Of a DNA stretch of 64,000 nt, positions 1 through 64,000 are shown piece after piece. Below the pieces are notes generated by a model. The model was given only the letters and a program-made list of their open reading frames with translations. It was not told the origin of the DNA and ran no database searches. This DNA is from Candidatus Sulfomarinibacteraceae bacterium (lineage in GTDB: Bacteria > Acidobacteriota > Thermoanaerobaculia > Thermoanaerobaculales > Sulfomarinibacteraceae). The translations under genes were made by a program, and so were the position numbers. Where the stretch lies: contig CAVQQC010000009.1 of NCBI GenBank assembly GCA_963714895.1, forward strand, positions 26,172 through 90,171, given 5' to 3'. Position 1 is the stretch's first letter; every line of letters starts with the position of its first letter.

Positions 1-2
1 GG

Positions 3-695
3 GCGCACTTTGATGAGGCCCTGACCTTCTTCGTCGGTGACGCGGCGCTGATCGACGAGGAAAAGGCCAAGGCGCGCCCCGAACACCCCGAGTTGGTCCT
101 CGCGCTCTACAGCCCACTCAAGGGCATGACCGCGGACGGCATCATCGGCGAGGCGAGGCTCCGTCGGTTGGCGCAGGTGCAGACGGCCGTGGCGGAACTC
201 GAACAGGGCCGCGTCGAGTCGGAGGAAGCCCGGCTCACCCTCAAGGACTTCCACCTCAAGGCCAGCCGGGTGTTCAAGCGCAACACGAAGTTCCTGGAGT
301 GGCCGGTGATCGAATTCCGGGCCGAGAACGGCACCGATGAGGTGGTTTGGTTGATCCACTTCAGGGCCGCGCTCCTGCGGCCGGGCAGCGAGGAACCGTG
401 GTTGGTCGAAGAGTTCGACCAGCTCGTGCTCGAGGGGCTCGCGCCGGGCGAGCGCGATCTCTGGCGCATCGAGCCGGAACAGCAGGAATGGATCACCCTC
501 ATCGACCCCCATCCCGATTTCCAGTTCACCCTCGAGGTCATGCGGCTCGAGGGCCTCGGCGACACCGTGATCGCCGCGAGCGAGTGGGGCGACATCGAGG
601 CTGCGCGGCTCGCGCTGTACGAAAAGACCCTGGAAAAGATCCGCACCGGGGACACGCTTGCTCTCGACAGCCCGCCTCGGGTGGGAATGGACTGA
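3..695 (+). CDS. hypothetical protein, 5' end outside the window
   Basis: Frame 3 is open from base 3 (AHFDEALTFFVGDAALIDEEKAKARPEHPE...) into the listed ORF 93..695. G/C-rich third codon positions. No family motif recognised. Confidence 0.5.
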   Translation, partial: AHFDEALTFFVGDAALIDEEKAKARPEHPELVLALYSPLKGMTADGIIGEARLRRLAQVQTAVAELEQGRVESEEARLTLKDFHLKASRVFKRNTKFLEWPVIEFRAENGTDEVVWLIHFRAALLRPGSEEPWLVEEFDQLVLEGLAPGERDLWRIEPEQQEWITLIDPHPDFQFTLEVMRLEGLGDTVIAASEWGDIEAARLALYEKTLEKIRTGDTLALDSPPRVGMD

Positions 696-782
696 CCGGC
701 GGCCGGGATCCGGCTTCACCTTCGGCCACTCGGAGCCCGGCAAGCTCCCCCACTAGCGGACGCCCACACCGCCCGAACTCAT

Positions 783-864
783 CTGATGGTGGGCCAAGGC
801 CCACCCTACTTCGGGCCAACAATCCGGGTGGATTCGCAGGGTGGGCTTCGGCCCACCTTCAGAG
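783..864. repeat. REP/MITE-like nested palindrome, family 1 (two-hairpin copy)
   Basis: ctgatGGTGGGCCAAGGCCCACCctac ... cagGGTGGGCTTCGGCCCACCttcagag. Each GC block is a hairpin, and the two arms are also mutual reverse complements. Related copies at 9693..9780, 33870..33954 and 45032..45063. Confidence 0.8.
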
Positions 865-926
865 CTGACGCAACGGTGCTCCGGCGGTAGAGGAATCCAG
901 AACTGGTTCCAGCGGTTTCGCAAGTG

Positions 927-1544
927 ATGGCACAACCTGAAACACGCCGCGTTCTCGTCCTCTTCGCCCACCCTGCGCTGCGGAGGTCGCGCGTCAATCG
1001 CCGGCTGGTGGAGGTCGCCCGCGGCCTCGACGGGGTCATCGTCAACGATCTCTACCAGCAGTATCCCGATTTCGACATCGACGTGCCCCGCGAACAGCGG
1101 CTGCTTCTGGATCATGACGTGGTGGTCTTCCAGCACCCGTTCTATTGGTACTCGACTCCGGCCATTCTCAAGGAGTGGCAGGATCTGGTTCTCGAACATG
1201 GATGGGCCTATGGCCACGACGGCCATGCCCTCGAAGGCAAGACGCTGCTCAACGTCGTGTCGACCGGGGGCCCGGAAGAGGCGTACACACAGGGCGGTGC
1301 GAACCGCTTCTCCATGCGTCAGCTGCTGGCGCCGATCGAGCAGACTGCCCGCCTTTGTGGGATGACCTATCTGCCGCCGTTCGTGGTCCACGGCACCCAC
1401 GCCCTCACCCGCGACGGAATCGACCGCGAGGCGGCGGACTACCGGCGGCTTCTCGAAGCCCTGCGGGACGGACGGTTGATGGCGGGACGGGCAGCGGGTC
1501 TGGATCGTCTGAATGCCGATCTCGACGCTGTTCTGGGAGGTTGA
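927..1544 (+). CDS. kefG: KefF/KefG-type flavodoxin-like ancillary subunit of a glutathione-gated K+ efflux system
   Basis: ORF 924..1544, first ATG at 927. RRVLVLFAHP...YPDFDIDVPREQ...VVVFQHPFYWYSTPAILKEWQD matches the KefF/KefG pattern. Stop lies 3 nt before the KefB-like start. Confidence 0.8.
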   Translation: MAQPETRRVLVLFAHPALRRSRVNRRLVEVARGLDGVIVNDLYQQYPDFDIDVPREQRLLLDHDVVVFQHPFYWYSTPAILKEWQDLVLEHGWAYGHDGHALEGKTLLNVVSTGGPEEAYTQGGANRFSMRQLLAPIEQTARLCGMTYLPPFVVHGTHALTRDGIDREAADYRRLLEALRDGRLMAGRAAGLDRLNADLDAVLGG

Positions 1545-1547
1545 AGG

Positions 1548-3452
1548 ATGCACGGCGAGGGGTTCTTCTATCAAGCGTTGATCTATCTCGCAGCCGCGGT
1601 GGTGTCGGTGCCCATAGCCAAGCGGCTCGGTCTGGGCTCGGTGCTTGGTTACCTCATGGCGGGGATCGCCATCGGGCCATTCGCACTTGGACTGGTTGGG
1701 GAGGACGGCCAGGACGTCCTGCACTTTGCCGAGTTCGGCGTGGTGATGATGCTGTTTCTGATCGGGCTCGAGCTGCAGCCGAGCCTCTTGTGGCGGTTGC
1801 GGGGCTCGATCCTCGGGCTCGGCGGGCTCCAGGTGGGGGTGACCGCCGCGGTCGTCACAGTGGTCGGCCTCGGCGCCGGACTCGACTGGCGCAGCGCCCT
1901 TGCCGTCGGGCTCATCCTTGCCCTGTCGTCGACCGCCATCGTGCTGCAGACCCTGCAGGAGAAGGGCCTGATGAAGACCGGCGGCGGCCGCAGCGCCTTT
2001 TCGGTCCTGCTCTTTCAAGATCTGGCGGTGATACCGATGCTGGCCATCCTGCCGCTGCTGGCGCACGGCGGGGGCGCCCACTCGGTAGGCGATGCCGGTC
2101 ACTCGGTGACCTGGGTCGAGGGGCTGCCGGGGTGGGCGGCGGCGCTGGTCGTGGTGGCGGCGGTGGCGTCGATCGTGATCGGCGGCCGGCTGGTGATGCG
2201 GCCGGCGTTTCGCTTCATCGCCAAGGCGCACGTGCCGGAGGTCTTTACCGCGGCGGCCCTGTTGCTGGTGATCGGGATCGCTCTCCTCATGACGAAGGTC
2301 GGCCTGAGCCCGGCATTGGGGACCTTCCTGGCCGGGGTGGTTCTGGCAACCAGCGAGTACCGGCACGAGCTCGAGGGTGATATCGAGCCCTTCAAGGGCC
2401 TGCTGCTCGGTCTGTTCTTCATCGCCGTCGGGGCCTCGATCGATTTCGGCCAAATCGCACAACACCCGGGTCTCATCGGGGCTCTGGTGGCCGGTCTCAT
2501 CATCATCAAATTCATCATCCTGGTGATCCTGGGGCGCGTTTTCGGGCTCGGACAGGATCAGAATCTCCTGTTCAGTTTCTCTCTCGCCCAGGCGGGCGAG
2601 TTCGCCTTTGTGCTGTTTTCTTTCGCCACCCAACAGGGCGTGCTGTCGATCGGAATTACGACACCACTGATCGCAGTGGTCGCATTGACGATGGCCCTGA
2701 CGCCGCTCCTGATGTTGATCAACGAACGCCTGGTGCAGCCGCGGTTCGGTACCCTCGAGAAAGCGGAACGAGAACCCGATGCCATCGAAGAGTCGAACCC
2801 GGTGATCATCGCGGGCTACGGCCGCGTCGGCACCATCATCGGACGTCTGCTGCGCGCCGCGGGCATCGGCACGACGGTTCTCGAGGTGGACTCCGATCAG
2901 GTCGAGATGCTCCGCAAGCTGGGGCACAAGGTGTTCTACGGCGACGCGTCGCGGCTCGATCTGCTGCGTTCGGCGGGCGCGGACACCGCACGGGTGCTGG
3001 TGATCGCCATCGACGATCCGGAGCGGATTCTCGAAATCGCCGCAACCGCGCAGAAGCACTTCCCCCACCTCGCTGTCTTCTGCCGTGCGGTGGGCCGGAC
3101 CCACGCCTATGAGCTTTTGGAGGCCGGGGTGGATCGGGTTTACCGGGAGACCCTCGACAGCTCGTTGCGCATCGGGGGTGACGTGATGAGCGAACTCGGC
3201 GTGCCGGCCTTCGAGGCGCTGCGCCGGGTGCGGCGGTTCCGGCGCCACGACGAGACGGCCGTGCGCGAGATGAGCGGAAAGAGGGAAGACGCAACGGCTT
3301 ATATCCACCTGGTGAGGCAGCAGATCGCGGCTCTCGAGAAGGTGATGAGTGCTGATCTCGAGGACCTCGGCAGCGACCTCGATGCTGCCTGGGACTCGAG
3401 TTCGCTCCGCGGCGAGGCGGTTGCGGAAGGTGGGACCGGAAGGAACTCGTGA
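1548..3452 (+). CDS. kefB: CPA2-family glutathione-regulated K+/H+ antiporter (KefB/KefC-like) with C-terminal RCK/TrkA-N domain
   Basis: 634-aa ORF. Polytopic N-terminal exchanger domain (GLGSVLGYLMAGIAIGPFALG...). Rossmann-type VIIAGYGRVGTIIGRLL in the C-terminal third. GGAGG upstream of the ATG. Confidence 0.9.
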   Translation: MHGEGFFYQALIYLAAAVVSVPIAKRLGLGSVLGYLMAGIAIGPFALGLVGEDGQDVLHFAEFGVVMMLFLIGLELQPSLLWRLRGSILGLGGLQVGVTAAVVTVVGLGAGLDWRSALAVGLILALSSTAIVLQTLQEKGLMKTGGGRSAFSVLLFQDLAVIPMLAILPLLAHGGGAHSVGDAGHSVTWVEGLPGWAAALVVVAAVASIVIGGRLVMRPAFRFIAKAHVPEVFTAAALLLVIGIALLMTKVGLSPALGTFLAGVVLATSEYRHELEGDIEPFKGLLLGLFFIAVGASIDFGQIAQHPGLIGALVAGLIIIKFIILVILGRVFGLGQDQNLLFSFSLAQAGEFAFVLFSFATQQGVLSIGITTPLIAVVALTMALTPLLMLINERLVQPRFGTLEKAEREPDAIEESNPVIIAGYGRVGTIIGRLLRAAGIGTTVLEVDSDQVEMLRKLGHKVFYGDASRLDLLRSAGADTARVLVIAIDDPERILEIAATAQKHFPHLAVFCRAVGRTHAYELLEAGVDRVYRETLDSSLRIGGDVMSELGVPAFEALRRVRRFRRHDETAVREMSGKREDATAYIHLVRQQIAALEKVMSADLEDLGSDLDAAWDSSSLRGEAVAEGGTGRNS

Positions 3453-3495
3453 TCCGCGGGGAGGAATACGTCGTTCCGGGCTACACTGCCCCTCA

Positions 3496-4221
3496 ATGGT
3501 AGCCTCAGAACTCTTGCCGAGAAGCCTCCGCGAGGAGAGGTTTTTCCGTTGGCGCGGCGGCGAGGTATCTCGCATCGAGGGATTGTCCGACGCTGTGTTC
3601 GCCCTCTCTTTGACCCTGCTGGTGGTCGCTCTCGAGGTACCGAAGACGGGTGAAGGTCTGGTTGCCGTTTTCTGGCAATTCCCGGCCTTCGTCCTGTGCT
3701 TCGCCTTTTTGCTCTGGGTCTGGTACGAGCATTTTCTCTACCACCGTCGTTACGGTTTCGAGGACGCGACGACGGTCGCGCTCAACGGGGTTCTGCTCTT
3801 TTTCATCGTCTTCTACGTCTTTCCGATGAAGTTTCTGGCGTCGGTCCTGGTCACGGCGCCGCTTGCGGGGAGCCCCGGCGTTTCGGAAATGAGTCGCGGG
3901 ACAACCGTGATGCTGCTCTTCAGCGGCGGCTTCGTGGGCATCTTTGTTGTTTTGTCGGTGATGTACTGGCGGGCGTGGCGGTTGCGCGATCAGCTGCATC
4001 TGAACGCCGCCGAGGCGGTGGCGACGAAGGGGCGGCTCCAGCGGCATCTGGCAACGGTCGCGATCGGCGTCGCTTCCCTGCTGCTGGCGCTGCTGGCGCC
4101 TCGGGTCCCGGCCCTGTCCGGCCTCGTCTATTTCCTGATGGGCCCCACCATGGGCTGGATGGGCTACCGCACCGGAAAAGCGGTTGAACGGGCGGCCTCC
4201 GATTTGGCAGTGAGGCAATGA
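3496..4221 (+). CDS. TMEM175/DUF1211-like K+ channel family membrane protein
   Basis: First ATG (3496) after the kefB stop within ORF 3349..4221. RIEGLSDAVFALSLTLLV resembles the RxxxFSD TM1 signature. Six hydrophobic helices by eye. Confidence 0.7.
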   Translation: MVASELLPRSLREERFFRWRGGEVSRIEGLSDAVFALSLTLLVVALEVPKTGEGLVAVFWQFPAFVLCFAFLLWVWYEHFLYHRRYGFEDATTVALNGVLLFFIVFYVFPMKFLASVLVTAPLAGSPGVSEMSRGTTVMLLFSGGFVGIFVVLSVMYWRAWRLRDQLHLNAAEAVATKGRLQRHLATVAIGVASLLLALLAPRVPALSGLVYFLMGPTMGWMGYRTGKAVERAASDLAVRQ

Positions 4222-4264
4222 GGCAATGGGGCGATGGGGCAATGGGGCAGTGAGGCGGTGAGGG
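4209..4264. repeat. 7-copy tandem octamer array (RRTGRGGC)
   Basis: agtgaggc aatgaggc aatggggc gatggggc aatggggc agtgaggc ggtgaggg. The array spans the stop codon (4219..4221) of the preceding gene. Four GGGG runs at 4228, 4236, 4244 and 4262. Confidence 0.85.
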
Positions 4265-4350
4265 GTTACCGAAGCCTGGGCCTCATTGCCAGGCCGCAAG
4301 GCGGTCGGCCATTGCCACACTGTCCCATCTGACCCGTCATTCCCGGCAGG

Positions 4351-4908
4351 TTAAGGCCACAACCAGCCGAAAATTCCGGCGGTGAGGAGGCCGTACACCA
4401 GCCCGTCGAAGACGTGCTTGAGCGTCATGCTCCACGGTTTCATCTTCCAGATGGAGTCCGAGAAGTATGCGAGCGAATAGGCCATGAAGCTCGAGCATCC
4501 GACCACTCTGAAGACCTGGAGGTAGTGTGTGCCGGGCGCCAGGGTCCGGCTCGCGAGGTAGCCCGCGAAGATGCCGACGACCAACGTGAAGGCGAACCAC
4601 AGGCCGAGCGCCTTCCCCATGGCTGGCGGTCCGCTGGGATTGATGTTCATCGTCCCCACCGGGCCCTGGGCGTACTTCTCCATCATCTCCGGGGTTCCCA
4701 TCTCCTTCATGCTTCCGGCATAGGGGAACGCATAGAAACCGGGCGCGATCTTTCCATTGCGCATCGCGCCGAGCACGGAGCCTTCGTCCGGAAGTTGCCG
4801 GTACTCCGAGTTGTGGTACTTGAGCGCCATGTGAATGACCGAGCTGGCGATGAAGACAACCACCGCCGAGAGCACGATCGGGAGCCAGAGTGCGGTCAAC
4901 GACACCAT
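4351..4908 (-). CDS. hypothetical integral membrane protein
   Basis: ATG at 4908 preceded by GGAGGTG, within the longer ORF 4351..5112. 185 aa with about four hydrophobic segments. No family recognised. Confidence 0.6.
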   Translation of the reverse strand: MVSLTALWLPIVLSAVVVFIASSVIHMALKYHNSEYRQLPDEGSVLGAMRNGKIAPGFYAFPYAGSMKEMGTPEMMEKYAQGPVGTMNINPSGPPAMGKALGLWFAFTLVVGIFAGYLASRTLAPGTHYLQVFRVVGCSSFMAYSLAYFSDSIWKMKPWSMTLKHVFDGLVYGLLTAGIFGWLWP

Positions 4909-5253
4909 GTTCACCTCCGTGTTCAGTTTTTGTGACACCGTCTCGGAATTGACTCTTTCCTTATAGCAGTCCCGGCGATCCGCGTCTATGTGGTGGGCAA
5001 CCTCGTGGACCTCAGGCACCGGCTTTTCCCGGTGACACGACACGGCAGGATTTCTTCTACAAATTCTGCTCATAGTTACCACAAAAAATGTGCACGAATA
5101 ACACCGCAACATTTTCTGAAAACTCCACGTAGTAGGCCGGAAGAACTCGGCGCTGGTGTGCGGAGTTTCTGGGAGGTGTGTTTATTTGAACTACTTATGA
5201 CGACAGGAAACGATCTTGTTCGGGTTCCATTTTCACATTGGAGACAGGAGGAA

Positions 5254-8244
5254 ATGATGAAGTTATTCGGAAGAATTCTCGTTGCGTTTATGGTCGTTTG
5301 CCTCACCGCTGGTCTGGCCTCCGCGCAGACCACCCGCGGCGACATCCAGGGCCGGGTCGGCGACGAGGCGGGAATCGCCATGCCGGGCGTGACCGTCGCC
5401 ATCGCCTCGGAAGCGCTGATCGGGCAACAGGCCACCGTCACGGATGCCCAGGGCACATACAAGTTCCTCGTCTTGCCCCCGGGCGCCTACACTGTGACCT
5501 TCAGCCTCACGGGCTACCAGACCCGCACGCAGGAGAACATCGCGGTCAAGATCGGTTCCACCACCCGGGTGGACTCGGTCATGACTCCCGCTTTCAGCGA
5601 CGAAGTCGTGGTGACATCGGAGGCGCCGCTGGTTGACACCTCGAACACCTCGATTGGTGTTGACCTGTCGTCGGAATTCTATGGCTCGCTGCCGACCGGC
5701 CGCAACTACACCTCGGTGGCTTCGGTGACCCCGGGAGCCCAGGTGGACGGGTCGGGCCAGACATTTTACGGTTCGACCGGCGCCGAGAACGCCTATTACA
5801 TCGACGGCGCCAACACCACCGGCGTCGAACTTGGCCAGCAGGGCACCAACCTCAACTTCGAGTTCATCGATGAGGTTCAGGTCAAGACCGGATCCTACAA
5901 CGCCGAGTACGGCCGCGCCACCGGTTCGGTGATCAGCGTGATCACCAAGTCCGGCGGCAACGAGTTCCACGGCGATGTCTTCGGTTACTACGATGCTGAC
6001 AGCCTCCAGTCCAGTCTGAAAGGTGCCGCAGATGATGGTCCGATAGGCGCTTCCAGCAAACAGACCAGCTATACCCGCAGCGACTACGGACTCGATATCG
6101 GCGGCTACATCGCCAAGGACAAACTGTGGTTCTTCGCCGCCTATGACCGGGTAGACAACGAAAACAACCTGGAAGTGCTCAGCGACTTCTCCTCCGTCAT
6201 CGAGGGAGGAACCGCAACCGGAGATGAGTTCCCGACCACGACGAAAAGTGATCTCTGGGCTGCCAAGCTGACCTGGAGGATTGCCCCCAACCACTCCCTG
6301 TCGGGCTCGGGCTTCGGCGACCCGTCAGAAAATGACGGCGTCCTCGCTGGCGTCTCGCTGGCAGCGACTCCTCTGTATTTCATCGGATTGAACACCACCG
6401 GCGGAACCAACTACTCGTTCAACTACGACGGTATCCTGGGGCAGAACGTGGTGATCAGCGCCCGCGTCGCGCAGCACGCCGAGGAAAACAAGCAGGATGG
6501 ACCCGGCGCGGATGTCGTGGGCTACATCGACAACACCGATCCTCTCGGCGACAGCTCGATAGTCTTCGGCTGGAATGCCGACAGCAACGCCACCACGAGT
6601 GTCTCCGGTTACAACTTCTGGCAGAACTCAGAGTTTACGAGGGACCAGTACAACGCGGACCTGGCGTGGTTCGTCGGCAACTTCGGCGGTTCCCACGAAT
6701 TCAAGATCGGGGCGGAGTACGAAGATATCGGCGTCGTCAACGACAACTGGAACGGCGGGACCGGACAGCGAATCTACCGTTTCGGGTGCAACCCGGCATC
6801 GCGCTATTGTGGCGAGAACAACGAGAATGCCTATTATTTCCGCCATCGTTACTTCATCGGTGATGCAAACCTCGACCCGCTCACGCTCACCCGGAACGAC
6901 ATCGTGGCGCCCCTTGGTGTCGATACAAAGGCCGACAATTACGCCTATTTCCTGCAGGACACCTGGCAGGTGACCGGCAGTTTGTCGTTGGCTCTCGGAG
7001 TGCGTCTCAGCCAACAGAAGCTCTACAACGGTGCCGGAGAGGTCAGCGCGAACATCGACGACAATTGGTCACCGCGTCTCGGCTTTGTCTGGGATCCGCT
7101 GAGCAATGGCAAATCCAAGCTGTTCGGCCACTGGGGCAAGTTCTACGAGACCATTCCGATGGACATCGTGATCCGGTCCTTCGGTGGCGAGATCTCGGTG
7201 TTCTCCTACAACTTCTCCGATGATCCGAATGACGTCGCGGGCCTGCCTGAAGAGACGAGGCCGCGCCGCACATCGGTTCTCGGCGGCGATTCCCTGGTTG
7301 ACCCCGGCCTCAAGGGCCAGCACCTCGAGGAGTACGTCATCGGATTCGAATATGAGTTCGCCCCCGACTGGGCGGCCGGCATCAAGTACATCGACCGTTC
7401 GCTCAAGCGGGTGATCGAGGATGCGCTTTCGGCTGATGGCGAGTACTACATCGGCAACCCGGGGTACGGTCTGATGACCGGTACGTATGACATCGGGTAC
7501 GCATACGGCTACAACGATTGCCCGACTCCCGCGGAGTGCCCGAACTTCCACGCGATCCCGGTCCCGAGCCGCGAGTTCACCGGTATCGAGCTGACGTTGA
7601 AGAAGCGCTTCTCCAACAACTTCCAGTTCATTACCTCGTTCCTGTTCTCCGACCTGACCGGCAATTACGACGGGACCTTCCAGGCCTCCACCGGTCAGCT
7701 CGACCCCAACCTCAACTCCGCCTTCGATTACTACGACTTCGCGGTCAACAACCAGGGCGAGCTGTCCAACGACATCCCCTTCCAGTTCAAGTTCGATGGC
7801 ATCTACCGTTTCAACTTCGGGCTGTCGGCCGGTCTCTCTGCTTTCTACACCGACGGCACGCCGATCACCGCCATGGGGTACTCCGGCGCGTACCAGAACT
7901 GGGAGTACTACTTGTCCGATCGCGGTGGCTTCGGCCGGACCGACGCCTACTACGAGGCCAACATCCACCTCGGCTATCCGCTGAAGCTCGGCTCCAACCT
8001 CGAGCTCAACGTGATGCTCGACATCTTCAATGTTCTCAACCGGCAGATGGAGACCTTGCGCAACATCCGCTACACCAATGCAAACGACGCCTACGAGGTG
8101 GTCGACTGGACCACGGGTGAAGACTATCCGGCGATCTCGCCGACAAACGATCAGGGCAGGCCGCCGACAGGCGAGGGTTGGAATACTTCCAACCAATGGA
8201 CGCAACCGACCTCGGTTCGTCTCGGACTGCGTCTTTCCTTCTAA
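5254..8244 (+). CDS. TonB-dependent receptor-like outer-membrane protein with N-terminal carboxypeptidase-regulatory-like domain
   Basis: ATG 5254/5257 after AGGAGG. Signal peptide ending LASAQ. GVTVAIASEA..TDAQGTYKF..LPPGAYTVTFSLTGYQT (CarboxypepD_reg-like) followed by a plug-like segment. C-terminal ...VRLGLRLSF beta-barrel terminus. Confidence 0.85.
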   Translation: MMKLFGRILVAFMVVCLTAGLASAQTTRGDIQGRVGDEAGIAMPGVTVAIASEALIGQQATVTDAQGTYKFLVLPPGAYTVTFSLTGYQTRTQENIAVKIGSTTRVDSVMTPAFSDEVVVTSEAPLVDTSNTSIGVDLSSEFYGSLPTGRNYTSVASVTPGAQVDGSGQTFYGSTGAENAYYIDGANTTGVELGQQGTNLNFEFIDEVQVKTGSYNAEYGRATGSVISVITKSGGNEFHGDVFGYYDADSLQSSLKGAADDGPIGASSKQTSYTRSDYGLDIGGYIAKDKLWFFAAYDRVDNENNLEVLSDFSSVIEGGTATGDEFPTTTKSDLWAAKLTWRIAPNHSLSGSGFGDPSENDGVLAGVSLAATPLYFIGLNTTGGTNYSFNYDGILGQNVVISARVAQHAEENKQDGPGADVVGYIDNTDPLGDSSIVFGWNADSNATTSVSGYNFWQNSEFTRDQYNADLAWFVGNFGGSHEFKIGAEYEDIGVVNDNWNGGTGQRIYRFGCNPASRYCGENNENAYYFRHRYFIGDANLDPLTLTRNDIVAPLGVDTKADNYAYFLQDTWQVTGSLSLALGVRLSQQKLYNGAGEVSANIDDNWSPRLGFVWDPLSNGKSKLFGHWGKFYETIPMDIVIRSFGGEISVFSYNFSDDPNDVAGLPEETRPRRTSVLGGDSLVDPGLKGQHLEEYVIGFEYEFAPDWAAGIKYIDRSLKRVIEDALSADGEYYIGNPGYGLMTGTYDIGYAYGYNDCPTPAECPNFHAIPVPSREFTGIELTLKKRFSNNFQFITSFLFSDLTGNYDGTFQASTGQLDPNLNSAFDYYDFAVNNQGELSNDIPFQFKFDGIYRFNFGLSAGLSAFYTDGTPITAMGYSGAYQNWEYYLSDRGGFGRTDAYYEANIHLGYPLKLGSNLELNVMLDIFNVLNRQMETLRNIRYTNANDAYEVVDWTTGEDYPAISPTNDQGRPPTGEGWNTSNQWTQPTSVRLGLRLSF

Positions 8245-8269
8245 TCCGGTTACCCCGAAACGACCGGAT

Positions 8270-8294
8270 GGGGGCCTTCGGGCCCCCCTTTTTT
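8270..8294 (+). terminator. rho-independent terminator of the receptor gene
   Basis: GGGGGCC-ttcg-GGCCCCC stem-loop followed by c+TTTTTT, 26 nt after the TAA stop. Confidence 0.85.
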
Positions 8295-8346
8295 GGCTTG
8301 AGGCTTGAGGCCTGGGGCTTGAGGCCTGGGCTATGAGCTGAGCCTC
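8295..8346. repeat. degenerate heptamer tandem array (TTGAGGC / CTGGGGC)
   Basis: ggcttgaggcttgaggcctggggcttgaggcctgggctatgagctgagcc read directly. Period 7. Confidence 0.7.
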
Positions 8347-8401
8347 CTGCAATATTCGAAATAGACCGCCGAAATCGTACGTATCGCGCCTGATCGAAGT
8401 C

Positions 8402-8467
8402 GGGCGGCACAGGTGCCGCCCCTACCCACAAAGGACATTCCCTTGTAGTGGCGGGGCCTGCCCCGCC
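8402..8467. repeat. REP-like nested palindrome, family 2
   Basis: GGGCGGCAcaggTGCCGCCC-CTAC-(19 nt)-GTAG-t-GGCGGGGcctgCCCCGCC. Second copy at 32766..32836 has the same CTAC/GTAG inner repeat and the same CCTG loop. Confidence 0.75.
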
Positions 8468-8499
8468 TTTGAAGGTCAATTCTGCAAGAGGCTCAACTA

Positions 8500-8564
8500 T
8501 GAGTTTTGAGTTGTCAGTTGGGGTGGGATGGAAAATCCGAAATCCGAAATCCGAAATCCGAAAT
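8500..8564. repeat. two adjacent heptamer tandem arrays
   Basis: tgagttt tgagttg tcagttg gggtggg (8500..8527), then (aaatccg)x4 plus a partial unit (8533..8564). Confidence 0.8.
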
Positions 8565-8745
8565 GCTGCGGGCATCGACGCCGGGGAGCGGCATTCCGAC
8601 GTGCACATCCCGATTCTCTGAACGGTATTGCCCGTGAGTGCCCCCTCTGACAATGATGGGCCCTTGACGCTGACTCGCGACTGGCTTCCGAGTTCCCAAC
8701 ATTGTCAGAGACGGCACGTCCGGTGAACGCGGACGATTCTCCTTT

Positions 8746-8769
8746 CTCCCTTGCTCCCTTGCTCCCTTT
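8746..8769. repeat. 3-copy octamer tandem repeat (CTCCCTTG)
   Basis: ctcccttg ctcccttg ctcccttt, directly abutting the stop codon of the LysR-type gene on the other strand. Confidence 0.7.
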
Positions 8770-8770
8770 C

Positions 8771-9658
8771 CTAGCTTTTCCCCTGGTGGGCGAGGAGCCC
8801 GATGAAGCGGGCGATGTAGGGAGGTTTGTGATCGTCGTCGATCATGGCCGCGAACCATGACCGGAGCATGCCCCTGCGGCCGAGACGGACGGTCTGCAAC
8901 CCGCCGTCGGCCAGGAACGGGCGGACCGGCCACGAGTTGAGGAGGGCGACCCCCGCACCGCCTTTGACCATGTCGACGATGGCCTCGATGGTAGGGAGCG
9001 TGATGACGGACTTCGGAGTGACTTCGGAGGGAACGAGCACGGTCGACCTGATGTCCATTCCGTTCATCGGGAAGTCGAACGTGACAAGGTTCTCATCGGC
9101 CAACAGTCGCGCCGTGACGTGGTCTTTGGAGGCCCACCGGTGGTCGGATCGGACGACCGCCACCAGTTCGTCGTCAAAGAGCTTCAGGTAGACGAGGCCC
9201 CGGCCGTCGACCTTCGAATTCGTGATGGCGATGTCGACAGCTCCGCTCAGTACGCGGTTCGTCGGGTCGTGGTCCCACAGTGGGTCGATGGAGATTTCGA
9301 CGTCCGGGTAGGCGATCTTGAAGGAGTTGACGACGCTCGGGAGCCACCTGAAACCCAGCGAGCGGCAGGCGGCGATGCGAAGGGTCCCCGTCTCTCCGGA
9401 TGACAGACGCGAGATGTCATCGCGCACCTTGTCGATCTCGCCGAGAACGACGTGGGCGCCGTCGAGGAACCTCTGACCGGCCGGTGTGAGCAACATCCGC
9501 CTCTTGAAGCGGCGAAACAGCTTGACCCCGAACTCGTTTTCGATCTCTTTGAGTTGGTGGCTCAAAGCCGACTGGGAGAGATAGAGCCGCTGACCGGCGG
9601 CGGTCAACGTGCCTTCCGTGGCGAGGGTTTGGACCAGGCGAAGGTGGCGGATCTCCAT
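8771..9658 (-). CDS. LysR-family transcriptional regulator
   Basis: MEIRHLRLVQTLATEGTLTAAGQRLYLSQSALSHQLKEIE is a LysR wHTH, followed by a substrate-binding domain. ATG 9658 is 8 nt after GGAG; alternative ATG at 9664. Confidence 0.9.
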   Translation of the reverse strand: MEIRHLRLVQTLATEGTLTAAGQRLYLSQSALSHQLKEIENEFGVKLFRRFKRRMLLTPAGQRFLDGAHVVLGEIDKVRDDISRLSSGETGTLRIAACRSLGFRWLPSVVNSFKIAYPDVEISIDPLWDHDPTNRVLSGAVDIAITNSKVDGRGLVYLKLFDDELVAVVRSDHRWASKDHVTARLLADENLVTFDFPMNGMDIRSTVLVPSEVTPKSVITLPTIEAIVDMVKGGAGVALLNSWPVRPFLADGGLQTVRLGRRGMLRSWFAAMIDDDHKPPYIARFIGLLAHQGKS

Positions 9659-9692
9659 CGCCATCACTCCCGGATCACGCGGAACTTGGAGC

Positions 9693-9780
9693 GAGACTGA
9701 AGGCGGGCTGAAGCCCCCCCTGCCAGTCCGCACGGCCGGTTGGTCCGAAGTAGGGAGGGCCTTGGTCCACCTTCAGTCTC
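9693..9780. repeat. REP/MITE-like element, family 1 (degenerate copy)
   Basis: gagactgaaggcgggctgaagcccccc ... ggtccgaagtagggagggccttggtccaccttcagtctc. The termini are inverted repeats (gagactgaagg / ccttcagtctc). Lies in the divergent LysR/S9 control region. Confidence 0.7.
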
Positions 9781-9998
9781 GCTGTTGTTGCGAAGGCCGC
9801 AAATGCAGCGTCTCGCTGGGTCGAGATCCGCGCGGGGGAAAACTGTTTCTCCGCCCGTTCCGGGGCTCTGGAAGGCTCGCAATGACAACTCTCCCTCTGT
9901 GATCTTCCTACGAAAAACTGCGCCGAAAGTTCGAAGCTGCAGCGATCACTCTGTAGAATGCGGTTGGCCGGGAAGGCCCCATCGCAGGAGGAGGAGAC

Positions 9999-12119
9999 AT
10001 GTCGCGAATTCATGGATCGAATCGGCTTGGAATGGTCGTGCTGCTTTCGGCCGTCTGTTGTACGGTCGTACCGGCAGGACCGGTGACCGCCGGGGGCATG
10101 ACGTTCGAGCAGCTGGGAGGTCTGCGGTCGGCTGGTGGGGCGGTCATGTCGCCGGACGGGGCCTGGATCGCCTACGGACTCACCGTGCCGCGGCGGCCAG
10201 GCATCGACGACGACGGTCCGGCGTGGGTTGAACTGCATGTGATCGGGAGCGATGGTCGGGACCGGACCTACGTCGGTGGAGAGGTCAAGGTCTCCCAGAT
10301 CGGATTCAGCCCCGATGGTTCGCTCATCACCTACCTCGCCGAACGCAACGGAGACGAACACACCGCGCTGTGGGCGATCCCGCTCGCCGGAGGCGAGTCG
10401 AAACGGATGATCTCGTACGACACCGACATCACCGACTATCGGGTGTCGCCCGACGGGAAGACGGTCGCCTTCATTGCCAAGGAGGCCGAGAGCGAAGACC
10501 GCAAGAAGATCGAAGACGAAGGCTACTCGCAGGAGGTCTTCGAGGAGGACTGGTTGCCGAAACGGGTCTGGCTGCAGGCCATGCCGCCGTTGCATCCGGT
10601 GGTCGCCGACCCCTCGGACCCGGCCCCGGCTGGTGAGGAGCCTCGTGCCTTGCCGGTCGAGGGATCGGTCTTCCACGTTCGTTGGAGCCCCGGTGGCGAG
10701 TGGCTGGCGGTGGATGTGGCGCCGACCCCGTTGATTGACGATGAGTACATGGCCCGGCGGGTTCGCGTGGTCGACGCGCGCACCGGCGAAGGCCGGACCT
10801 CGTTCGACAACCCCGGCAAACTCGGTGATTTTGAAATCAGCCCCGACGGCGCCCACCTGGCGATGATTTCGGCCGCCGATCCCAACGATCCGGCGGCCGG
10901 AAGGTTGCTGGTGGCGAAGGCGGCAGGAGGTCAACTGCGGGACGTGTTGCCGGGCCTCGAGGGCCACGTGACCGCCTTTGTCTGGCAGGATGCAGACACC
11001 CTGATGTTCCTCTCCGACGAGAGGGAGGAGACCCGGTTCGGCGAGGTCGATATCACCACGGGCGAGCAGAAGACCCACGCGACCTCGGGTATCGAGCAGG
11101 GGAACGCCCGGGCCCCGATCATGATCGGTCTGGCCATCGCCGGCGACGGGAAGCGTGCGGTGCTGGTCGGCGACTCGCCGAACCACCCGTCCGAGATCTT
11201 CACGATGAGCCACGGCGACGCGGGACTGACGCGGCTGACGGACAGCAATCCGTGGCTGGCTGAGGTGGATCTCGCCGAACAGGAGGTTTTCCGCCATCGG
11301 GCGAAAGACGGGCTCGATCTCAGCGGGATGTTGGTCCGGCCGCTTGGCGATTCCAAGGAGCCGGCGCCGCTCCTGCTCATGGTGCATGGCGGACCCGAAG
11401 GCCACCGCCGCAACGGCTGGTTGACAAGCTACTCGTCGCCCGCCCAACTCGCTGCCGATCGCGGCTACGCCGTGTTCTTCCCCAACTATCGCGGCAGCAC
11501 CGGCCGTGGCGTCGCGTTCTCGAAGCTCGGTCAGGCCGATGCCGCCGGGGCGGAGTTCGACGATCTCCTGGACGCGGTCGACGCATTGGTGGCGGCGGGA
11601 ATCGCCGATCCCGACCGCGTCGGCATCACCGGCGGCTCCTACGGCGGCTACGCCACCGCGTGGTGCGCGACCCGTTACAGCGAGCGCTTTCGGGCGGGGG
11701 TCATGTTTGTCGGCATCAGTAACGACATCAGCAAGGGGCTGACCACCGAGATCCCGGTGGAAGATCGGATGGTCCACACTCTCGCGGACCCGTGGACCAA
11801 GTTGCAGTTCCGGCTCGAGCGCAGCCCGATCGCATACGTCGAAAACGCCCGGACTCCGTTGCTCATCGCCGGCGGCACCGCCGATTCGCGGGTTCACCCT
11901 TCACAGAGCCTGCAGCTCTACCGGGCGCTCAAGTTGTCGGGCAAGGCCCCGGTTCGCTACGTGCGCTACCCCGGCGAGAAGCACGGCAATTCGAGGGCCG
12001 CATCGAGAGATGACTACGCGCGACGTCTGATGCGGTGGATGGACCACTTCGTGAAGGATGAGAACACCGAACTTCCACCATGGGAACTTGATGTCATCGG
12101 AAAGGAATCACAACAATGA
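9999..12119 (+). CDS. S9-family serine peptidase (prolyl oligopeptidase / acylaminoacyl-peptidase type), secreted
   Basis: 706 aa with a signal-like N-terminus. Beta-propeller-type N-half (repeated SPDG motifs). C-terminal GITGGSYGGYATAW nucleophile elbow. Confidence 0.9.
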   Translation: MSRIHGSNRLGMVVLLSAVCCTVVPAGPVTAGGMTFEQLGGLRSAGGAVMSPDGAWIAYGLTVPRRPGIDDDGPAWVELHVIGSDGRDRTYVGGEVKVSQIGFSPDGSLITYLAERNGDEHTALWAIPLAGGESKRMISYDTDITDYRVSPDGKTVAFIAKEAESEDRKKIEDEGYSQEVFEEDWLPKRVWLQAMPPLHPVVADPSDPAPAGEEPRALPVEGSVFHVRWSPGGEWLAVDVAPTPLIDDEYMARRVRVVDARTGEGRTSFDNPGKLGDFEISPDGAHLAMISAADPNDPAAGRLLVAKAAGGQLRDVLPGLEGHVTAFVWQDADTLMFLSDEREETRFGEVDITTGEQKTHATSGIEQGNARAPIMIGLAIAGDGKRAVLVGDSPNHPSEIFTMSHGDAGLTRLTDSNPWLAEVDLAEQEVFRHRAKDGLDLSGMLVRPLGDSKEPAPLLLMVHGGPEGHRRNGWLTSYSSPAQLAADRGYAVFFPNYRGSTGRGVAFSKLGQADAAGAEFDDLLDAVDALVAAGIADPDRVGITGGSYGGYATAWCATRYSERFRAGVMFVGISNDISKGLTTEIPVEDRMVHTLADPWTKLQFRLERSPIAYVENARTPLLIAGGTADSRVHPSQSLQLYRALKLSGKAPVRYVRYPGEKHGNSRAASRDDYARRLMRWMDHFVKDENTELPPWELDVIGKESQQ

Positions 12120-14236
12120 AGAAGACATTTTCGATCGCTGTTGTCTTGTCGATTTTCCTGCTGTCGGGCTGCGGGGCGAAAACCGAAAACCCGGCTGCCG
12201 GTGAAAATCCGTTCTTTGTCGAGTGGACCACGCCGTTCGGCGTGCCGCCGTTCGGCGACATCGAGAACGAGGATTTCCTGCCGGCCTTCGAGAAAGGCAT
12301 TGCGGAGGAGCGGGCGGAGGTCGAGGCCATCGCGCCGACCAGAATCCGCCGACCTTCGACAACACCATCGGGGCGCTCGATGCCACCGGGGAGCTGATGA
12401 GACAAGGTCGGCGGCGTTTTCTACACCCTGATCGGCGCGGAAACCAATGACGACATCCAGGCGATCGCCAAGGAGGTCGCGCCGATGACCTCGAACCTCC
12501 GCGACGACATCCTCATGAATCCGCGAGCTCTTCGCCCGGGTGAAGGCGTCTACGAGCAGCGCGACGAACTCGACCTCGACGCGGAGCAGCGGCAGCTCCT
12601 CGAGGAGACCTACCTCGATTTCGTCAGTGGTGGCGCCGAGCTGTCCGCCGAGCGACCAGGCCCGGATGCGGGAGATCAATACCAGGCTGTCGACTCTCGG
12701 ACTGACATTCGGCGACAACGTGCTGGCCGAAACCAATCGGCTATCAGCTCTTCATCGACAACGAGGAGGACCTCGCAGGTCTTCCTCCCGGCGTCGTCGA
12801 GGGTGCGGCCGATGCGGCAGCCAAGGCGGGCCAGGAGGGCAAGTGGCTCTTCACGACCCACCGGCCGAGCATCTATCCCTTCCTCCAGACTACGCCGACA
12901 ACCGCGAGCTTCGCGAGCAGATCTTCACGGCCTACATCATGCGCGGCGACCACGGCGACGAGTACGACAACAAGGCGATCCTGTCCGAGATCCTGACGCT
13001 TCGCGCCGAAAAGGCGAAGCTCCTGGGGTATCGACACCACGCCGATTTCGTCCTCGAGCGGCGGATGGCCAAGACCCCGGAGGCGGTCTACGAGCTCCTG
13101 GAGGATCTCTGGTATCCGTCGCTCGGCGTGGCCCGTGAGGAGGCGGCGACCCTGCAGGCGGCGATCGAGGAGGACGGTTTCGACTTCAAGCTCGAGCCGT
13201 GGGATTGGCGCTACTACGCCGAAAAGGTCCGCCGGGCGCGATACGACGTCGACGAGCAGGAGATCCGGCCGTACTTCATGATCGACAACGTGATCGACGG
13301 CGCCTTCTACGTGGCCAACCGGCTCTACGGCATCGAGTTCACCGAGCGCTTCGAAGGCATTCCCGACCTATCACCCCGAGGTGCGGACCTTCGAGGTCAC
13401 CGACGCCGATGGCAGCCACCTCGGCGTCTTCATGACCGACTACTATCCGCGACCCGGGAAAGCGCGGCGGCGCCTGGAGCCGCCGGATCCGCGGCCAGTG
13501 GGTCGAGGACGGCGAGCAGGTGCGGCCCATCGTGCTCAACGTCGGCAACTTCTCGCGTCCGGTCGGCGACGCGCCGGCGCTGATCTCGTTCGAAGAGGTC
13601 CACACCCTCTTCCACGAGCTCGGCCACGGGCTGCAGGCGCTGCTTGTCGAACGTCCAGTACCGCGGGTCGGCGGGCGTGACGCGGGACTTCGTCGAGCTG
13701 CCGTCGCAGATCATGGAGAACTGGCTGCTCGAGCCGGAGGTGCTCGCGGTCTACGCCAAGCACTACGAGACCGGCGAGGTGATCCCCGCCGAGCTGGTGG
13801 CGAAGATTCAAGCCGCCGAGCAGTTCAACCAGGGCTTTACGTCGGTTGAGTACCTGGCGGCCTGCTATCTGGATATGGACTGGCACACCCTCGAGGACCC
13901 GGCCGGGGTCGATGTGACCGAGTTCGAAAAGGCGTCGATGGACAAGATCGGCCTGATTCCAGAGATCGTGGTGCGCTACCGCAGTCCGTACTTCAGCCAC
14001 ATCACCGGAGGATACTCGGCCGGCTACTACAGCTACATCTGGAGCGAGGTCCTCGATGCGGATGCGTTCGAGGCGTTCAAGGAGACGAGCCTCTTCGACC
14101 AGGAGACCGCCGCAGGCCTTCCGCACCAACATCCTGGAAAAGGGCGGCTCCGAAGATCCCGAGGAGCTCTACCTGCGCTTCCGCGGCCAGCCGCCGAGCG
14201 TCGAACCGCTGCTTGCAGAGGAAGGGCTTCAAATAG
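12116..14236 (+). pseudogene. dcp: M3-family peptidyl-dipeptidase (Dcp-like) lipoprotein; reading frame broken about 12 times
   Basis: ATGA start/stop overlap with the S9 gene. Lipobox LLSGC. Homology-consistent text (PTFDNTIGALD, ELFARVKA/VYEQRDELDLDAEQRQLLEETYLDF, YADNRELREQIFTAY, HELGHGL, RDFVELPSQIMENW) has to be stitched across ORFs 12116, 12223, 12485, 12540, 13381, 13520, 13644 and 14056. Confidence 0.85.
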
Positions 14237-14246
14237 TCACGAGATT

Positions 14247-14277
14247 GCCGGCCGCAAATGCGGCCGGCCCATTTTTC
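14247..14277 (+). terminator. rho-independent terminator after dcp
   Basis: GCCGGCCGC-aaat-GCGGCCGGC stem followed by ccaTTTTTc. Lies 10 nt after the TAG used for the repaired dcp end. Confidence 0.75.
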
Positions 14278-14281
14278 TGCC

Positions 14282-14311
14282 GATAAAAACCGAGGCCGGT
14301 CTCCCGGCCTC
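14282..14311 (-). terminator. rho-independent terminator after the peroxiredoxin gene (also U-rich on the + strand, so possibly bidirectional)
   Basis: On the minus strand: GAGGCCGG-gaga-CCGGCCTC followed by ggTTTTTa. Confidence 0.7.
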
Positions 14312-14335
14312 TTCTTATTCTGTCGGCAGAAAAGA

Positions 14336-15095
14336 CTAGCTGAACTCGGTGGCCCTGCCCGCCGAGATACGTGATGATCTCGGCCGACTCGTGGTGCGGA
14401 GTGCTGCCGATCACCAGACACGGGGCCTGGCCCTTGCCGGCGATCGCCACCAGGTCTTCGAGGGCTTTCGGCGTCCTCGCTGACGTTGCGGACCGGGATC
14501 GAGTCGATGTGCAGGTTGCCGAGGGCGGCCAACGCATTGGTCGAGAACATGCAGTTCGACCGGATGTAGAGAACCGTATCGGGCTCGAGTCCGGGCGCCG
14601 CGGCGAAGGAAGCAAGATCTCCCTCGTAGGCGCCGTTGACCTCTTCGCAGAGCGCCGCAAGCTCGGCGATGTCGCGTTTGCCGCCGGGCCCCACCGACGA
14701 GACGTGGCGGACGACACCGTCCGGCGTCGATGATGACGGTGGCGCGGTCGGTGATTCCGGCGCTCGTCGAGGTAGAGACCGTAGGCCTTCGCGACCTCAC
14801 CCTTGGGGTGGAAGTCGGCGAGCAGCGGGAACGAGACGCCACCGAGGCTCATGGCCCAGTTGGCGTGGCAGTAGATCGAGTCAACGCTGACACCCAGAAC
14901 CTGGGTGTTGGCGGCGAGGAAGCGCTCCTGGAGCGCTTCCACGCCGGGTACTTCGGTGCTTCACGTGGGGGTGAAGTCGAGGGGGTAGAACAGCAGCATC
15001 ACGTGCCGTTTGCCCTTGAACTGGTCGAGGGTGAAGGTGCGACCGAACTGGTCTTTGAGTGAGAATCCGGGGGCGTTGTCGCCGATTGCGATCAT
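14336..15095 (-). CDS. peroxiredoxin (AhpC/TSA fold) with in-frame TGA (probable selenocysteine) at the peroxidatic position, fused to a glutaredoxin-like C-terminal domain; 3-4 frameshifts in this assembly
   Basis: ATG 15095 after GGAGGAAC. MIAIGDNAPGFSLKDQFGRTFTLDQFKGKRHVMLLFYPLDFTPT-TGA(14961..14963)-STEVPGVEALQERF... Later text (GITDRATVIIDA / DGVVRHV...CMFSTNALAAL / KALEDLVAIAGKGQAPCLVIG) requires frame changes near 14760, 14722, 14470 and possibly 14357. The 3' end is tentative. Confidence 0.75.
14913..14945 (-). promoter_or_regulatory. SECIS-like stem-loop downstream of the in-frame UGA
   Basis: GGCGU-GGAAGCGCUC-CAG-GAGCGCUUCC-UCGCC. This is 10 perfect bp extended by 4 bp across a U.U mismatch. 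The stem starts 16 nt after the UGA, with the apical loop about 31 nt after it. Confidence 0.6.
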
Positions 15096-15197
15096 GGTTC
15101 CTCCTTTGGCTCCGATCGCAGGGATGGTACACCACCCCGCGGGTGGTGCCGATCACTCCGTCGTTGCGGCGAAGCAGCTCTTCGGTCAGTATGAGGT

Positions 15198-16421
15198 ATG
15201 GCGGTGAGGCGGCGTGCGCCGTTCTGGTGGTTCGTGGTCCTGACGGTGGCTGCGGTGCTGCCCAGGCTGCCGTTGGTGCAGGCTGGGTTTTCGATAGAAG
15301 ATCGCATGTATGTGCAGCTCGCCGGCGAATCGGATGGTCTCGTATCCGGGGTCCTCGAGCCGTGGCCGATTGGGTATTACCGGCCCCTCGTTTCTCAATA
15401 CTTCGAAATCTGTCAAAGAGTATTCGGCGAGTGGGCGCCGGGCTACCATCGCGATGTCGATCTTTGCCATGTGGTGGTCGTGTGGCTGGTGTTCCTGCTG
15501 TGCTCGAGGTTGGCGGGGTTCGGTTGGCCGGCTCTGTACGGGGCGCTTGCCTTTGCGATGTTGCCCATCTTGAACGAGGCCATAGCCTGGACGGCGAGCA
15601 TCGGGGACCTGTTGGCTACCGGATTCGTTCTCAGTGCGGTGCTGTTGGCGTTGGTGGCCGCGGAGGCGACGGCGGCGGTGGGGTGGCGGCTCTGGCTGGT
15701 CTCATTGGCGGCGGTTGTGTTGGGGTGTGGGGCCAAGGAGGCGGCAGTTGTGGCCGGCCTCCTGGTGCCGGTTGCGGTGTGGGTTTTCGGACGGAAGCGC
15801 CCTGGTTGGGGATGGATAGCCGCCTATCCGGCCGTGACCCTCATCTATGTGAGTTGGTATGCCACCCGGCTGCCCGGGATCGGAACGGTCGGAATCCTCG
15901 CGGGAAATCCGTGGCGGTGTCTGGCGGCGACAACCCAGAGTCTCGTGATGGCATGTGTACCGATCGCTCGCAACGAGGTTGGCGATTGGCTGTGGACCGC
16001 GGGAGGTTTGAGTCGGTTCCTGGTCGCGGCTTGCATGGCTTCGCTCGGTGGGTGGATCTGGCTGGCCTGGAGAAGGCGGGACCGTGTCCTGGTGTTCGGC
16101 TGGCTGTGGGCGGTGGCGTCGTTCATACCGGTGTGCCGGCTGGGGTGGGCTGAACGCTACGCCTATCTGCCCGCTGTCGGGCTCGCGCTGGTCGCCGTAG
16201 CAGTCTGTAGGCGGTTCCCCGATCGCCGAGCCACGGTGCTGGGGCTGTTGGTGTTGGTGATCTTCGCCGTGGGCAGCGCGCTGTCGGCCTCTCAGTGGAC
16301 CAATCGGGTGGGCCGGTTCGCGGCGCCGACTCAGATCCGAATGAGCATCGCCGCCCAGTGGAAGCCGGCGCCGAAGGCGGTCAGCAACACCAGGTCTCCG
16401 GCCTTGACCCGGCCCTGTTGA
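15198..16421 (+). CDS. polytopic membrane protein, GT39/PMT_2-like glycosyltransferase N-domain; C-terminus appears truncated
   Basis: 407-aa ORF with about 10 hydrophobic helices. The last 30 codons run antisense into the 3' end of fabH (overlap 16331..16421). Confidence 0.55.
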   Translation: MAVRRRAPFWWFVVLTVAAVLPRLPLVQAGFSIEDRMYVQLAGESDGLVSGVLEPWPIGYYRPLVSQYFEICQRVFGEWAPGYHRDVDLCHVVVVWLVFLLCSRLAGFGWPALYGALAFAMLPILNEAIAWTASIGDLLATGFVLSAVLLALVAAEATAAVGWRLWLVSLAAVVLGCGAKEAAVVAGLLVPVAVWVFGRKRPGWGWIAAYPAVTLIYVSWYATRLPGIGTVGILAGNPWRCLAATTQSLVMACVPIARNEVGDWLWTAGGLSRFLVAACMASLGGWIWLAWRRRDRVLVFGWLWAVASFIPVCRLGWAERYAYLPAVGLALVAVAVCRRFPDRRATVLGLLVLVIFAVGSALSASQWTNRVGRFAAPTQIRMSIAAQWKPAPKAVSNTRSPALTRPC

Positions 16422-17320
16422 CGGGCCTCCCACAGGGCCAGAGGGACCGACGCCGAGCCGGTGTTTCCGTAGTCCTGGACGTTGATGAACAACTTGTCGT
16501 CAGCGACACCGAGCGATTTCTGGAGCGCGTTGATGATCCGCAGATTCGCCTGGTGCGGGACCACGAGGGCGAGGTCCGAGACCTCGACCCCGGCATCGGC
16601 GAGGACCTTTCGCGACGCTGCGCCCATCTTCGATACGGCCTCCTTGAAGACCTCGCGGCCGTTCATGACGAGGTTCTTGTGATCGCCCCGTTGCGCGGCT
16701 TCGACGGTGAACGGCGCTCTGGTGCCGCCCGTCTCGAGACACAGAATGTCGGCCCGTGAGCCGTCGGTGCCGGCCGTGAATGTCAGGAGTTCCGAAGAGC
16801 TTTCGACTGACCCAACAACCGCCGCCCCGGCGGCGTCGCCGAACAACACCGCCGTCGTGCGGTCGTTCCAGTTGACCAGGCGGGTCAGCATCTCGACTCC
16901 GACCAGCAGGACCTTTTTGTCTCCGGTGATCGCTCGCGAGCGCGCGATGTCGAGACCGAGAACGAACCCCGCGCATCCGCTGCCGGCAAGGTCGAAGGAG
17001 GGTATCTCCCGCGCACCGAGAGCGGTCTGGAGGTACGAAGCGGTGTCGGGGAGTTTCACCTCGGGTGTGTCGGTGGCGACGATGATCTCGTCGATGGCGT
17101 CGATGGTGATGCCGGCGTCCTCGAGGGCCGCGCGGGCGGCGGCGGCAGCCAGGTCGACCGTGGTTTCGTTTTCGGCCGCGATGCGGCGGTTTTTGATCCC
17201 GGTGCGGCTTGTGATCCACTCGTCCGAGGTGTCCACGTACTGTGCCCACTCGGCGTTGCCCATCACCCGCTCGGGCAGGTAGGCGCCGAGTCCGAGGATG
17301 CCAATGCGCTGCTCGTTCAT
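16331..17320 (-). CDS. fabH: beta-ketoacyl-ACP synthase III
   Basis: DEWITSRTGI, active-site GSGCAGF, HQANLRI and NTGSASVPLAL motifs. ATG 17320 is 9 nt after GGAGG; the listed ORF starts at 17326. Confidence 0.9.
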   Translation of the reverse strand: MNEQRIGILGLGAYLPERVMGNAEWAQYVDTSDEWITSRTGIKNRRIAAENETTVDLAAAAARAALEDAGITIDAIDEIIVATDTPEVKLPDTASYLQTALGAREIPSFDLAGSGCAGFVLGLDIARSRAITGDKKVLLVGVEMLTRLVNWNDRTTAVLFGDAAGAAVVGSVESSSELLTFTAGTDGSRADILCLETGGTRAPFTVEAAQRGDHKNLVMNGREVFKEAVSKMGAASRKVLADAGVEVSDLALVVPHQANLRIINALQKSLGVADDKLFINVQDYGNTGSASVPLALWEARQQGRVKAGDLVLLTAFGAGFHWAAMLIRI

Positions 17321-17393
17321 TCCCATTTCCCTCCGCGGCGGATGATTCTACAGTGGAATCTGGAAATCGGGACTCACCGTCGCGATGGCGAGC

Positions 17394-19689
17394 TCAGCCC
17401 ATGATCCGTTTGATGAGGGTCTTGAACGGGCCCTCGTAGCGCTTGACGACCAACACGGAAGCCGGTGAGTACCGTGCCACCTTCTGCGGGATCTCACCGA
17501 TCAACATCTTGCGGAAGACCGGCTCCTTGGCCGCACCGATGACGACGAGGTCGAAGTCGCGGCTCGCCTTTGGCGAGACCGCCGGCCACCGATGCGGACT
17601 CGATCAGCTGCTTCTCGACGGGCACGTCGACGTGCATGTGGGCCAGCGTCTTGTCGATCCACGCGCGAGCGGTGTGGCGCTGTTCGTCGGTGGCGTCCGG
17701 CGGGACGACATAGCCCGCCGTGACCTCCATGTTGTGGGACCTGGCGAGGGCGTTGAGCAGATCGGCCGCGAGCTGGGCATTGGGCCCGCCGGCGGTCGGG
17801 AAGAGACAGGTCCGGAAATCCTGACCCTCGATCTTGAGCATCATCAGGTCGCAGGGCGCGTAGCGGATGACGTTGTCCGCGGTCTCGCCGAATATGCGAT
17901 CGCGGGTGTTGCTGAAGCCCTTCCACGCCATGACCATGACGTCCGCCCGGTGGCGGGCGGCGCCGGTGAAAATGCCCTCCTCGACCTTGTGGGCGATCAC
18001 GAGGTCGGTGTCGATCTTGATCCCATGCTCTTTGCCGTACTGCTGGGCGTCGCGCAGGAGCGTCTCCTTGTGGTGTGCGAATCTCATGCCCTCGTGGATC
18101 GGCAGCTGTTGCGGCACTTCGACGACCGTCATCGCAACCAGTCGCCGGCCTCGCAGTTCGGCCACCGGGATCGCGAAACTGAGCAGCGTCTCGAGGTAGT
18201 CGGGGTCGTGGAGGACCACCATCACCGAGTCCTCGGCCGGTGGTTCGTCAGCGCGGCGCGACGGCACCAGCACCTTCGGCTCGACATCCGAGGCCAGCTT
18301 CTCGAACACGCCGTAATAGAGCAACAAACCGAGCACCACCCAGCCGGTGGTGACGTACCAGGCGATCGGCTGGAAGGTGAACTGGTAGAGGGCGAGAAAG
18401 AGGTTGAGAACGATGCCGAGAATCGGCGTCAAGGGGTAGAAGGGAACCCTGTACCTGCGCTCGATCTCGGGCGCCTTGCGCCGCAGCGCGATCACCGACA
18501 GGTTGACCAGTGCAAAGGTCAGAAGAAAAATCAGGCTCGCGGCCGAGCCGACGGCCTCGATGGGCAGGGTGACTGCCATGACGATCAGGATGACGCCGGT
18601 GACGACGATGGCGGCGCGGGGGGTCCGGCGGACCGGGTCGATGTGGGCGATCTGCTTGGGCAGCCAACGGTCCCTGGCCATCGAAAAGGCGACGCGGGAA
18701 GCCGCGAGGATGGTGGCGTTGAGGGCCGACATCGTGGACAACAGGCCGCCGAGGACGATGATGGCGACCCCGAAGGCCGGCATGAACTGCTCGGCGGCAC
18801 GGACGATGGCGGTCTCGCCGTACTTGCCCAAAAACTCCCAGGACGTCAGGTCGTCGACGCGGATGGCGCCGAGCGAGACGAACAGGATCAGGAGATAGAT
18901 GGTGATGGTGACGGCGAGGGAGATGAAAGTGGCGCGCGGAATGTTCTTCTCGGGGTCCTTGATCTCCTCGGCAACCGTGGCGATGAGGTCATAGCCCTCG
19001 AAGGCGATAAAGGTCAGACCCATGGCGACGATGACGCCGCCGGCGCCGAGCGGGAAGAACGGGGAGAAGCCCTCGGCCGCCTCCGTCGGGGCGCCGAAGA
19101 TCTTCTTGAGCCCGTAGGCGATGAAGATCCCGAGCACCACCAGTTTGGCAAGAGTGAGTGCGTTTTCGGCCTTCCCGGTCACCGCTGCGCCGCGGATGTT
19201 GAGGCTGAGGAAGATGAACCCGATGATCACGGTGACGACGACGATCGGCACGTAGGTCCCGGCGGCGCCGAACAGGTGCTCGGCAAGGTCCGGCGTATAT
19301 TTGTGGAAGACCTCCCAGAAATAACCCGCGAAGCCGAGCGCGTAGAGGCTGCAGGCCACCGTGTACGCGAACCACAGCATCCACCCCGAGATGAAGCCCA
19401 TGGCGCCGGGGAAGGCCATCCGCACGTACGAGTATCCGCCGCCGGCCCGCGGAATGGCCGACGCCAGCTCCGCGTAGGCAAAAGCGGTCAGCAGAGTGAC
19501 CGCGCCGTTGAGGGCGAAGGCGAGAATCGAAGCCGGGCCGGAGACCCCGGCCGCGATGCCGGTGAGGACGAAGATGCCGGCGCCGATCATCGCGCCGACG
19601 CCGATCATGGTGGCGTCGAACAATCCGAGGTCGCGCGCAAAGGTGGTTTCTCCGGCGGCCGGTACCGGTCCCTGGGATGTGGTGTTCAT
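17394..19689 (-). CDS. APC-family amino-acid/polyamine permease fused to tandem universal-stress-protein (Usp) domains; one frameshift near 17562
   Basis: ATG 19689 (MNTTSQGP...) within ORF 17494..20022. About 12 TM helices followed by Usp-like domains. The last 55 aa (RDFDLVVIGAAKEPVFRKMLIGEIPQKVARYSPASVLVVKRYEG...IMG*) sit in the adjacent frame ending at 17394. Confidence 0.8.
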
Positions 19690-19774
19690 GAGCGGAATTA
19701 TATCGGCATTTTCAAGCTCTCGCAGCGGCGGCCGAACTGGTGTTTGCTGAAAACAGAGCGTACAGTCGCCGTTC

Positions 19775-20671
19775 ATGGGGAAGCCGGGACCCGCGTTGAA
19801 GGCCGCGACGCTCGCCCTCCTGGTCGTCATCTGGGGGACGACGTGGGCGGCGGTGAGAATTTCCCTGCGCGGTTTCCCGCCCTTCACCGGAGTCGCACTG
19901 CGGTTCATCGTCGCTGCCCTGTTCCTGGTGCTGATCGCTCGAGCCATGGGGACCCCGTTGGCCGCGGTCAACCGCCGGGACCGGCGGTTGCGGGTGGTCC
20001 ACGCCCTGCTCTCGTTCTGCATCTCCTACGGGATCGTGTTCTGGACTGAACAGTGGGTGCCTTCGGGTCTCGCGGCGGTCCTGTTTGCGACCTTTCCGTT
20101 GATCGTGGCGGTGATGGCCCACTTCGCACTGCCGGGCGAACGCATGACAGCGCAGGTGATGGTGGGCACGGCGTTGGGGTTTGCGGGCATTGCTGCCATC
20201 TTCGCCGAGGACTTCGATCTGCTCGGTGGACGCGAGCTCACGGTGGCGGCGCTGGTCATGCTGGTATCGCCGTTTGTCGCGGCCATCTCGACCGTCGCCT
20301 ACAAGAAGTGGGGGCAGGGCATCCGGCCGGTGGCGTTCAACGCGGTGGCGATCATCTATGGTGCGGTCATCATGGGTGCCGTGGCGGCAGTCACAGAGGG
20401 GCACCAGCCGATCGTCTTCGATCGTTGGCCGACGGTGGCGATTCTCTACATGGCGGTGGCCGGTACCGCAATCACCTTTCCCCTGTATTTCTGGCTGCTG
20501 GAGCACATGCCGGCCCGGCAGGTAGCCCTGATCGGCTACGGCACACCGGTGGTTGCACTCTTTCTGGGCGTCCTGTTTCTGGACGAAACGCTGACCGCTC
20601 GAACCCTCATGGGGTCGGCCATGGTCGTCACTGGGGTCGCTGTAGCGTCGCACACGCCGCGGCGCCGATGA
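19775..20671 (+). CDS. EamA/DMT-superfamily transporter
   Basis: 298 aa with 10 TM helices and two EamA-like halves (VVIWGTTWAAVRISL...). Confidence 0.8.
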   Translation: MGKPGPALKAATLALLVVIWGTTWAAVRISLRGFPPFTGVALRFIVAALFLVLIARAMGTPLAAVNRRDRRLRVVHALLSFCISYGIVFWTEQWVPSGLAAVLFATFPLIVAVMAHFALPGERMTAQVMVGTALGFAGIAAIFAEDFDLLGGRELTVAALVMLVSPFVAAISTVAYKKWGQGIRPVAFNAVAIIYGAVIMGAVAAVTEGHQPIVFDRWPTVAILYMAVAGTAITFPLYFWLLEHMPARQVALIGYGTPVVALFLGVLFLDETLTARTLMGSAMVVTGVAVASHTPRRR

Positions 20672-20705
20672 GAGAAGGCCTGCGGCCTATTTCGAAAGCA
20701 GCCGG

Positions 20706-21245
20706 TCAGCCGGCTTCCGGGCGGAACTCGCCGGTGTCAAACCAGAAGCCCGACCCTGTCACCAGATCCATCTCCGCCTGGACGATCGCAAGGTGGCCCT
20801 CTTCGATCTCGACGAAGCGCTCGAAGAGCCTCTTGCCTTCAGCATCGAGGGTGGCGACCATTTTCTTGTAGAAGTCGCTGGTCTCGCGCTCCGCCTGGAG
20901 GGCCTTTCTCAGGCTTTCGAGTTCGGCGCCGCTGCCGCCGGGGCTGCCGCCCGCGAGGGTGGCGCGGAGCCTGGCCGCGCCGGCCTCGACGGCCGAGCGT
21001 GAACCGAGCTCACCCCCGATATCGTAGATGTTGATCCTGCCGTTGGCGCGCCACTCCTCGAGGCGTTCGCGGAGATATCTGATGTGCCCCTTCTCCTCCT
21101 CGCCCAGGGTCGAAAAGACCCTCCGCGCCACCGGATTCTCGGCGGTCGCAGCAGCCTCGGCATAGGTTGCGTGAACCCGGGTCTCGAATTTGATGGCGGT
21201 CGTGATGGCGTGTTCCAGCTTCACCGAGATCTCCTCGTAGAACAA
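20706..21245 (-). CDS. rubrerythrin/ferritin-like di-iron domain protein
   Basis: Two ExxH-type motifs (GEEEKGHIRYL and EIEEGHLAIV) in a four-helix-like layout. The listed start is TTG, so the start is uncertain. Confidence 0.65.
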   Translation of the reverse strand: MFYEEISVKLEHAITTAIKFETRVHATYAEAAATAENPVARRVFSTLGEEEKGHIRYLRERLEEWRANGRINIYDIGGELGSRSAVEAGAARLRATLAGGSPGGSGAELESLRKALQAERETSDFYKKMVATLDAEGKRLFERFVEIEEGHLAIVQAEMDLVTGSGFWFDTGEFRPEAG

Positions 21246-21366
21246 TCTTGGCCGTCATTATGCCTGATCCCCGGACCGGGTTTTGCACCTCCTGGCGAGG
21301 CAGGGCCCGTGGTACGCTCCGCGACGCTGCGCCGACGGGGGTTCGGCGCAATTTCGGGAGGTCGCC

Positions 21367-23490
21367 GTGAATACCAGAGTTCTTGCCGTGGTGTCGTGCT
21401 TGATCTTGAGTGGCGTGTCCTTTGCGGGAGCCGCTGGTTCGGAAGACTCCGAGGGCGCTCCGGCGAAACCGGCGGCATTTGCAGGCCCGGACTTCAGGGC
21501 GGTCCTCGGTTTGCAGAGCGCCGGCGAACCGAAGATCTCCCCGGACGGCGGGACCGTCGTCTTCACGGTCCGGCGGGCGGACTGGGACGACAACCGGTTC
21601 GACGCCGAGATATGGTTGGCCCGCCGCGGTGAGGAACCGTTCCAACTGACACGGAGCGAGGGCGAGAGCAGCTCGGACGCAAAATGGTCGCCGAATGGTT
21701 CGTGGATCGCCTTTGTGGCCGACCGCGGGAAGGGCCCCCAGATCTGGTTGATCTCACCCGTGGGTGGCGAGGCCCGTCCGCTGACGGCGGTCGAAGACGG
21801 GGTCTCGGATTTCGAGTGGGCGCCCGACGGCGCTCGAATGGCCGTCGCCATCACCGACCGCCAGGGCCCGGAACGGAAGCAGCTCGAGGAGACCTACGGC
21901 GACTATTCGATCGAGGACCACGACTTCCGCAACACCCATCTGTGGTTGTTGGATGTGAATGCGGCGCTTGACGAAAGTGATGGGGTCGCGCTCCCGGACG
22001 AATCGACGGGTGATGACGACGAGGAGGGGGACGATGAAGGAGAAGCCAAGAAACCCTCACCGTTTCGACGTCTCACGAGCGGCGCAGGATTCACCGTCGA
22101 CACATTTCGCTGGTCGCCTGACGGCGCAAGCATCGCGTTCGACCACCTGCCGGATCCGCGCGTCGAGTCCCGCTCCGAGGCGGATCTCTCGATCGTTGAT
22201 GTGGAGACGGCCGAGGTGAGGGCGCTGGTGGCGCAGCCGGGTCCGGACCGCGACCCGCACTGGTCGCCCGACGGTGCCTGGGTGATGTTCTCCACCGGTG
22301 ACGGCGACCCTTCGTACTACCTCAACTCCGAACTGGCAAAGGTGCCCGCCGGTGGCGGCGAACCGGTCGTCCTGACCGAAGGTTTTGATGAAGACGCGGC
22401 CGCGGTCGCGTGGCTTCCCGATGGCATCCGTTTTCTGGCCCTGGAGCGAACGACCCGCGCGCTCTACCGGCTCGATCCGGAGACCGGCGAGGTCGCTCCC
22501 GTGGTCGTGGAGGACGCCCCTCGGATGATCTGGAGCGCGGATTTTTCGAAGGACGGGCGGACGTGGGCGTTTCAGGGAGAAGGCATCGACACGCTGGACG
22601 AGGTGTACCGGGTGGACTCCGGAGAAGACCGGGCTCGCCGCATCACCGGTTCGACCGCCCAGACCGAAGGGTGGGCGATGGGAAGCCGAGAAGTCATCGA
22701 GTGGACGAGCGAGGACGGCGCGAGGGTCGAGGGCGTCCTGCTCAAGCCTGACGACTTCGATCCGTCGATCAAACACCCGCTGCTGGTCATCATCCACGGC
22801 GGGCCGTCGTGGCTGTCCTTCCCGGTCCGCGCCTACACCTATGTCTACCCGGTTCAGCAGTGGCTCGAAAAGGGGGCCGTGATCCTGATGCCCAACTACC
22901 GCGGGTCCGCGGGGTACGGGGAGGCCTTCCGCTCCCTCAACGTCCGCAACCTCGGTGTCGGCGACGCCTGGGATGTGCTGTCGGGGGTCGACCACCTGGA
23001 AGCACAGGGCTTCATCGACAGCGACCGCGTCGGGGCGATGGGTTGGAGCCAGGGCGGTTACATCTCGGCCTTTCTGACCACCACCAGCGACCGCTTTGCG
23101 GCGATCTCGGTCGGGGCGGGGATCTCCAACTGGATGACCTACTACGTCAACACCGACATCCACCCCTTCACCCGCCACTACCTGCAGGGCACGCCGTGGA
23201 GCGATCCCGAGATCTACGCCGTAACCTCGCCGATGTCCTACATCAACGACGCCTCGACGCCGACTCTGATCCAGCACGGCGAGTTCGACCGGAGGGTGCC
23301 CACCCCCAACGCCTACGAGCTTTACCAGGGTCTGCAGGACGTGGGCGTCCCGGTGGAGCTGGTGATCTACAAGGGCTTTGGGCACGGGATCTCCAAACCC
23401 AAGGAACAGCTCGCCGCGGTGTGGCACAACTGGCAGTTCTTTGCGAGGTGGATCTGGGACGAGGAAGTGGTTATCCCGTCCGAGGAGTGA
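21367..23490 (+). CDS. S9-family serine peptidase, second paralogue, secreted
   Basis: GTG 21367 after GGGAGG with a signal peptide. Propeller half with SPDG/WSPDG repeats. GAMGWSQGGYISAF nucleophile elbow. Acidic insert DESTGDDDEEGDDEGE. Confidence 0.9.
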   Translation: MNTRVLAVVSCLILSGVSFAGAAGSEDSEGAPAKPAAFAGPDFRAVLGLQSAGEPKISPDGGTVVFTVRRADWDDNRFDAEIWLARRGEEPFQLTRSEGESSSDAKWSPNGSWIAFVADRGKGPQIWLISPVGGEARPLTAVEDGVSDFEWAPDGARMAVAITDRQGPERKQLEETYGDYSIEDHDFRNTHLWLLDVNAALDESDGVALPDESTGDDDEEGDDEGEAKKPSPFRRLTSGAGFTVDTFRWSPDGASIAFDHLPDPRVESRSEADLSIVDVETAEVRALVAQPGPDRDPHWSPDGAWVMFSTGDGDPSYYLNSELAKVPAGGGEPVVLTEGFDEDAAAVAWLPDGIRFLALERTTRALYRLDPETGEVAPVVVEDAPRMIWSADFSKDGRTWAFQGEGIDTLDEVYRVDSGEDRARRITGSTAQTEGWAMGSREVIEWTSEDGARVEGVLLKPDDFDPSIKHPLLVIIHGGPSWLSFPVRAYTYVYPVQQWLEKGAVILMPNYRGSAGYGEAFRSLNVRNLGVGDAWDVLSGVDHLEAQGFIDSDRVGAMGWSQGGYISAFLTTTSDRFAAISVGAGISNWMTYYVNTDIHPFTRHYLQGTPWSDPEIYAVTSPMSYINDASTPTLIQHGEFDRRVPTPNAYELYQGLQDVGVPVELVIYKGFGHGISKPKEQLAAVWHNWQFFARWIWDEEVVIPSEE

Positions 23491-23534
23491 TCGGGAACAC
23501 CGTGCGCGGATGAAGGCAGGCGCACACTCGTACT

Positions 23535-24825
23535 GTGCTGACCATGTTGCGGACATCATCTCGTGCCGTGATCGCGGCGGTCGTCGTTCTCGGGTCTGCG
23601 GGCGTTCCGGGTTGGCTCGAGGCACAGGCACCGTGTCCTTCGCTGCCGCCTCCGGCGGGGCCGGTGATCGAGGTGCAACCGTCGCAGGTGGGCGACCTGC
23701 CCGGTATTGTCGCCAATGCCGCGACCGGCACGACGATCCTGCTTCACGACGGTCCGTACGATCTCGACGGGGCCTTCCTGCACATCACGACCCCCGGTCT
23801 CACCCTGCGCTCGGCAAGCGGAAATCGTGAGGCGGTGGTTCTGGATGGCGGCTATGTCTCGGGTGAGTTGATCAGCATCCAGGCCTCGAACACGACGATT
23901 GCCGACCTCACGTTGCAGCGGGCCTATTACCACCCGATCCATGTCAGCGGGCCCGGGGAACCGATCAGCGGAGTGCTGATCCACAACGTCCACATCATCG
24001 ACCCCGGAGAACAGGCCGTGAAGGTCAATGCGGTGGGGGAGGGAACGGTCGACGACAGCTGCCCTCCAGTGCTCGCACATCGAGCTCACCGATGCCGGAC
24101 GGCCGTTCATTCGGAACAGCTGTTACACCGGCGGGCTCGACGCCCACGCCGCCACCGGTTGGCGGGTGTGGCGCAACCGCATCGAGGGCTTCTGGTGCGA
24201 CGCGGGCCTCTCCGAACACGGGATCCACCTGTGGCGCGCGTCGGCCGACACCGTGGTGGAAGAAAACGTGGTCGTCGACTGCGCCCGTGGCATCGGCTTC
24301 GGGCTCGGTTCGGGGGCGGACGGTCACTCGGGCGGCATCATCCGCAACAACTTCGTGGCCGCATCCGACAGCGATCTCTTCGCGTCCGAGTACGGCTTTG
24401 ACGCGGGCATCGCACTCTGGGGCGCCGAGGGCGCCGCCGTGTACCACAACACCGTGGCCTCGACGCAGGCACCGTTTTCATCCATCGAGTGGCGGTACAT
24501 CGACACCTCGGTCACCATCGTGAACAACCTGACGACCGGTCCGATCCGCGATCGCGGCGGCACCGCCGTTCTCACCACCAACCTCAGCGGCGAACCGGTG
24601 AGTCTGTTTGCGGACGTGGCGGCCGGCGATCTCCACCTGGTCGAACCGCTCTCGAGCCCGGTCGACGCCGGCACGCCCCTGACGTCCGGGCTGTGCGACG
24701 GCGACATCGATCGGCAGCATCGCGACGCAACACCAGACATCGGCGCCGACGAGTTCGGATGGGGGATCTTCGTGGACGGCTTCGAGTCCGGCAACACCAG
24801 CGAGTGGTCGGCGGAAGTCCCGTAA
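23535..24825 (+). CDS. secreted right-handed parallel beta-helix repeat protein; one frameshift near 24057-24064
   Basis: Signal peptide, then repeated short beta-helix-like turns (ADLTLQRAYYHPIHV, GVLIHNVHII, VVEENVVVDCARGIGF, IIRNNFV). ORFs 23535..24401 and 24028..24825 join at ...GEGTVDDS / ALQCSHIELTD. Confidence 0.65.
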
Positions 24826-24829
24826 CGAG

Positions 24830-26401
24830 TCAGTTCCAGTGCCGTAGGTCCGGCCACTGATCGGCGAGCGGTGCGGTGAGTTCGCGGCACAGGAGGATCG
24901 GACGGTTCTCCTCCGCCATGCCCCAGGGGTGGTGGTTTTCACCGACGATTTCGACCGAGGCGCAACGGTCCTCCAACCATTCGGGCTCCCACTGCAGCCA
25001 GATCAGGGTGTCGCCATCGAAGTCCCCGGGACCCCACATCGAGTGGGTCTGGTGGGCGCAGATCGCTGGAGGGAGACCGAGGGCAGGCCCGAAGAGGTTG
25101 ATCGCTCCCGCCTCGCCGTAGTTGCTGGCGAAGATCCCGGTTCGCGCACGTTCGTCCGGGGGCAGCGAGTTGTAGATCCGCGCGATCTCCGACACCAGTT
25201 CGGGCCACCCGAACTGATCGCCCCACAACTGGGGCAGCGGGCCCTCGTGCGCGACCTCGGTCTTTTCCGGGGCGACTCCGAGGCGTTGCTGGTAGGCAAC
25301 ATAGGCGGCGGGCTCCAGGATCGGCAGGGCGAGGGGGGCAATCACCGCACCGGGCACCATGACGGAAAGCAACAACGCCACCTGGACCCCAAGCCGTGCG
25401 CGGGCCCTGGCGAGGGCCGAGGTCCAGCCTTCGAATGCGGCCCCGCCGGCGGCGAAGAGCATGGGATAGATCGGCGCCAGGTAGTAGTCCTTGGCGTGCA
25501 GGACCACCATGACCCCGAGCAGCAACAGATAGGCCCAACCGAGAACCCGGAACCGCCGGCCGCGCCCGGCGAACAGGAACCACAGACCGGCGAGCCAGAC
25601 GGGCAGCGTCGCCGGGTTCATCATCATGGTCTGTTGGATCATGAACGCCCCGGGAGCGAGCTCGACGTTCTTGCCGATCTCCCGGACGTTCCGCAGGTCC
25701 TCCAGGGTGGGAAAGCCGTGCTGCCACTGCCACAGAAGGTTGGGCAGGAAGAGGGCCAACGCGACCGCGGCGCCGAGCCAGATCCAGGGTTTTGCGAGTT
25801 CGCGGCGGAGAGGCGTCGCGATGACGCCGACGGCGACGGCGGCGCCGAAGAAGAGGGTGGAGTGTTTGTTCTCGAGCCCGAGCCCGGCGAGGGCGCCGAA
25901 GACGAGCCACAGCCTCGAATCGCCGGTGCGAACGATGCGGATCACGACCCACACGCAGCCCATCCAGAAGATGGGCTCGAAGGAGTTCATGGAGAGGATG
26001 CTGCCGATCATGAGGTGAACCGGTGCGATCAGGATCGCCATTCCGGCGATGGCCTGAGCGAAAACACCGCCGCCGAGCTGGCGGGCCAGTACCACCGTCA
26101 TCGTGATCAGCCCGACCCCGGCAAGCATCGGCACGATGCGCAGAGCGGGAAGAGAACCACCAAGGAGGAGGGCGATCTTGGCGTAGACGGCCACCAACGG
26201 TGCGCAGTCGACATAGCCCCAATCGAGGTGGCGGGCGCAGTCGAGAAAGTAGAGCTCATCGCGGAAGTAGCCGTAGCGGAAGAGCCCCGGGATGTGGAGG
26301 GCGATCTTCGCTGCGACCAGGGCCATGAGCACCGGAATGGAAAGCGGAGGGAGTTCGCCTGACAGCAGATCGGAGGTTTGAGGCGTCGCGGATGATCTCA
26401 T
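24830..26401 (-). CDS. GT39/GT83-like (ArnT/PMT-type) membrane glycosyltransferase
   Basis: 523 aa and polytopic. YFRDELYFLDCARHLDWGYVDCAPL near the first loop is typical of this family. Confidence 0.75.
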   Translation of the reverse strand: MRSSATPQTSDLLSGELPPLSIPVLMALVAAKIALHIPGLFRYGYFRDELYFLDCARHLDWGYVDCAPLVAVYAKIALLLGGSLPALRIVPMLAGVGLITMTVVLARQLGGGVFAQAIAGMAILIAPVHLMIGSILSMNSFEPIFWMGCVWVVIRIVRTGDSRLWLVFGALAGLGLENKHSTLFFGAAVAVGVIATPLRRELAKPWIWLGAAVALALFLPNLLWQWQHGFPTLEDLRNVREIGKNVELAPGAFMIQQTMMMNPATLPVWLAGLWFLFAGRGRRFRVLGWAYLLLLGVMVVLHAKDYYLAPIYPMLFAAGGAAFEGWTSALARARARLGVQVALLLSVMVPGAVIAPLALPILEPAAYVAYQQRLGVAPEKTEVAHEGPLPQLWGDQFGWPELVSEIARIYNSLPPDERARTGIFASNYGEAGAINLFGPALGLPPAICAHQTHSMWGPGDFDGDTLIWLQWEPEWLEDRCASVEIVGENHHPWGMAEENRPILLCRELTAPLADQWPDLRHWN

Positions 26402-26446
26402 GGTGTTCCCCCAAAGGAATCTATACGGCGGAATACGGAAGTCAGT

Positions 26447-27313
26447 TCACACGGCGCGCACGCGCCGGATCTGCGCCTTGAGCAGGGCCGAGTCGGGGTA
26501 GAAGGCGTAGGTCTTGAAACTCAGGAGCCCCGACGAGTTCGCGACCGTCGAGTCCTTTGTACCGACAATGCGCACGTTGTTGACGCGGCGGTCGAGGTGG
26601 TCGTGGGTGTGGCCGTGGAGGATCGCCTTGACCGCAAACACCCGCGCGAGGAGCCGCAGGGCGACCCGGTCGGCGCGGTCGAGTTGCAGCGCGGCGCGCT
26701 GCCAGAAAGGCGTTGCCTTTTCTCCCCGCCGCTTCGAAGTCGCCGATGCCGGGATGTTGGGTGAGTGGTGGAGGGCGATGAGTTTGCACGGCACCTCTGC
26801 GTTCTCGTCGAGCAACCGGCCGAGACCGGCGAGCTGGTCGAAGCCGATGCGACCGACCGCGTTGTCGATGAGGTTGAAGTTGCCGGCGTTGACGCTGTCG
26901 ACGGCGAAGACCGCGATGGCCCCGCCGGCGAACAAACGGACGTAGGGCAGTTTTCTGCGTTGGCGACCTTTTTCGAGCCCGGCGCGGACGATGGCGAGGT
27001 CCTCCGCCGTGGGGCGGGCTCGCCGCAGACCGAGACACGCCGCATCGTGATTCCCGGGGATCACGAGCGATTTACCGAGGTCGAGGCCGGCCTGCCGGAC
27101 CGACGACCACAGAACATGCCACGCCGCCATCTCGCCGCGGTCGCTGACGTCGCCGGTGATCAACACCAGATCCGCCTCCTGAACGGCCGGGTGGGCGAGG
27201 AGGCGGCCGAGATTCGCGTTCATGCCGCGGGCGCGGTCCTCCTTGCGCCGCCCGCCGTCGGTGGCGGTCAGGTGGAGGTCCGAAAGATGGGCGATCGAGA
27301 GTGAATTTCCCAT
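26447..27313 (-). CDS. calcineurin-like metallophosphoesterase
   Basis: ATG 27313 is 7 nt after GAGGAG. HLSDLHL, GDVSDRG, GNHD and GHTH motifs. Confidence 0.85.
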   Translation of the reverse strand: MGNSLSIAHLSDLHLTATDGGRRKEDRARGMNANLGRLLAHPAVQEADLVLITGDVSDRGEMAAWHVLWSSVRQAGLDLGKSLVIPGNHDAACLGLRRARPTAEDLAIVRAGLEKGRQRRKLPYVRLFAGGAIAVFAVDSVNAGNFNLIDNAVGRIGFDQLAGLGRLLDENAEVPCKLIALHHSPNIPASATSKRRGEKATPFWQRAALQLDRADRVALRLLARVFAVKAILHGHTHDHLDRRVNNVRIVGTKDSTVANSSGLLSFKTYAFYPDSALLKAQIRRVRAV

Positions 27314-27385
27314 AGTCGACTCCTCGGTCACAACCGGGCTGGACAGGTGTTACCGCCCAAAGCCTATCGTAATCAGACGGAAAGA

Positions 27386-27414
27386 TTGACTGCGACTGCG
27401 TCTCACTCTAGGAT
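27386..27414 (+). promoter_or_regulatory. candidate sigma70-type promoter for the porin-like gene
   Basis: TTGACT, 17-nt spacer, TAGGAT. Lies 34 nt upstream of ATG 27448. By-eye match only. Confidence 0.35.
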
Positions 27415-27447
27415 GTTTCCAAACAGCGGCGCACAAAGGAAGAAAAT

Positions 27448-28800
27448 ATGATCGAGCAAACGTCCGTTTCGGCGACGCCGGTAACGAGGTTTTTTGTGGT
27501 ACTCCTCGTCCTCTTGACGGGGCTGTCGGCTGTGCCGGCCGACGCCCAGGAGAAGATGGGGTTCACCTTCTTCGGTGAGATGAACTTCAACTTCCGCGAT
27601 TCGAGGTACGTCGAGCACAGATTGAACGTGCCGTTCCCCCCCGAGTTCTGGGAGGCGGGGGACGATGCGGTTTATCTGCGGACCGTCGACCCTGGAACGC
27701 ACTTCGAGATGTCGGACATCGAGCTCGGTCTGGACGCCAGGTTGGCGGAGAAATTCAGCGGCAGGGTCCTGGTCCACGTCATCGATCTCTACAACCGCAA
27801 CCCGACGTCGATCGATGAAGACGTGTTTGTGCGAGAGTTCTGGCTGCGCTACGGTGAGGTCGATCGCCAGCACAAGAAGCTCGAACCGTGGGCGTGGTAC
27901 GTCGAGGCCGGCAAGGCGCCGCGGTTTGCCAAACAGGTCGTGCGCCACCTGGAGAGCTACGGCCTGTGGGGCACCTCGGTCAACCGATTCGAGATTCCGC
28001 AGATCCAAATCGGTGTCAACCTCGGGGGAAGCTTCTATGCCCGCGGTCAGTACGGTATCGCCGGGCCCCTGTTCATGCGCGATCCGAACGCCCTTGCCGG
28101 GGACAACGGCACGTTGGACCGGGTGCCGGGAAACGTGAACCCCCAGTACAATTCGGGCTTCCCGATTCTGTACGATGCGCGGCCGAAGAACTTCAGCCTC
28201 GACGGCGAGGTCGAACTGGGTGGCGGTCTCGGGTGGCGTTGGGCCAACGACGAGGGCAAAAAATCGGTGGACCTGATGGCCTGGTACTACTCGCGGACGC
28301 TGGAGGACGCGCCCGAGATCGAGGGCACCTTCTACCAGGGCGACCTCGAGTTGTTGCGGGGAGCCGGTTTTCCGCTACCGTTCGAGGGAGACGAAAAGTG
28401 GGAGGCCGGTCTCAACGTCGATTGGCGGCTCGACCGCTGGGTGGGGTTTGCCCAGTTCGTCAAACAGGACATCGCGTCCCTCGAACGCCAGGGCTTCGAG
28501 ATCGAAACGGCTTATCACATCCCGATTCCGGCGCTCTTTGCGGCCTGGGACACACCGGTCTTCACCTGGTTGCGGCCCGCCGTGCGCTACTCGCAGATCG
28601 ACAACGACTTCTGGATGTGGGACCCGTTCATCACGCCCTCGATGTACTGGGATTGGCAGAAGCTCGACGTGGGTCTGCGGATCGGCATCGTCCGTTCCTC
28701 CGACATCACCGTCGAATACAGTTTCAACAAGGCCGAACTCCAGGACGGGTCGACTCTCGAACCCAACGAGTGGCTGGTCTCCTGGCGAATCTTCTGGTGA
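27448..28800 (+). CDS. hypothetical outer-membrane beta-barrel (porin-like) protein
   Basis: Signal peptide ending PADAQE. Alternating-hydrophobicity strands. C-terminal ...WLVSWRIFW aromatic terminus. Confidence 0.6.
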   Translation: MIEQTSVSATPVTRFFVVLLVLLTGLSAVPADAQEKMGFTFFGEMNFNFRDSRYVEHRLNVPFPPEFWEAGDDAVYLRTVDPGTHFEMSDIELGLDARLAEKFSGRVLVHVIDLYNRNPTSIDEDVFVREFWLRYGEVDRQHKKLEPWAWYVEAGKAPRFAKQVVRHLESYGLWGTSVNRFEIPQIQIGVNLGGSFYARGQYGIAGPLFMRDPNALAGDNGTLDRVPGNVNPQYNSGFPILYDARPKNFSLDGEVELGGGLGWRWANDEGKKSVDLMAWYYSRTLEDAPEIEGTFYQGDLELLRGAGFPLPFEGDEKWEAGLNVDWRLDRWVGFAQFVKQDIASLERQGFEIETAYHIPIPALFAAWDTPVFTWLRPAVRYSQIDNDFWMWDPFITPSMYWDWQKLDVGLRIGIVRSSDITVEYSFNKAELQDGSTLEPNEWLVSWRIFW

Positions 28801-28803
28801 ACG

Positions 28804-30975
28804 TCACCAGTCCGTCACGAGCACGTCCCTGAGGCTCTGGTAGACCAGGCCGGCCGATGCCGGGCGGTGGTCGGGGTCCTTGGCGAGACACGCCATCACC
28901 ACCTGCTCGAGCTCGGGCGGAATGTCCGCGCGAGCGCCCCTGAGAGGTGGTGCGGCGGAGTTCAACTGTTGTTGGATCAAGGACCCGACGGTGGAGCCGC
29001 TGAACGGGATCCTGCCGGCGAACATCTCCCACAGGACGATCCCGAGACTGTAGAGATCGCTGCGGAAATCCAGATCGAGACCGCGGCACTGTTCGGGGCT
29101 CATGTAGGCGGGCGTCCCGACCACCACACCGTCGTCGGTGGTTCCGGCGCTCTTGAGGCCGCTCGAGACACCGAAGTCCATGAGCTTGACCACACCGTTG
29201 GGCAGGACCATGACGTTCTGGGGTTTGAGGTCGCGGTGGACGATGCCCTGCGCGTGAACCGCGGTCAGACCGCGACAGAGCTGTTTGGCCACCTGGAGAC
29301 CCGGCGCGAGCCGGAGCCCGCCGTGCTGGCGGAGGACCTCGAGCAGAGTGGTGCCGGGCACGAATTCCATCGACAGACAGCGCAGGCCGTCGGCCTCCAC
29401 GAGGTCGTGGACGCGGATCACGTTGGGGTGGGAGATCCGACGCGCCAGCCGCACCTCCTGTTTGAGTTTGGCAACCCCGTCGGTGGCCTCGGTAAAGGCC
29501 TCGGGACGCATCACCTTGAGGGCGACATCCTCCTCGAGCTCGAGGTCCGACGCGCGAAAGACGACGCCCATGCCGCCCCGGCCGAGTTCCGAGCGGATCT
29601 TGTAGCGGTCGCCGAAGACCTCGCCGGGTGCCGGCAGACGCGCGTCTCTGGCGGCACCCGGGACGGTTGACGCGGCCTGGGTGGGCGCCGAACCGGTATC
29701 GGCCGAACGCGCCTGCATGTCGGCCACCAGTTGTTCGAGAGCGTCTTTCTCCCGCAGCTCCTCGACCATCGCGGCAAAGGCGCCGGCCAGGACACCCACC
29801 TCGCCGCCGCCGGACTCGGGAAGTTCGACGTCGAGGCGCCCGTCCCGGATCAACTCTGCCCCGCGGGCCAGCTTCTGCAGCGGTTTGGCGATGCGCCGGC
29901 CGAGGAGGTAGGACACCGGCAGCGAGAGCAACAACATCACCACCCCGGCGATGATGAGACCGCGGCGGATGGCGTAGAAAGAGGCCATTTCCTCCGCCCG
30001 CGATCGCGCCACGAGCAACGCCGCAAGACTGTCGCCGGAAGAGCTGGAGATCGGCACGGCGAGGACCTCACGGGCGTCGGCGGCCCCACCGACAGTTACC
30101 GGACCGTAGACCGCCCCGCTCAGGAACACCGCTTCAAGGGCTTCGGGGGAACTCTGCAGGGCAGCGACCAGAGCTGCGCCGTCGACACCGGGGTTCGCTG
30201 CGGCGAGTTCCGGTTGCGGCGTCTCACCGCGGCGAGCCATGTCGGCGGCGATCACGACCTCGCCGCGGGTCAGCGTCTGCAGCTGGGCGAGGGCGGCCTC
30301 CCCGATCGGAAAGGTCACAGCCAGGACTCCCTGCAGTTGAGCGCCGTCTCCTTCGCCGGCAATGACCGGTGCGGCGGCGACCATGGCGAGCGAATCGCGT
30401 TCGCGGATAAACGCCGTCGTGCCCTGCCAGGTGTCGAGAACCGAGGCCACCCATCCGACACCGGCGAAGGGCTGGCCCACGCCGCTCCCGTCGGGCCGGT
30501 CGGAACGTGCCAACACCCCGCTGTAGCGGTCGAAGAGAAAGACCGTGCTCGCCTCCTGGAGCATCTGCGGCGCGTCCTCGATGGCGAAGCTGAGGCGCGT
30601 CGAGAGATCGACCTCGTCGGCGAAGATGGCCAGGGTACCGGGCTCGCGGGAGAGCGACCGGACTTGCTCGAGGGCCGCGCTCGATCGCGACGACGAGTAT
30701 CCCTCCCATACCTCGGGGACGCGCGCGAGGTCCTCGCGGATGGTCTGTTCGGCGACCTGGGCGGAACGCCATGCGGCGACCGCCACGGTGAGGCCGAGGG
30801 TGAGCGCCAGGAGGGCGGCGGCAAGCACGAAGAACTGGGCGGCCAGGCCGAGTCCCCGCTGCTTCGGGGTCGGCCGGCCGCCTCCGGTCCGTTGTGCCGG
30901 AACGACCGCGGCGACGGTGTCAATCTGATCCTCGGAAACCTTGCGGGTGACGTCAGTATCGGAAATCGTCATCAT
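28804..30975 (-). CDS. membrane sensor Ser/Thr protein kinase: TM - periplasmic domain (~290 aa) - TM - HAMP - Hanks-type kinase at the C-terminus
   Basis: HAMP-like RRIAKPLQKLARGAELIRDG...VGVLAGAFAAMVEEL. Kinase motifs GRGGMGVVF, VALKVM, HRDLKPQNV, DFGVS and GTPAYMSPEQ. Confidence 0.85.
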   Translation of the reverse strand: MMTISDTDVTRKVSEDQIDTVAAVVPAQRTGGGRPTPKQRGLGLAAQFFVLAAALLALTLGLTVAVAAWRSAQVAEQTIREDLARVPEVWEGYSSSRSSAALEQVRSLSREPGTLAIFADEVDLSTRLSFAIEDAPQMLQEASTVFLFDRYSGVLARSDRPDGSGVGQPFAGVGWVASVLDTWQGTTAFIRERDSLAMVAAAPVIAGEGDGAQLQGVLAVTFPIGEAALAQLQTLTRGEVVIAADMARRGETPQPELAAANPGVDGAALVAALQSSPEALEAVFLSGAVYGPVTVGGAADAREVLAVPISSSSGDSLAALLVARSRAEEMASFYAIRRGLIIAGVVMLLLSLPVSYLLGRRIAKPLQKLARGAELIRDGRLDVELPESGGGEVGVLAGAFAAMVEELREKDALEQLVADMQARSADTGSAPTQAASTVPGAARDARLPAPGEVFGDRYKIRSELGRGGMGVVFRASDLELEEDVALKVMRPEAFTEATDGVAKLKQEVRLARRISHPNVIRVHDLVEADGLRCLSMEFVPGTTLLEVLRQHGGLRLAPGLQVAKQLCRGLTAVHAQGIVHRDLKPQNVMVLPNGVVKLMDFGVSSGLKSAGTTDDGVVVGTPAYMSPEQCRGLDLDFRSDLYSLGIVLWEMFAGRIPFSGSTVGSLIQQQLNSAAPPLRGARADIPPELEQVVMACLAKDPDHRPASAGLVYQSLRDVLVTDW

Positions 30976-31747
30976 CGGGGGGTGGGTACTCCTTCCCGTA
31001 CTTGTTGAGGTGGGAGGCGTCGCGCCAGCTCGAAACGTCCAGTTCGACCCTGAGCGGGGTCGTGCGCCCGGGACGCACCGCGACCTCGCGCGACCACATG
31101 CCGCCGCGCACGTTGAACCCCTCGACCACGGTCGAACCGGGTGGGATGTCGCGGAGGGTGATGTGCCCGTCGGCGTCGGCCACGCCGTGGCGCCGGGAAT
31201 CCACCACCATCAGATAGGCGACCATGTGGGGGTGGATGTTGCAGTAGACCTGGATCAGCCCAGGCTGTTGGAAGCGGACGGATTCCGATTTCCCCTTCCG
31301 GTACAACCCGAGGTCGAACGGTTGCGGTTTCGAAAGACTGAAGACGTTGTGAAAGACGCGGTCGAAGTTTGGGAAATCCACTGTCGAACCGGTCGAGACC
31401 ACTGAGATCCGCGGTTCGAACTGTTTTTTGTTCTGGGCGATCTGGACGCGGTTGTTGTCCGCACCGGTCGATTTCAGGGTCGGCATCCATGCTACCGAGT
31501 CGTCTCCGGGTAGTGGTTTCTTGCCGCCCACCAACACCACTTCGAGGGCGATCGCTCCGGGCGGCGGCGGGGTCGGTGCGGGAGAGGGGGAGGGCGAGGG
31601 GATCTTTGACGGAACGGGGGCCTGGGCGATCGCGGGGACGATTCCGTGGACCGCCAGCACCCACAGCAGCAGAGCCCGACGGCCTCCGCGCAGATTGCGT
31701 CGTTTTCGGGTGATTGTCACGCCCCGGACCTCTCGTCGCTGTCCCAC
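30953..31747 (-). CDS. secreted cupredoxin-like protein (amicyanin-type Cu site) with C-terminal CarboxypepD_reg-like beta-sandwich
   Basis: Signal peptide and Pro/Ser linker. FHNVFS ... YCNIHPHM gives a His / Cys-x2-His-x2-Met ligand pattern. C-terminal DADGHITLRDIPPG. Its 3' end overlaps the kinase start by 23 nt. Confidence 0.7.
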   Translation of the reverse strand: MGQRREVRGVTITRKRRNLRGGRRALLLWVLAVHGIVPAIAQAPVPSKIPSPSPSPAPTPPPPGAIALEVVLVGGKKPLPGDDSVAWMPTLKSTGADNNRVQIAQNKKQFEPRISVVSTGSTVDFPNFDRVFHNVFSLSKPQPFDLGLYRKGKSESVRFQQPGLIQVYCNIHPHMVAYLMVVDSRRHGVADADGHITLRDIPPGSTVVEGFNVRGGMWSREVAVRPGRTTPLRVELDVSSWRDASHLNKYGKEYPPPDDDDFRY

Positions 31748-31858
31748 AAAATTTCAGAGATTGAGAATCGGTCCAAATGATAACTCATTTCCGGTTTTCG
31801 TGCCGGTGGTCCGTTTTGATCGACGATCGTAGCGGAGGGGGGCGTGTAAGATAGTTGC

Positions 31859-32419
31859 ATGAACGAGCAAAAGGTCAAGGGTTCCGTGCTGAGGTCGAGG
31901 TTGGACTTCGTTCGCGAACAGGGCGGCGACGACGCCATGGCAAAGGTGATCGAAAGTCTGAGCCCCGAGGACCAGAAGGTCCTTCACAACGTGGTGCCGG
32001 TGGCATGGCTCCCGTTCGAGATCGGCAAGAGGCTGGACGACGCCATCGTTCAGGTCCTGGGCCGGGGCAGCCTCTCCTACTTCGAGCGGCTCGGCGAGTC
32101 CTCGGCGGAAAAGAACCTCGGAACGGTGCACGCGGCATTTCTGGCTCCCGGTAATCCTCACGCATTCCTCGCCAAGGCACCCCAGATCTATCGGATGTAC
32201 TACCAGGTGGGAAGGCGTGAGTACGAGAAGACCGGCGACAAGGAAGGTGTCCTCACCACCTACGATGCGGAGACGTTTTCCAAGGCCGATTGCCTGACGG
32301 TCATCGGCTGGTACAAGAAAGCGCTCGAGATGTGCGGTGCGGTGAATCCTCGCGTGTTCGAAGAGGAATGCCGAGCGCGCGGTTCAAAGGTTTGCAGATA
32401 CCGCGTCAGCTGGCAGTAA
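31859..32419 (+). CDS. hypothetical protein, V4R/DUF2378-like
   Basis: 186 aa. C-terminal CLTVIGWYKKALEMCG...EEECRARGSKVCRYRVSW resembles V4R-type small-molecule-binding domains. Assigned from memory only. Confidence 0.45.
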   Translation: MNEQKVKGSVLRSRLDFVREQGGDDAMAKVIESLSPEDQKVLHNVVPVAWLPFEIGKRLDDAIVQVLGRGSLSYFERLGESSAEKNLGTVHAAFLAPGNPHAFLAKAPQIYRMYYQVGRREYEKTGDKEGVLTTYDAETFSKADCLTVIGWYKKALEMCGAVNPRVFEEECRARGSKVCRYRVSWQ

Positions 32420-32461
32420 TACAACCCGGCATCTCAGGAGTTCTTGAGGTCTGCGTTGGCC

Positions 32462-32662
32462 TCACGTCCCAGCATCGTCGTCGTCCGGAGGCTCGAGACT
32501 CCAGAGTCCCTCTTCATACGCCAGCGGGTCGGACGAGATGTCGTAACCGCAACTGGGGCAGGTCGTCGAGCGACTCGACGGCAGTGACACGGCGCGCCAG
32601 TCGGCGAACTCCTCGCCGCACTTCGGACAGACGATTTCACTGATTTCGACGGTGGATCGCAT
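32462..32662 (-). CDS. small zinc-ribbon protein
   Basis: ATG 32662 is 7 nt after AGGAGG. 66 aa with CPKCG...CPSCG and an acidic tail. Confidence 0.6.
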   Translation of the reverse strand: MRSTVEISEIVCPKCGEEFADWRAVSLPSSRSTTCPSCGYDISSDPLAYEEGLWSLEPPDDDDAGT

Positions 32663-32765
32663 GGTGGCCTCCTTGTCGAGTTGACGTCGGTCGCCATCCC
32701 CCAATATATGTCCTGAGACCGAATCGTAAAGCCCAGTGAGAAAAACGCACCGCCGGGATCAGCGC

Positions 32766-32836
32766 GGGCGGCATATATACCGCCCCTACATCAACGCGCT
32801 ACTCCCCTTTTCGTAGGGGCGGGACCTGTCCCGCCC
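32766..32836. repeat. REP-like nested palindrome, family 2 (second copy)
   Basis: GGGCGGcatatataCCGCCC-CTAC-(23 nt)-GTAG-GGGCGGGAcctgTCCCGCCC. Confidence 0.75.
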
Positions 32837-32851
32837 GCCGATACAGGAGGC

Positions 32852-33814
32852 TCAGTTGTCTCCGGAACCCCCGGCGGGAGTGACGCTGGCGTTCGCCGCA
32901 CCCTCTCGCTTGCGAAGACGCTGCCGGAGATCGTAGGTGTAGATGGCGAGGGCGGTCCAGATAAGGGCGAAGCTGACGGCGTGGGCGGCGCTGAACGTCT
33001 CGTGGTAGAGAAACACCGCCAGCACGAAGGTGCAGGTCGGAGCGATGTACTGCATCAACCCCGCGGTGGAGAGGGGCAGTCGGCGGACTCCGAGGGTGAA
33101 GAGGATCAACGGCACCACGGTGACCGCGCCGGCAGCCACCAGCAACACGTCGGTTCCCACACCCTGGTTCCCGAAGGCCGCCGAGCCCCGATCCTTCTGA
33201 TAGAGGAGGAAGGCCGCGGCGATCGGCGCCAGGGCCACGGTCTCGAAGGCGAGACCGACCACCGCATCGACCCGAACCGTCTTGCGGAGCAGACCGTAGA
33301 GGGCGAACGAGAAAGCCAGCACCAGCGAGATCCACGGCAGGCGCCCCTGCGCGATCGTCAGAATGGTGACGGCGACGGCGGCCAGCGACACCGCGACCCA
33401 CTGGCGCCGGTTGAGGCGTTCGCCGAGCACCAAGAGGCCGAGCACGACGTTGACCAGCGGGTTGATGTAATAACCCAGCGAGGTGGCGAGCACCCGGTCG
33501 TTGTTGACGGCCCACACGAAGAGGCCCCAGTTGACGGCGATGAACACCGTTGACGCAGCCAGAGCCGCCACCGTCCGCGGCTGTCTGACCCCGGCCGCAA
33601 GTTCGGGCCAGCGACCGCGAAGGCTCATCCATCCGGCGACCACGACCAGTCCCCACACGATGCGGTGGGCGAGGATCTCCGCAGCCGGGACCTGCAGCAG
33701 CAGCTTCCAGTAGACCGGGGTCAGACCCCAGATGAGGAAAGCGCTGGCAGCGTATATCAGGCCCAGACGGGTTTCGCGGCTCACCCGCTCACCATACGCG
33801 GAATCGGCTTTCAC
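32852..33814 (-). CDS. rarD: EamA-family transporter, RarD-like
   Basis: GLIYAASAFLIWGLTPVYWKLL N-terminal signature. 10 TM helices. Confidence 0.7.
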   Translation of the reverse strand: MKADSAYGERVSRETRLGLIYAASAFLIWGLTPVYWKLLLQVPAAEILAHRIVWGLVVVAGWMSLRGRWPELAAGVRQPRTVAALAASTVFIAVNWGLFVWAVNNDRVLATSLGYYINPLVNVVLGLLVLGERLNRRQWVAVSLAAVAVTILTIAQGRLPWISLVLAFSFALYGLLRKTVRVDAVVGLAFETVALAPIAAAFLLYQKDRGSAAFGNQGVGTDVLLVAAGAVTVVPLILFTLGVRRLPLSTAGLMQYIAPTCTFVLAVFLYHETFSAAHAVSFALIWTALAIYTYDLRQRLRKREGAANASVTPAGGSGDN

Positions 33815-33869
33815 CGCGACGATGGGATGTCGGGTTCAACCTGGTTTCGAAGAGATTCCTGGTGAGAAC

Positions 33870-33954
33870 GAGACTGAAGGTGGGCCAAGGCCCACCCTAC
33901 TTCGGACCCTCAGAACGAGCGGGCCAGTAGGGTGGGCCTTGGCCCACCTTCAGA
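33870..33954. repeat. REP/MITE-like nested palindrome, family 1 (best-preserved copy)
   Basis: gagactgaaGGTGGGCCAAGGCCCACCctacttcggacc ... ccagtagGGTGGGCCTTGGCCCACCttcaga. The arms are near-perfect inverted repeats of about 27 nt. Confidence 0.85.
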
Positions 33955-34025
33955 ATTGCTGTGAATGGTTGGAACCTGCATCGTATGAAAGTCGAGCTTT
34001 TGAAGAATGGGAAATCTCCGCCGAA

Positions 34026-34217
34026 TTACGGCTCCGTGCGGTTTCCGGGGATCTCGTAGGTGCCGTCGAGGCGGTCGAGCATCTCCTCGTACCGACGGTC
34101 CAGGTCCTGAAGCTCCGCGGAGAATTCGCTTTCGTCGAGTTCGCCCCGATCGCGCCGCCCTTCGAGGGCGGCGCGGTGGGACTCGTACCAGCGATCGGGG
34201 TCGAAGTTGTAGGTCAT
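34026..34217 (-). CDS. small hypothetical protein downstream of the S46 peptidase
   Basis: ATG 34217 is 5 nt after GGAG and 12 nt after the peptidase stop. 63 aa, highly charged (MTYNFDPDRWYESHRAALEGRRDRGELDE...). Confidence 0.5.
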   Translation of the reverse strand: MTYNFDPDRWYESHRAALEGRRDRGELDESEFSAELQDLDRRYEEMLDRLDGTYEIPGNRTEP

Positions 34218-34228
34218 ACACTCCGGAG

Positions 34229-36424
34229 CTAATCTGCGGCGTCCTCCGCGGGACGAAACACCGGCTCGACCCCCATTTCCTGCAACAGATTCCAGGCGCG
34301 ATCGACGCGGTCCATCACCCACAAGACGTAGCGGATGTCGACGTGGATGGACCGCGTCACCTCGGGCAGGAAGTCCCAGTCGGCGATCATGCTCTCCCAG
34401 TTGCCGTCGAAGAGCAGCCCGACCAGACGGCCCTGGTTGTCGATGGTGGCCGACCCGGAATTGCCGCCGGTGGTGTCGACGTCGGAGAGGAAGTTCACCG
34501 GCAGAGAACCGACGGTCTCGGAGGCGTAGGACCCGTAGTCGCGTTCGGCAATCGCCTCGAGCAGCGTCACCGGGGCGTCGAACGGCTCCTTGCCGGTGGC
34601 TTTGGCGGCCACGCCCTCGGCCGTGGTGAACGGAAGATAGATCACTGCATCCTGCGGCACGTAGCCCTGGACGGTGCCAAAGGTCACCCGCATGGTGCCG
34701 TTGGCGTCGGGGTAGATCTCGACGCCCTGATCGGCCTGGAACGCCAGCAGCGCCTCCATGAACCGCGGCCGCGCTTCGAGGAGCTGCCCGTCGAGCATTT
34801 CCTCCTCGGCCTCCAGAACGAGGTTGGTGTCATACATGGCGACCGCCAACTCCACAAAGGGATCCTCGCTGGCCTCGAGAGCGGCGCGGTCCGCCTCGAG
34901 CAGGGCCATCCGGGCGTCGGGTTCGGTGAGACCGGTGGCCATGTACATCCGGTGCAGGGTGGAAGCGATGGCCTCCGATGCCGCGACATCGCCGCCGAGA
35001 CTGAACCATTCGTCGAGGACCAGAAGCCGCTCCCCTTCCGACAGGGCGGCATAGTCCTCGAGGGAGTTCTGCAGGAGGGCCATGTCAACCTGGGCGTCGA
35101 AGCTGCGCGCCGACCGCTCGACGCGGGCCTTGACCCGGTTCAGGTCACGTTCCTGGTAACCGGGTTTGCGTTCAGCATCCGGTTTTTCGCGTTCGCGGGC
35201 GAGGCGGTAGGCGGTCCGGGAGACGGACACCAATTGGTTGTAACTGATTGCCGAGAGTTCCTGGTCGCGCGCGCGGTGGGCCCGTTGCTCTTCGAGGATG
35301 GCCTCGACTTCCTCGAGGGCGCCGCCCCAGGCGGCCTGGCGCTCGGCGTCGGCGGCGATCCACGCCGCGAACTCGGCCTCGAGCGCCTGTTTGCTGGCGA
35401 CCGAGTCGGAGTGTGCAAACCCGGCCAGCATGCCCTGGCCGTTCTTGAGGCTGTTGTTGAGATAGGACTCGGTGGCGGCGTAGGCGATGGCCGCATCGGG
35501 CCGGCCGGCGGTCTCGGCCGCGATGATGTCGAGGCTCTCCTGGCGGCTGGCGACCCGCTGCGGGTACGTCCACTCGATCGCGTCAGCCACTTCCGAAGCC
35601 AGCCGGTAACGGTTGGTCCTGCCGGGGAAGCCGACCACCATGACGAAATCTCCCGTGTCGACCCCTTCGGTTCCGATTCGCAGCCAGTGCTTCGGTTGGA
35701 ACGGGACATTGTCCGGCGAGGGGTCGGCGGGTTGGCCGTCGGGCCCGACCCACGCTCTGTAGAAGGAGAAATCGCCGGTGTGGCGTGGCCACATCCAGTT
35801 GTCGATGTCGCCGCCGTACTTGCCGATCGACGATGGCGGCGCATAGACCAACCGGACATCGCGGATCTCGAGCTGGTCGTAGAGGCGATAGTCGGCGCCG
35901 CCGTGGAATGAGGCGACCTTGCAGCGATGGCCTGGAGACTCTTCGCACCCGGCGATGATCTTCTTCTCAGCCTGCTCGATCGCCGCAAAACGGGCGGAGC
36001 CGTCGGCCCCGGTCGGGACGGCGGCCGTCATGAGGTCCGTCACGTTCTTGACGGCGAGGGTCACGTAGATCCTCGAACCCGGCGCGGCGGCCAGTTCTTC
36101 GGCCGGGGACGAGGCCAGGAAGCCGTCGGTGAGCAGGTTCCGATCCTCGGTCGAGTTGTATTGAATGGTGCCGTAGGCGCAGTGGTGGTTGGTCACCACC
36201 AACCCGTTTGGTGAAACAAACGACGCCGAGCAACCACCGAGCGACACGATCGCTCCCATCGGTTGGCCGGTAAGGTCGGCGAAGTTCTCGGGCGGCGTAT
36301 CGAGGCCGGCGGCCTCCAGTTGAGGGCCGAGCTTCGGCAGTTGATCGGGCAACCACATGCCCTCGCCGGCGTGGCCGAAGGCGGTTGGCAATGTCACCAG
36401 GAGCATCATGATCAAGACACGCAT
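34229..36424 (-). CDS. S46-family dipeptidyl-peptidase (DPP7/DPP11-like), secreted
   Basis: ATG 36424 with a signal peptide. EGMWLP...GGCSASFVSPNGLVVTNHHC (catalytic His region) and TTGGNSGS (catalytic Ser region). Confidence 0.9.
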   Translation of the reverse strand: MRVLIMMLLVTLPTAFGHAGEGMWLPDQLPKLGPQLEAAGLDTPPENFADLTGQPMGAIVSLGGCSASFVSPNGLVVTNHHCAYGTIQYNSTEDRNLLTDGFLASSPAEELAAAPGSRIYVTLAVKNVTDLMTAAVPTGADGSARFAAIEQAEKKIIAGCEESPGHRCKVASFHGGADYRLYDQLEIRDVRLVYAPPSSIGKYGGDIDNWMWPRHTGDFSFYRAWVGPDGQPADPSPDNVPFQPKHWLRIGTEGVDTGDFVMVVGFPGRTNRYRLASEVADAIEWTYPQRVASRQESLDIIAAETAGRPDAAIAYAATESYLNNSLKNGQGMLAGFAHSDSVASKQALEAEFAAWIAADAERQAAWGGALEEVEAILEEQRAHRARDQELSAISYNQLVSVSRTAYRLAREREKPDAERKPGYQERDLNRVKARVERSARSFDAQVDMALLQNSLEDYAALSEGERLLVLDEWFSLGGDVAASEAIASTLHRMYMATGLTEPDARMALLEADRAALEASEDPFVELAVAMYDTNLVLEAEEEMLDGQLLEARPRFMEALLAFQADQGVEIYPDANGTMRVTFGTVQGYVPQDAVIYLPFTTAEGVAAKATGKEPFDAPVTLLEAIAERDYGSYASETVGSLPVNFLSDVDTTGGNSGSATIDNQGRLVGLLFDGNWESMIADWDFLPEVTRSIHVDIRYVLWVMDRVDRAWNLLQEMGVEPVFRPAEDAAD

Positions 36425-36622
36425 CTGTGAACCCCCCATCCACATGAGATGGCGCCGTTGCAGCGCCGCCGGTATCCTAACAGACATAGATGCCGTGAGA
36501 GCGATCAAGCGGGTGATACGGTCAACCGGTTGGCGTGCCGCATCGCGTCTTTCAGAGACCCGGAAACGTTGCTACGCTCTGCCGCTCGTGGAAGTTCTTT
36601 CCACATCGAGAGGCATCCGCAA

Positions 36623-37087
36623 ATGAAAAATCGCATTGGCATCTTCGGGTGGGGCGTGGTGGCCCCTAAGTCGCCGGACATCGAGACCTTCGAAAACAAC
36701 CTCAAACGGGCCACGACCTGGCTCGAGCCCTTCGGCGGCTTCGGTCCCAGCAACTTTCTGGTCGGCAGACCGGAGTTCGATTTCGAGGCCTACAGACCGT
36801 GGATCGAGGCCCGTTTCGAGCCGTTCGGGCTCGAGATCCTCAGCGTCGCGCTGTCCTCGGACGCGGACCACATCATCACGCCGTCCGAGGAGGGCCCCAG
36901 GACCGCGATGCGGAGAGCGTTGGAAGCAGCCGGCTGCACCACGATCGAGGAGATTCACGAACAGGTGCGGCCGTACTTCAGCTGCCTGGTCGCCGACGAG
37001 AAACGGGTGATCGAAGGGGACGTCGCCGGCAAGATCAACATGGGGGTGGGCGGCATCAACGCCTGCACCATCTGCCGGCGCTGGTGA
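36623..37087 (+). pseudogene. beta-ketoacyl synthase remnant (internal deletion, active-site Cys region missing)
   Basis: 154 aa. The KAS-like N-terminus MKNRIGIFGWGVVAPKSPDIETFENNL... joins directly to C-terminal-type text DADHIITPSEEGPRTAMRRALEAAG. A full KAS is more than 400 aa. Confidence 0.55.
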
Positions 37088-37137
37088 TGGAGTGGTGGCG
37101 AGAGGGGTCTCCAACCCTCCTCAGATAGACTGAGTCA

Positions 37138-38157
37138 GTGCTCAAGCTCCTGTTTCTCGCCGACACCCACCTCGGCTTTGACCTGCCCGTCCGACCGCGG
37201 GTCGACCGTCGCCGACGAGGCCCGGATTTCTTCGCCAACACCCGCCTCGCCCTCGAACCCGCCCTCCGCGGTGAGGTCGATCTGGTGGTTCATGGCGGCG
37301 ATCTGCTCTATCGATCGAAAATCCCGGCCGGGTTGGTGGCGGCTGCGTTGGAACCTCTCCTCGAGGTCGCCGACCGCGGCGTCCCGGTGTTTCTGGTCCC
37401 GGGCAACCACGAACGTTCGGCGCTGCCCTATCCGATGTTGGCGAGCCACGCCGATCTTCACGTCTTTGACCGGCCGCGAACCGTTGTCCTGGACGTGAGG
37501 GGAAACCGTGTCGCCGTTTCAGGGTTCCCTTGCGAACGCGACGGCATTCAATCCCGGTTTTCTGACCTGGTCCGTGCCACAGGGTGGCAGGAGCACGACG
37601 CCGATATCCGGCTCCTGTGTCTCCACCAGACCGTGGAAGGCGCGCGGGTTCATCACTACACCTTTCGGGGAGGAGCCGATGTCATTCGTGGCCGCGATAT
37701 CCCGGGAAAGTTCGCGGCGGTTCTGAGCGGTCACATCCACCGCAGCCAGGTGCTCGAACGCGATCTGTCAGGTCGGGTCCTGGCGGCGCCGGTGTTCTAC
37801 CCGGGCTCGGTCGAACGCACAAGTCTTGCGGAACGCCACGAGGCCAAGGGCTTCTTCACGATGACGGTGGCCGCGGAAGGTGGGCGGGGCGGCAGGGTCG
37901 TCGATCGTGTTTTCCACGAGCTTCCCACCCGGCCCATGTGCTCCATCGTGGTCGACCCTACCGGTCTCGATGCGGCCGCGCTGTCCCGATGTCTGGCCGC
38001 CGAACTCTCGACCCTCGCCCCCGACGCGGTGGTCCACATCCGTATCGACGGCGAGCTTGCTCCGGGTGCTGAGGCGGCCCTCAAGGCTGAGCATGTTCGC
38101 AGTCTGTATCAACCATCAATGACCGTCGATCTCCGACTGCAGAGACCGCGGCGGTGA
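37138..38157 (+). CDS. SbcD/Mre11-like metallophosphoesterase (DNA-repair exonuclease family)
   Basis: GTG start. LLFLADTHLG, HGGDLL, GNHE and GHIH motifs. No SbcC-like ATPase gene adjacent. Confidence 0.75.
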   Translation: MLKLLFLADTHLGFDLPVRPRVDRRRRGPDFFANTRLALEPALRGEVDLVVHGGDLLYRSKIPAGLVAAALEPLLEVADRGVPVFLVPGNHERSALPYPMLASHADLHVFDRPRTVVLDVRGNRVAVSGFPCERDGIQSRFSDLVRATGWQEHDADIRLLCLHQTVEGARVHHYTFRGGADVIRGRDIPGKFAAVLSGHIHRSQVLERDLSGRVLAAPVFYPGSVERTSLAERHEAKGFFTMTVAAEGGRGGRVVDRVFHELPTRPMCSIVVDPTGLDAAALSRCLAAELSTLAPDAVVHIRIDGELAPGAEAALKAEHVRSLYQPSMTVDLRLQRPRR

Positions 38158-38172
38158 AAGGCTGGAGCATCA

Positions 38173-39033
38173 GTGGGCCGTTCGCACTTGTTCGAGTTTC
38201 ACGACAGTCCACGGTTTCCCGCCTTGTGGCGGGATCTGCTCACGGATTTTCTGTCGTTTTTCGCTGGTGCTTTCGAGCCCTACGCCGGCGTGGCACTGTT
38301 GCTTGGAGAGGCGATGCAGGAGGTAGGCACGGAGCAGATTGTCGATCTGTGTTCGGGGGCGGGACAGCCGGTGGTGTCGATCGCCCCGGCTCTCCGGGAT
38401 AGTGGGGTGCCCGGGCTCGAGATCGTCCTGACCGACAAGTTCCCCAACGTAGCGGCCTGGGCGGCTCTTCGAAGAGTGGTGGGTGTCTCGGTCTCGTTCA
38501 AGGACGCACCGGTGGATGCGCTCGATGTCCCTGAGGATCTGACGGGGTTCCGAACACTCTTCACCTCGTTCCATCACTTCGCCCCGAAAGAGGCGAAAAA
38601 GGTCCTTGCGGACGCGGTGGAGAAGAACCGAGCCATCGGGATCTTCGAGTACACCGAGCGCAACTGGCGGTTGTGGTCCGCGCCGGTGATGGTGATCCCG
38701 TTGTTGGTCTGGCTCTGTACGCCCTTCATCCGCCCGTTCTCATGGCGGCGGTTGGTCTGGACCTATCTCTTGCCGGTGGTGCCCGCCGTCGCCCTGTGGG
38801 ACGGTTTCGTCTCCTGTCTTCGGAGCTACTCGGTTGAGGAGCTCCACTCTCTTGTCGAGGGGTTGGGCGAAACGGCCTACCGGTGGGAGATCGGACGTCT
38901 GCCGTCAAAGGACTTCAGCCGCGTCACCTACCTGGTTGGCCTACCCCTCCTTGCCGTCGGGACGAGGGGTCATCAGGATGCGGGCGTTGCCGATCACGTA
39001 AAGGGCGAAGGCGGCGGACCACAACCCGGCTGA
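38173..39033 (+). CDS. class I SAM-methyltransferase-like protein with C-terminal hydrophobic segments
   Basis: IVDLCSGAGQP (motif I-like) ... ILTDKFPN. Two hydrophobic helices after residue 170. The last 31 codons overlap the nnrS 3' end, so the 3' end is uncertain. Confidence 0.55.
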   Translation: MGRSHLFEFHDSPRFPALWRDLLTDFLSFFAGAFEPYAGVALLLGEAMQEVGTEQIVDLCSGAGQPVVSIAPALRDSGVPGLEIVLTDKFPNVAAWAALRRVVGVSVSFKDAPVDALDVPEDLTGFRTLFTSFHHFAPKEAKKVLADAVEKNRAIGIFEYTERNWRLWSAPVMVIPLLVWLCTPFIRPFSWRRLVWTYLLPVVPAVALWDGFVSCLRSYSVEELHSLVEGLGETAYRWEIGRLPSKDFSRVTYLVGLPLLAVGTRGHQDAGVADHVKGEGGGPQPG

Positions 39034-40098
39034 CACCTCGAGTACGACCTGTGTGAGGTCGGCGCGGAACCACGGGCCGAAGACCCGCAGCAGGGCAGCC
39101 GCGGTCACGGCGGCGAAGGCGAGGGTCATCATGGGTCCTGCCACGATGACTCTCCCGGTGTGCCCCAGCGTTACCCGCGCCATCATGCCCAGAGTCAGCG
39201 TACCGATCGCGCCGGCCGTCAGAGCGTGGGTGGCGACGCTTGGCGGCACCGGCAGGCCGGCGGCGGCCGCAGCCTTGAGGGCGAGACCGAGCCAGATCCA
39301 CGCGTGACCCAGATGCAATACCCACAGGATCGGTTGGCGGAGGGTCTTGAATGCTCCCCAGTGCAGCGACCGGATGAGGACCAGGAGCGCCGCGATTCCG
39401 GCGACGACGGCCATCAAAAACCCGGCCGGCGCGACCAGTTCGGCAAAGGCCACTGCCAGCACACTGACGATGGCGGCGGTGTTGATCGTCGCATTCGAGC
39501 GGATGCTCTCGTCGTTGAGTGCGTTCTTGGTGAACAGCGGCACGATACGGCCGGTGACGACGACCAGGATGACGACGATCAGGTCGACCGCGACCAGGTC
39601 GGTGCGCAGGTGCGATTCCGGCAGCAGGCCGGAGGTCCGCATGTGAAGGAAGACGTCGCACAACCACAGGGCCGGCAACAGGGCGAGGAGGAGGAAATTG
39701 CGTTTGCTCTTGGCGAGGATGATCGGGAGACCTACCGCCGCGGCGAGGGCGGGAATGAACACGAGATCGGCCATGCCGGCGATCGTGGCGACAGGGCCGC
39801 CGAGACCGACCAACCGCCCGGTCGTCCACAGACCGACCAGGGACACCAGAAACCAGCCCCGTGCGGTGGGCCGGCTGGTCCAGTTCTCGACCGCCGTCAG
39901 GAGGAAGCCGGCGATGATCGCCATCGCAAAGCCGAAGATCATCTCGTGGCTGTGCCAGGACACGCTCTCGAGCCCGGGTTCTCCCGTCATCGGCTGCTGA
40001 TAGGTCAAGGCCCACCACGGCACCGCGAACGCCGCCCACAATCCGCCGAGGAGAAAAAACGGCCGAAAGCCTTTCTGAAACACAACCGCTGTTGCCAT
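38941..40098 (-). CDS. nnrS: NnrS-family haem/copper membrane protein
   Basis: FQKGFRPFFLLGGLWA...WHSHEMIFGF signature. 12 TM helices. ATG 40098 is 8 nt after GGAGG; the listed ORF starts at GTG 40113. Confidence 0.85.
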   Translation of the reverse strand: MATAVVFQKGFRPFFLLGGLWAAFAVPWWALTYQQPMTGEPGLESVSWHSHEMIFGFAMAIIAGFLLTAVENWTSRPTARGWFLVSLVGLWTTGRLVGLGGPVATIAGMADLVFIPALAAAVGLPIILAKSKRNFLLLALLPALWLCDVFLHMRTSGLLPESHLRTDLVAVDLIVVILVVVTGRIVPLFTKNALNDESIRSNATINTAAIVSVLAVAFAELVAPAGFLMAVVAGIAALLVLIRSLHWGAFKTLRQPILWVLHLGHAWIWLGLALKAAAAAGLPVPPSVATHALTAGAIGTLTLGMMARVTLGHTGRVIVAGPMMTLAFAAVTAAALLRVFGPWFRADLTQVVLEVSAGLWSAAFALYVIGNARILMTPRPDGKEG

Positions 40099-40121
40099 GC
40101 GCTCTGCCTCCACCCTGTAGA

Positions 40122-41069
40122 ATGACCGACGTGATCATAACGGATCCTGAAAACCAGCCGATCGCAGGAGAGTGCCCCAACTGCTCCGCGGAACTGAGCG
40201 GGCCCTATTGTCCGAACTGCGGCCAGCACCAGGTCGACCTCGACCGGCCACTGCGAGAGCTCGGCGCCGAGGCTATGGAGGCCTTCTTCTCGTTCGACAC
40301 GCGGATCCTGCGCACGCTGTGGCCCCTGATCTCCCGCCCCGGGTTTCTGACCGTCGAGTTCATGGCGGGGCGGAGAAAGCGCTACGTCCACCCGTTCAAG
40401 CTGTATTTCGCGATCTGCGTGGCCCTCTTCATCGGGTTGGCCGCCTCCGGCTACTCGGTGATTGTCATCAGCGATTCCGGCGAAACCGTGGTCGCGATCG
40501 ACGAGGGAAACGACGCTGTCCCGCCTGTTGATGCCGGCGACAGTGTTGACCAGGACACCGAGTCTCCCGGGGACGAGGCCGCTGACGGTGCGGCAAACCT
40601 CACCATCGCCGAATCAGACGACGACTCATTCCTTTCCAGACTGTTTGAACCACTGATGAAACTGGCGGAGAACGACCCCAAACGTCTCGATCGGTTGTTT
40701 TCGGATCGGCTTGCAAATTCGATCGTCATCCTGGTTCCGGTCTTCGCCGCGCTCCTCCGATTGCTGTACTGGCGCCGCAGTTACATCACCGAGTTGGTCT
40801 TTTCGCTCCACCTCCACAGCTTCGCCTTCCTCGCTCTCCTCGCGGGGCTCTCCGTCGATCTCGTCACGGGCGCTTCGGAGAGAAGCGACCCCGGCAATAC
40901 CGTGGCAGTGGTCGCCATCGCGGTCTACACATTTCTCGCGCTGCGCAGGGTTCAGGGACAGGGCAGACTGGTGACGGTTGCCAAGATGGTCGTGTTGTTG
41001 ATCGGCTATCTCGTGGCCCTGATCGTGACCATGATCCTGACCCTCGCCGTGACCGCGCTCACCGTGTGA
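40122..41069 (+). CDS. DUF3667-like membrane protein with N-terminal zinc ribbon
   Basis: First ATG at 40122. CPNCSAELSGPYCPNCGQ, then RPGFLTVEFMAGRRKRYVHPFKLYF and C-terminal TM helices. Confidence 0.7.
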   Translation: MTDVIITDPENQPIAGECPNCSAELSGPYCPNCGQHQVDLDRPLRELGAEAMEAFFSFDTRILRTLWPLISRPGFLTVEFMAGRRKRYVHPFKLYFAICVALFIGLAASGYSVIVISDSGETVVAIDEGNDAVPPVDAGDSVDQDTESPGDEAADGAANLTIAESDDDSFLSRLFEPLMKLAENDPKRLDRLFSDRLANSIVILVPVFAALLRLLYWRRSYITELVFSLHLHSFAFLALLAGLSVDLVTGASERSDPGNTVAVVAIAVYTFLALRRVQGQGRLVTVAKMVVLLIGYLVALIVTMILTLAVTALTV

Positions 41070-42171
41070 CCGCCTCGGTGCGGACGCAGCGGATACCGTC
41101 TCCGCGTCCGGCCGGCGCGAAGCAACCCAGACACGAGACACAGCCCGCCCTGGTACGGTCGCCGCCGCGCCACCGGTTGGGCAGCCCCGGCTCCCGGATC
41201 AGCGGCCGCGACATCGAAGCGTAGTCGGCGATACCACCTGCGATCACCTTTTCGATGACCTCGATCGATCTCAGTCCACCGACCAGCATCAGTGGTACGC
41301 CGGGCGCCGCTCTCCGGATGGCCTCGGCCTGGGGCCGGAAGTAGGCCTCGTCGGCTGGCTCCCGGATCTCGGGGCGGGCGGCGCCGAGCTTGCCGGAGCC
41401 GGGCGTTCCTCCCGAGACCTCGATCGCGTTGATGCCCTCTGCGGCCAGGGTCGCAGCAAGGGCCGAGGCGTCTTCCTCGGTGGTGGAGCCCTCCAGAAAA
41501 TCGTTGGCGTTGAGCTTGATCATGACCGGAAAGGCGCTGCCCACCGCCTGCCGTACCGCCCGGTAGACCTCGAGACCGAGACGGGCGCGGTTTTCGAGAC
41601 TCCCGCCGTAGCGGTCCGTGCGCCGGTTGCGCAGAGGCGACAGGAACTGGGCGAGGAGGTACCCGTGGGCGCCGTGCAGTTGAACGCCGTCGAAGCCTGC
41701 GACCTGGACGCGACGAGCCGCTTCGGCGAAGTCGGTGGTGACCGTGCGGATGTCATCCTCGGTCATCTCGCCAGGAATGACGGGGTAACCGGGACTCTCG
41801 ACGGCCGACGGCGCGATCGGCAGCAGATTGCCGTTCTGCCGGCGATCGGACTGGCCGCCGCAGTGGACGATCTGTGCGACGATCTTGCCGCCGTGGGTGT
41901 GGACCGCGTCAGCCAGCGACCGCAGCCCTGTAACCAACTCGTCGCGGTCGACTGCGATCTGGCCGAACGACTGTTGACCGATCTTCTGCACATACATGTA
42001 GCTCGAAATGATCAGACCGACACCGCCGTCCGCCAGATCTTCGTGGATCCGCAACAGCTCCGGTGTGATGCCACCCGCTGAGTCTGCGAGGCCCTCCCAG
42101 GTGGCGGATCTCACGAGCCGGTTCTCGAGCTCGATTCCCGCGAGCACGGTGTGTTCAAAGATCTCAGCCAT
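41059..42171 (-). CDS. Old-Yellow-Enzyme-family NADH:flavin oxidoreductase (2,4-dienoyl-CoA-reductase N-domain type)
   Basis: ATG 42171 (MAEIFEH...) within ORF 41059..42864. HGAHGYLLAQFLSPLRNRRTDRYGGS. C-terminal Cys cluster CVSCLGC...C. Confidence 0.85.
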   Translation of the reverse strand: MAEIFEHTVLAGIELENRLVRSATWEGLADSAGGITPELLRIHEDLADGGVGLIISSYMYVQKIGQQSFGQIAVDRDELVTGLRSLADAVHTHGGKIVAQIVHCGGQSDRRQNGNLLPIAPSAVESPGYPVIPGEMTEDDIRTVTTDFAEAARRVQVAGFDGVQLHGAHGYLLAQFLSPLRNRRTDRYGGSLENRARLGLEVYRAVRQAVGSAFPVMIKLNANDFLEGSTTEEDASALAATLAAEGINAIEVSGGTPGSGKLGAARPEIREPADEAYFRPQAEAIRRAAPGVPLMLVGGLRSIEVIEKVIAGGIADYASMSRPLIREPGLPNRWRGGDRTRAGCVSCLGCFAPAGRGDGIRCVRTEAVTR

Positions 42172-42335
42172 GCCTTGATGCCCCTCCCCTGCGGAACTCA
42201 GTGTGTGGCACCATAGCTGACTCTTCAGAATATTTCCCGATTCAAGTGGCGGTCGATGCCCGCGGCCTGGCGAGGACTTCGCCGGCCGGGTCGGGGCCCC
42301 TCCCAACAGCGCGAATCGGGTCCGGAGTTCCGGTT

Positions 42336-43142
42336 CTACTCCGCGAGACCAGCCGCCGCGCCGTCGACGAACACCACGATGGTCGTGTCGGCCAGCGCGC
42401 CGGGCGCGTCGGGCGCAGCGACGGCCCACCCGAGAACGGTCTTTGCCGTGGTGTCGAAATAGGCGCCGTCGGTGGTCGAGACCTGAACGGCAACCCGTCC
42501 CGCAGCCTCGTCGAGTACGAAGGGCATGAAGAGGTAGGTCCGCCGGCTGTCCTGATACCGGCCGGCCTGGGTCGAGCCCTCCTTGCCGCTCATCTCCAAG
42601 GGCCGGTAGCCGTCGCGTTCCACCCGGAAGGCCACGTCGCGGTTGGAGATCCGGAAGTCCGGCCGCCGCTGACGCTCTTCGGCGGGCAGCTGGAGGTAGA
42701 TCTCCTCGACCACCCACCTGGCATAGGTGACGAGGTCGCCCTCCGACGACCAGTTTTTGCGGTCGAAGGCCACGCACCCGAACCCGCTGGCTGCGAGGAA
42801 CGGGTAACGCGCCCCCCACAGCGGCGATTGTCCGACGTTGGAGCCCGCGCGGTCGAGTTTCCACGCCCTGCCGCCGGGGAGGTTCACTACCAGCTCTCCT
42901 CCGCGCGCATCACCAATGACGTGACCGCCGGGAAAAGGAGCGCCCGACAACAGCAGCATGCCCCGCGAGGGATCGAGCAAGACCACGAACGCTCCCGCCA
43001 CCGAGGGGCATTGGGAGGCGGCGTCGGCGACGACGATTTCGGGCCGAAGCGTGTCCTGCGCCGAGACCGGACGCGGCGCGGAAGCAGCCAATGAAATCAT
43101 GCAGAGGGCGACGGCGAGTCGTATCGGGTTTTCTGTCTTCAT
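42336..43142 (-). CDS. hypothetical secreted protein
   Basis: ATG 43142 with a signal peptide ...RPVSAQD. 268 aa. No family recognised. Confidence 0.55.
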   Translation of the reverse strand: MKTENPIRLAVALCMISLAASAPRPVSAQDTLRPEIVVADAASQCPSVAGAFVVLLDPSRGMLLLSGAPFPGGHVIGDARGGELVVNLPGGRAWKLDRAGSNVGQSPLWGARYPFLAASGFGCVAFDRKNWSSEGDLVTYARWVVEEIYLQLPAEERQRRPDFRISNRDVAFRVERDGYRPLEMSGKEGSTQAGRYQDSRRTYLFMPFVLDEAAGRVAVQVSTTDGAYFDTTAKTVLGWAVAAPDAPGALADTTIVVFVDGAAAGLAE

Positions 43143-43262
43143 ATCGGGCAGGCTACCCGAGATCACGAAGCCGGAATGTGGTGTGGATCACCGTCGGGAC
43201 CGGACAGCCTGTCGATTCGCTGGAGTAGCATGGCCGGGGAGCGAGGGGAGGGGAGGAAGTTC

Positions 43263-44111
43263 ATGCGGGTGACTTCTTTGATTGAGAACAGCCGGCTCGA
43301 AACCGCCGAAGGGCTGGTGCCGGAGTTCGGGCTGTCGATGCTCGTCGAGCACGGCGGTTCGACGGTGCTCTTCGACATGGGTTCGTCATCGGCGTTCGCC
43401 GACAACGCCGACCGGCTCGAGCTCGATATTTCGAGGGTCGATGCGGCGGTCATCTCCCACCAGCACTTCGACCACGGAGGCGGGCTCGCGCGCTTCCTGA
43501 CTGCGAACACACGCGCCAAGATCTACCTCCGCGATGCACCACTCGTGGACCGGCGCTTCAAGGCCCTCGCGGTGATCGATCGACCTATAGGTCTCGATCT
43601 CGAAATCGTCGAGCGCCACCGGGACCGGTTCGAGTTCGTGAGCGACACGGCTGAAATCGCACCCGGCGTGTTTCTTCTGACTGCGATCGGTTCGGCCCAC
43701 CAGCGGCCCCGTGGCAACCGCAAGCTTTTCGTGCGGCGGGACACCGGCTTTGTTCGCGACCCCTTCGACCACGAACTCATGATGGTGGTGCGCGAGGACA
43801 ACGGGATGGCGGTCTTCACCGGGTGTTCGCACAGTGGGGTCCTTAACCTGATCGATGCCGCGATCGAGGCGTTTCCCAAGACTCCGATCAAGGCTGTGTT
43901 CGGGGGCTTCCACCTGATCGGTTTGCCCTTCTACGACTCCATGGCAGCCAGCCGGCGAGAGGTGGAGGCGCTCGGCCGCGAGATCCTCGAGCGGGTGTCG
44001 GGGCCGGTCTTCACCGGTCACTGCACCGGCAAGAAGGCGTTTCCCATCCTCGCGGGCGTGATGGGCGAACGCCTGAAGGAATTCCCGACCGGGGCGCGAA
44101 CCGAGGTCTGA
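43263..44111 (+). CDS. MBL-fold metallo-hydrolase
   Basis: ATG 43263 after GGGGAGG. HQHFDHGGG (HxHxDH) motif. Confidence 0.85.
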   Translation: MRVTSLIENSRLETAEGLVPEFGLSMLVEHGGSTVLFDMGSSSAFADNADRLELDISRVDAAVISHQHFDHGGGLARFLTANTRAKIYLRDAPLVDRRFKALAVIDRPIGLDLEIVERHRDRFEFVSDTAEIAPGVFLLTAIGSAHQRPRGNRKLFVRRDTGFVRDPFDHELMMVVREDNGMAVFTGCSHSGVLNLIDAAIEAFPKTPIKAVFGGFHLIGLPFYDSMAASRREVEALGREILERVSGPVFTGHCTGKKAFPILAGVMGERLKEFPTGARTEV

Positions 44112-44204
44112 CCTTCGTTCAGCCCCGTTCGCCGAGTGAAAGAACGATCGACAGCTGGACTTCCAGAAAGAGGTGGGAAAGGAAAAGATGGACAGTGAGA
44201 AAGC

Positions 44205-44220
44205 GTAAGTATATACTTAC
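44205..44220. promoter_or_regulatory. perfect 16-bp palindrome, candidate ArsR/SmtB operator
   Basis: GTAAGTATATACTTAC ends 5 nt before the GTG start of the ArsR-family gene. Confidence 0.5.
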
Positions 44221-44225
44221 CTTTA

Positions 44226-44549
44226 GTGAAACCCCGCGAAGATCTTTTTCGAGCGTTGGCCGATCCGACCCGGAGAACAGTCTTCGAGAGCTTGCGCGAA
44301 GGACCGCAGTCGGTAGGGGAGTTGGCTCGAGGCTTGCCGGTGAGCCGGCCGGCCGTGTCGCAGCATCTCAAGGCCCTCAAGGCAGCTGGTCTGGTTCGGG
44401 AGACATCGAAGGGAACGCGGCACTATTACGAGATTGACCCAGGCGGTCTGGAGCCGCTTCGTCACTACCTGGAAGAGTTCTGGGGAGAGGCCCTGAAGGC
44501 CTTTTCCCTCCGTCTTGAGCAACCGATCGGAGGAACCGATGAAAACTGA
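44226..44549 (+). CDS. ArsR/SmtB-family transcriptional regulator
   Basis: LFRALADPTRRTVFESLREGPQSVGELARGLPVSRPAVSQHLKALKAAGLV is a winged HTH. Confidence 0.9.
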   Translation: MKPREDLFRALADPTRRTVFESLREGPQSVGELARGLPVSRPAVSQHLKALKAAGLVRETSKGTRHYYEIDPGGLEPLRHYLEEFWGEALKAFSLRLEQPIGGTDEN

Positions 44550-45000
44550 AACCACCATCGAGCCGGTTCGCAGGTCCATCGAAGTGCAATGCGGCCCGGC
44601 CGACGCTTTCCGCTTGTTCACCGATGAGATCAACAGCTGGTGGCCGCTCGCAACCCACTCGGTCGGGCAGTCGGAGGCCAGTTCCTGTCATTTCGAGGGC
44701 CGCGACGGCGGCAGGATTTACGAGATCCACAAAGACGGGACGACGCACGAATGGGGCACGATCACTGCCTGGGAGCCCTCGGCACGGGTGGTCTTTTCGT
44801 GGCACCCGGGGCGCGACGCCACCACCGCACAGGAGATCGAGCTACGGTTCATCGGCACCAAGAAAGGGACCCGCGTCGAGCTCGAACACCGGGGGTGGGA
44901 GCTTCTCGGGGACCTCGCGGAAGAGACCCGGGCGGACTACGAAACCGGGTGGGTTTCGGTGCTCGACACCTACATCGAAAGGTGTTCGGTATCCGCGTGA
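44539..45000 (+). CDS. SRPBCC (Aha1/START-like) family protein
   Basis: ATG 44539 after GGAGG, overlapping the arsR-like stop by 11 nt. ADAFRLFTDEINSWWP pattern. Confidence 0.75.
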   Translation: MKTETTIEPVRRSIEVQCGPADAFRLFTDEINSWWPLATHSVGQSEASSCHFEGRDGGRIYEIHKDGTTHEWGTITAWEPSARVVFSWHPGRDATTAQEIELRFIGTKKGTRVELEHRGWELLGDLAEETRADYETGWVSVLDTYIERCSVSA

Positions 45001-45031
45001 GGTCATTCGTCGGACCCGAAAATCGAGTGGC

Positions 45032-45063
45032 CTGATAGGGTGGGCTTCAGCCCACCATCAGAG
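45032..45063. repeat. REP family 1, solo hairpin
   Basis: ctgat-a-GGGTGGGC-ttca-GCCCACC-atcag, between convergent genes. Confidence 0.75.
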
Positions 45064-45082
45064 TCGTCGCTGCCATTGGGGT

Positions 45083-45400
45083 CTATCGGAAGAAAAGGAC
45101 CATGACGCCGAACAGTGCGGCACCTCCGACACCCAGAATTCCGACCGAGATCACCGTGGCGAGTGTGATGACCCGGTTGGCGATCTGGCGTTTGGCTTCC
45201 TGATAGGCGAGGTTCTGGGCATCGGGGTTGACCGGCGGCGGTGGCGGCGCGGTCAGCCGCATGCGGCCCTCCTCCGCCAACCGCGCGAGGTCCGGGTCGT
45301 CGGCGAGGTGCTGTTCGACCAGGATCCGGGAGTCCGGGCTGGCCTCGTCCGAGTAGTACAGGGGCAGGAGATCGAGGATGACGTCTTTGGTCACATTCAT
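45083..45400 (-). CDS. putative membrane-anchored anti-sigma factor
   Basis: 4-nt overlap with the ECF sigma gene. N-terminal VILDLLPLYYSDEASPDSRILVEQHLADDP resembles anti-sigma domains but has no Cys/His zinc site. Single C-terminal TM helix. Confidence 0.55.
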   Translation of the reverse strand: MNVTKDVILDLLPLYYSDEASPDSRILVEQHLADDPDLARLAEEGRMRLTAPPPPPVNPDAQNLAYQEAKRQIANRVITLATVISVGILGVGGAALFGVMVLFFR

Positions 45401-45888
45401 GACTTTCCTCCAGTCGGTGTGATCGTGTCGGCAAGCAACCGACGACGGGTGCGGTGGACCTTGACCCGGGCCGCCCCCTCCGAGATCTCGAGAACGCGCG
45501 CAATCTCGGCGTAGGACAACTGGTATTCAGATCTCAGGATCAGGGCGGTTCGGTCGGGCTCGGGCAGTGTTGCCAAGGCCCTGGCAACACGGTCGAGTTC
45601 GTGACGGGACGACGTCCGCTGCAGCGGATCGGGGGCGCCGTCCGGCAGATCCAACGAGAGTTCTTCGTGGTTGCCGGACCGTCGTCGATGGTGGAGAAAG
45701 AGGTTGCGGGCGATCGCCAGCAGATAGGCCTTGAGGGTCTCGGTGCGGAGCCGTTCGTGCCGGGCCCAGGCGCGGACAAAGGTCTCGGAGGTCAGGTCGT
45801 CGGCGAGGCTGGGGTTGCGGCCGAGCCACAGGGTGAATCGGTAGACATCCTGGAAGTAGGTCTGGTAGATGTGGTCGAAGGTCAGCAT
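45397..45888 (-). CDS. ECF-type RNA polymerase sigma-70 factor
   Basis: Region 2 (DLTSETFVRAW...AYLLAIARN) and region 4 (LSYAEIARVLEISEGAARVKVHRTRRRL). Confidence 0.9.
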   Translation of the reverse strand: MLTFDHIYQTYFQDVYRFTLWLGRNPSLADDLTSETFVRAWARHERLRTETLKAYLLAIARNLFLHHRRRSGNHEELSLDLPDGAPDPLQRTSSRHELDRVARALATLPEPDRTALILRSEYQLSYAEIARVLEISEGAARVKVHRTRRRLLADTITPTGGKS

Positions 45889-45938
45889 GGATCGCTCCCG
45901 GTGAGAGTACCGTCCCGGGATCGATTCGTTACAGCGAC

Positions 45939-47195
45939 CTAAGGATTGCCGAGCCGCTTGCGGCGGTTGCGGTCGATTTCCCGCGACGCCTTCAAACCCC
46001 GGTGGCGGAGCGAGAACCAGACCAGCCGCTTGCGATCCATGACCGAGAATCGTTGACCGTAGCGCGCGAGGGCGCGGCGATCGATCTCAAACCCGAGACC
46101 GGGTGCCGTCGGCGTCTGGAGGGTGCCTCCCGCATTTTCAAAGGGCTCCTCGAGAATGCCGTCGCGGGCGGCAACGGTCCAGCCGGGCGGGGCCAGTGGG
46201 TATTCGAGTTCGCGTTCGGAAGCGAAACCGCTGGCTGCGAAGAGTTGGAGGTTGACGGCGAACCCGATGCCGTTGGTCCAGGTGTGGGGCGAGTAGCCGA
46301 GCCCGTGCTCGCGGCACAGCCGCGCAACCTCGATCGTTTGCGCGATGCCGCCCGTGAATATTGCATCGGGCTGGAAGATGTCGTAGCAGCGCCTTTCGAT
46401 CATCGTCCTGAGTTCGGGCAGACCGGAGCTGTGGAGCTCGCCGCCGGCGATCGGCACCCGGCTGTAGTCGGTGAGCGCCGTCAGGTCTACGTATCCGTCC
46501 ATGGCCAACGGCTCCTCGATCCACGCAACGCCGGCGTCGGCGCAGGCATCAGCGAACCGCTTGGCGCGGTCGAGGTCCCACGCGGGCGCGTCGGCGACGA
46601 TGGTCACCCGCCACCCCTGGTTGGCGTCGACTGCGATCTGCATGCGGTCGCCGACCGCGGCCGCGGTCTCGGTCACCTGCCGGATATCCACCGCCTCGTC
46701 GTGGTCGTGCACCCGCAATTTGACGGTGCGGAAGCCCTCGGCGTAGCGCGCCTCCACTTCGTCGATACGGGCCGCCGAGTCCTTGACTTCTCCGGTGGAG
46801 GCGTAGAGTCGGATCGTGCCCGGCTCGCCGCCGAGCAGTTTGTACACCGGCTTGGCCTCGATCTTGCCCTTGATGTCCCAGAAGGCGGGCTCGATCCACC
46901 AGTTGCGCCACCCGAGGTAGGCGATTTCGCGCAAGCGCTGCTGAATCAAGGAAATATCAGTGGCATCTTCGCCCAACAGGTAGGGCCCGAGCAGGTCGCC
47001 GAGACCGGCGCGCTCACGGCCGATGGCGGGGCCGGCGCTGAAACCCTCGACGCCGTCTTCGGTGGTGATCTTGACCAGCGTGAACCTATTTTCGTTGGCT
47101 GGCATCCCGGGGATCCACGCCGGCCGGAAGGTCGCCGGCAGCGGAATCGCGACGTGGTAGAGCTCGACCCTGGCAACGCGGTGTGGTGTGCTCAT
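45939..47195 (-). CDS. enolase-superfamily enzyme (mandelate racemase / muconate lactonizing enzyme family)
   Basis: N-terminal capping domain, FRTVKLRV, VDANQGW and WIEEP metal-ligand-type motifs. Confidence 0.8.
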   Translation of the reverse strand: MSTPHRVARVELYHVAIPLPATFRPAWIPGMPANENRFTLVKITTEDGVEGFSAGPAIGRERAGLGDLLGPYLLGEDATDISLIQQRLREIAYLGWRNWWIEPAFWDIKGKIEAKPVYKLLGGEPGTIRLYASTGEVKDSAARIDEVEARYAEGFRTVKLRVHDHDEAVDIRQVTETAAAVGDRMQIAVDANQGWRVTIVADAPAWDLDRAKRFADACADAGVAWIEEPLAMDGYVDLTALTDYSRVPIAGGELHSSGLPELRTMIERRCYDIFQPDAIFTGGIAQTIEVARLCREHGLGYSPHTWTNGIGFAVNLQLFAASGFASERELEYPLAPPGWTVAARDGILEEPFENAGGTLQTPTAPGLGFEIDRRALARYGQRFSVMDRKRLVWFSLRHRGLKASREIDRNRRKRLGNP

Positions 47196-47287
47196 GGAGC
47201 AACCTTATCACCGAGTCGACGCCGGCAAGAAAACCGGTGGCCTACAATGGGCCGGTTCATGTTCTGACCGCGCAAAGGGGTGTTTTC

Positions 47288-48136
47288 ATGACCCAGGATT
47301 TCAGTCGATTCTCGGGCACGCCGAGCTACATCACGTCACCCGAGCTGCGCCACGCGGTCAATGTGGCGTTGGCCATCGAACGCCCGCTGCTGGTTCGGGG
47401 TGAGCCCGGGACCGGCAAGACCCTGCTGGCCCGGGCAGTCGCCGAGGACCTCGGAGTGGAGCTGCTGTCGTGGAACGTCAAATCCACGTCCAAAGCCGCG
47501 GAGGGACTCTACGTCTACGACACGGTGCAGCGTTTGCAGGACAGCCGCTTCGGCGACCACGATGTTTCCGACATCCGCCAGTACATCAAACTCGGCCCGC
47601 TGGGCCGCGCGCTGACCAGCGAGGAGCAGGTCGTCCTCCTGATCGACGAGATTGACAAGGCGGACCTCGAGTTTCCCAACGATCTCCTCCACGAGCTCGA
47701 CGTCATGGAGTTCACCGTTACCGAAACCGGCGACAGCCACCTGGCGACCCGAAGGCCGCTGGTGGTGATCACCTCGAATGCCGAAAAGGAATTGCCCGAT
47801 CCCTTCCTGCGGCGCTGCATCTTCCATTACATCGAATTTCCCGGCGAGAAACTGATGACCGAGATCGTGCGCGTCCACTTTCCTGACATCGGCGACTCGC
47901 TGCTCGAACAGTGTCTGGCCCGGTTCTACTGGCTGCGCGAGATCAAGGGCGTGCGCAAGCGGCCGTCCACCTCGGAGCTGGTGGACTGGATCGGCGCTCT
48001 CCTGGCGGCCGGTGTGCAGCGGGGGCAGTTGGCGGACGCGATTCCCTTCCTCGGCGCCCTGGTCAAGAAGGAAGAGGACACCGAGGCGGTGGCCAAGGCC
48101 GGTGCCGCCGGCCGCTGGCCGAAAGACAATGGCTGA
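47288..48136 (+). CDS. MoxR-like AAA+ ATPase
   Basis: ATG 47288. Walker A GEPGTGKT, Walker B LLIDEIDKA, and PDPFLRRC sensor region. Confidence 0.85.
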   Translation: MTQDFSRFSGTPSYITSPELRHAVNVALAIERPLLVRGEPGTGKTLLARAVAEDLGVELLSWNVKSTSKAAEGLYVYDTVQRLQDSRFGDHDVSDIRQYIKLGPLGRALTSEEQVVLLIDEIDKADLEFPNDLLHELDVMEFTVTETGDSHLATRRPLVVITSNAEKELPDPFLRRCIFHYIEFPGEKLMTEIVRVHFPDIGDSLLEQCLARFYWLREIKGVRKRPSTSELVDWIGALLAAGVQRGQLADAIPFLGALVKKEEDTEAVAKAGAAGRWPKDNG

Positions 48137-49337
48137 GACCACTCCCGCTACCGATCACACCGGCATCTTCCTGCCCTTCTTCTATCGCCTGCGGGCGCAC
48201 GGGCTCAAGGTCACGCCCCAGCAGTGGCTGACCCTCACCGAAGGCCTCGCGAGGGGGCTTCACGTCTCGTCATTGGTCGGTTTCTATTCGCTGGCGCGCG
48301 GCATCATGGTGCGCGACGAGTCGGAGCTCGACGATTTCGATCTTTGTTTCGCGGCCCATTTCGAGGGCGCTTCCTCTGCGGTGGCGGAGATCGAGAACGA
48401 GGTCTGGGAGTGGCTCTCAAGCCCGGTGGCCCCCGCCGCCATCGACCCTGAGTGGCGCAGGATGCTGGATGCCGTGGATGTCGATCTGCTGCGCGCGGAG
48501 TTCGAAAAGAGACTCGACGAGCAGAGCGAACGTCACGACGGCGGCAATCACTGGATCGGCACCGGCGGGACCTCGGCCTTCGGCCACTCGGGCGACCACC
48601 CCGGCGGTCTCCGGGTCGGCGGCGACCACGGCGCCGGGACGGCCGTCCAGGTGGCGGCCGAACGGCGATTTCAAGAACACCGCAAGGACCTGGTGCTCGA
48701 CACCCGGCAGCTGGGTGTGGCCCTCAAGAAACTGCGGGCTCTCGAGCGGGTGGGCCCGGTTGACGAACTCGATGTCGAAGACACCATCGACCGCACGGCA
48801 CGTGAGGGAGGTGAGCTCGAACTGGTGTTCCGGCGGCCGAGGGAGAACCGGCTGGCCCTGGTCCTGGCGATGGACATCGGCGGCTCCATGTGGCCTTTCA
48901 AGGAGATGGTTGACACCCTCTTTTCGGCCGCCCACCAGGCGCGCCACTTCAAACACTTCGACCACGTCTACTTTCACAACTGCATTTACGAGAGGGTCTA
49001 CGGCAACGCCAGGTTTTCGGAGAAGATCCCCCTCGCCGACTTTTTCCGCCGTTTCGACCGCGAGACCCGGCTTGTGTTGGTGGGCGACGCCTACATGTAC
49101 CCGGGGGAGATCACCGATCGTTTCGGCGCGGTCGACTGGACCGAACGCAACGAACGGCCCGGTGAGGACTACCTCAAACGTATCCGCGAGCACTTCAAAC
49201 ATGCGGCGTGGCTCAACCCGATGCAGGAAGGCTCGTGGTCGGCGCCCTCCATCCGGTTGATCAAGCGGGTCTTCCCGATGTACCCGCTCACGGTGCAGGG
49301 CGTGGAAGAGCTGGCACGAGACCTTTCGAGAGGTTGA
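48129..49337 (+). CDS. VWA-domain protein, CoxE-like partner of the MoxR ATPase
   Basis: ATGGCTGA start/stop overlap with the ATPase gene. C-terminal VWA-like LVLAMDIGGSM (MIDAS-type DxGxS). Confidence 0.75.
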   Translation: MAETTPATDHTGIFLPFFYRLRAHGLKVTPQQWLTLTEGLARGLHVSSLVGFYSLARGIMVRDESELDDFDLCFAAHFEGASSAVAEIENEVWEWLSSPVAPAAIDPEWRRMLDAVDVDLLRAEFEKRLDEQSERHDGGNHWIGTGGTSAFGHSGDHPGGLRVGGDHGAGTAVQVAAERRFQEHRKDLVLDTRQLGVALKKLRALERVGPVDELDVEDTIDRTAREGGELELVFRRPRENRLALVLAMDIGGSMWPFKEMVDTLFSAAHQARHFKHFDHVYFHNCIYERVYGNARFSEKIPLADFFRRFDRETRLVLVGDAYMYPGEITDRFGAVDWTERNERPGEDYLKRIREHFKHAAWLNPMQEGSWSAPSIRLIKRVFPMYPLTVQGVEELARDLSRG

Positions 49338-49349
49338 TCTCTGGTTGAT

Positions 49350-49379
49350 TTGAACAAATCCGCATGACTTCGCTATATT
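49350..49379 (+). promoter_or_regulatory. candidate sigma70-type promoter
   Basis: TTGAAC, 18-nt spacer, TATATT. Lies 23 nt upstream of ATG 49402. By-eye match only. Confidence 0.35.
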
Positions 49380-49401
49380 GGGGCCGGAAAAATCCTCAAG
49401 T

Positions 49402-50115
49402 ATGCGAGTTCTCGTCCTGCAATCTCGCTTCATGTCCGACCCGATGCTCGAGCACGAGCGCGGGTGCTTCGTCGCGGCCACTCGCCGCAGCCGCAGAGAA
49501 CTGCATTTCCGCAACGTGGTGACCGGGTTGCCGAAGCCGGCCGAAATCGCGACCTTTGATGCGCTGATCATCGGCGGGTCGGGTGACTTCTCGGTAGCCG
49601 AGCGCGACCAGCCGTTTTTCGGCCCGATGGCCGATCTGCTGAAGTGGGTCGTCGATCGCGGCTTCCCCACCTTCGGTTGCTGTTTCGGATACCAGCTGCT
49701 GGTCGACGCCATGGGCGGGAGGATCGTCCGGGATCCCGGAAACGCCGAACTCGGTACGGTCGAAGTCGAGCTGACGGACCAAGGCGTTGCCGACCCGCTC
49801 TTCGGCCAGCTGCCGCGCCGTTTCCATGCCCAGATGGGGCACTTCGATCGGGCAACCGTGCTGCCAAAGGGAGTCCCGAATCTGGCGATGAGTGAGAACT
49901 GCCCCCACCAGGCGCTGCGGGTGCCGGGAGCGCCGATCTGGGCGACCCAGTTCCACCCCGAACTCGACCAGCAGGGCAACCGCGACCGCTGCGTGGCCTA
50001 TATCGATCAATTCGAAACACTCGAGGGCTATCAGGCCCTGCCGAGCCCGGATGCCTTGAGCATCTTGCCGCGGTTCCTGGATCTCGTCGGCGACTTTCAA
50101 GCCTGGCCGATTTGA
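49402..50115 (+). CDS. class I glutamine amidotransferase-like protein
   Basis: ATG 49402. GCCFGYQLL nucleophile elbow and QFHPE motif. Confidence 0.8.
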   Translation: MRVLVLQSRFMSDPMLEHERGCFVAATRRSRRELHFRNVVTGLPKPAEIATFDALIIGGSGDFSVAERDQPFFGPMADLLKWVVDRGFPTFGCCFGYQLLVDAMGGRIVRDPGNAELGTVEVELTDQGVADPLFGQLPRRFHAQMGHFDRATVLPKGVPNLAMSENCPHQALRVPGAPIWATQFHPELDQQGNRDRCVAYIDQFETLEGYQALPSPDALSILPRFLDLVGDFQAWPI

Positions 50116-50483
50116 ATCTTCCGGGTATAATTTCCGAGAACAATTCTCAACAGTTGCCGGAGGCGGTGGTCACGACGTTCGAGCATCTCAACGGAAACGT
50201 CTACGTGCCCATGCAGGGGACGGGCGAGCTCGGCGCCGGAGGCGTCCTCGCGCAATGGGATCGCACCGCCGACCTGTCGCGGATCGAGGTGCCGACCCTG
50301 GTCATCGACTCCCGTTACGACACCATGGATCCCGCCCACATGGAATGGATGGCCGGTGAGTTCCCGAACGGCGAGTACCTCTACTGTCCCGACGGCAGCC
50401 ACTTGTCCATGTGCGATGACCAGGAGGTCTACATGGAGGGTCTGATCCGCTTCATTCGTGCGGTGGACCTGGCATCCCTCTGA
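50112..50483 (+). pseudogene. C-terminal fragment of a proline-iminopeptidase-type alpha/beta hydrolase
   Basis: Only about 110 aa of C-terminal text are present (WDRTADLSRIEVPTLVIDSRYDTMDP...CPDGSHLSMCDDQEVYMEGLIRFI). The nucleophile elbow is absent. The ORF starts on a non-ATG codon overlapping the previous stop. Confidence 0.6.
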
Positions 50484-50533
50484 TCCGAACCGGGCTCACC
50501 GCTTTTTTTGAGACAGAGAAATCCAGAACGCTC

Positions 50534-50547
50534 TTGACCTTGGTCAA
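50534..50547. promoter_or_regulatory. FNR/CRP-family-type palindrome
   Basis: TTGACCTTGGTCAA fits TTGA-N6-TCAA. Lies 115 nt upstream of the cytochrome c start. cAttcT at 50570..50575 would fit a -41.5 class II geometry. Confidence 0.5.
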
Positions 50548-50661
50548 TGTGTTCCGGCACAGTGGGGCGCATTCTAGTGGCCAGGTTGTGAGATACCAGG
50601 ATAGCTGATGGGTCCGGGGAGCGACCGAGAGGGCCGGCCCGAGGTCAGTATGTGAGGTTTG

Positions 50662-51375
50662 ATGGATCATCACTCTGAGACCACGAACGCCGATGAAGCC
50701 GGCAAGCGAAGCCTCCTGCCCGGTTCGTCTTCGCTGGCGCTGTTGCTGATCGTCTTTCTGGCGATTTCCCTGCTGACGCTGTTTACCATCGTCAAGGGTG
50801 GAATGGGCCATGTGGCCGACGACGCCGGCGGCAGACGCGCCTATTCGCCGGCTGACTTTCCCGAAATCGAATTCGACCGCGAACTGCTGCCGGAGGTCGA
50901 GGCCGGCGCGACCTCCGATCCCGAGGGGACCTACCGGGTGCGACAGCCGTTGGCCTACGAGGATTACTTCCCCTGCAGCGACTGCCACGGTGACATGGAG
51001 GTCAACTTCGAACGCCGCGAGCTCGAGGAGATGCACGACGACATCGTGCTCAACCACGGGCCCAAGGAGCGCTGGTGTTTCGACTGTCACAGCCCAGACG
51101 ATCGCGATGCCCTGAGGCTCGCCAACGGGACGCTGATTCCCTTCGAGGAATCGTATCGCCTGTGCGGCCAGTGCCACGGCACGATCTACCGCGATTGGCG
51201 GCAGGGCATCCACGGGCGCCGCGAGGGCTACTGGAACGGCGCCAAGAGCTATCTCCTGTGCGCCCACTGCCACAACCCGCACTCGCCGAAATTTCAACCG
51301 ATCGAACCGCTGCCGCCGCCGGTGCGGCCGCAGTTTCTGAATGTGTCGAAGGAAGCGGAGGGAAACGATGAGTGA
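50662..51375 (+). CDS. membrane-anchored tetrahaem c-type cytochrome
   Basis: N-terminal TM helix. Four CxxCH motifs: CSDCH, CFDCH, CGQCH and CAHCH. Confidence 0.85.
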   Translation: MDHHSETTNADEAGKRSLLPGSSSLALLLIVFLAISLLTLFTIVKGGMGHVADDAGGRRAYSPADFPEIEFDRELLPEVEAGATSDPEGTYRVRQPLAYEDYFPCSDCHGDMEVNFERRELEEMHDDIVLNHGPKERWCFDCHSPDDRDALRLANGTLIPFEESYRLCGQCHGTIYRDWRQGIHGRREGYWNGAKSYLLCAHCHNPHSPKFQPIEPLPPPVRPQFLNVSKEAEGNDE

Positions 51376-52294
51376 TGAACCCCGGCGGCCGAAGACCGAC
51401 GACCGGGAGGTCGACCGGCGGTCCCTGCTGGTCAGCGGCGGTCTGGCCACCATGGCCGCGGTGTCCGCCGCGGCCGCGGGCTCGTCGTCGAGTTTCGTGG
51501 AACGGATGCTGCGCAAGAGATTCGTCGAGCTCGGCCCCGAGCGCAAAGCGGAGATCCTGGCCGACCTCGAACGGGAATATAGCGAGCGCTACGGGCGGGA
51601 GGTGACGGTTTCCGACACGCCGCCGATGGACGGCGTGGAGTTCGGTTATGGGCTCGATATCGCCCGTTGCATCGGCTGCCGGCGGTGCGTCTACGGGTGC
51701 GTCCACGAAAACAACCAGAGCCGCGATCCTCAGATCCAGTGGATCAGGGTCTTGCGGATGGAGAAGGAGCAGGGGATCGAGCTCGCCGAGTCCACCGCCT
51801 ACTACGAGCCTGCGGAGGTCCCCGAACCGGACGCCTTCTACCTGCCGGTGGCGTGCCAGCAGTGCCGCAACCCGGCCTGTGTCAAGGTGTGCCCGGTGAA
51901 GGCCACCTGGCAGGAGACCGATGGCATCGTCGTCATCGATCCGGATTGGTGCATCGGCTGCCGTTGTTGCATGTCTGCGTGTCCATATGGGGCGCGCCAC
52001 TTCAACTGGAGGGAACCGACGATCCCGGACGCGGAGCTCAACCCCGACATGCACTACCTCGGCAATCGGCCGCGCCCGAAGGGGGTCGTGGAGAAATGCA
52101 CCTTCTGCATCCAACGCACGCGCGTGGGCCGGTATCCGGCCTGCGTGGAGATCTGTCCGGTCGGGGCGAGGAAGTTCGGCAACCTGCTCGACGAGCAGTC
52201 GGAAATGCGGTACCTCCTGCGCGAGAAACGGGTGTTCGTGCTCAAGGAGGAGCTCAACACCCGGCCGCGTTTCTACTACTTCTACGCGACGTGA
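51368..52294 (+). CDS. Tat-exported 4x[4Fe-4S] ferredoxin subunit (NrfC/PsrB/DmsB-like)
   Basis: ATG 51368 overlaps the cytochrome stop. Twin-arginine DRRSLLVSGG. Cys clusters CIGCRRCVYGC, CQQCRNPACVKVCP, CIGCRCCMSACP and CTFC...CVEICP. Confidence 0.9.
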   Translation: MSDEPRRPKTDDREVDRRSLLVSGGLATMAAVSAAAAGSSSSFVERMLRKRFVELGPERKAEILADLEREYSERYGREVTVSDTPPMDGVEFGYGLDIARCIGCRRCVYGCVHENNQSRDPQIQWIRVLRMEKEQGIELAESTAYYEPAEVPEPDAFYLPVACQQCRNPACVKVCPVKATWQETDGIVVIDPDWCIGCRCCMSACPYGARHFNWREPTIPDAELNPDMHYLGNRPRPKGVVEKCTFCIQRTRVGRYPACVEICPVGARKFGNLLDEQSEMRYLLREKRVFVLKEELNTRPRFYYFYAT

Positions 52295-52298
52295 TCCC

Positions 52299-53540
52299 AT
52301 GCTGAAAAACATTTTCGACTTCGTCACCGGATCGGCCCGCCTGGTTGCGCGCGGCAATCGCTGGTACTTCGCGTGGGTCGGTCTGCTCGGCATGCTGGTC
52401 GTGTGGGGCGCCACTGCCTGGTGGCAGCAGGTCACGGGCGGCCTCATCATCACCAACATGCGCGACCAGGTGTCGTGGGCCTTCTACATCGGCAACTTCA
52501 CGTTTCTGGTCGGCGTCGCGGCGGCCGCGGTCATGCTGGTGATCCCGGCCTACATCTACAACTGGAAACCGATCAAGGAGATTGCCATCTTCGGCGAGCT
52601 GCTGGCGGTTTCGGCGATCGTGATGTGCATGCTCTTCGTGCTGGTGGATGTCGGACGGCCCGATAGGGTGTGGCACCTGATCCCGTTCGTCGGCAGCCTC
52701 AACCTGCCGACGTCTCTCCTCGGTTGGGACGTGCTGGTGCTCAACCTGTATCTCGTGCTCAATTTGTTGATCGTCGTCCACCTGCTCTACACGGCCTTTC
52801 ACCACCGCCCCTACCGCCGGAACTTCGTCGTCCCGCTGTTGCTGTTCTCGATCCCGGCCGCGGTGGGAATCCACACGGTCACCGCGTTTGTCTACGCCGG
52901 CACCGCGGCGCGGCCGTTCTGGAATGCGGCCATCCTCGCGCCGCGTTTTCTCGCCTCGGCCTTCTGCTCCGGCCCGGCGATTCTCCTGATCCTCTTCCAG
53001 ATCCTGCGCAAGACGACGTCGATCGAGATCAAGGACGAGGCGATCTGGAAGATCGCCGAGCTCATGGCCTACGCCATGTTTCTCAACCTCTTTCTGTTCG
53101 GGGCCGAGATCTTCAAGGAGTACTACTCCGACACCCACCACCTCATCCACACCCAGTACCTCTACAGTGGGGTCCACGGCCACGACGCGCTGGTGCCCTA
53201 CGCCTGGGGGTCGTTGGCGTGCAGCGTGATCGCATTTCTGCTCTTTTTGATCCCGGCGACCCGCCGCAACTTCGTGACCCTCAATTTAGGGTGTCTGCTG
53301 ATCTACACGGGTGTCTACATCGAAAAGGGGATGGCGCTGGTGATTCCCGGGATGACTCCCGACACCCTGGGCGAATTCTACGAGTATGTGCCGACGCTCA
53401 GCGAGGTTCGGGTGGGGGCGGGGATCTTCGCCGTCGGCTTCCTGATCTTCACCCTGCTGTGCAAGATCGCGATACCGATTCTCCAGGACTCACCGGCTTC
53501 AGGCCACGATGGTGCTCAGCCGGAGACCTTGCGCTCCTGA
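52299..53540 (+). CDS. NrfD/PsrC-family quinone-interacting integral membrane subunit
   Basis: ATG 52299 is 4 nt after the FeS-subunit stop. 413 aa with about 10 TM helices. Lies within the longer listed ORF 51921..53540. Confidence 0.85.
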   Translation: MLKNIFDFVTGSARLVARGNRWYFAWVGLLGMLVVWGATAWWQQVTGGLIITNMRDQVSWAFYIGNFTFLVGVAAAAVMLVIPAYIYNWKPIKEIAIFGELLAVSAIVMCMLFVLVDVGRPDRVWHLIPFVGSLNLPTSLLGWDVLVLNLYLVLNLLIVVHLLYTAFHHRPYRRNFVVPLLLFSIPAAVGIHTVTAFVYAGTAARPFWNAAILAPRFLASAFCSGPAILLILFQILRKTTSIEIKDEAIWKIAELMAYAMFLNLFLFGAEIFKEYYSDTHHLIHTQYLYSGVHGHDALVPYAWGSLACSVIAFLLFLIPATRRNFVTLNLGCLLIYTGVYIEKGMALVIPGMTPDTLGEFYEYVPTLSEVRVGAGIFAVGFLIFTLLCKIAIPILQDSPASGHDGAQPETLRS

Positions 53541-55057
53541 CTGAGTGAACGCAGGGCGTCGACGGGGCGCCGGTCGGGCGCCATCGGCTTCAAGGCCCGT
53601 TTGAGGAAGACCTCTGCCTCATCGAGGCGGCCGACCTGCCTCAGGATCTCGCCGGTGTAGTAGAGGGCCAACCCGCACTGCGGGTCGAGGCGGATCGCTT
53701 CGCTCAACTCTTCGGCGGCGGCCTTGGCATTGGCTTCGGGGTCGAGCCTGAACCTGCAGAATGCGAACTCCGACCGGTAGAGGGCGTTTTGCGGGTTGAG
53801 ATCGGCAGCAAACTCGAGTTGATTCAGCGCCCTCGTCAGGTCCCCGGACTTCGCCAACTGGACGCCCTCCTGGAACTGCTTCTCGGCATCCAGGAGGTCG
53901 GTTTCGACCCGGAACTGGTTGGTGATCGTCGCTTTCGGCGCACTCGCCGGCACCTTCTTGCGCTCCTTGATGAGGGTGCTGCGGCGGTCGGGATCGCACA
54001 GGTGGGCGTACGCTCGGGCCCCCGCAAGGAAGACGTCGCGAGCCTTTTCGGCCAGGTTCTCCTCGTACCGCCACGGCGCGAACTTCTCCGCGAATGTGAG
54101 AAAACACAGGTGGGCGGTGGTGGTCGCCCGGTCGGGATCGACGCCGAGAAGGTCGAACGGGTCCCTGCGCCGGTGGTTGAGGATCAGCTCCATCAGCTCC
54201 GAACGCACCTCTTCGGGGACGCCGGTCGCCGGTGGTCGGGTCGGCGGTGCGGGCGCGGCCTCCGCTTTTCGTTGCGGCGGCGCCGCTGCCTTGGTCTCGA
54301 CCGGTTTCGGTACCTGGTCGGCCGGCACCACCAACTCGATCAGGGTCAAGGCGTACAACGACCTGGTCAGGTCCTGATAGGCGATGCCGGTGGCCGACGC
54401 GAGCTCGTCGATCCTCATGGCCTTGGCCTGGAGGGCCTCCATAAGGGGTTTGTGGACAGGGGGGAGCTTGATCTCTTCCAGCGAAAAGACGGGTTTCGGG
54501 TTGACCGCCAACGGGGTGCCGATCAGCGGCGCGATGGACCCGTCGATCTGCTCCTGGGTCGCGAAACGGCTGACACCGATCAGCACGAGCTGGACAACGT
54601 TGACCTTGAGAGGCGAGTCGAGGTCCGGCGACGAGACGGTCAAACGGTACGACCCGTCGCGCCACGAAAATCCGTCCAGGAGCTTGTGGGCGAGGTTCTG
54701 CTGCAGGATCTTGATGAGTTCCTCGGCCGTGACGAGCTCTCTCTCGAGCAACACATCGCCGAATCGGACCGAACGAGCCACCGATTCCCTGAATGCGTCG
54801 GCGGCGGTGGCCTCATCGAGGCGGCCGGTACTGACCATGAAACGGCTCAGGGTCTCGTGGACGAGATTCGATCTGCAGTCCACCGGGACGCCGTCTTCGA
54901 GGAAGATCTCTTTGTGCAGCGGTCCGCGGCGGATCTGGATGGAGACCGTACGGCGGGCGCGCGCCAGTGCGTAGAGGAGCACTGCAAACGGTATCTTGGA
55001 GAGGTCACCCTCCTGGGTTCTTGCGACGGAGTCGAGTTCGGTTGAACGGAGTGTCAT
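53516..55057 (-). CDS. DUF4388-like N-domain / degenerate J-like domain / C-terminal TPR protein
   Basis: GDLSKIPFAVLLYALARARRTVSIQIRRG (DUF4388-like). DPFDLLGVDPDRAT (J-like, no HPD seen). TPR-like helices at the C-terminus. Confidence 0.65.
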   Translation of the reverse strand: MTLRSTELDSVARTQEGDLSKIPFAVLLYALARARRTVSIQIRRGPLHKEIFLEDGVPVDCRSNLVHETLSRFMVSTGRLDEATAADAFRESVARSVRFGDVLLERELVTAEELIKILQQNLAHKLLDGFSWRDGSYRLTVSSPDLDSPLKVNVVQLVLIGVSRFATQEQIDGSIAPLIGTPLAVNPKPVFSLEEIKLPPVHKPLMEALQAKAMRIDELASATGIAYQDLTRSLYALTLIELVVPADQVPKPVETKAAAPPQRKAEAAPAPPTRPPATGVPEEVRSELMELILNHRRRDPFDLLGVDPDRATTTAHLCFLTFAEKFAPWRYEENLAEKARDVFLAGARAYAHLCDPDRRSTLIKERKKVPASAPKATITNQFRVETDLLDAEKQFQEGVQLAKSGDLTRALNQLEFAADLNPQNALYRSEFAFCRFRLDPEANAKAAAEELSEAIRLDPQCGLALYYTGEILRQVGRLDEAEVFLKRALKPMAPDRRPVDALRSLSQERKVSG

Positions 55058-55282
55058 CTTGTCCCCGGTGAGGATTGCGGGCGAAGCGTCGCCAAGCCTG
55101 AGACCATTCTACGGCAGTGCGTCTGCCGATCGAAGGCTACGGTCGATTCTCGGATTCGATTTCGATTATGGACCGGGCGTTGACACGCGGGATTGCACGG
55201 GGAAGAGAGCCAGATTTCGGGGAAACAAAAGGGGCCTGCCATCGGTTGGGTAAGGCAGAAGCTCGGACAGAGGGAGGAGCGT

Positions 55283-56527
55283 TTGAACGAGAACTGGGTC
55301 GCTCAATACCGGCAGGCGGCGGAAGCTCTTCATCAGGGCACGTACAACATCTGCCTCCCGGATGACGCCCCCGACGATCTGGCCGAGCTCGGAGAGGCGC
55401 TCCGTGTGCTCGCGGCCGCCATGAAGACCCGCTCGGAGCAGTCAGCCAAACTGGCGGTCATCAACCGCAAGATCAACGAAGGGCTCCTTCTGGAAGACGT
55501 TCTCACCCAGGTCTATGAGAACTTTTTTCATCTCATCCCTTATGACCGCATCGGTTTCGCGCTGTTGGAGAAGGGCAAGACGGTCGTCCGGGCGCACTGG
55601 GCGCGCTCGGAAGCGGCCGAAATCGCGCTTCCCATCGGATACACCGCGGCCCTCGCCGGGAGCAGTCTCGAAGAGGTTGTGAAATCCCGGCGCCCCCGGA
55701 TTCTCGGTGACCTGGTGGCCTATCTCGAAGAGAACCCCCGGTCCGACTCGACGCGAAAGATTGTCGCCGAAGGGATGCGGTCGAGTCTCACGTGCCCGCT
55801 GTTGATCAAGGGCCAACCGGTCGGCTTTCTTTTCTTTTCGAGCACCCAGGCACACGCCTACAGAGAAGAGCACCAGGACCTCTTTCTTCAGATCGCCGAT
55901 CAGCTCGCTCTGACTCTCGAGCGGAGCCGCCTCTATGAAGAGCTCCTGCGGTTGACCGAGGACCTCCAGAAGGCGCAGCAGGCGCTCGAACGGGAGGCTT
56001 CCCGCGACAGCCTGACGGATCTCTGGAACCGGCGCGCGATCCTCGCTCTCTTGAAACGGGAGATGGCGAGGTCGGAACGGGAGGGACGACCCATCGCGGC
56101 GGTGATGGTCGATGTCGATCACTTCAAGAAGATCAACGACCGCATCGGACACCTGGCAGGCGACGAGGTCCTGCTCGAGGTGACTCGCCGGGTTGCCTCT
56201 ACCTTGCGATCGTCAGATGTCCTGGGCCGGATCGGGGGAGAGGAGTTCCTGATCATTCTCTATCCCGGCGAGGAAAAGACCGCAGTCGAGGTGATGGAGC
56301 GGGCGCGCCGCGCGTGCGCTTCGAGACCGGTGTCGATCGAGGCCGGCGATTTCGAGGTCACCGTCAGCCTCGGTGCGGCGGTTGCTGACGTCGTAAACGA
56401 CGTCGATCTGGCGACTCTCCTCAAGACTGCGGATGACGCTCTCTACCGCGCCAAGAACAACGGCCGAAACCGTTCAGAGGTCGAGGTGGTCTGTCCGGGC
56501 CGGACCGTTCGTCGGCCTCGTCTTTGA
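55283..56527 (+). CDS. GAF-domain diguanylate cyclase (GGDEF)
   Basis: TTG 55283 is 4 nt after GGGAGGAG; the start is uncertain and the listed ORF begins at 55193. GAF-like middle region. DHFKKINDRIGHLAGD ... RIGGEEFLII. Confidence 0.85.
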   Translation: MNENWVAQYRQAAEALHQGTYNICLPDDAPDDLAELGEALRVLAAAMKTRSEQSAKLAVINRKINEGLLLEDVLTQVYENFFHLIPYDRIGFALLEKGKTVVRAHWARSEAAEIALPIGYTAALAGSSLEEVVKSRRPRILGDLVAYLEENPRSDSTRKIVAEGMRSSLTCPLLIKGQPVGFLFFSSTQAHAYREEHQDLFLQIADQLALTLERSRLYEELLRLTEDLQKAQQALEREASRDSLTDLWNRRAILALLKREMARSEREGRPIAAVMVDVDHFKKINDRIGHLAGDEVLLEVTRRVASTLRSSDVLGRIGGEEFLIILYPGEEKTAVEVMERARRACASRPVSIEAGDFEVTVSLGAAVADVVNDVDLATLLKTADDALYRAKNNGRNRSEVEVVCPGRTVRRPRL

Positions 56528-56584
56528 AATAGTCGGGGGAGCGCGGCGTGCCGCGCTCCCCGCACTACAAGATCGGTCAAGCGC

Positions 56585-57382
56585 CTACTTCTCTTGCGGC
56601 ATCCCACCCAGGTGTACGATCAGCAGGATCTGGTCCTTGTGCGCGCCCCAGTCCATCAAGGACATCGCTTCGGCCATCTGTGCATCCGAGAAATTCGCCC
56701 AGAACATCTCGTCGGCCTTGTCCTTGTCGCCCAGATTGGTGTACGAAGTCCAGGCGACATGCGACCAGCCCTGTTCGCCGTGCAGTTCCTGGGTGTACAT
56801 GCCGTAGCCCTTGATGATGCCGGCGGCCAGCAGTTTCTCGTTGATCGGTGCGATCTGGTTCTTGAAGAACTCGGTCATGACCTGATCCATGCCGGGCTTG
56901 GCCTGGAAGTAACCGATATCCAGGTAACGAGGTACCGCGTCGCCGGAGCCCTGACGGTAGATCTGCTGGCGCACGATCCAGTCGTGGTGCGCTCCCTGAA
57001 CGGTGGCTTCGTTGTAGGCCGCCTGCATCGCCATCATCTCGTCCGGCGTCCGTGAGGCGAACATCTTCTCGAACCCGGCCTGGAGGCCACCGACCTTGCT
57101 CCAGTCGGCCATGTTGGCCCAGAGAACATAGTTCCACTGGTCGTCGAGGCGGTGATTGATGGGGATGGCGATGCCCCAACTCAACAGGGTCCCGTCCTTC
57201 ACGAGTTGGTCGTACATCGGACCGTCATCCTCGATCGTCATTCGTATCAGGTCCCGGCTCTTTCCCGGCGCCGACGTGTCGAAGGCGAGCCAGCTGATCG
57301 GGCCGGGGCCGTCCTGGGCCGAGAGGGGAAGGGCTGCAACCACGATCAAAAGTGCGACACACGCAATCGGTCGTCTCATCAT
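56585..57382 (-). CDS. hypothetical secreted protein
   Basis: ATG 57382 after GGAGGAAAC. Signal peptide ...LPLSAQD. 265 aa. No family recognised. Confidence 0.55.
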   Translation of the reverse strand: MMRRPIACVALLIVVAALPLSAQDGPGPISWLAFDTSAPGKSRDLIRMTIEDDGPMYDQLVKDGTLLSWGIAIPINHRLDDQWNYVLWANMADWSKVGGLQAGFEKMFASRTPDEMMAMQAAYNEATVQGAHHDWIVRQQIYRQGSGDAVPRYLDIGYFQAKPGMDQVMTEFFKNQIAPINEKLLAAGIIKGYGMYTQELHGEQGWSHVAWTSYTNLGDKDKADEMFWANFSDAQMAEAMSLMDWGAHKDQILLIVHLGGMPQEK

Positions 57383-57544
57383 GTTTCCTCCAGAAGGTCG
57401 ATGAAAGCCGCTGGGGCTTCCGGTTGGGGGCGTTCCCGTCTGCAACGGGCGCCGGTCTGACATTGTAATGAAAACGATTCTCAGAATTTGTATCAAGTCT
57501 GGATCACAAAATCAAGTCGCGTCGGCCGCCACGGCGGAAAGCGT

Positions 57545-59236
57545 TCAGTTCGGGCCCGGTTTGAAACGGAATCGTTCGACCATCTTCCGCAATTCGCTCG
57601 AGAGCCCGGCCAGGCGTTGCGAGGCCTCCTCGGTGGAACCGGCATTGGTCAGGGTCGCGCTCGCGCTGACCGAGATTTCACCCAGACGGGTGGCGATCTC
57701 CCGGCTGCCGTCGGCGGCCTGGCGCGCCGACCCGTCGATCTCGGCGGTGGTACTGGTCTGTTCCTCGACGGCGACGGCGATCGCGTTCTGCAGTTCGTTG
57801 ATTCGCTGCACGATGGTACCGATGGAGCCGATGACGTCGGCCACCTCGGCCGAGTCCTTCTGAAGAGTCGTGATCCGGGCAGAGATCTCGGTCGTTGCTT
57901 CAGCCGTGCTGTCGGCGAGCTTTTTGACCTCGTCGGCGACCACCGCGAAACCGCGGCCGGCGTCACCGGCGCGTGCCGCCTCGATGGCGGCGTTCAACGC
58001 GAGCAGGTTGACCTGTGCCGCGATGTCGTCGATGACATCGACCACGCGTCCTATCTCGACCCGGCTGTGGTCGAGACGGCTGATGGTCGCTCCCGTCCGT
58101 TCGAGGATTTGAACCGCTCCGGCGGCGACCGATGCCGCTTCGGAGGCGCTGTAAGCGATCTCGCGGATGCTCGCGGTCATCTGTTCGGTTGCGGCCGCGA
58201 CTGCACCGACGTTGTCGCTCACCACACCCGCAGCGGACGACACCGCCTCGGTGTTGGTCGCGGTGCTGTCGGCGTCGGCCCGCATGGTTCGGCTGAGGAA
58301 GGAGAGCTGGTCGCTGGCGCTGGCCAGGGTGACCACGTTGTCGACGATGGTCCCGATGGTGGTGCACATCGACTCGAGCATGGTGTTCATGGCGCCGCGC
58401 GCCTCGCCGACCTCGTCGCTCGACACGACCTTGAAGCGGTCGGTAAAGTCGCCCTTTGCAGCCCGCCGGGTGGTGGCCATCAGGCTCTCCATCGGTCGCG
58501 CCACCGAGTGGCGGATGGAATCGGCGAGCCAGAACCCCAGCGCGAGAAACACCGACACGGCAACGATGAGGCTGGGTGCGGCGGTACGGCGGATCGAACT
58601 GATGGTGGCGCCGACCGGGACATCGACCTCGAGCACACCGATGACGTCGCCGACCCGCAACCGAGCAGCTGTTCCTGTACTTGTGAGATTGTGACATTCG
58701 GCACAGAGCGGGGACACGATCACCTCTGCTGTGGCATATCGAAGAGTGCGCTCCCCCCGCGTCTGTTCGACGACCCAGAACGGTTCGGCCGGATCGCGGG
58801 TGACCGCGTCCAGGGCACGCCGCGGGAACGAATCGTTGGAGGCGGGGTTCGAAACCGCTCCGGAAGACTCCGAACCGTACATCCTCACGGTGTAGCCCAG
58901 GTCTTGCGGTCGACCACCAGACCGTGAGAAATCGTCGCCTTCGCCGGTGCCGAGGACCGACCCGTGCATGCCCACAACCAGGGTTTCTTTGGCAGTGGCG
59001 ACGTCGTACCCCGCATCGAGAAAGGGTTTGCGATCGGCCCGGATCCGGTCGGTGACGATGTGGGCTGTGGTCACCGCCGTTTCGGTCGCGAGCCGGCTCG
59101 TCGAAATCGAAAATGCGCCCAGGACGGCGAGAGAGATGATTACGGCCATGCCGAAAACCGGCACCAGGATCTTCGACCGTATCGGGAGGTTCAGCCAGGT
59201 CTTTTTGGCCGGAAAGTAGCGAAGGAAGATGTTCAT
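57545..59236 (-). CDS. methyl-accepting chemotaxis protein with a periplasmic CxxCH-containing sensor domain
   Basis: ATG 59236. TM1, then a roughly 195-aa periplasmic region containing CAECH (58691..58705), TM2 and a HAMP domain. MA domain with LLALNAAIEAARAGDAGRGFAVVADEVKKLA. Confidence 0.85.
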   Translation of the reverse strand: MNIFLRYFPAKKTWLNLPIRSKILVPVFGMAVIISLAVLGAFSISTSRLATETAVTTAHIVTDRIRADRKPFLDAGYDVATAKETLVVGMHGSVLGTGEGDDFSRSGGRPQDLGYTVRMYGSESSGAVSNPASNDSFPRRALDAVTRDPAEPFWVVEQTRGERTLRYATAEVIVSPLCAECHNLTSTGTAARLRVGDVIGVLEVDVPVGATISSIRRTAAPSLIVAVSVFLALGFWLADSIRHSVARPMESLMATTRRAAKGDFTDRFKVVSSDEVGEARGAMNTMLESMCTTIGTIVDNVVTLASASDQLSFLSRTMRADADSTATNTEAVSSAAGVVSDNVGAVAAATEQMTASIREIAYSASEAASVAAGAVQILERTGATISRLDHSRVEIGRVVDVIDDIAAQVNLLALNAAIEAARAGDAGRGFAVVADEVKKLADSTAEATTEISARITTLQKDSAEVADVIGSIGTIVQRINELQNAIAVAVEEQTSTTAEIDGSARQAADGSREIATRLGEISVSASATLTNAGSTEEASQRLAGLSSELRKMVERFRFKPGPN

Positions 59237-59409
59237 GACGGGAGGCCTCCAGAACGGTGTGGCTCTTTCAACTTTAACCGATATTGAGATCAATGAACGT
59301 CGACGGAACCGGCCGCGACTTTCGGGCCTGCAGCCGGCTGCCGCGTCCACACGTCTGCCGAAAGTCGGGGAACACCGGTTACACTGGGATCGGTAACGGA
59401 AGCCCTGAG

Positions 59410-59676
59410 ATGCCGAAAAGACGCATGAGTGAGACGAAACCGAACAACGGTGGCCGCGAGGCGCTCGATGACATCGTCGAGCGGATGGTCGAACCGGGTT
59501 TCGCCTCCAACCACCCGCGGCCTCGGACGAAACGGCCGACCGGCGCCCACGTCAATCCTGAAATCCTCGCCCTGTCTCGGCCACGGTCGCGCTATGTGAG
59601 GCAGTGGCGCCGGCATGCGCGGCAGTGCCAGGATTGCAGCAACGTCTTCCGGTACCTCGGTATCAGCCTCGGTTGA
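59410..59676 (+). CDS. small hypothetical protein with a C-terminal HxxxCxxC motif
   Basis: ATG 59410 is 8 nt after GGAAG. 88 aa, with G/C-rich third codon positions. ...RRHARQCQDCSNVF. Weak call. Confidence 0.35.
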   Translation: MPKRRMSETKPNNGGREALDDIVERMVEPGFASNHPRPRTKRPTGAHVNPEILALSRPRSRYVRQWRRHARQCQDCSNVFRYLGISLG

Positions 59677-59724
59677 ATACGAGCGCCGGTCAGACGGCCG
59701 GCGCTCTGAACATGGAGGGTTCTG

Positions 59725-60102
59725 ATGGGCACATTCGAGGTCAGGGCCGATACCGTCAAGAGTCGGCTGTATATTCAACTCGTCGGCTTCTTCCGCGAGG
59801 CGGACGTCCAGCCGACGCTCGACGCCCTCCGCACGGAGGCCGGCAAGTTCCAGGGCCCGTTCGACGTCGTCACCGATATTTCGAAGTTCCTGCCGGGCTC
59901 GCCGAAAGCCGCCGACGCCATCCAACAAGGCGGTGAGCTGGTCAAGGAATTAGGGCGGCGGCGTGCGGTTCGGGTGACCGGCGGAATCGTAACCGGGCTG
60001 ATGCAGTTCAAGCGCCTCGTCGGTGGGGTCTTCGCCGAGGACGAGACCGTACGCTACGCCGGTTCCGTCAGCGAGGCTGACAAGATCCTCGATCACTGGT
60101 GA
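59725..60102 (+). CDS. hypothetical protein, STAS/SpoIIAA-like by eye
   Basis: ATG 59725 after GGAGGG. 125 aa. Alternating beta/alpha pattern with DVVTDIS...AVRVTGG. Family assignment is tentative. Confidence 0.5.
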   Translation: MGTFEVRADTVKSRLYIQLVGFFREADVQPTLDALRTEAGKFQGPFDVVTDISKFLPGSPKAADAIQQGGELVKELGRRRAVRVTGGIVTGLMQFKRLVGGVFAEDETVRYAGSVSEADKILDHW

Positions 60103-60382
60103 CACCGGGCTTTCTGTCGGCAAAGGTCGAAGCGTTTGCCTACAATGCCGGACACCTCGACCACGGTGGCAGGACTCTACGTCATACTCAAGGACGCAGC
60201 CAAGCGTGCGGCCCTCGCCCGCAGGATCGTGAGCGACAGACTCAGTCGATTAATTCAGCGTCCGAAGCTCTGCGGTCGCTTTCCTCGGGGCGGTTACCAA
60301 TAAGCCCGGAGTTGCGCTATCGTAGCCGTACAAAAAATACGGCAGGTGGCGCGAATCGGGAGCGCCGACAAAGGAGCGGGTG

Positions 60383-60832
60383 ATGTTCAAAGAGTTCAAA
60401 GAATTCGCAATGCGCGGCAATGTGGTCGATATGGCGGTCGGCATCGTCATCGGTGCCGCCTTCGGGACCATCGTCAAGAGCTTCGTCAGCGATGTGTTGA
60501 TGCCGCCGATCGGAATGCTGACGGGAGGGGTCGATTTCTCGAACCTCTTCGCGGTGATCAAGGAAGGCGCGCCGGCGGGTCCCTACGCCGCCCTCGCGGA
60601 TGCACAGGCGGCCGGGGCCGTCACCCTCAACTACGGGATGTTCATCAATACGGTGATCAGCTTCCTGATCGTCGCCTTCGCGGTCTTCATGGTCATCAAG
60701 GCAATGAACACCATCAAACGCAAGGAGGAGGCGCCGGCCGCCGAGCCCACGACCAAGCCGTGCGAGTTCTGCATCACCGAGATCCCGATCAAGGCCACCC
60801 GCTGCCCCAACTGCACGTCCGAGCTGAGTTAG
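60383..60832 (+). CDS. mscL: large-conductance mechanosensitive channel with a C-terminal CxxC...CxxC extension
   Basis: [44 protein letters not shown] is the canonical MscL N-terminus. Tail is [22 protein letters not shown]. Confidence 0.9.
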
Positions 60833-63061
60833 CTGCGGCGGCTGATCATCAGCAGCGGGCAGGTCGTGTGTTCGGCGATCTCGAGCACTCTGCCGCCGAA
60901 GATCTTGCGCCGTCGTCCGAGGCGCTGTAGACCGAGGACGAGGAGGTCACAGTCGGCGGCCCGCCCGACGACCTCCTTGACGATCTCGTCGCTCAGAGCG
61001 ATTTCGACCGTGCTGTCGCCCGGGGCTTCGTCCCGCGCCAGCTTGCGGAGATCGCGCCGCGCACGGCGCTCGGTCGCGGCGTCGGTGTCCGTGGGCATGC
61101 CCCGCAGATAGGTCACCTCGCGCGGGGCAGTGCGGCACAGATTGCCGATCAGACGGGCGCGAATCGGGCTCTGGTCGCGGCGGCCTCCGGCGGGTACGAG
61201 GATCTTGTGGACCTGGTCGACGTTCCAGTTGCTGGGCGCCCGGAGGATCACGACGTCGCCTTCGACCCGGCTCATGAGCTCCTCGAGCGGACCGGTCATC
61301 AGCGACTCACCGAGGTGGCCGACGCCGAGCAGCAGGCTGTCGCAGCGGTAGCGTTCTGCGACCCGGCTGATTTCGCTCCACGGATCGTCGCTGACGGTGA
61401 TCAGGGCCTCCGGTCTGAGGTCGGTCGCAAGGGCGGTCGAAAACGCACCGCCGAGGATCGACTGCGCGTCCACCAGTTGTCGTGGCAACTCCCCGCCCTT
61501 CCACGCTTCGGGCAGGCGGACCACCGACAGCAGGAGGACGCGGGCGACCGAGTGCGGAGCGAGGGCGTTGGCCATCGTCACCAGGGTCTCGGCGCTCGCC
61601 GGGTTGGCGATCGGCACCAGGACCAGCGGGCTGCGGCCGCGAAGTCGCAGCAGCTGCGGGTCGAGGCCTTCGGCAGCCGCATCGACGACCGCGGCCCCGG
61701 GGGCCAGCTGGGTCATGTAGAGCACGGCGCCGATGCCCAGCCACAAGGCTGCCATCGCGCCAGCCGAGGGCACCGCCACCGACTGAAAGAGGGCGAGGGC
61801 GATGCACGACACGCCGCCGACGACCGGCACCAAGCGGGAAGGCCGGGGTCTGGAAGGGACTGGCGGTGGTGGCGCGTCGGCGGGCGAGAAAGGCAATGCC
61901 GTGGGCGAGGGCGAAGCTGGCGAGAAAGATCAGACTGGCCATCGCACCGGCCGCAGCCACGTTGGGCACCGCCACCAGAACGACCGCCACCGTGGCGGCG
62001 GTGAGTTGGATGGCGGGTATGGGCGTTCCGGTGCCGGGGGACAGCCGGTCGAAGCGCCGCGGCAGCGTGCGGTCGCCGGCCATCTTCCTGGCGAACCGCG
62101 AGGCCGCCAGAAGGTTGGCCTGCAACGCGGACAGCATCGACAGCAGACCGGCGACGACCACCAGCCAATAGCCGGTGGGGCCGAGAAAGCTCCGTGCCGC
62201 AACCGCGATCAGGATCTCGGGGTCTGCCGCGGCTGCATCGCTGACCGATTGGCCGGGCGTGCCCACCGCCACGACCAGGAACAACAGTGGGATGTAGATC
62301 ACGAGCGCGGCGGTCAGCGACAGGATCATCGCGCGCGGGATGTTGCGCTCGGGCCGTTTCACCTCGCCCCCGACCGCGGCGATCAGATCGAAGCCCTGGA
62401 GCGCGATGAAGGTGTAGCCCATGGCCTGGATCAGGCCCTGGCCGCCGTGCGCCATGAAGGGGCGGAATCGTGCGCTGAGCTCCTCGATCCCCGGCGGGTG
62501 AACCAGGAGCACCCAGAAACCGCCGGCGATGACGATCGCGAAGATGATGACCTTGCCGATGGTTTCCAACTGCCCGCCGCCGGCGTTCGATCGCATGAGC
62601 TTCCAGGTGTAGAAGGCGACCGCCGCCAGCGCGTACACGAGCATCGCAAAACGGGCGTCGAGCCATCCCGGTGGGGTGCCGCCGGCCGCCAGGATCACCT
62701 GTTCGAGGACCGGCACGAGAAAGACCGCAAATCCGAGGGCGTACAGGACGGCCGCCACCACCGAGGCGAACCACACCACCCACCCGACGGCGAAGGCAGC
62801 CTCTACCGTCAACACCTTGCGCGCGTAGGTGTAGGTGCCGCCGGACTCGGGGAACCGGGACGCGAGCGCGGCGAACGACAGCGCCGTGAGCATCGCGATG
62901 GCGCCGTTCAGCGCAAAGGCGATGATCGCGCTCGGCCCGGTGGTGGCAAAGGCAACGCCGGCGAGGGCCAACACGCCGCCGCCGACGATCGCGCCGACGC
63001 CGACGCCGGTGGCGGCGAGGAGCCCCATGGTCCGCTGACTGGATGTGCCGTCCTGTGGCAT
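60829..63061 (-). CDS. APC-family permease fused to Usp domains, second paralogue; one frameshift near 61831
   Basis: ORF 61307..63061 carries the permease text up to ...[10 protein letters not shown]. The continuation [17 protein letters not shown]... and the Usp domains are in ORF 60829..61896, shifted by one base at cttGGtg. Confidence 0.8.
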
Positions 63062-63159
63062 GCGTCATTGTGACACCGACTGCGGCTGCACGTCACGTGC
63101 CGTTGAATCGTGGGCCCATCGAAATGCTCTCTCGCTCGACGACGTGTTAACGTGATTCC

Positions 63160-63738
63160 GTGAAGCTGCCCCCCGGTATGTTCAGTCTGCTGCGAGCGCC
63201 ATCCGCAGCCGCGGTGTGGGACCTGCGGGCGGATCTGCTGGGCCTCGGGGCGGAGCCCACCGCAACGACCTTTCAGTTGTTGGCGGAGTTCTACCGCTAC
63301 CTCGAACGAATAGAAACGGGACGCGCGTCGCGAGACCACTCCGAGCGCGCGTCGAAGATGGAGATCGGTTCGCTGAGCGGCGTGGTGGGAGCGGATCTTG
63401 CGGAAGCCGCGGATGCGGACGAGTGGGCACGGCGGCTGTTGGCGGCGACCATCACCGAGGGCCTCGCCTTCATGGCGACCCGCGAGCACGTCAAGGCCTG
63501 GCGCGGCGAGCTGGACTCGGTTCACCGCGAGGCCGCGTGGTTCCTCTACGACGGGCTCTGGACCTGGGCGTCCCGCCGCAAGCCGGATCTCGATCCGGTC
63601 GAGCGCAGGCAGTTGCTCGACCAGTTGGTGGCGCCGGTTCGGGACGACGGAGTCGCCTCGGACGCCAAACAGCTGATCCTGTGCTCACTCTTCGTGCTGC
63701 TGCTGGTCGACTCCCTGGCGGCGGCCGCCAAGAGTTGA
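63160..63738 (+). CDS. hypothetical protein
   Basis: 192-aa ORF with a GTG start. G/C-rich third positions. C-terminal hydrophobic helix. No family recognised. Confidence 0.45.
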   Translation: MKLPPGMFSLLRAPSAAAVWDLRADLLGLGAEPTATTFQLLAEFYRYLERIETGRASRDHSERASKMEIGSLSGVVGADLAEAADADEWARRLLAATITEGLAFMATREHVKAWRGELDSVHREAAWFLYDGLWTWASRRKPDLDPVERRQLLDQLVAPVRDDGVASDAKQLILCSLFVLLLVDSLAAAAKS

Positions 63739-64000
63739 AATAGCCTCTCTCTTCACCGCGCCGAACCCCGATTGTCCCGGGTGTTCGCGCCTCTGACCGC
63801 GCCCTCCTTGCCTCTTTAACCTGTGGGGAAACCCAAGCAAAGAAATATCTTATGCCTCCCATGAGCGGTGTTGATGCAACCCATGAATTCTTCGAACGCT
63901 GCAAGGGAAACGACGTGTTGCCCGATCCGTATGGCAGGGGAGAGCGCGCAGCGCTCGGTCTGTGGTCGGTCCGAATTCCTTGCTGGATGTTCCGGTGTCG

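What the first reader, a model, noticed from the sequence alone, without database searches (positions are those of the whole stretch)
14336..15095. In-frame UGA at the peroxidatic-Cys position of a peroxiredoxin, followed by a SECIS-like hairpin: probable selenocysteine Prx-Grx fusion
- Reading the minus strand from ATG 15095 gives MIAIGDNAPGFSLKDQFGRTFTLDQFKGKRHVMLLFYPLDFTPT-[TGA 14963..14961]-STEVPGVEALQERFLAANTQVLGVSVD.
- In AhpC/Prx-family proteins the DFTP(V/T)-C-(T/S)TE motif carries the catalytic Cys at that column, and here the frame continues unbroken through the TGA.
- Sixteen nt downstream begins GGCGU-GGAAGCGCUC-CAG-GAGCGCUUCC-UCGCC, a 14-bp stem with a U.U mismatch. Its apical loop lies about 31 nt from the UGA, within the spacing expected for bacterial SECIS elements.
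- Gene callers will instead start a shorter ORF at GTG 14942 and lose the active site.
- The C-terminal half looks like a monothiol glutaredoxin-like domain (YIRSNCMFS...).
- Caveat: the same gene carries 3-4 single-base frame changes in this assembly, so a sequencing artefact or a decaying gene cannot be excluded.
Basis: partly seen in the sequence, partly recalled or inferred. Interest (0 to 1): 0.75.

Follow-up and report, generated by a model that had tools for sequence, protein, structure and literature searches.

The report
Selenocysteine peroxiredoxin fused to glutaredoxin-like domain
The in-frame TGA is almost certainly a selenocysteine codon at the catalytic site of a peroxide-destroying enzyme; the enzyme family is already known, this copy carries an extra glutathione-type domain, and as assembled it is broken by four single-base insertions that look like assembly errors.

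Summary
On the minus strand, an ORF starting at ATG 15095 reads through TGA 14963..14961. That codon aligns with the peroxidatic Cys of M. tuberculosis AhpE and completes the known Sec-peroxiredoxin motif PxxxTxxU.

Of 81 related genes (80 fetched loci plus the window) from many phyla, 67 have TGA at this codon and 14 have TGC/TGT; no other codon occurs. Both sides of the TGA are under equal purifying selection (dN/dS 0.18 and 0.16). The TGA forms carry a stable hairpin with its loop about 30-40 nt downstream; the Cys forms do not (mean z -2.6 vs -0.07, p=2e-7). The window's hairpin (15 bp, -30 kcal/mol) meets three of the four published bacterial SECIS criteria.

The protein is an AhpE-type Prx fused to a monothiol (CMFS) Grx/GST-N-like domain. 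Sec-Prx is a long-known selenoprotein family. I did not find the Grx-fused form described, and 114 of the 120 best database relatives are truncated at the TGA.

Caveats: no Sec machinery lies in the window, so that remains untestable. This copy has four window-only 1-nt insertions inside a 2.9-kb insertion-rich patch. It shows no excess amino-acid change, so the insertions are probably assembly errors. Interest is modest.

The parts
14336..15095 (-). Coding sequence of the Sec-peroxiredoxin/Grx-like fusion. It gives 251 aa after UGA read-through and removal of four 1-nt insertions. Start is ATG 15095..15093; stop is TAG 14338..14336.
   Evidence: It aligns end to end with 250-253-aa orthologues in L001-L022.
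15100..15106 (-). Shine-Dalgarno-like AAGGAGG, 4 nt upstream of the ATG.
   Evidence: Read directly from the sequence.
14961..14963 (-). In-frame TGA, the predicted selenocysteine codon (residue 45) at the peroxidatic position of the motif P38-x-x-x-T42-x-x-U45.
   Evidence: 67 TGA, 11 TGC, 3 TGT at this codon.
14912..14946 (-). SECIS-like hairpin: CGGCG-U-GGAAGCGCUC / CAG / GAGCGCUUCC-U-CGCCG, with the apical loop at 14930..14928.
   Evidence: (z -5.9 in the 51-nt context).
14940..14942 (-). GTG at which ORF finders and gene callers start the truncated product.
   Evidence: Relatives in public databases start at this codon or three codons upstream of it.
14701..15086 (-). AhpC/TSA peroxiredoxin domain of AhpE type (residues 4-131). 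It includes Arg117 of the active site and the conserved Cys76.
   Evidence: Pfam PF00578 at 3.2e-34. Best PDB sequence and fold match is Mtb AhpE.
14647..14649 (-). Cys149 codon (LAALCEEV), conserved in 134 of 135 fusion-clade sequences; a candidate resolving Cys.
14403..14571 (-). Glutaredoxin/GST-N-like thioredoxin-fold domain. It contains the monothiol motif C181-M-F-S (Cys codon 14553..14551), the cis-Pro loop APC225 and the ES motif.
   Evidence: Pfam PF00462 at 28.1 bits vs cutoff 22.9 and GST_N_2 at 25.5 vs 25. Weak alignments to GST-zeta and Grx3. Cys181 is conserved in 134 of 135 sequences.
14760..14764 (-). Window-only 1-nt insertion number 1 (frame slip).
14720..14724 (-). Window-only 1-nt insertion number 2.
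14466..14473 (-). Window-only 1-nt insertion number 3.
14361..14365 (-). Window-only 1-nt insertion number 4. It hides the true C-terminus ...GGRATEFS*.
14285..14311 (-). Intrinsic-terminator-like hairpin GAGGCCGG-GAGA-CCGGCCUC followed by GGUUUUU.

Best explanation
The gene encodes a selenocysteine-containing peroxiredoxin. UGA at codon 45 is recoded to Sec by SelB and Sec-tRNA(Sec), guided by the hairpin that starts 14-15 nt downstream. The product is one 251-aa protein: an AhpE-type Prx domain with active site P38/T42/U45/R117, fused to a monothiol (C181-M-F-S) glutaredoxin/GST-N-like domain. Inferred catalytic cycle: the selenolate of U45 reduces a peroxide and becomes a selenenic acid. 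That is captured as a selenenyl-sulfide, either by glutathione held in the C-terminal domain or by one of the near-invariant cysteines (C149 or C181). The Grx-like domain then regenerates the selenol using a low-molecular-weight thiol. Shown here: the position of the UGA, its alternation with Cys codons, selection on both sides of it, the TGA-specific hairpin, and the domain architecture. Inferred: Sec insertion itself, the identity of the resolving thiol, and glutathione dependence. As assembled, the window's copy is interrupted by four 1-nt insertions. I judge these most likely to be assembly errors in a badly polished 2.9-kb patch.
For: The TGA aligns with the peroxidatic Cys of AhpE and with Cys in full-length relatives carrying the identical motif DFTPTCSTEVP. 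Across 81 genes from Acidobacteriota, Planctomycetota, Myxococcota, Binatota, Verrucomicrobiia, Anaerolineae and others, the codon is TGA 67 times, TGC 11 and TGT 3, and nothing else. One apparent Trp form is really TGA in the DNA. Median dN/dS is 0.18 for codons 1-44 and 0.16 for codons 46-110. Hairpin: TGA forms have mean z -2.63 (n=67), Cys forms -0.07 (n=14), Mann-Whitney p=2e-7, and the loop lies at +30 to +40. The window's stem is 66.5% paired across the family against 56% in shuffles and 39-51% when slid, with covariation 0.33 vs 0.19 (0 of 500 shuffles reach it). A TGC form inside the fusion clade lacks the hairpin. Spacing (30 nt), loop length (3 nt), stem (10 bp upper) and MFE satisfy the published bSECIS model (PMC13188914). 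Domains: PF00578 3e-34 and PF00462 above threshold. The AF2 model of the Cys relative P0001 has pLDDT 82.8, and its best fold match is Mtb AhpE (TM 0.85). Cys149 and Cys181 are each conserved in 134 of 135 sequences. Sec-Prx with TxxU is an established family, and Acidobacteria are listed as having selenoproteins (PMC1088965, PMC1794560, PMC13188914). On the insertions being errors: most of the other window genes compared with relatives align in one frame. All four Prx slips, and at least 9 of the roughly 11 single-base indels in the adjacent M3 peptidase gene, are extra bases in the window. The frame-corrected protein has 1 private change at conserved columns against a clade mean of 1.15.
Against: No selA, selB, selD or tRNA-Sec is present in the window or in the 1.3 Mb of relatives' flanks that I hold. 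This is uninformative rather than negative, but the machinery is unverified. The loop CAG has no G in its first two positions, so one of the four bSECIS criteria fails. RNAalifold finds no single consensus over all 67 sequences because the stem register shifts. Within the close clade there is no covariation, because the sequences are too conserved. Synonymous-site suppression in the stem codons is not significant (p=0.13), so part of the hairpin's conservation may follow from the conserved peptide. The gene as assembled cannot make the protein. The resolving Cys and the reductant are inferred only.
Confidence: 0.85

Rival explanations
1. This particular copy is a real pseudogene. The four frameshifts, and those in the neighbouring M3 peptidase gene, are genuine mutations, and the organism no longer makes the enzyme, even though the family is a true selenoprotein family.
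For: Four frame slips lie in 760 nt, and at least 9 more in the adjacent gene. The M3 peptidase gene is absent at this position in L001, L002 and L004, so the neighbourhood is evolutionarily variable. No second assembly of the same organism was found for comparison.
Against: The frame-corrected protein has no excess of private amino-acid changes (1 vs a clade mean of 1.15, rank 50 of 67). It has no nonsense codons, and all invariant residues are retained. The indels are almost all insertions, whereas natural bacterial decay is deletion-biased (established knowledge). They are confined to about 2.9 kb of a 64-kb window that is otherwise in frame apart from one slip near 24050. That pattern fits a locally under-polished long-read assembly, and many close relatives are long-read MAGs.
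Confidence: 0.15
2. The UGA is recoded, but to cysteine (through a tRNA-Sec-like tRNA-Cys of the selC* type) or to another amino acid, not to selenocysteine.
For: tRNA-Sec-like tRNA-Cys species that may act as opal suppressors have been described in some anaerobic bacteria (PMC5389517). Nothing I ran distinguishes Sec from Cys insertion.
Against: That paper found selC* genes in Firmicutes, Thermodesulfobacteria, Nitrospirae and Proteobacteria, not in Acidobacteria. The TxxU Prx family includes a biochemically proven selenoprotein (Sohling 2001, as cited in PMC13188914). Most genes in the window end in TGA, so UGA is not generally reassigned.
Confidence: 0.03
3. The TGA is an ordinary stop codon. 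A 44-aa upstream ORF and a separate 200-aa protein starting at GTG 14942 are what is made, and the hairpin is incidental.
For: This is what gene callers output for 114 of the 120 best relatives.
Against: The 200-aa product would lack the whole active-site loop and the first strands of the Prx fold. The upstream 44 codons are under purifying selection as strong as the rest. The codon alternates only with Cys codons. Full-length Cys forms exist.
Confidence: 0.01
4. The TGA in this window is a sequencing error for TGC/TGT, given that it lies next to an error-rich patch.
For: The gene lies next to and within a region with many assembly-type errors.
Against: The errors in the patch are insertions, not substitutions. 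All 23 fusion-clade loci from independent assemblies have TGA here, and the window has the TGA-associated hairpin in its strongest form.
Confidence: 0.01

Closest known systems
Sec-containing peroxiredoxin family (Prx, PF00578, motif TxxU / PxxxTxxU); prototype PrxU of Eubacterium acidaminophilum
   Same: AhpC/TSA fold. The UGA sits exactly at the peroxidatic position of PxxxTxxU. Cys-containing homologues are widespread. A hairpin follows the UGA within the coding region. The presumed chemistry is peroxide reduction by a selenolate.
   Different: It is not an orthologue of PrxU: NCBIfam NF040737 scores 87 bits against a cutoff of 270. The Prx domain is closest to the AhpE subfamily. It carries an extra C-terminal Grx/GST-N-like domain, which is not among the Sec-Prx fusions described in the GOS survey (PP2C phosphatase and unknown domains; PMC2398784).
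Mycobacterium tuberculosis AhpE (1-Cys peroxiredoxin, PDB 1xxu/4x0x/5id2)
   Same: It is the best sequence match (E 4e-25) and the best fold match (TM 0.85, 36% identity). The active-site Pro, Thr and Arg are shared. From my own knowledge: AhpE is recycled by a Grx-like protein (mycoredoxin-1) with mycothiol, which parallels the fused Grx-like domain here.
   Different: AhpE has Cys rather than Sec, is a single-domain protein of 153 aa, and lacks Cys149.
Hybrid Prx5-glutaredoxin (PGdx) of Haemophilus influenzae, PDB 1nm3
   Same: The same domain order, N-terminal Prx and C-terminal Grx in one chain. The model aligns over both domains (252 columns). PGdx is a glutathione-dependent peroxidase (PMC1361801).
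   Different: Only 15% identity and TM 0.45-0.47 with rmsd 14.6. PGdx has a Prx5-type Prx domain and, from my own knowledge, a dithiol CPYC Grx, and it uses Cys. Here the Prx is AhpE-type, the Grx-like motif is monothiol CMFS, and the peroxidatic residue is Sec.
GST-zeta / Grx2-type glutathione-binding thioredoxin-fold domain
   Same: The C-terminal domain aligns weakly with the N-domain of GST-zeta (E 0.014). Three signatures line up: RSNCMFS with RSSCSWR, QAPCLV with QVPTLK (cis-Pro loop), and HESAEII with HQSLAII. Pfam GST_N_2 is just above threshold.
   Different: The similarity is marginal, there is no GST C-terminal helical domain, and function is inferred from motifs only.

Membership tests
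Sec-containing peroxiredoxin (Prx, TxxU) | AhpC/TSA (PF00578) domain above the Pfam gathering score | tested here: met
   118 bits vs cutoff 26, residues 4-131.
Sec-containing peroxiredoxin (Prx, TxxU) | In-frame UGA at the peroxidatic position of PxxxTxxU/C, plus the active-site Arg | tested here: met
   P38-LDF-T42-PT-U45. The UGA aligns with AhpE Cys45. D116 and R117 are invariant.
Sec-containing peroxiredoxin (Prx, TxxU) | Homologues with Cys aligned to the UGA, and conservation of the reading frame on both sides | tested here: met
   67 TGA, 11 TGC, 3 TGT. dN/dS is 0.18 upstream and 0.16 downstream.
Sec-containing peroxiredoxin (Prx, TxxU) | Bacterial SECIS stem-loop just downstream of the UGA that fits the consensus model: loop 3-9 nt, upper stem 4-16 bp, G in the first two loop positions, spacing 16-37 nt, MFE <= -7.5 (PMC13188914) | tested here: inconclusive
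   Loop 3 nt, stem 10+5 bp, spacing 30 nt and MFE about -30 are met. The loop is CAG, so the G rule is not met. The hairpin is specific to TGA forms and covaries across the family. The review notes that some genuine bSECIS elements fail the model.
Sec-containing peroxiredoxin (Prx, TxxU) | Sec-decoding machinery (selA, selB, selC, selD) in the same genome | not testable with these tools
   None is in the 64-kb window or in the relatives' flanks. The rest of the genome is not available.
Sec-containing peroxiredoxin (Prx, TxxU) | Selenium actually incorporated into the protein | not testable with these tools
   This needs 75Se labelling or mass spectrometry.
PrxU equivalog (NCBIfam NF040737) | Score above the curated cutoff | tested here: not met
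   87.4 bits vs 270. It is the best NCBIfam model, but this protein is not a member.
AhpE subfamily of peroxiredoxins | Closest to AhpE by both sequence and fold | tested here: met
   Top PDB sequence hits and top Foldseek hits, TM 0.85. Formal PREX active-site profiling was not run.
Hybrid Prx5-Grx (PGdx) | N-terminal Prx fused to C-terminal Grx | tested here: met
   Pfam architecture. 1nm3 aligns over both domains.
Hybrid Prx5-Grx (PGdx) | Prx5-type Prx domain and dithiol CxxC glutaredoxin | tested here: not met
   15% identity and TM 0.45 to 1nm3, while the best match is AhpE. The motif is CMFS, not CxxC.
Glutaredoxin domain (PF00462) | Pfam score above gathering, and an active-site Cys at the N-terminus of helix 1 | tested here: met
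   28.1 bits vs 22.9. Cys181 is conserved in 134 of 135 sequences and Ser184 is invariant. In the model, helix 182-193 follows strand 174-177.

The most novel reading that the evidence does not exclude
The AhpE-type selenoperoxiredoxin fused to a monothiol Grx/GST-N-like domain is an undescribed, widespread subfamily found in Acidobacteriota, Myxococcota, Binatota and others. It would work as a self-contained, glutathione-type-thiol-dependent selenoperoxidase, a functional analogue of glutathione peroxidase built on a Prx scaffold. It has stayed unnoticed because nearly every public gene call truncates it at the UGA.
Probability: 0.4. Interest if true: 0.5.

Novelty: new member of a known kind. 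Interest (0 to 1): 0.3.

Why it matters
There are three practical points.

1. Annotation. 114 of the 120 closest database entries are N-terminally truncated at the UGA and lack the active site. One was translated with UGA=Trp. No NCBIfam model covers the subfamily. A dedicated model would repair hundreds of records.

2. Biology. A peroxiredoxin that has both a selenol and its own Grx-like recycling domain is a compact antioxidant module. Testing whether Sec plus the fused domain changes the rate, or the resistance to over-oxidation, would add to the Sec-versus-Cys question.

3. This window. The gene sits in a 2.9-kb insertion-rich patch, which flags local assembly quality. Frameshifts there should not be read as pseudogenes without looking at the reads.

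Tried and rejected
- RNAalifold on all 67 TGA-form sequences gave no consensus structure, because the stem register shifts between subclades. I used per-sequence folding and pair counts instead.
- Pair counts within the fusion clade alone showed no covariation, because the sequences are too conserved.
- Rfam, with permissive E-values, found only chance hits in 14200-15300.
- tRNA-Sec: none in the window or in L001-L060.
- tblastn with E. coli SelA, SelB and SelD against the window plus 80 loci gave only a weak GTPase-domain hit in L020.
- A scan of the window for other in-frame TGAs with coding signal on both sides found no other convincing selenoprotein candidate.
- A metagenome scan for same-species contigs, using a degenerate pattern for VNGAYEGDLASFAAAPG, gave 0 hits. 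I did not use the second scan, because the best protein hit anywhere is only 90% identical.
- The DNA of the closest Cys form, P0001, could not be fetched because the sample file is too large. P0077 served as the control instead.
- Synonymous-site suppression in the stem codons was not significant (p=0.13).
- My simple enumerator of contiguous-stem hairpins found only 10 of 67 sequences meeting all four bSECIS criteria. It is cruder than bSECISearch and should not be over-read.
- The AF2 model coordinates are not exposed, so I could not measure distances between residue 45 and Cys149 or Cys181.
- Programmed frameshifting as an explanation for the four slips was rejected, because no relative has them.
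Full report
**The observation**

AAGGAGG at 15106..15100 precedes ATG 15095. After 44 codons ending in ...FYPLDFTPT comes TGA 14963..14961, and the same frame continues as STEVPGVEALQERFLAANTQVLGVSVD....

A hairpin lies at 14946..14912: CGGCG-U-GGAAGCGCUC, loop CAG, GAGCGCUUCC-U-CGCCG. It folds at -32.6 kcal/mol in a 72-nt context (z -3.7; 0 of 200 shuffles fold as well). The mechanical ORF list starts a 237-aa ORF at GTG 14942.

There are four frame changes. A nucleotide alignment with seven orthologues shows each one as a single base present only in the window, near 14762, 14722, 14471 and 14363. With these removed, the gene ends ...YLGGRATEFS-TAG (14338..14336), like its relatives. An intrinsic-terminator-like hairpin follows at 14311..14285.

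**What the protein is**

The conceptual product has an AhpC/TSA domain (PF00578, 3e-34, residues 4-131) and a Glutaredoxin domain (PF00462, 28.1 bits vs cutoff 22.9). GST_N_2 is just above its threshold.

The best solved relative is the 1-Cys peroxiredoxin AhpE of M. tuberculosis (E 4e-25). In that alignment the TGA column is AhpE Cys45, the peroxidatic cysteine. An AlphaFold model of the full-length Cys relative P0001 has pLDDT 82.8 and pTM 0.81. Its best fold match is again AhpE (TM 0.85, 36% identity). The H. influenzae Prx5-Grx hybrid 1nm3 aligns across both domains, but poorly (15% identity, TM 0.45).

The best NCBIfam model is PrxU, the classical Sec-peroxiredoxin, but at 87 bits against a cutoff of 270. 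So the protein is not an orthologue of PrxU.

The C-terminal domain aligns weakly with the glutathione-binding N-domain of GST-zeta and with Grx3. The motif RSNCMFS lies over RSSCSWR, QAPCLV over the cis-Pro loop, and HESAEII over HQSLAII.

**Is the TGA a Sec codon? Comparative evidence**

In the 5.8-billion-protein collection, 114 of the 120 best hits (62-80% query coverage, 61-90% identity) are about 200 aa long or shorter. Those I aligned start at MPGVEALQ or M/VEALQ, immediately after the TGA column. The few full-length hits carry DFTPTCSTEVP.

A scan of one genome per species returned 80 loci. Translating them shows the protein conserved on both sides of a stop at exactly this column. Counting the window, the codon is TGA 67 times, TGC 11 and TGT 3, and nothing else. 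One database protein with Trp at the column (P0113) has TGA in its DNA, so it had been translated under a UGA=Trp code.

The TGA forms come from Acidobacteriota (Thermoanaerobaculia, "Sulfomarinibacteraceae", Holophagae, Pyrinomonadaceae), Planctomycetota, Myxococcota, Binatota, Verrucomicrobiia, Anaerolineae and others. Within the fusion clade, median dN/dS is 0.18 for codons 1-44 and 0.16 for codons 46-110. The segment upstream of the TGA is therefore translated and constrained like the rest.

In the window, most genes end in TGA, so UGA is not generally reassigned.

**The hairpin**

I folded +10..+60 of every sequence. The TGA forms have a mean z-score of -2.63 (n=67) and the Cys-codon forms -0.07 (n=14; Mann-Whitney p=2e-7). 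The main hairpin's loop lies at about +30 to +40 in nearly all TGA forms.

The window's stem, counted on the gapless codon-register alignment of all 67 sequences, is 66.5% paired. That compares with 56% in shuffles and 39-51% with the partner slid. The covariation score is 0.33 against 0.19, reached by 0 of 500 shuffles. A TGC form inside the fusion clade (P0077) lacks the centred hairpin.

Several results limit this evidence:
- RNAalifold gives no consensus over all 67 sequences, because the stem register shifts by 1-2 nt between subclades.
- Within the close clade the stem is 80% paired (42-54% when slid), but the clade is too conserved to show covariation.
- Synonymous-site suppression in the stem codons is not significant (0.38 vs 0.45, p=0.13). 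The paired third positions of codons 51, 52, 59 and 60 are the least variable.

The published bacterial SECIS model requires a loop of 3-9 nt, an upper stem of 4-16 bp, a G in the first two loop positions, a spacing of 16-37 nt and an MFE of -7.5 kcal/mol or lower (PMC13188914). The window meets loop length (3 nt), stem (10 bp plus a 5-bp lower stem), spacing (30 nt) and energy. It fails the loop-G rule, because the loop is CAG. The same review notes that some genuine elements do not fit the model. Rfam has nothing for this region.

**Sec machinery**

The window has no tRNA genes. The first 60 related loci have no tRNA-Sec. tblastn with E. coli SelA, SelB and SelD against the window plus all 80 loci gives nothing relevant. 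No other in-frame TGA in the window looks like a selenoprotein gene. Only 64 kb of this genome is available, so this is untestable rather than negative. Acidobacteria were already listed among the phyla with selenoproteins (PMC1794560).

**The frame changes**

I used intact proteins of syntenic relatives as rulers. Most window genes they cover align in a single frame over their full length. The slips cluster between 12.1 and 15.0 kb.

The neighbouring M3 peptidase gene is intact in L007 (PF01432, 5e-125). In the window it has at least 9 window-only single-base insertions and at most 2 single-base gaps. The Prx gene has four insertions and no deletions. One further +1 slip lies near 24050.

After frame correction, the window's protein has one private substitution at columns that are at least 95% conserved in 67 close relatives. 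The clade mean is 1.15 and the window ranks 50th of 67. It keeps every invariant residue.

Dense, insertion-only lesions confined to a short patch, with no accompanying substitutions, point to a locally unpolished assembly rather than decay. Natural decay in bacteria is deletion-biased and dominated by substitutions (established knowledge). I could not find a second assembly of the same organism to prove this, so a genuine, very recent pseudogene retains about 15% probability.

**How it probably works**

The Prx active site P38/T42/U45/R117 is complete. Beyond the Sec, Cys149 and Cys181 (the CMFS motif at the start of helix 1 of the Grx-like domain) are each conserved in 134 of 135 fusion-clade sequences. 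Cys225, next to the cis-Pro, is conserved in 129 and Cys76 in 124.

The most economical mechanism runs as follows. The selenolate reduces the peroxide to give a selenenic acid. A thiol resolves it to a selenenyl-sulfide; that thiol is either glutathione bound in the C-terminal domain or Cys149/Cys181. The Grx-like domain then regenerates the selenol by a monothiol mechanism.

Two known systems are close parallels. One is the glutathione-dependent Prx5-Grx hybrid PGdx (PMC1361801; 1nm3). The other, from my own knowledge, is the recycling of AhpE by the Grx-like mycoredoxin-1. The domain logic is shown here. The identity of the resolving thiol and of the reductant is inferred.

**Comparison with what is known, and novelty**

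Sec-peroxiredoxins with the TxxU (PxxxTxxU) motif are an established family:
- one was shown biochemically in Eubacterium acidaminophilum (Sohling 2001, cited in PMC13188914);
- 253 sequences were found in the GOS data (PMC2398784);
- repeated Cys-to-Sec conversions have been inferred within it (PMC1794560).

The core of the finding is therefore a new member of a known kind.

Two things appear not to be documented: the AhpE-type Prx domain combined with a fused monothiol Grx/GST-like domain in a Sec form, and how widespread that combination is. The GOS survey lists other Prx fusions but not this one. A text search that combined Prx-Grx hybrid terms with selenocysteine found no paper describing a Sec-containing Prx-Grx hybrid. 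No NCBIfam model reaches its cutoff. My literature access is limited to open-access text, so I cannot claim priority.

**Surroundings**

The neighbourhood is ordinary:
- S9 peptidases (9957-12119 and 21268-23490);
- the M3 peptidase, convergent with the Prx gene;
- a divergent conserved 408-aa protein with no Pfam hit (15195-16421);
- FabH (16331-17347);
- an amino-acid permease-Usp fusion, and EamA transporters;
- a rubrerythrin-like gene (20706-21254);
- a LysR regulator (8771-9772);
- a TonB-dependent receptor-like protein, an S46 peptidase and a HAMP-Ser/Thr kinase.

Gene order is shared with Acidobacteriota MAGs L001-L003 at 74-88% nucleotide identity. This places the window in or near Thermoanaerobaculia.

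**Verdict**

Confidence that this is a genuine Sec-encoding UGA in a peroxiredoxin-Grx-like fusion family is about 0.85. The integrity of this particular copy is unresolved, although the insertions look like assembly errors. Novelty is modest, and I rate interest at 0.3.

Noticed in passing
window 12100-14245 (+): The M3 peptidase gene, intact in relative L007 (732 aa), is split over three frames by at least 9 window-only single-base insertions and at most 2 single-base gaps. Together with the Prx gene this forms a 2.9-kb insertion-rich patch in a 64-kb window where most other genes compared are in frame, probably a locally unpolished stretch of a long-read assembly.
   Followed up: partly
window 23619-24681 (+), slip near 24050: A conserved gene of about 375 aa with no Pfam hit shows one +1 frame slip relative to its orthologue in L002. 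It is the only other clear slip seen in the genes compared with relatives (roughly the first 43 kb of the window).
   Followed up: partly
L083:190-933 (protein P0113): A JGI protein record shows Trp at the Sec column, but the DNA has TGA followed by a strong hairpin. The source translated it under a UGA=Trp code.
   Followed up: yes
proteins P0002-P0120: 114 of the 120 closest database relatives are N-terminally truncated at the TGA. One NCBI record is named 'redoxin domain-containing protein'. No NCBIfam model covers this subfamily.
   Followed up: partly
L011 and L021: One Holophagae MAG (MFD09964.bin.1.228) carries two copies of the TGA-form fusion gene on two contigs, with almost identical SECIS regions.
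   Followed up: no
L031:10626-10701, L039:4884-4959, L040:4679-4754, L041:1623-1698: In several Planctomycetota the short, Grx-less TGA-form Prx gene is followed directly by a tRNA-Asn gene.
   Followed up: no
window 15195-16421 (+): A 408-aa gene transcribed divergently from the Prx gene has no Pfam hit. It is conserved next to the Prx gene in L002 (59% identity).
   Followed up: no
window 20706-21254 (-) and 8771-9772 (-): A rubrerythrin-like gene and a LysR-family regulator lie within 6 kb of the Prx gene. They may belong to the same oxidative-stress context, but no link was tested.
   Followed up: no
window 14247-14268 (+) and 14292-14311 (both strands): Two terminator-like hairpins lie in the short gap between the convergent M3 peptidase and Prx genes. 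One of them scores as a terminator on both strands.
   Followed up: partly
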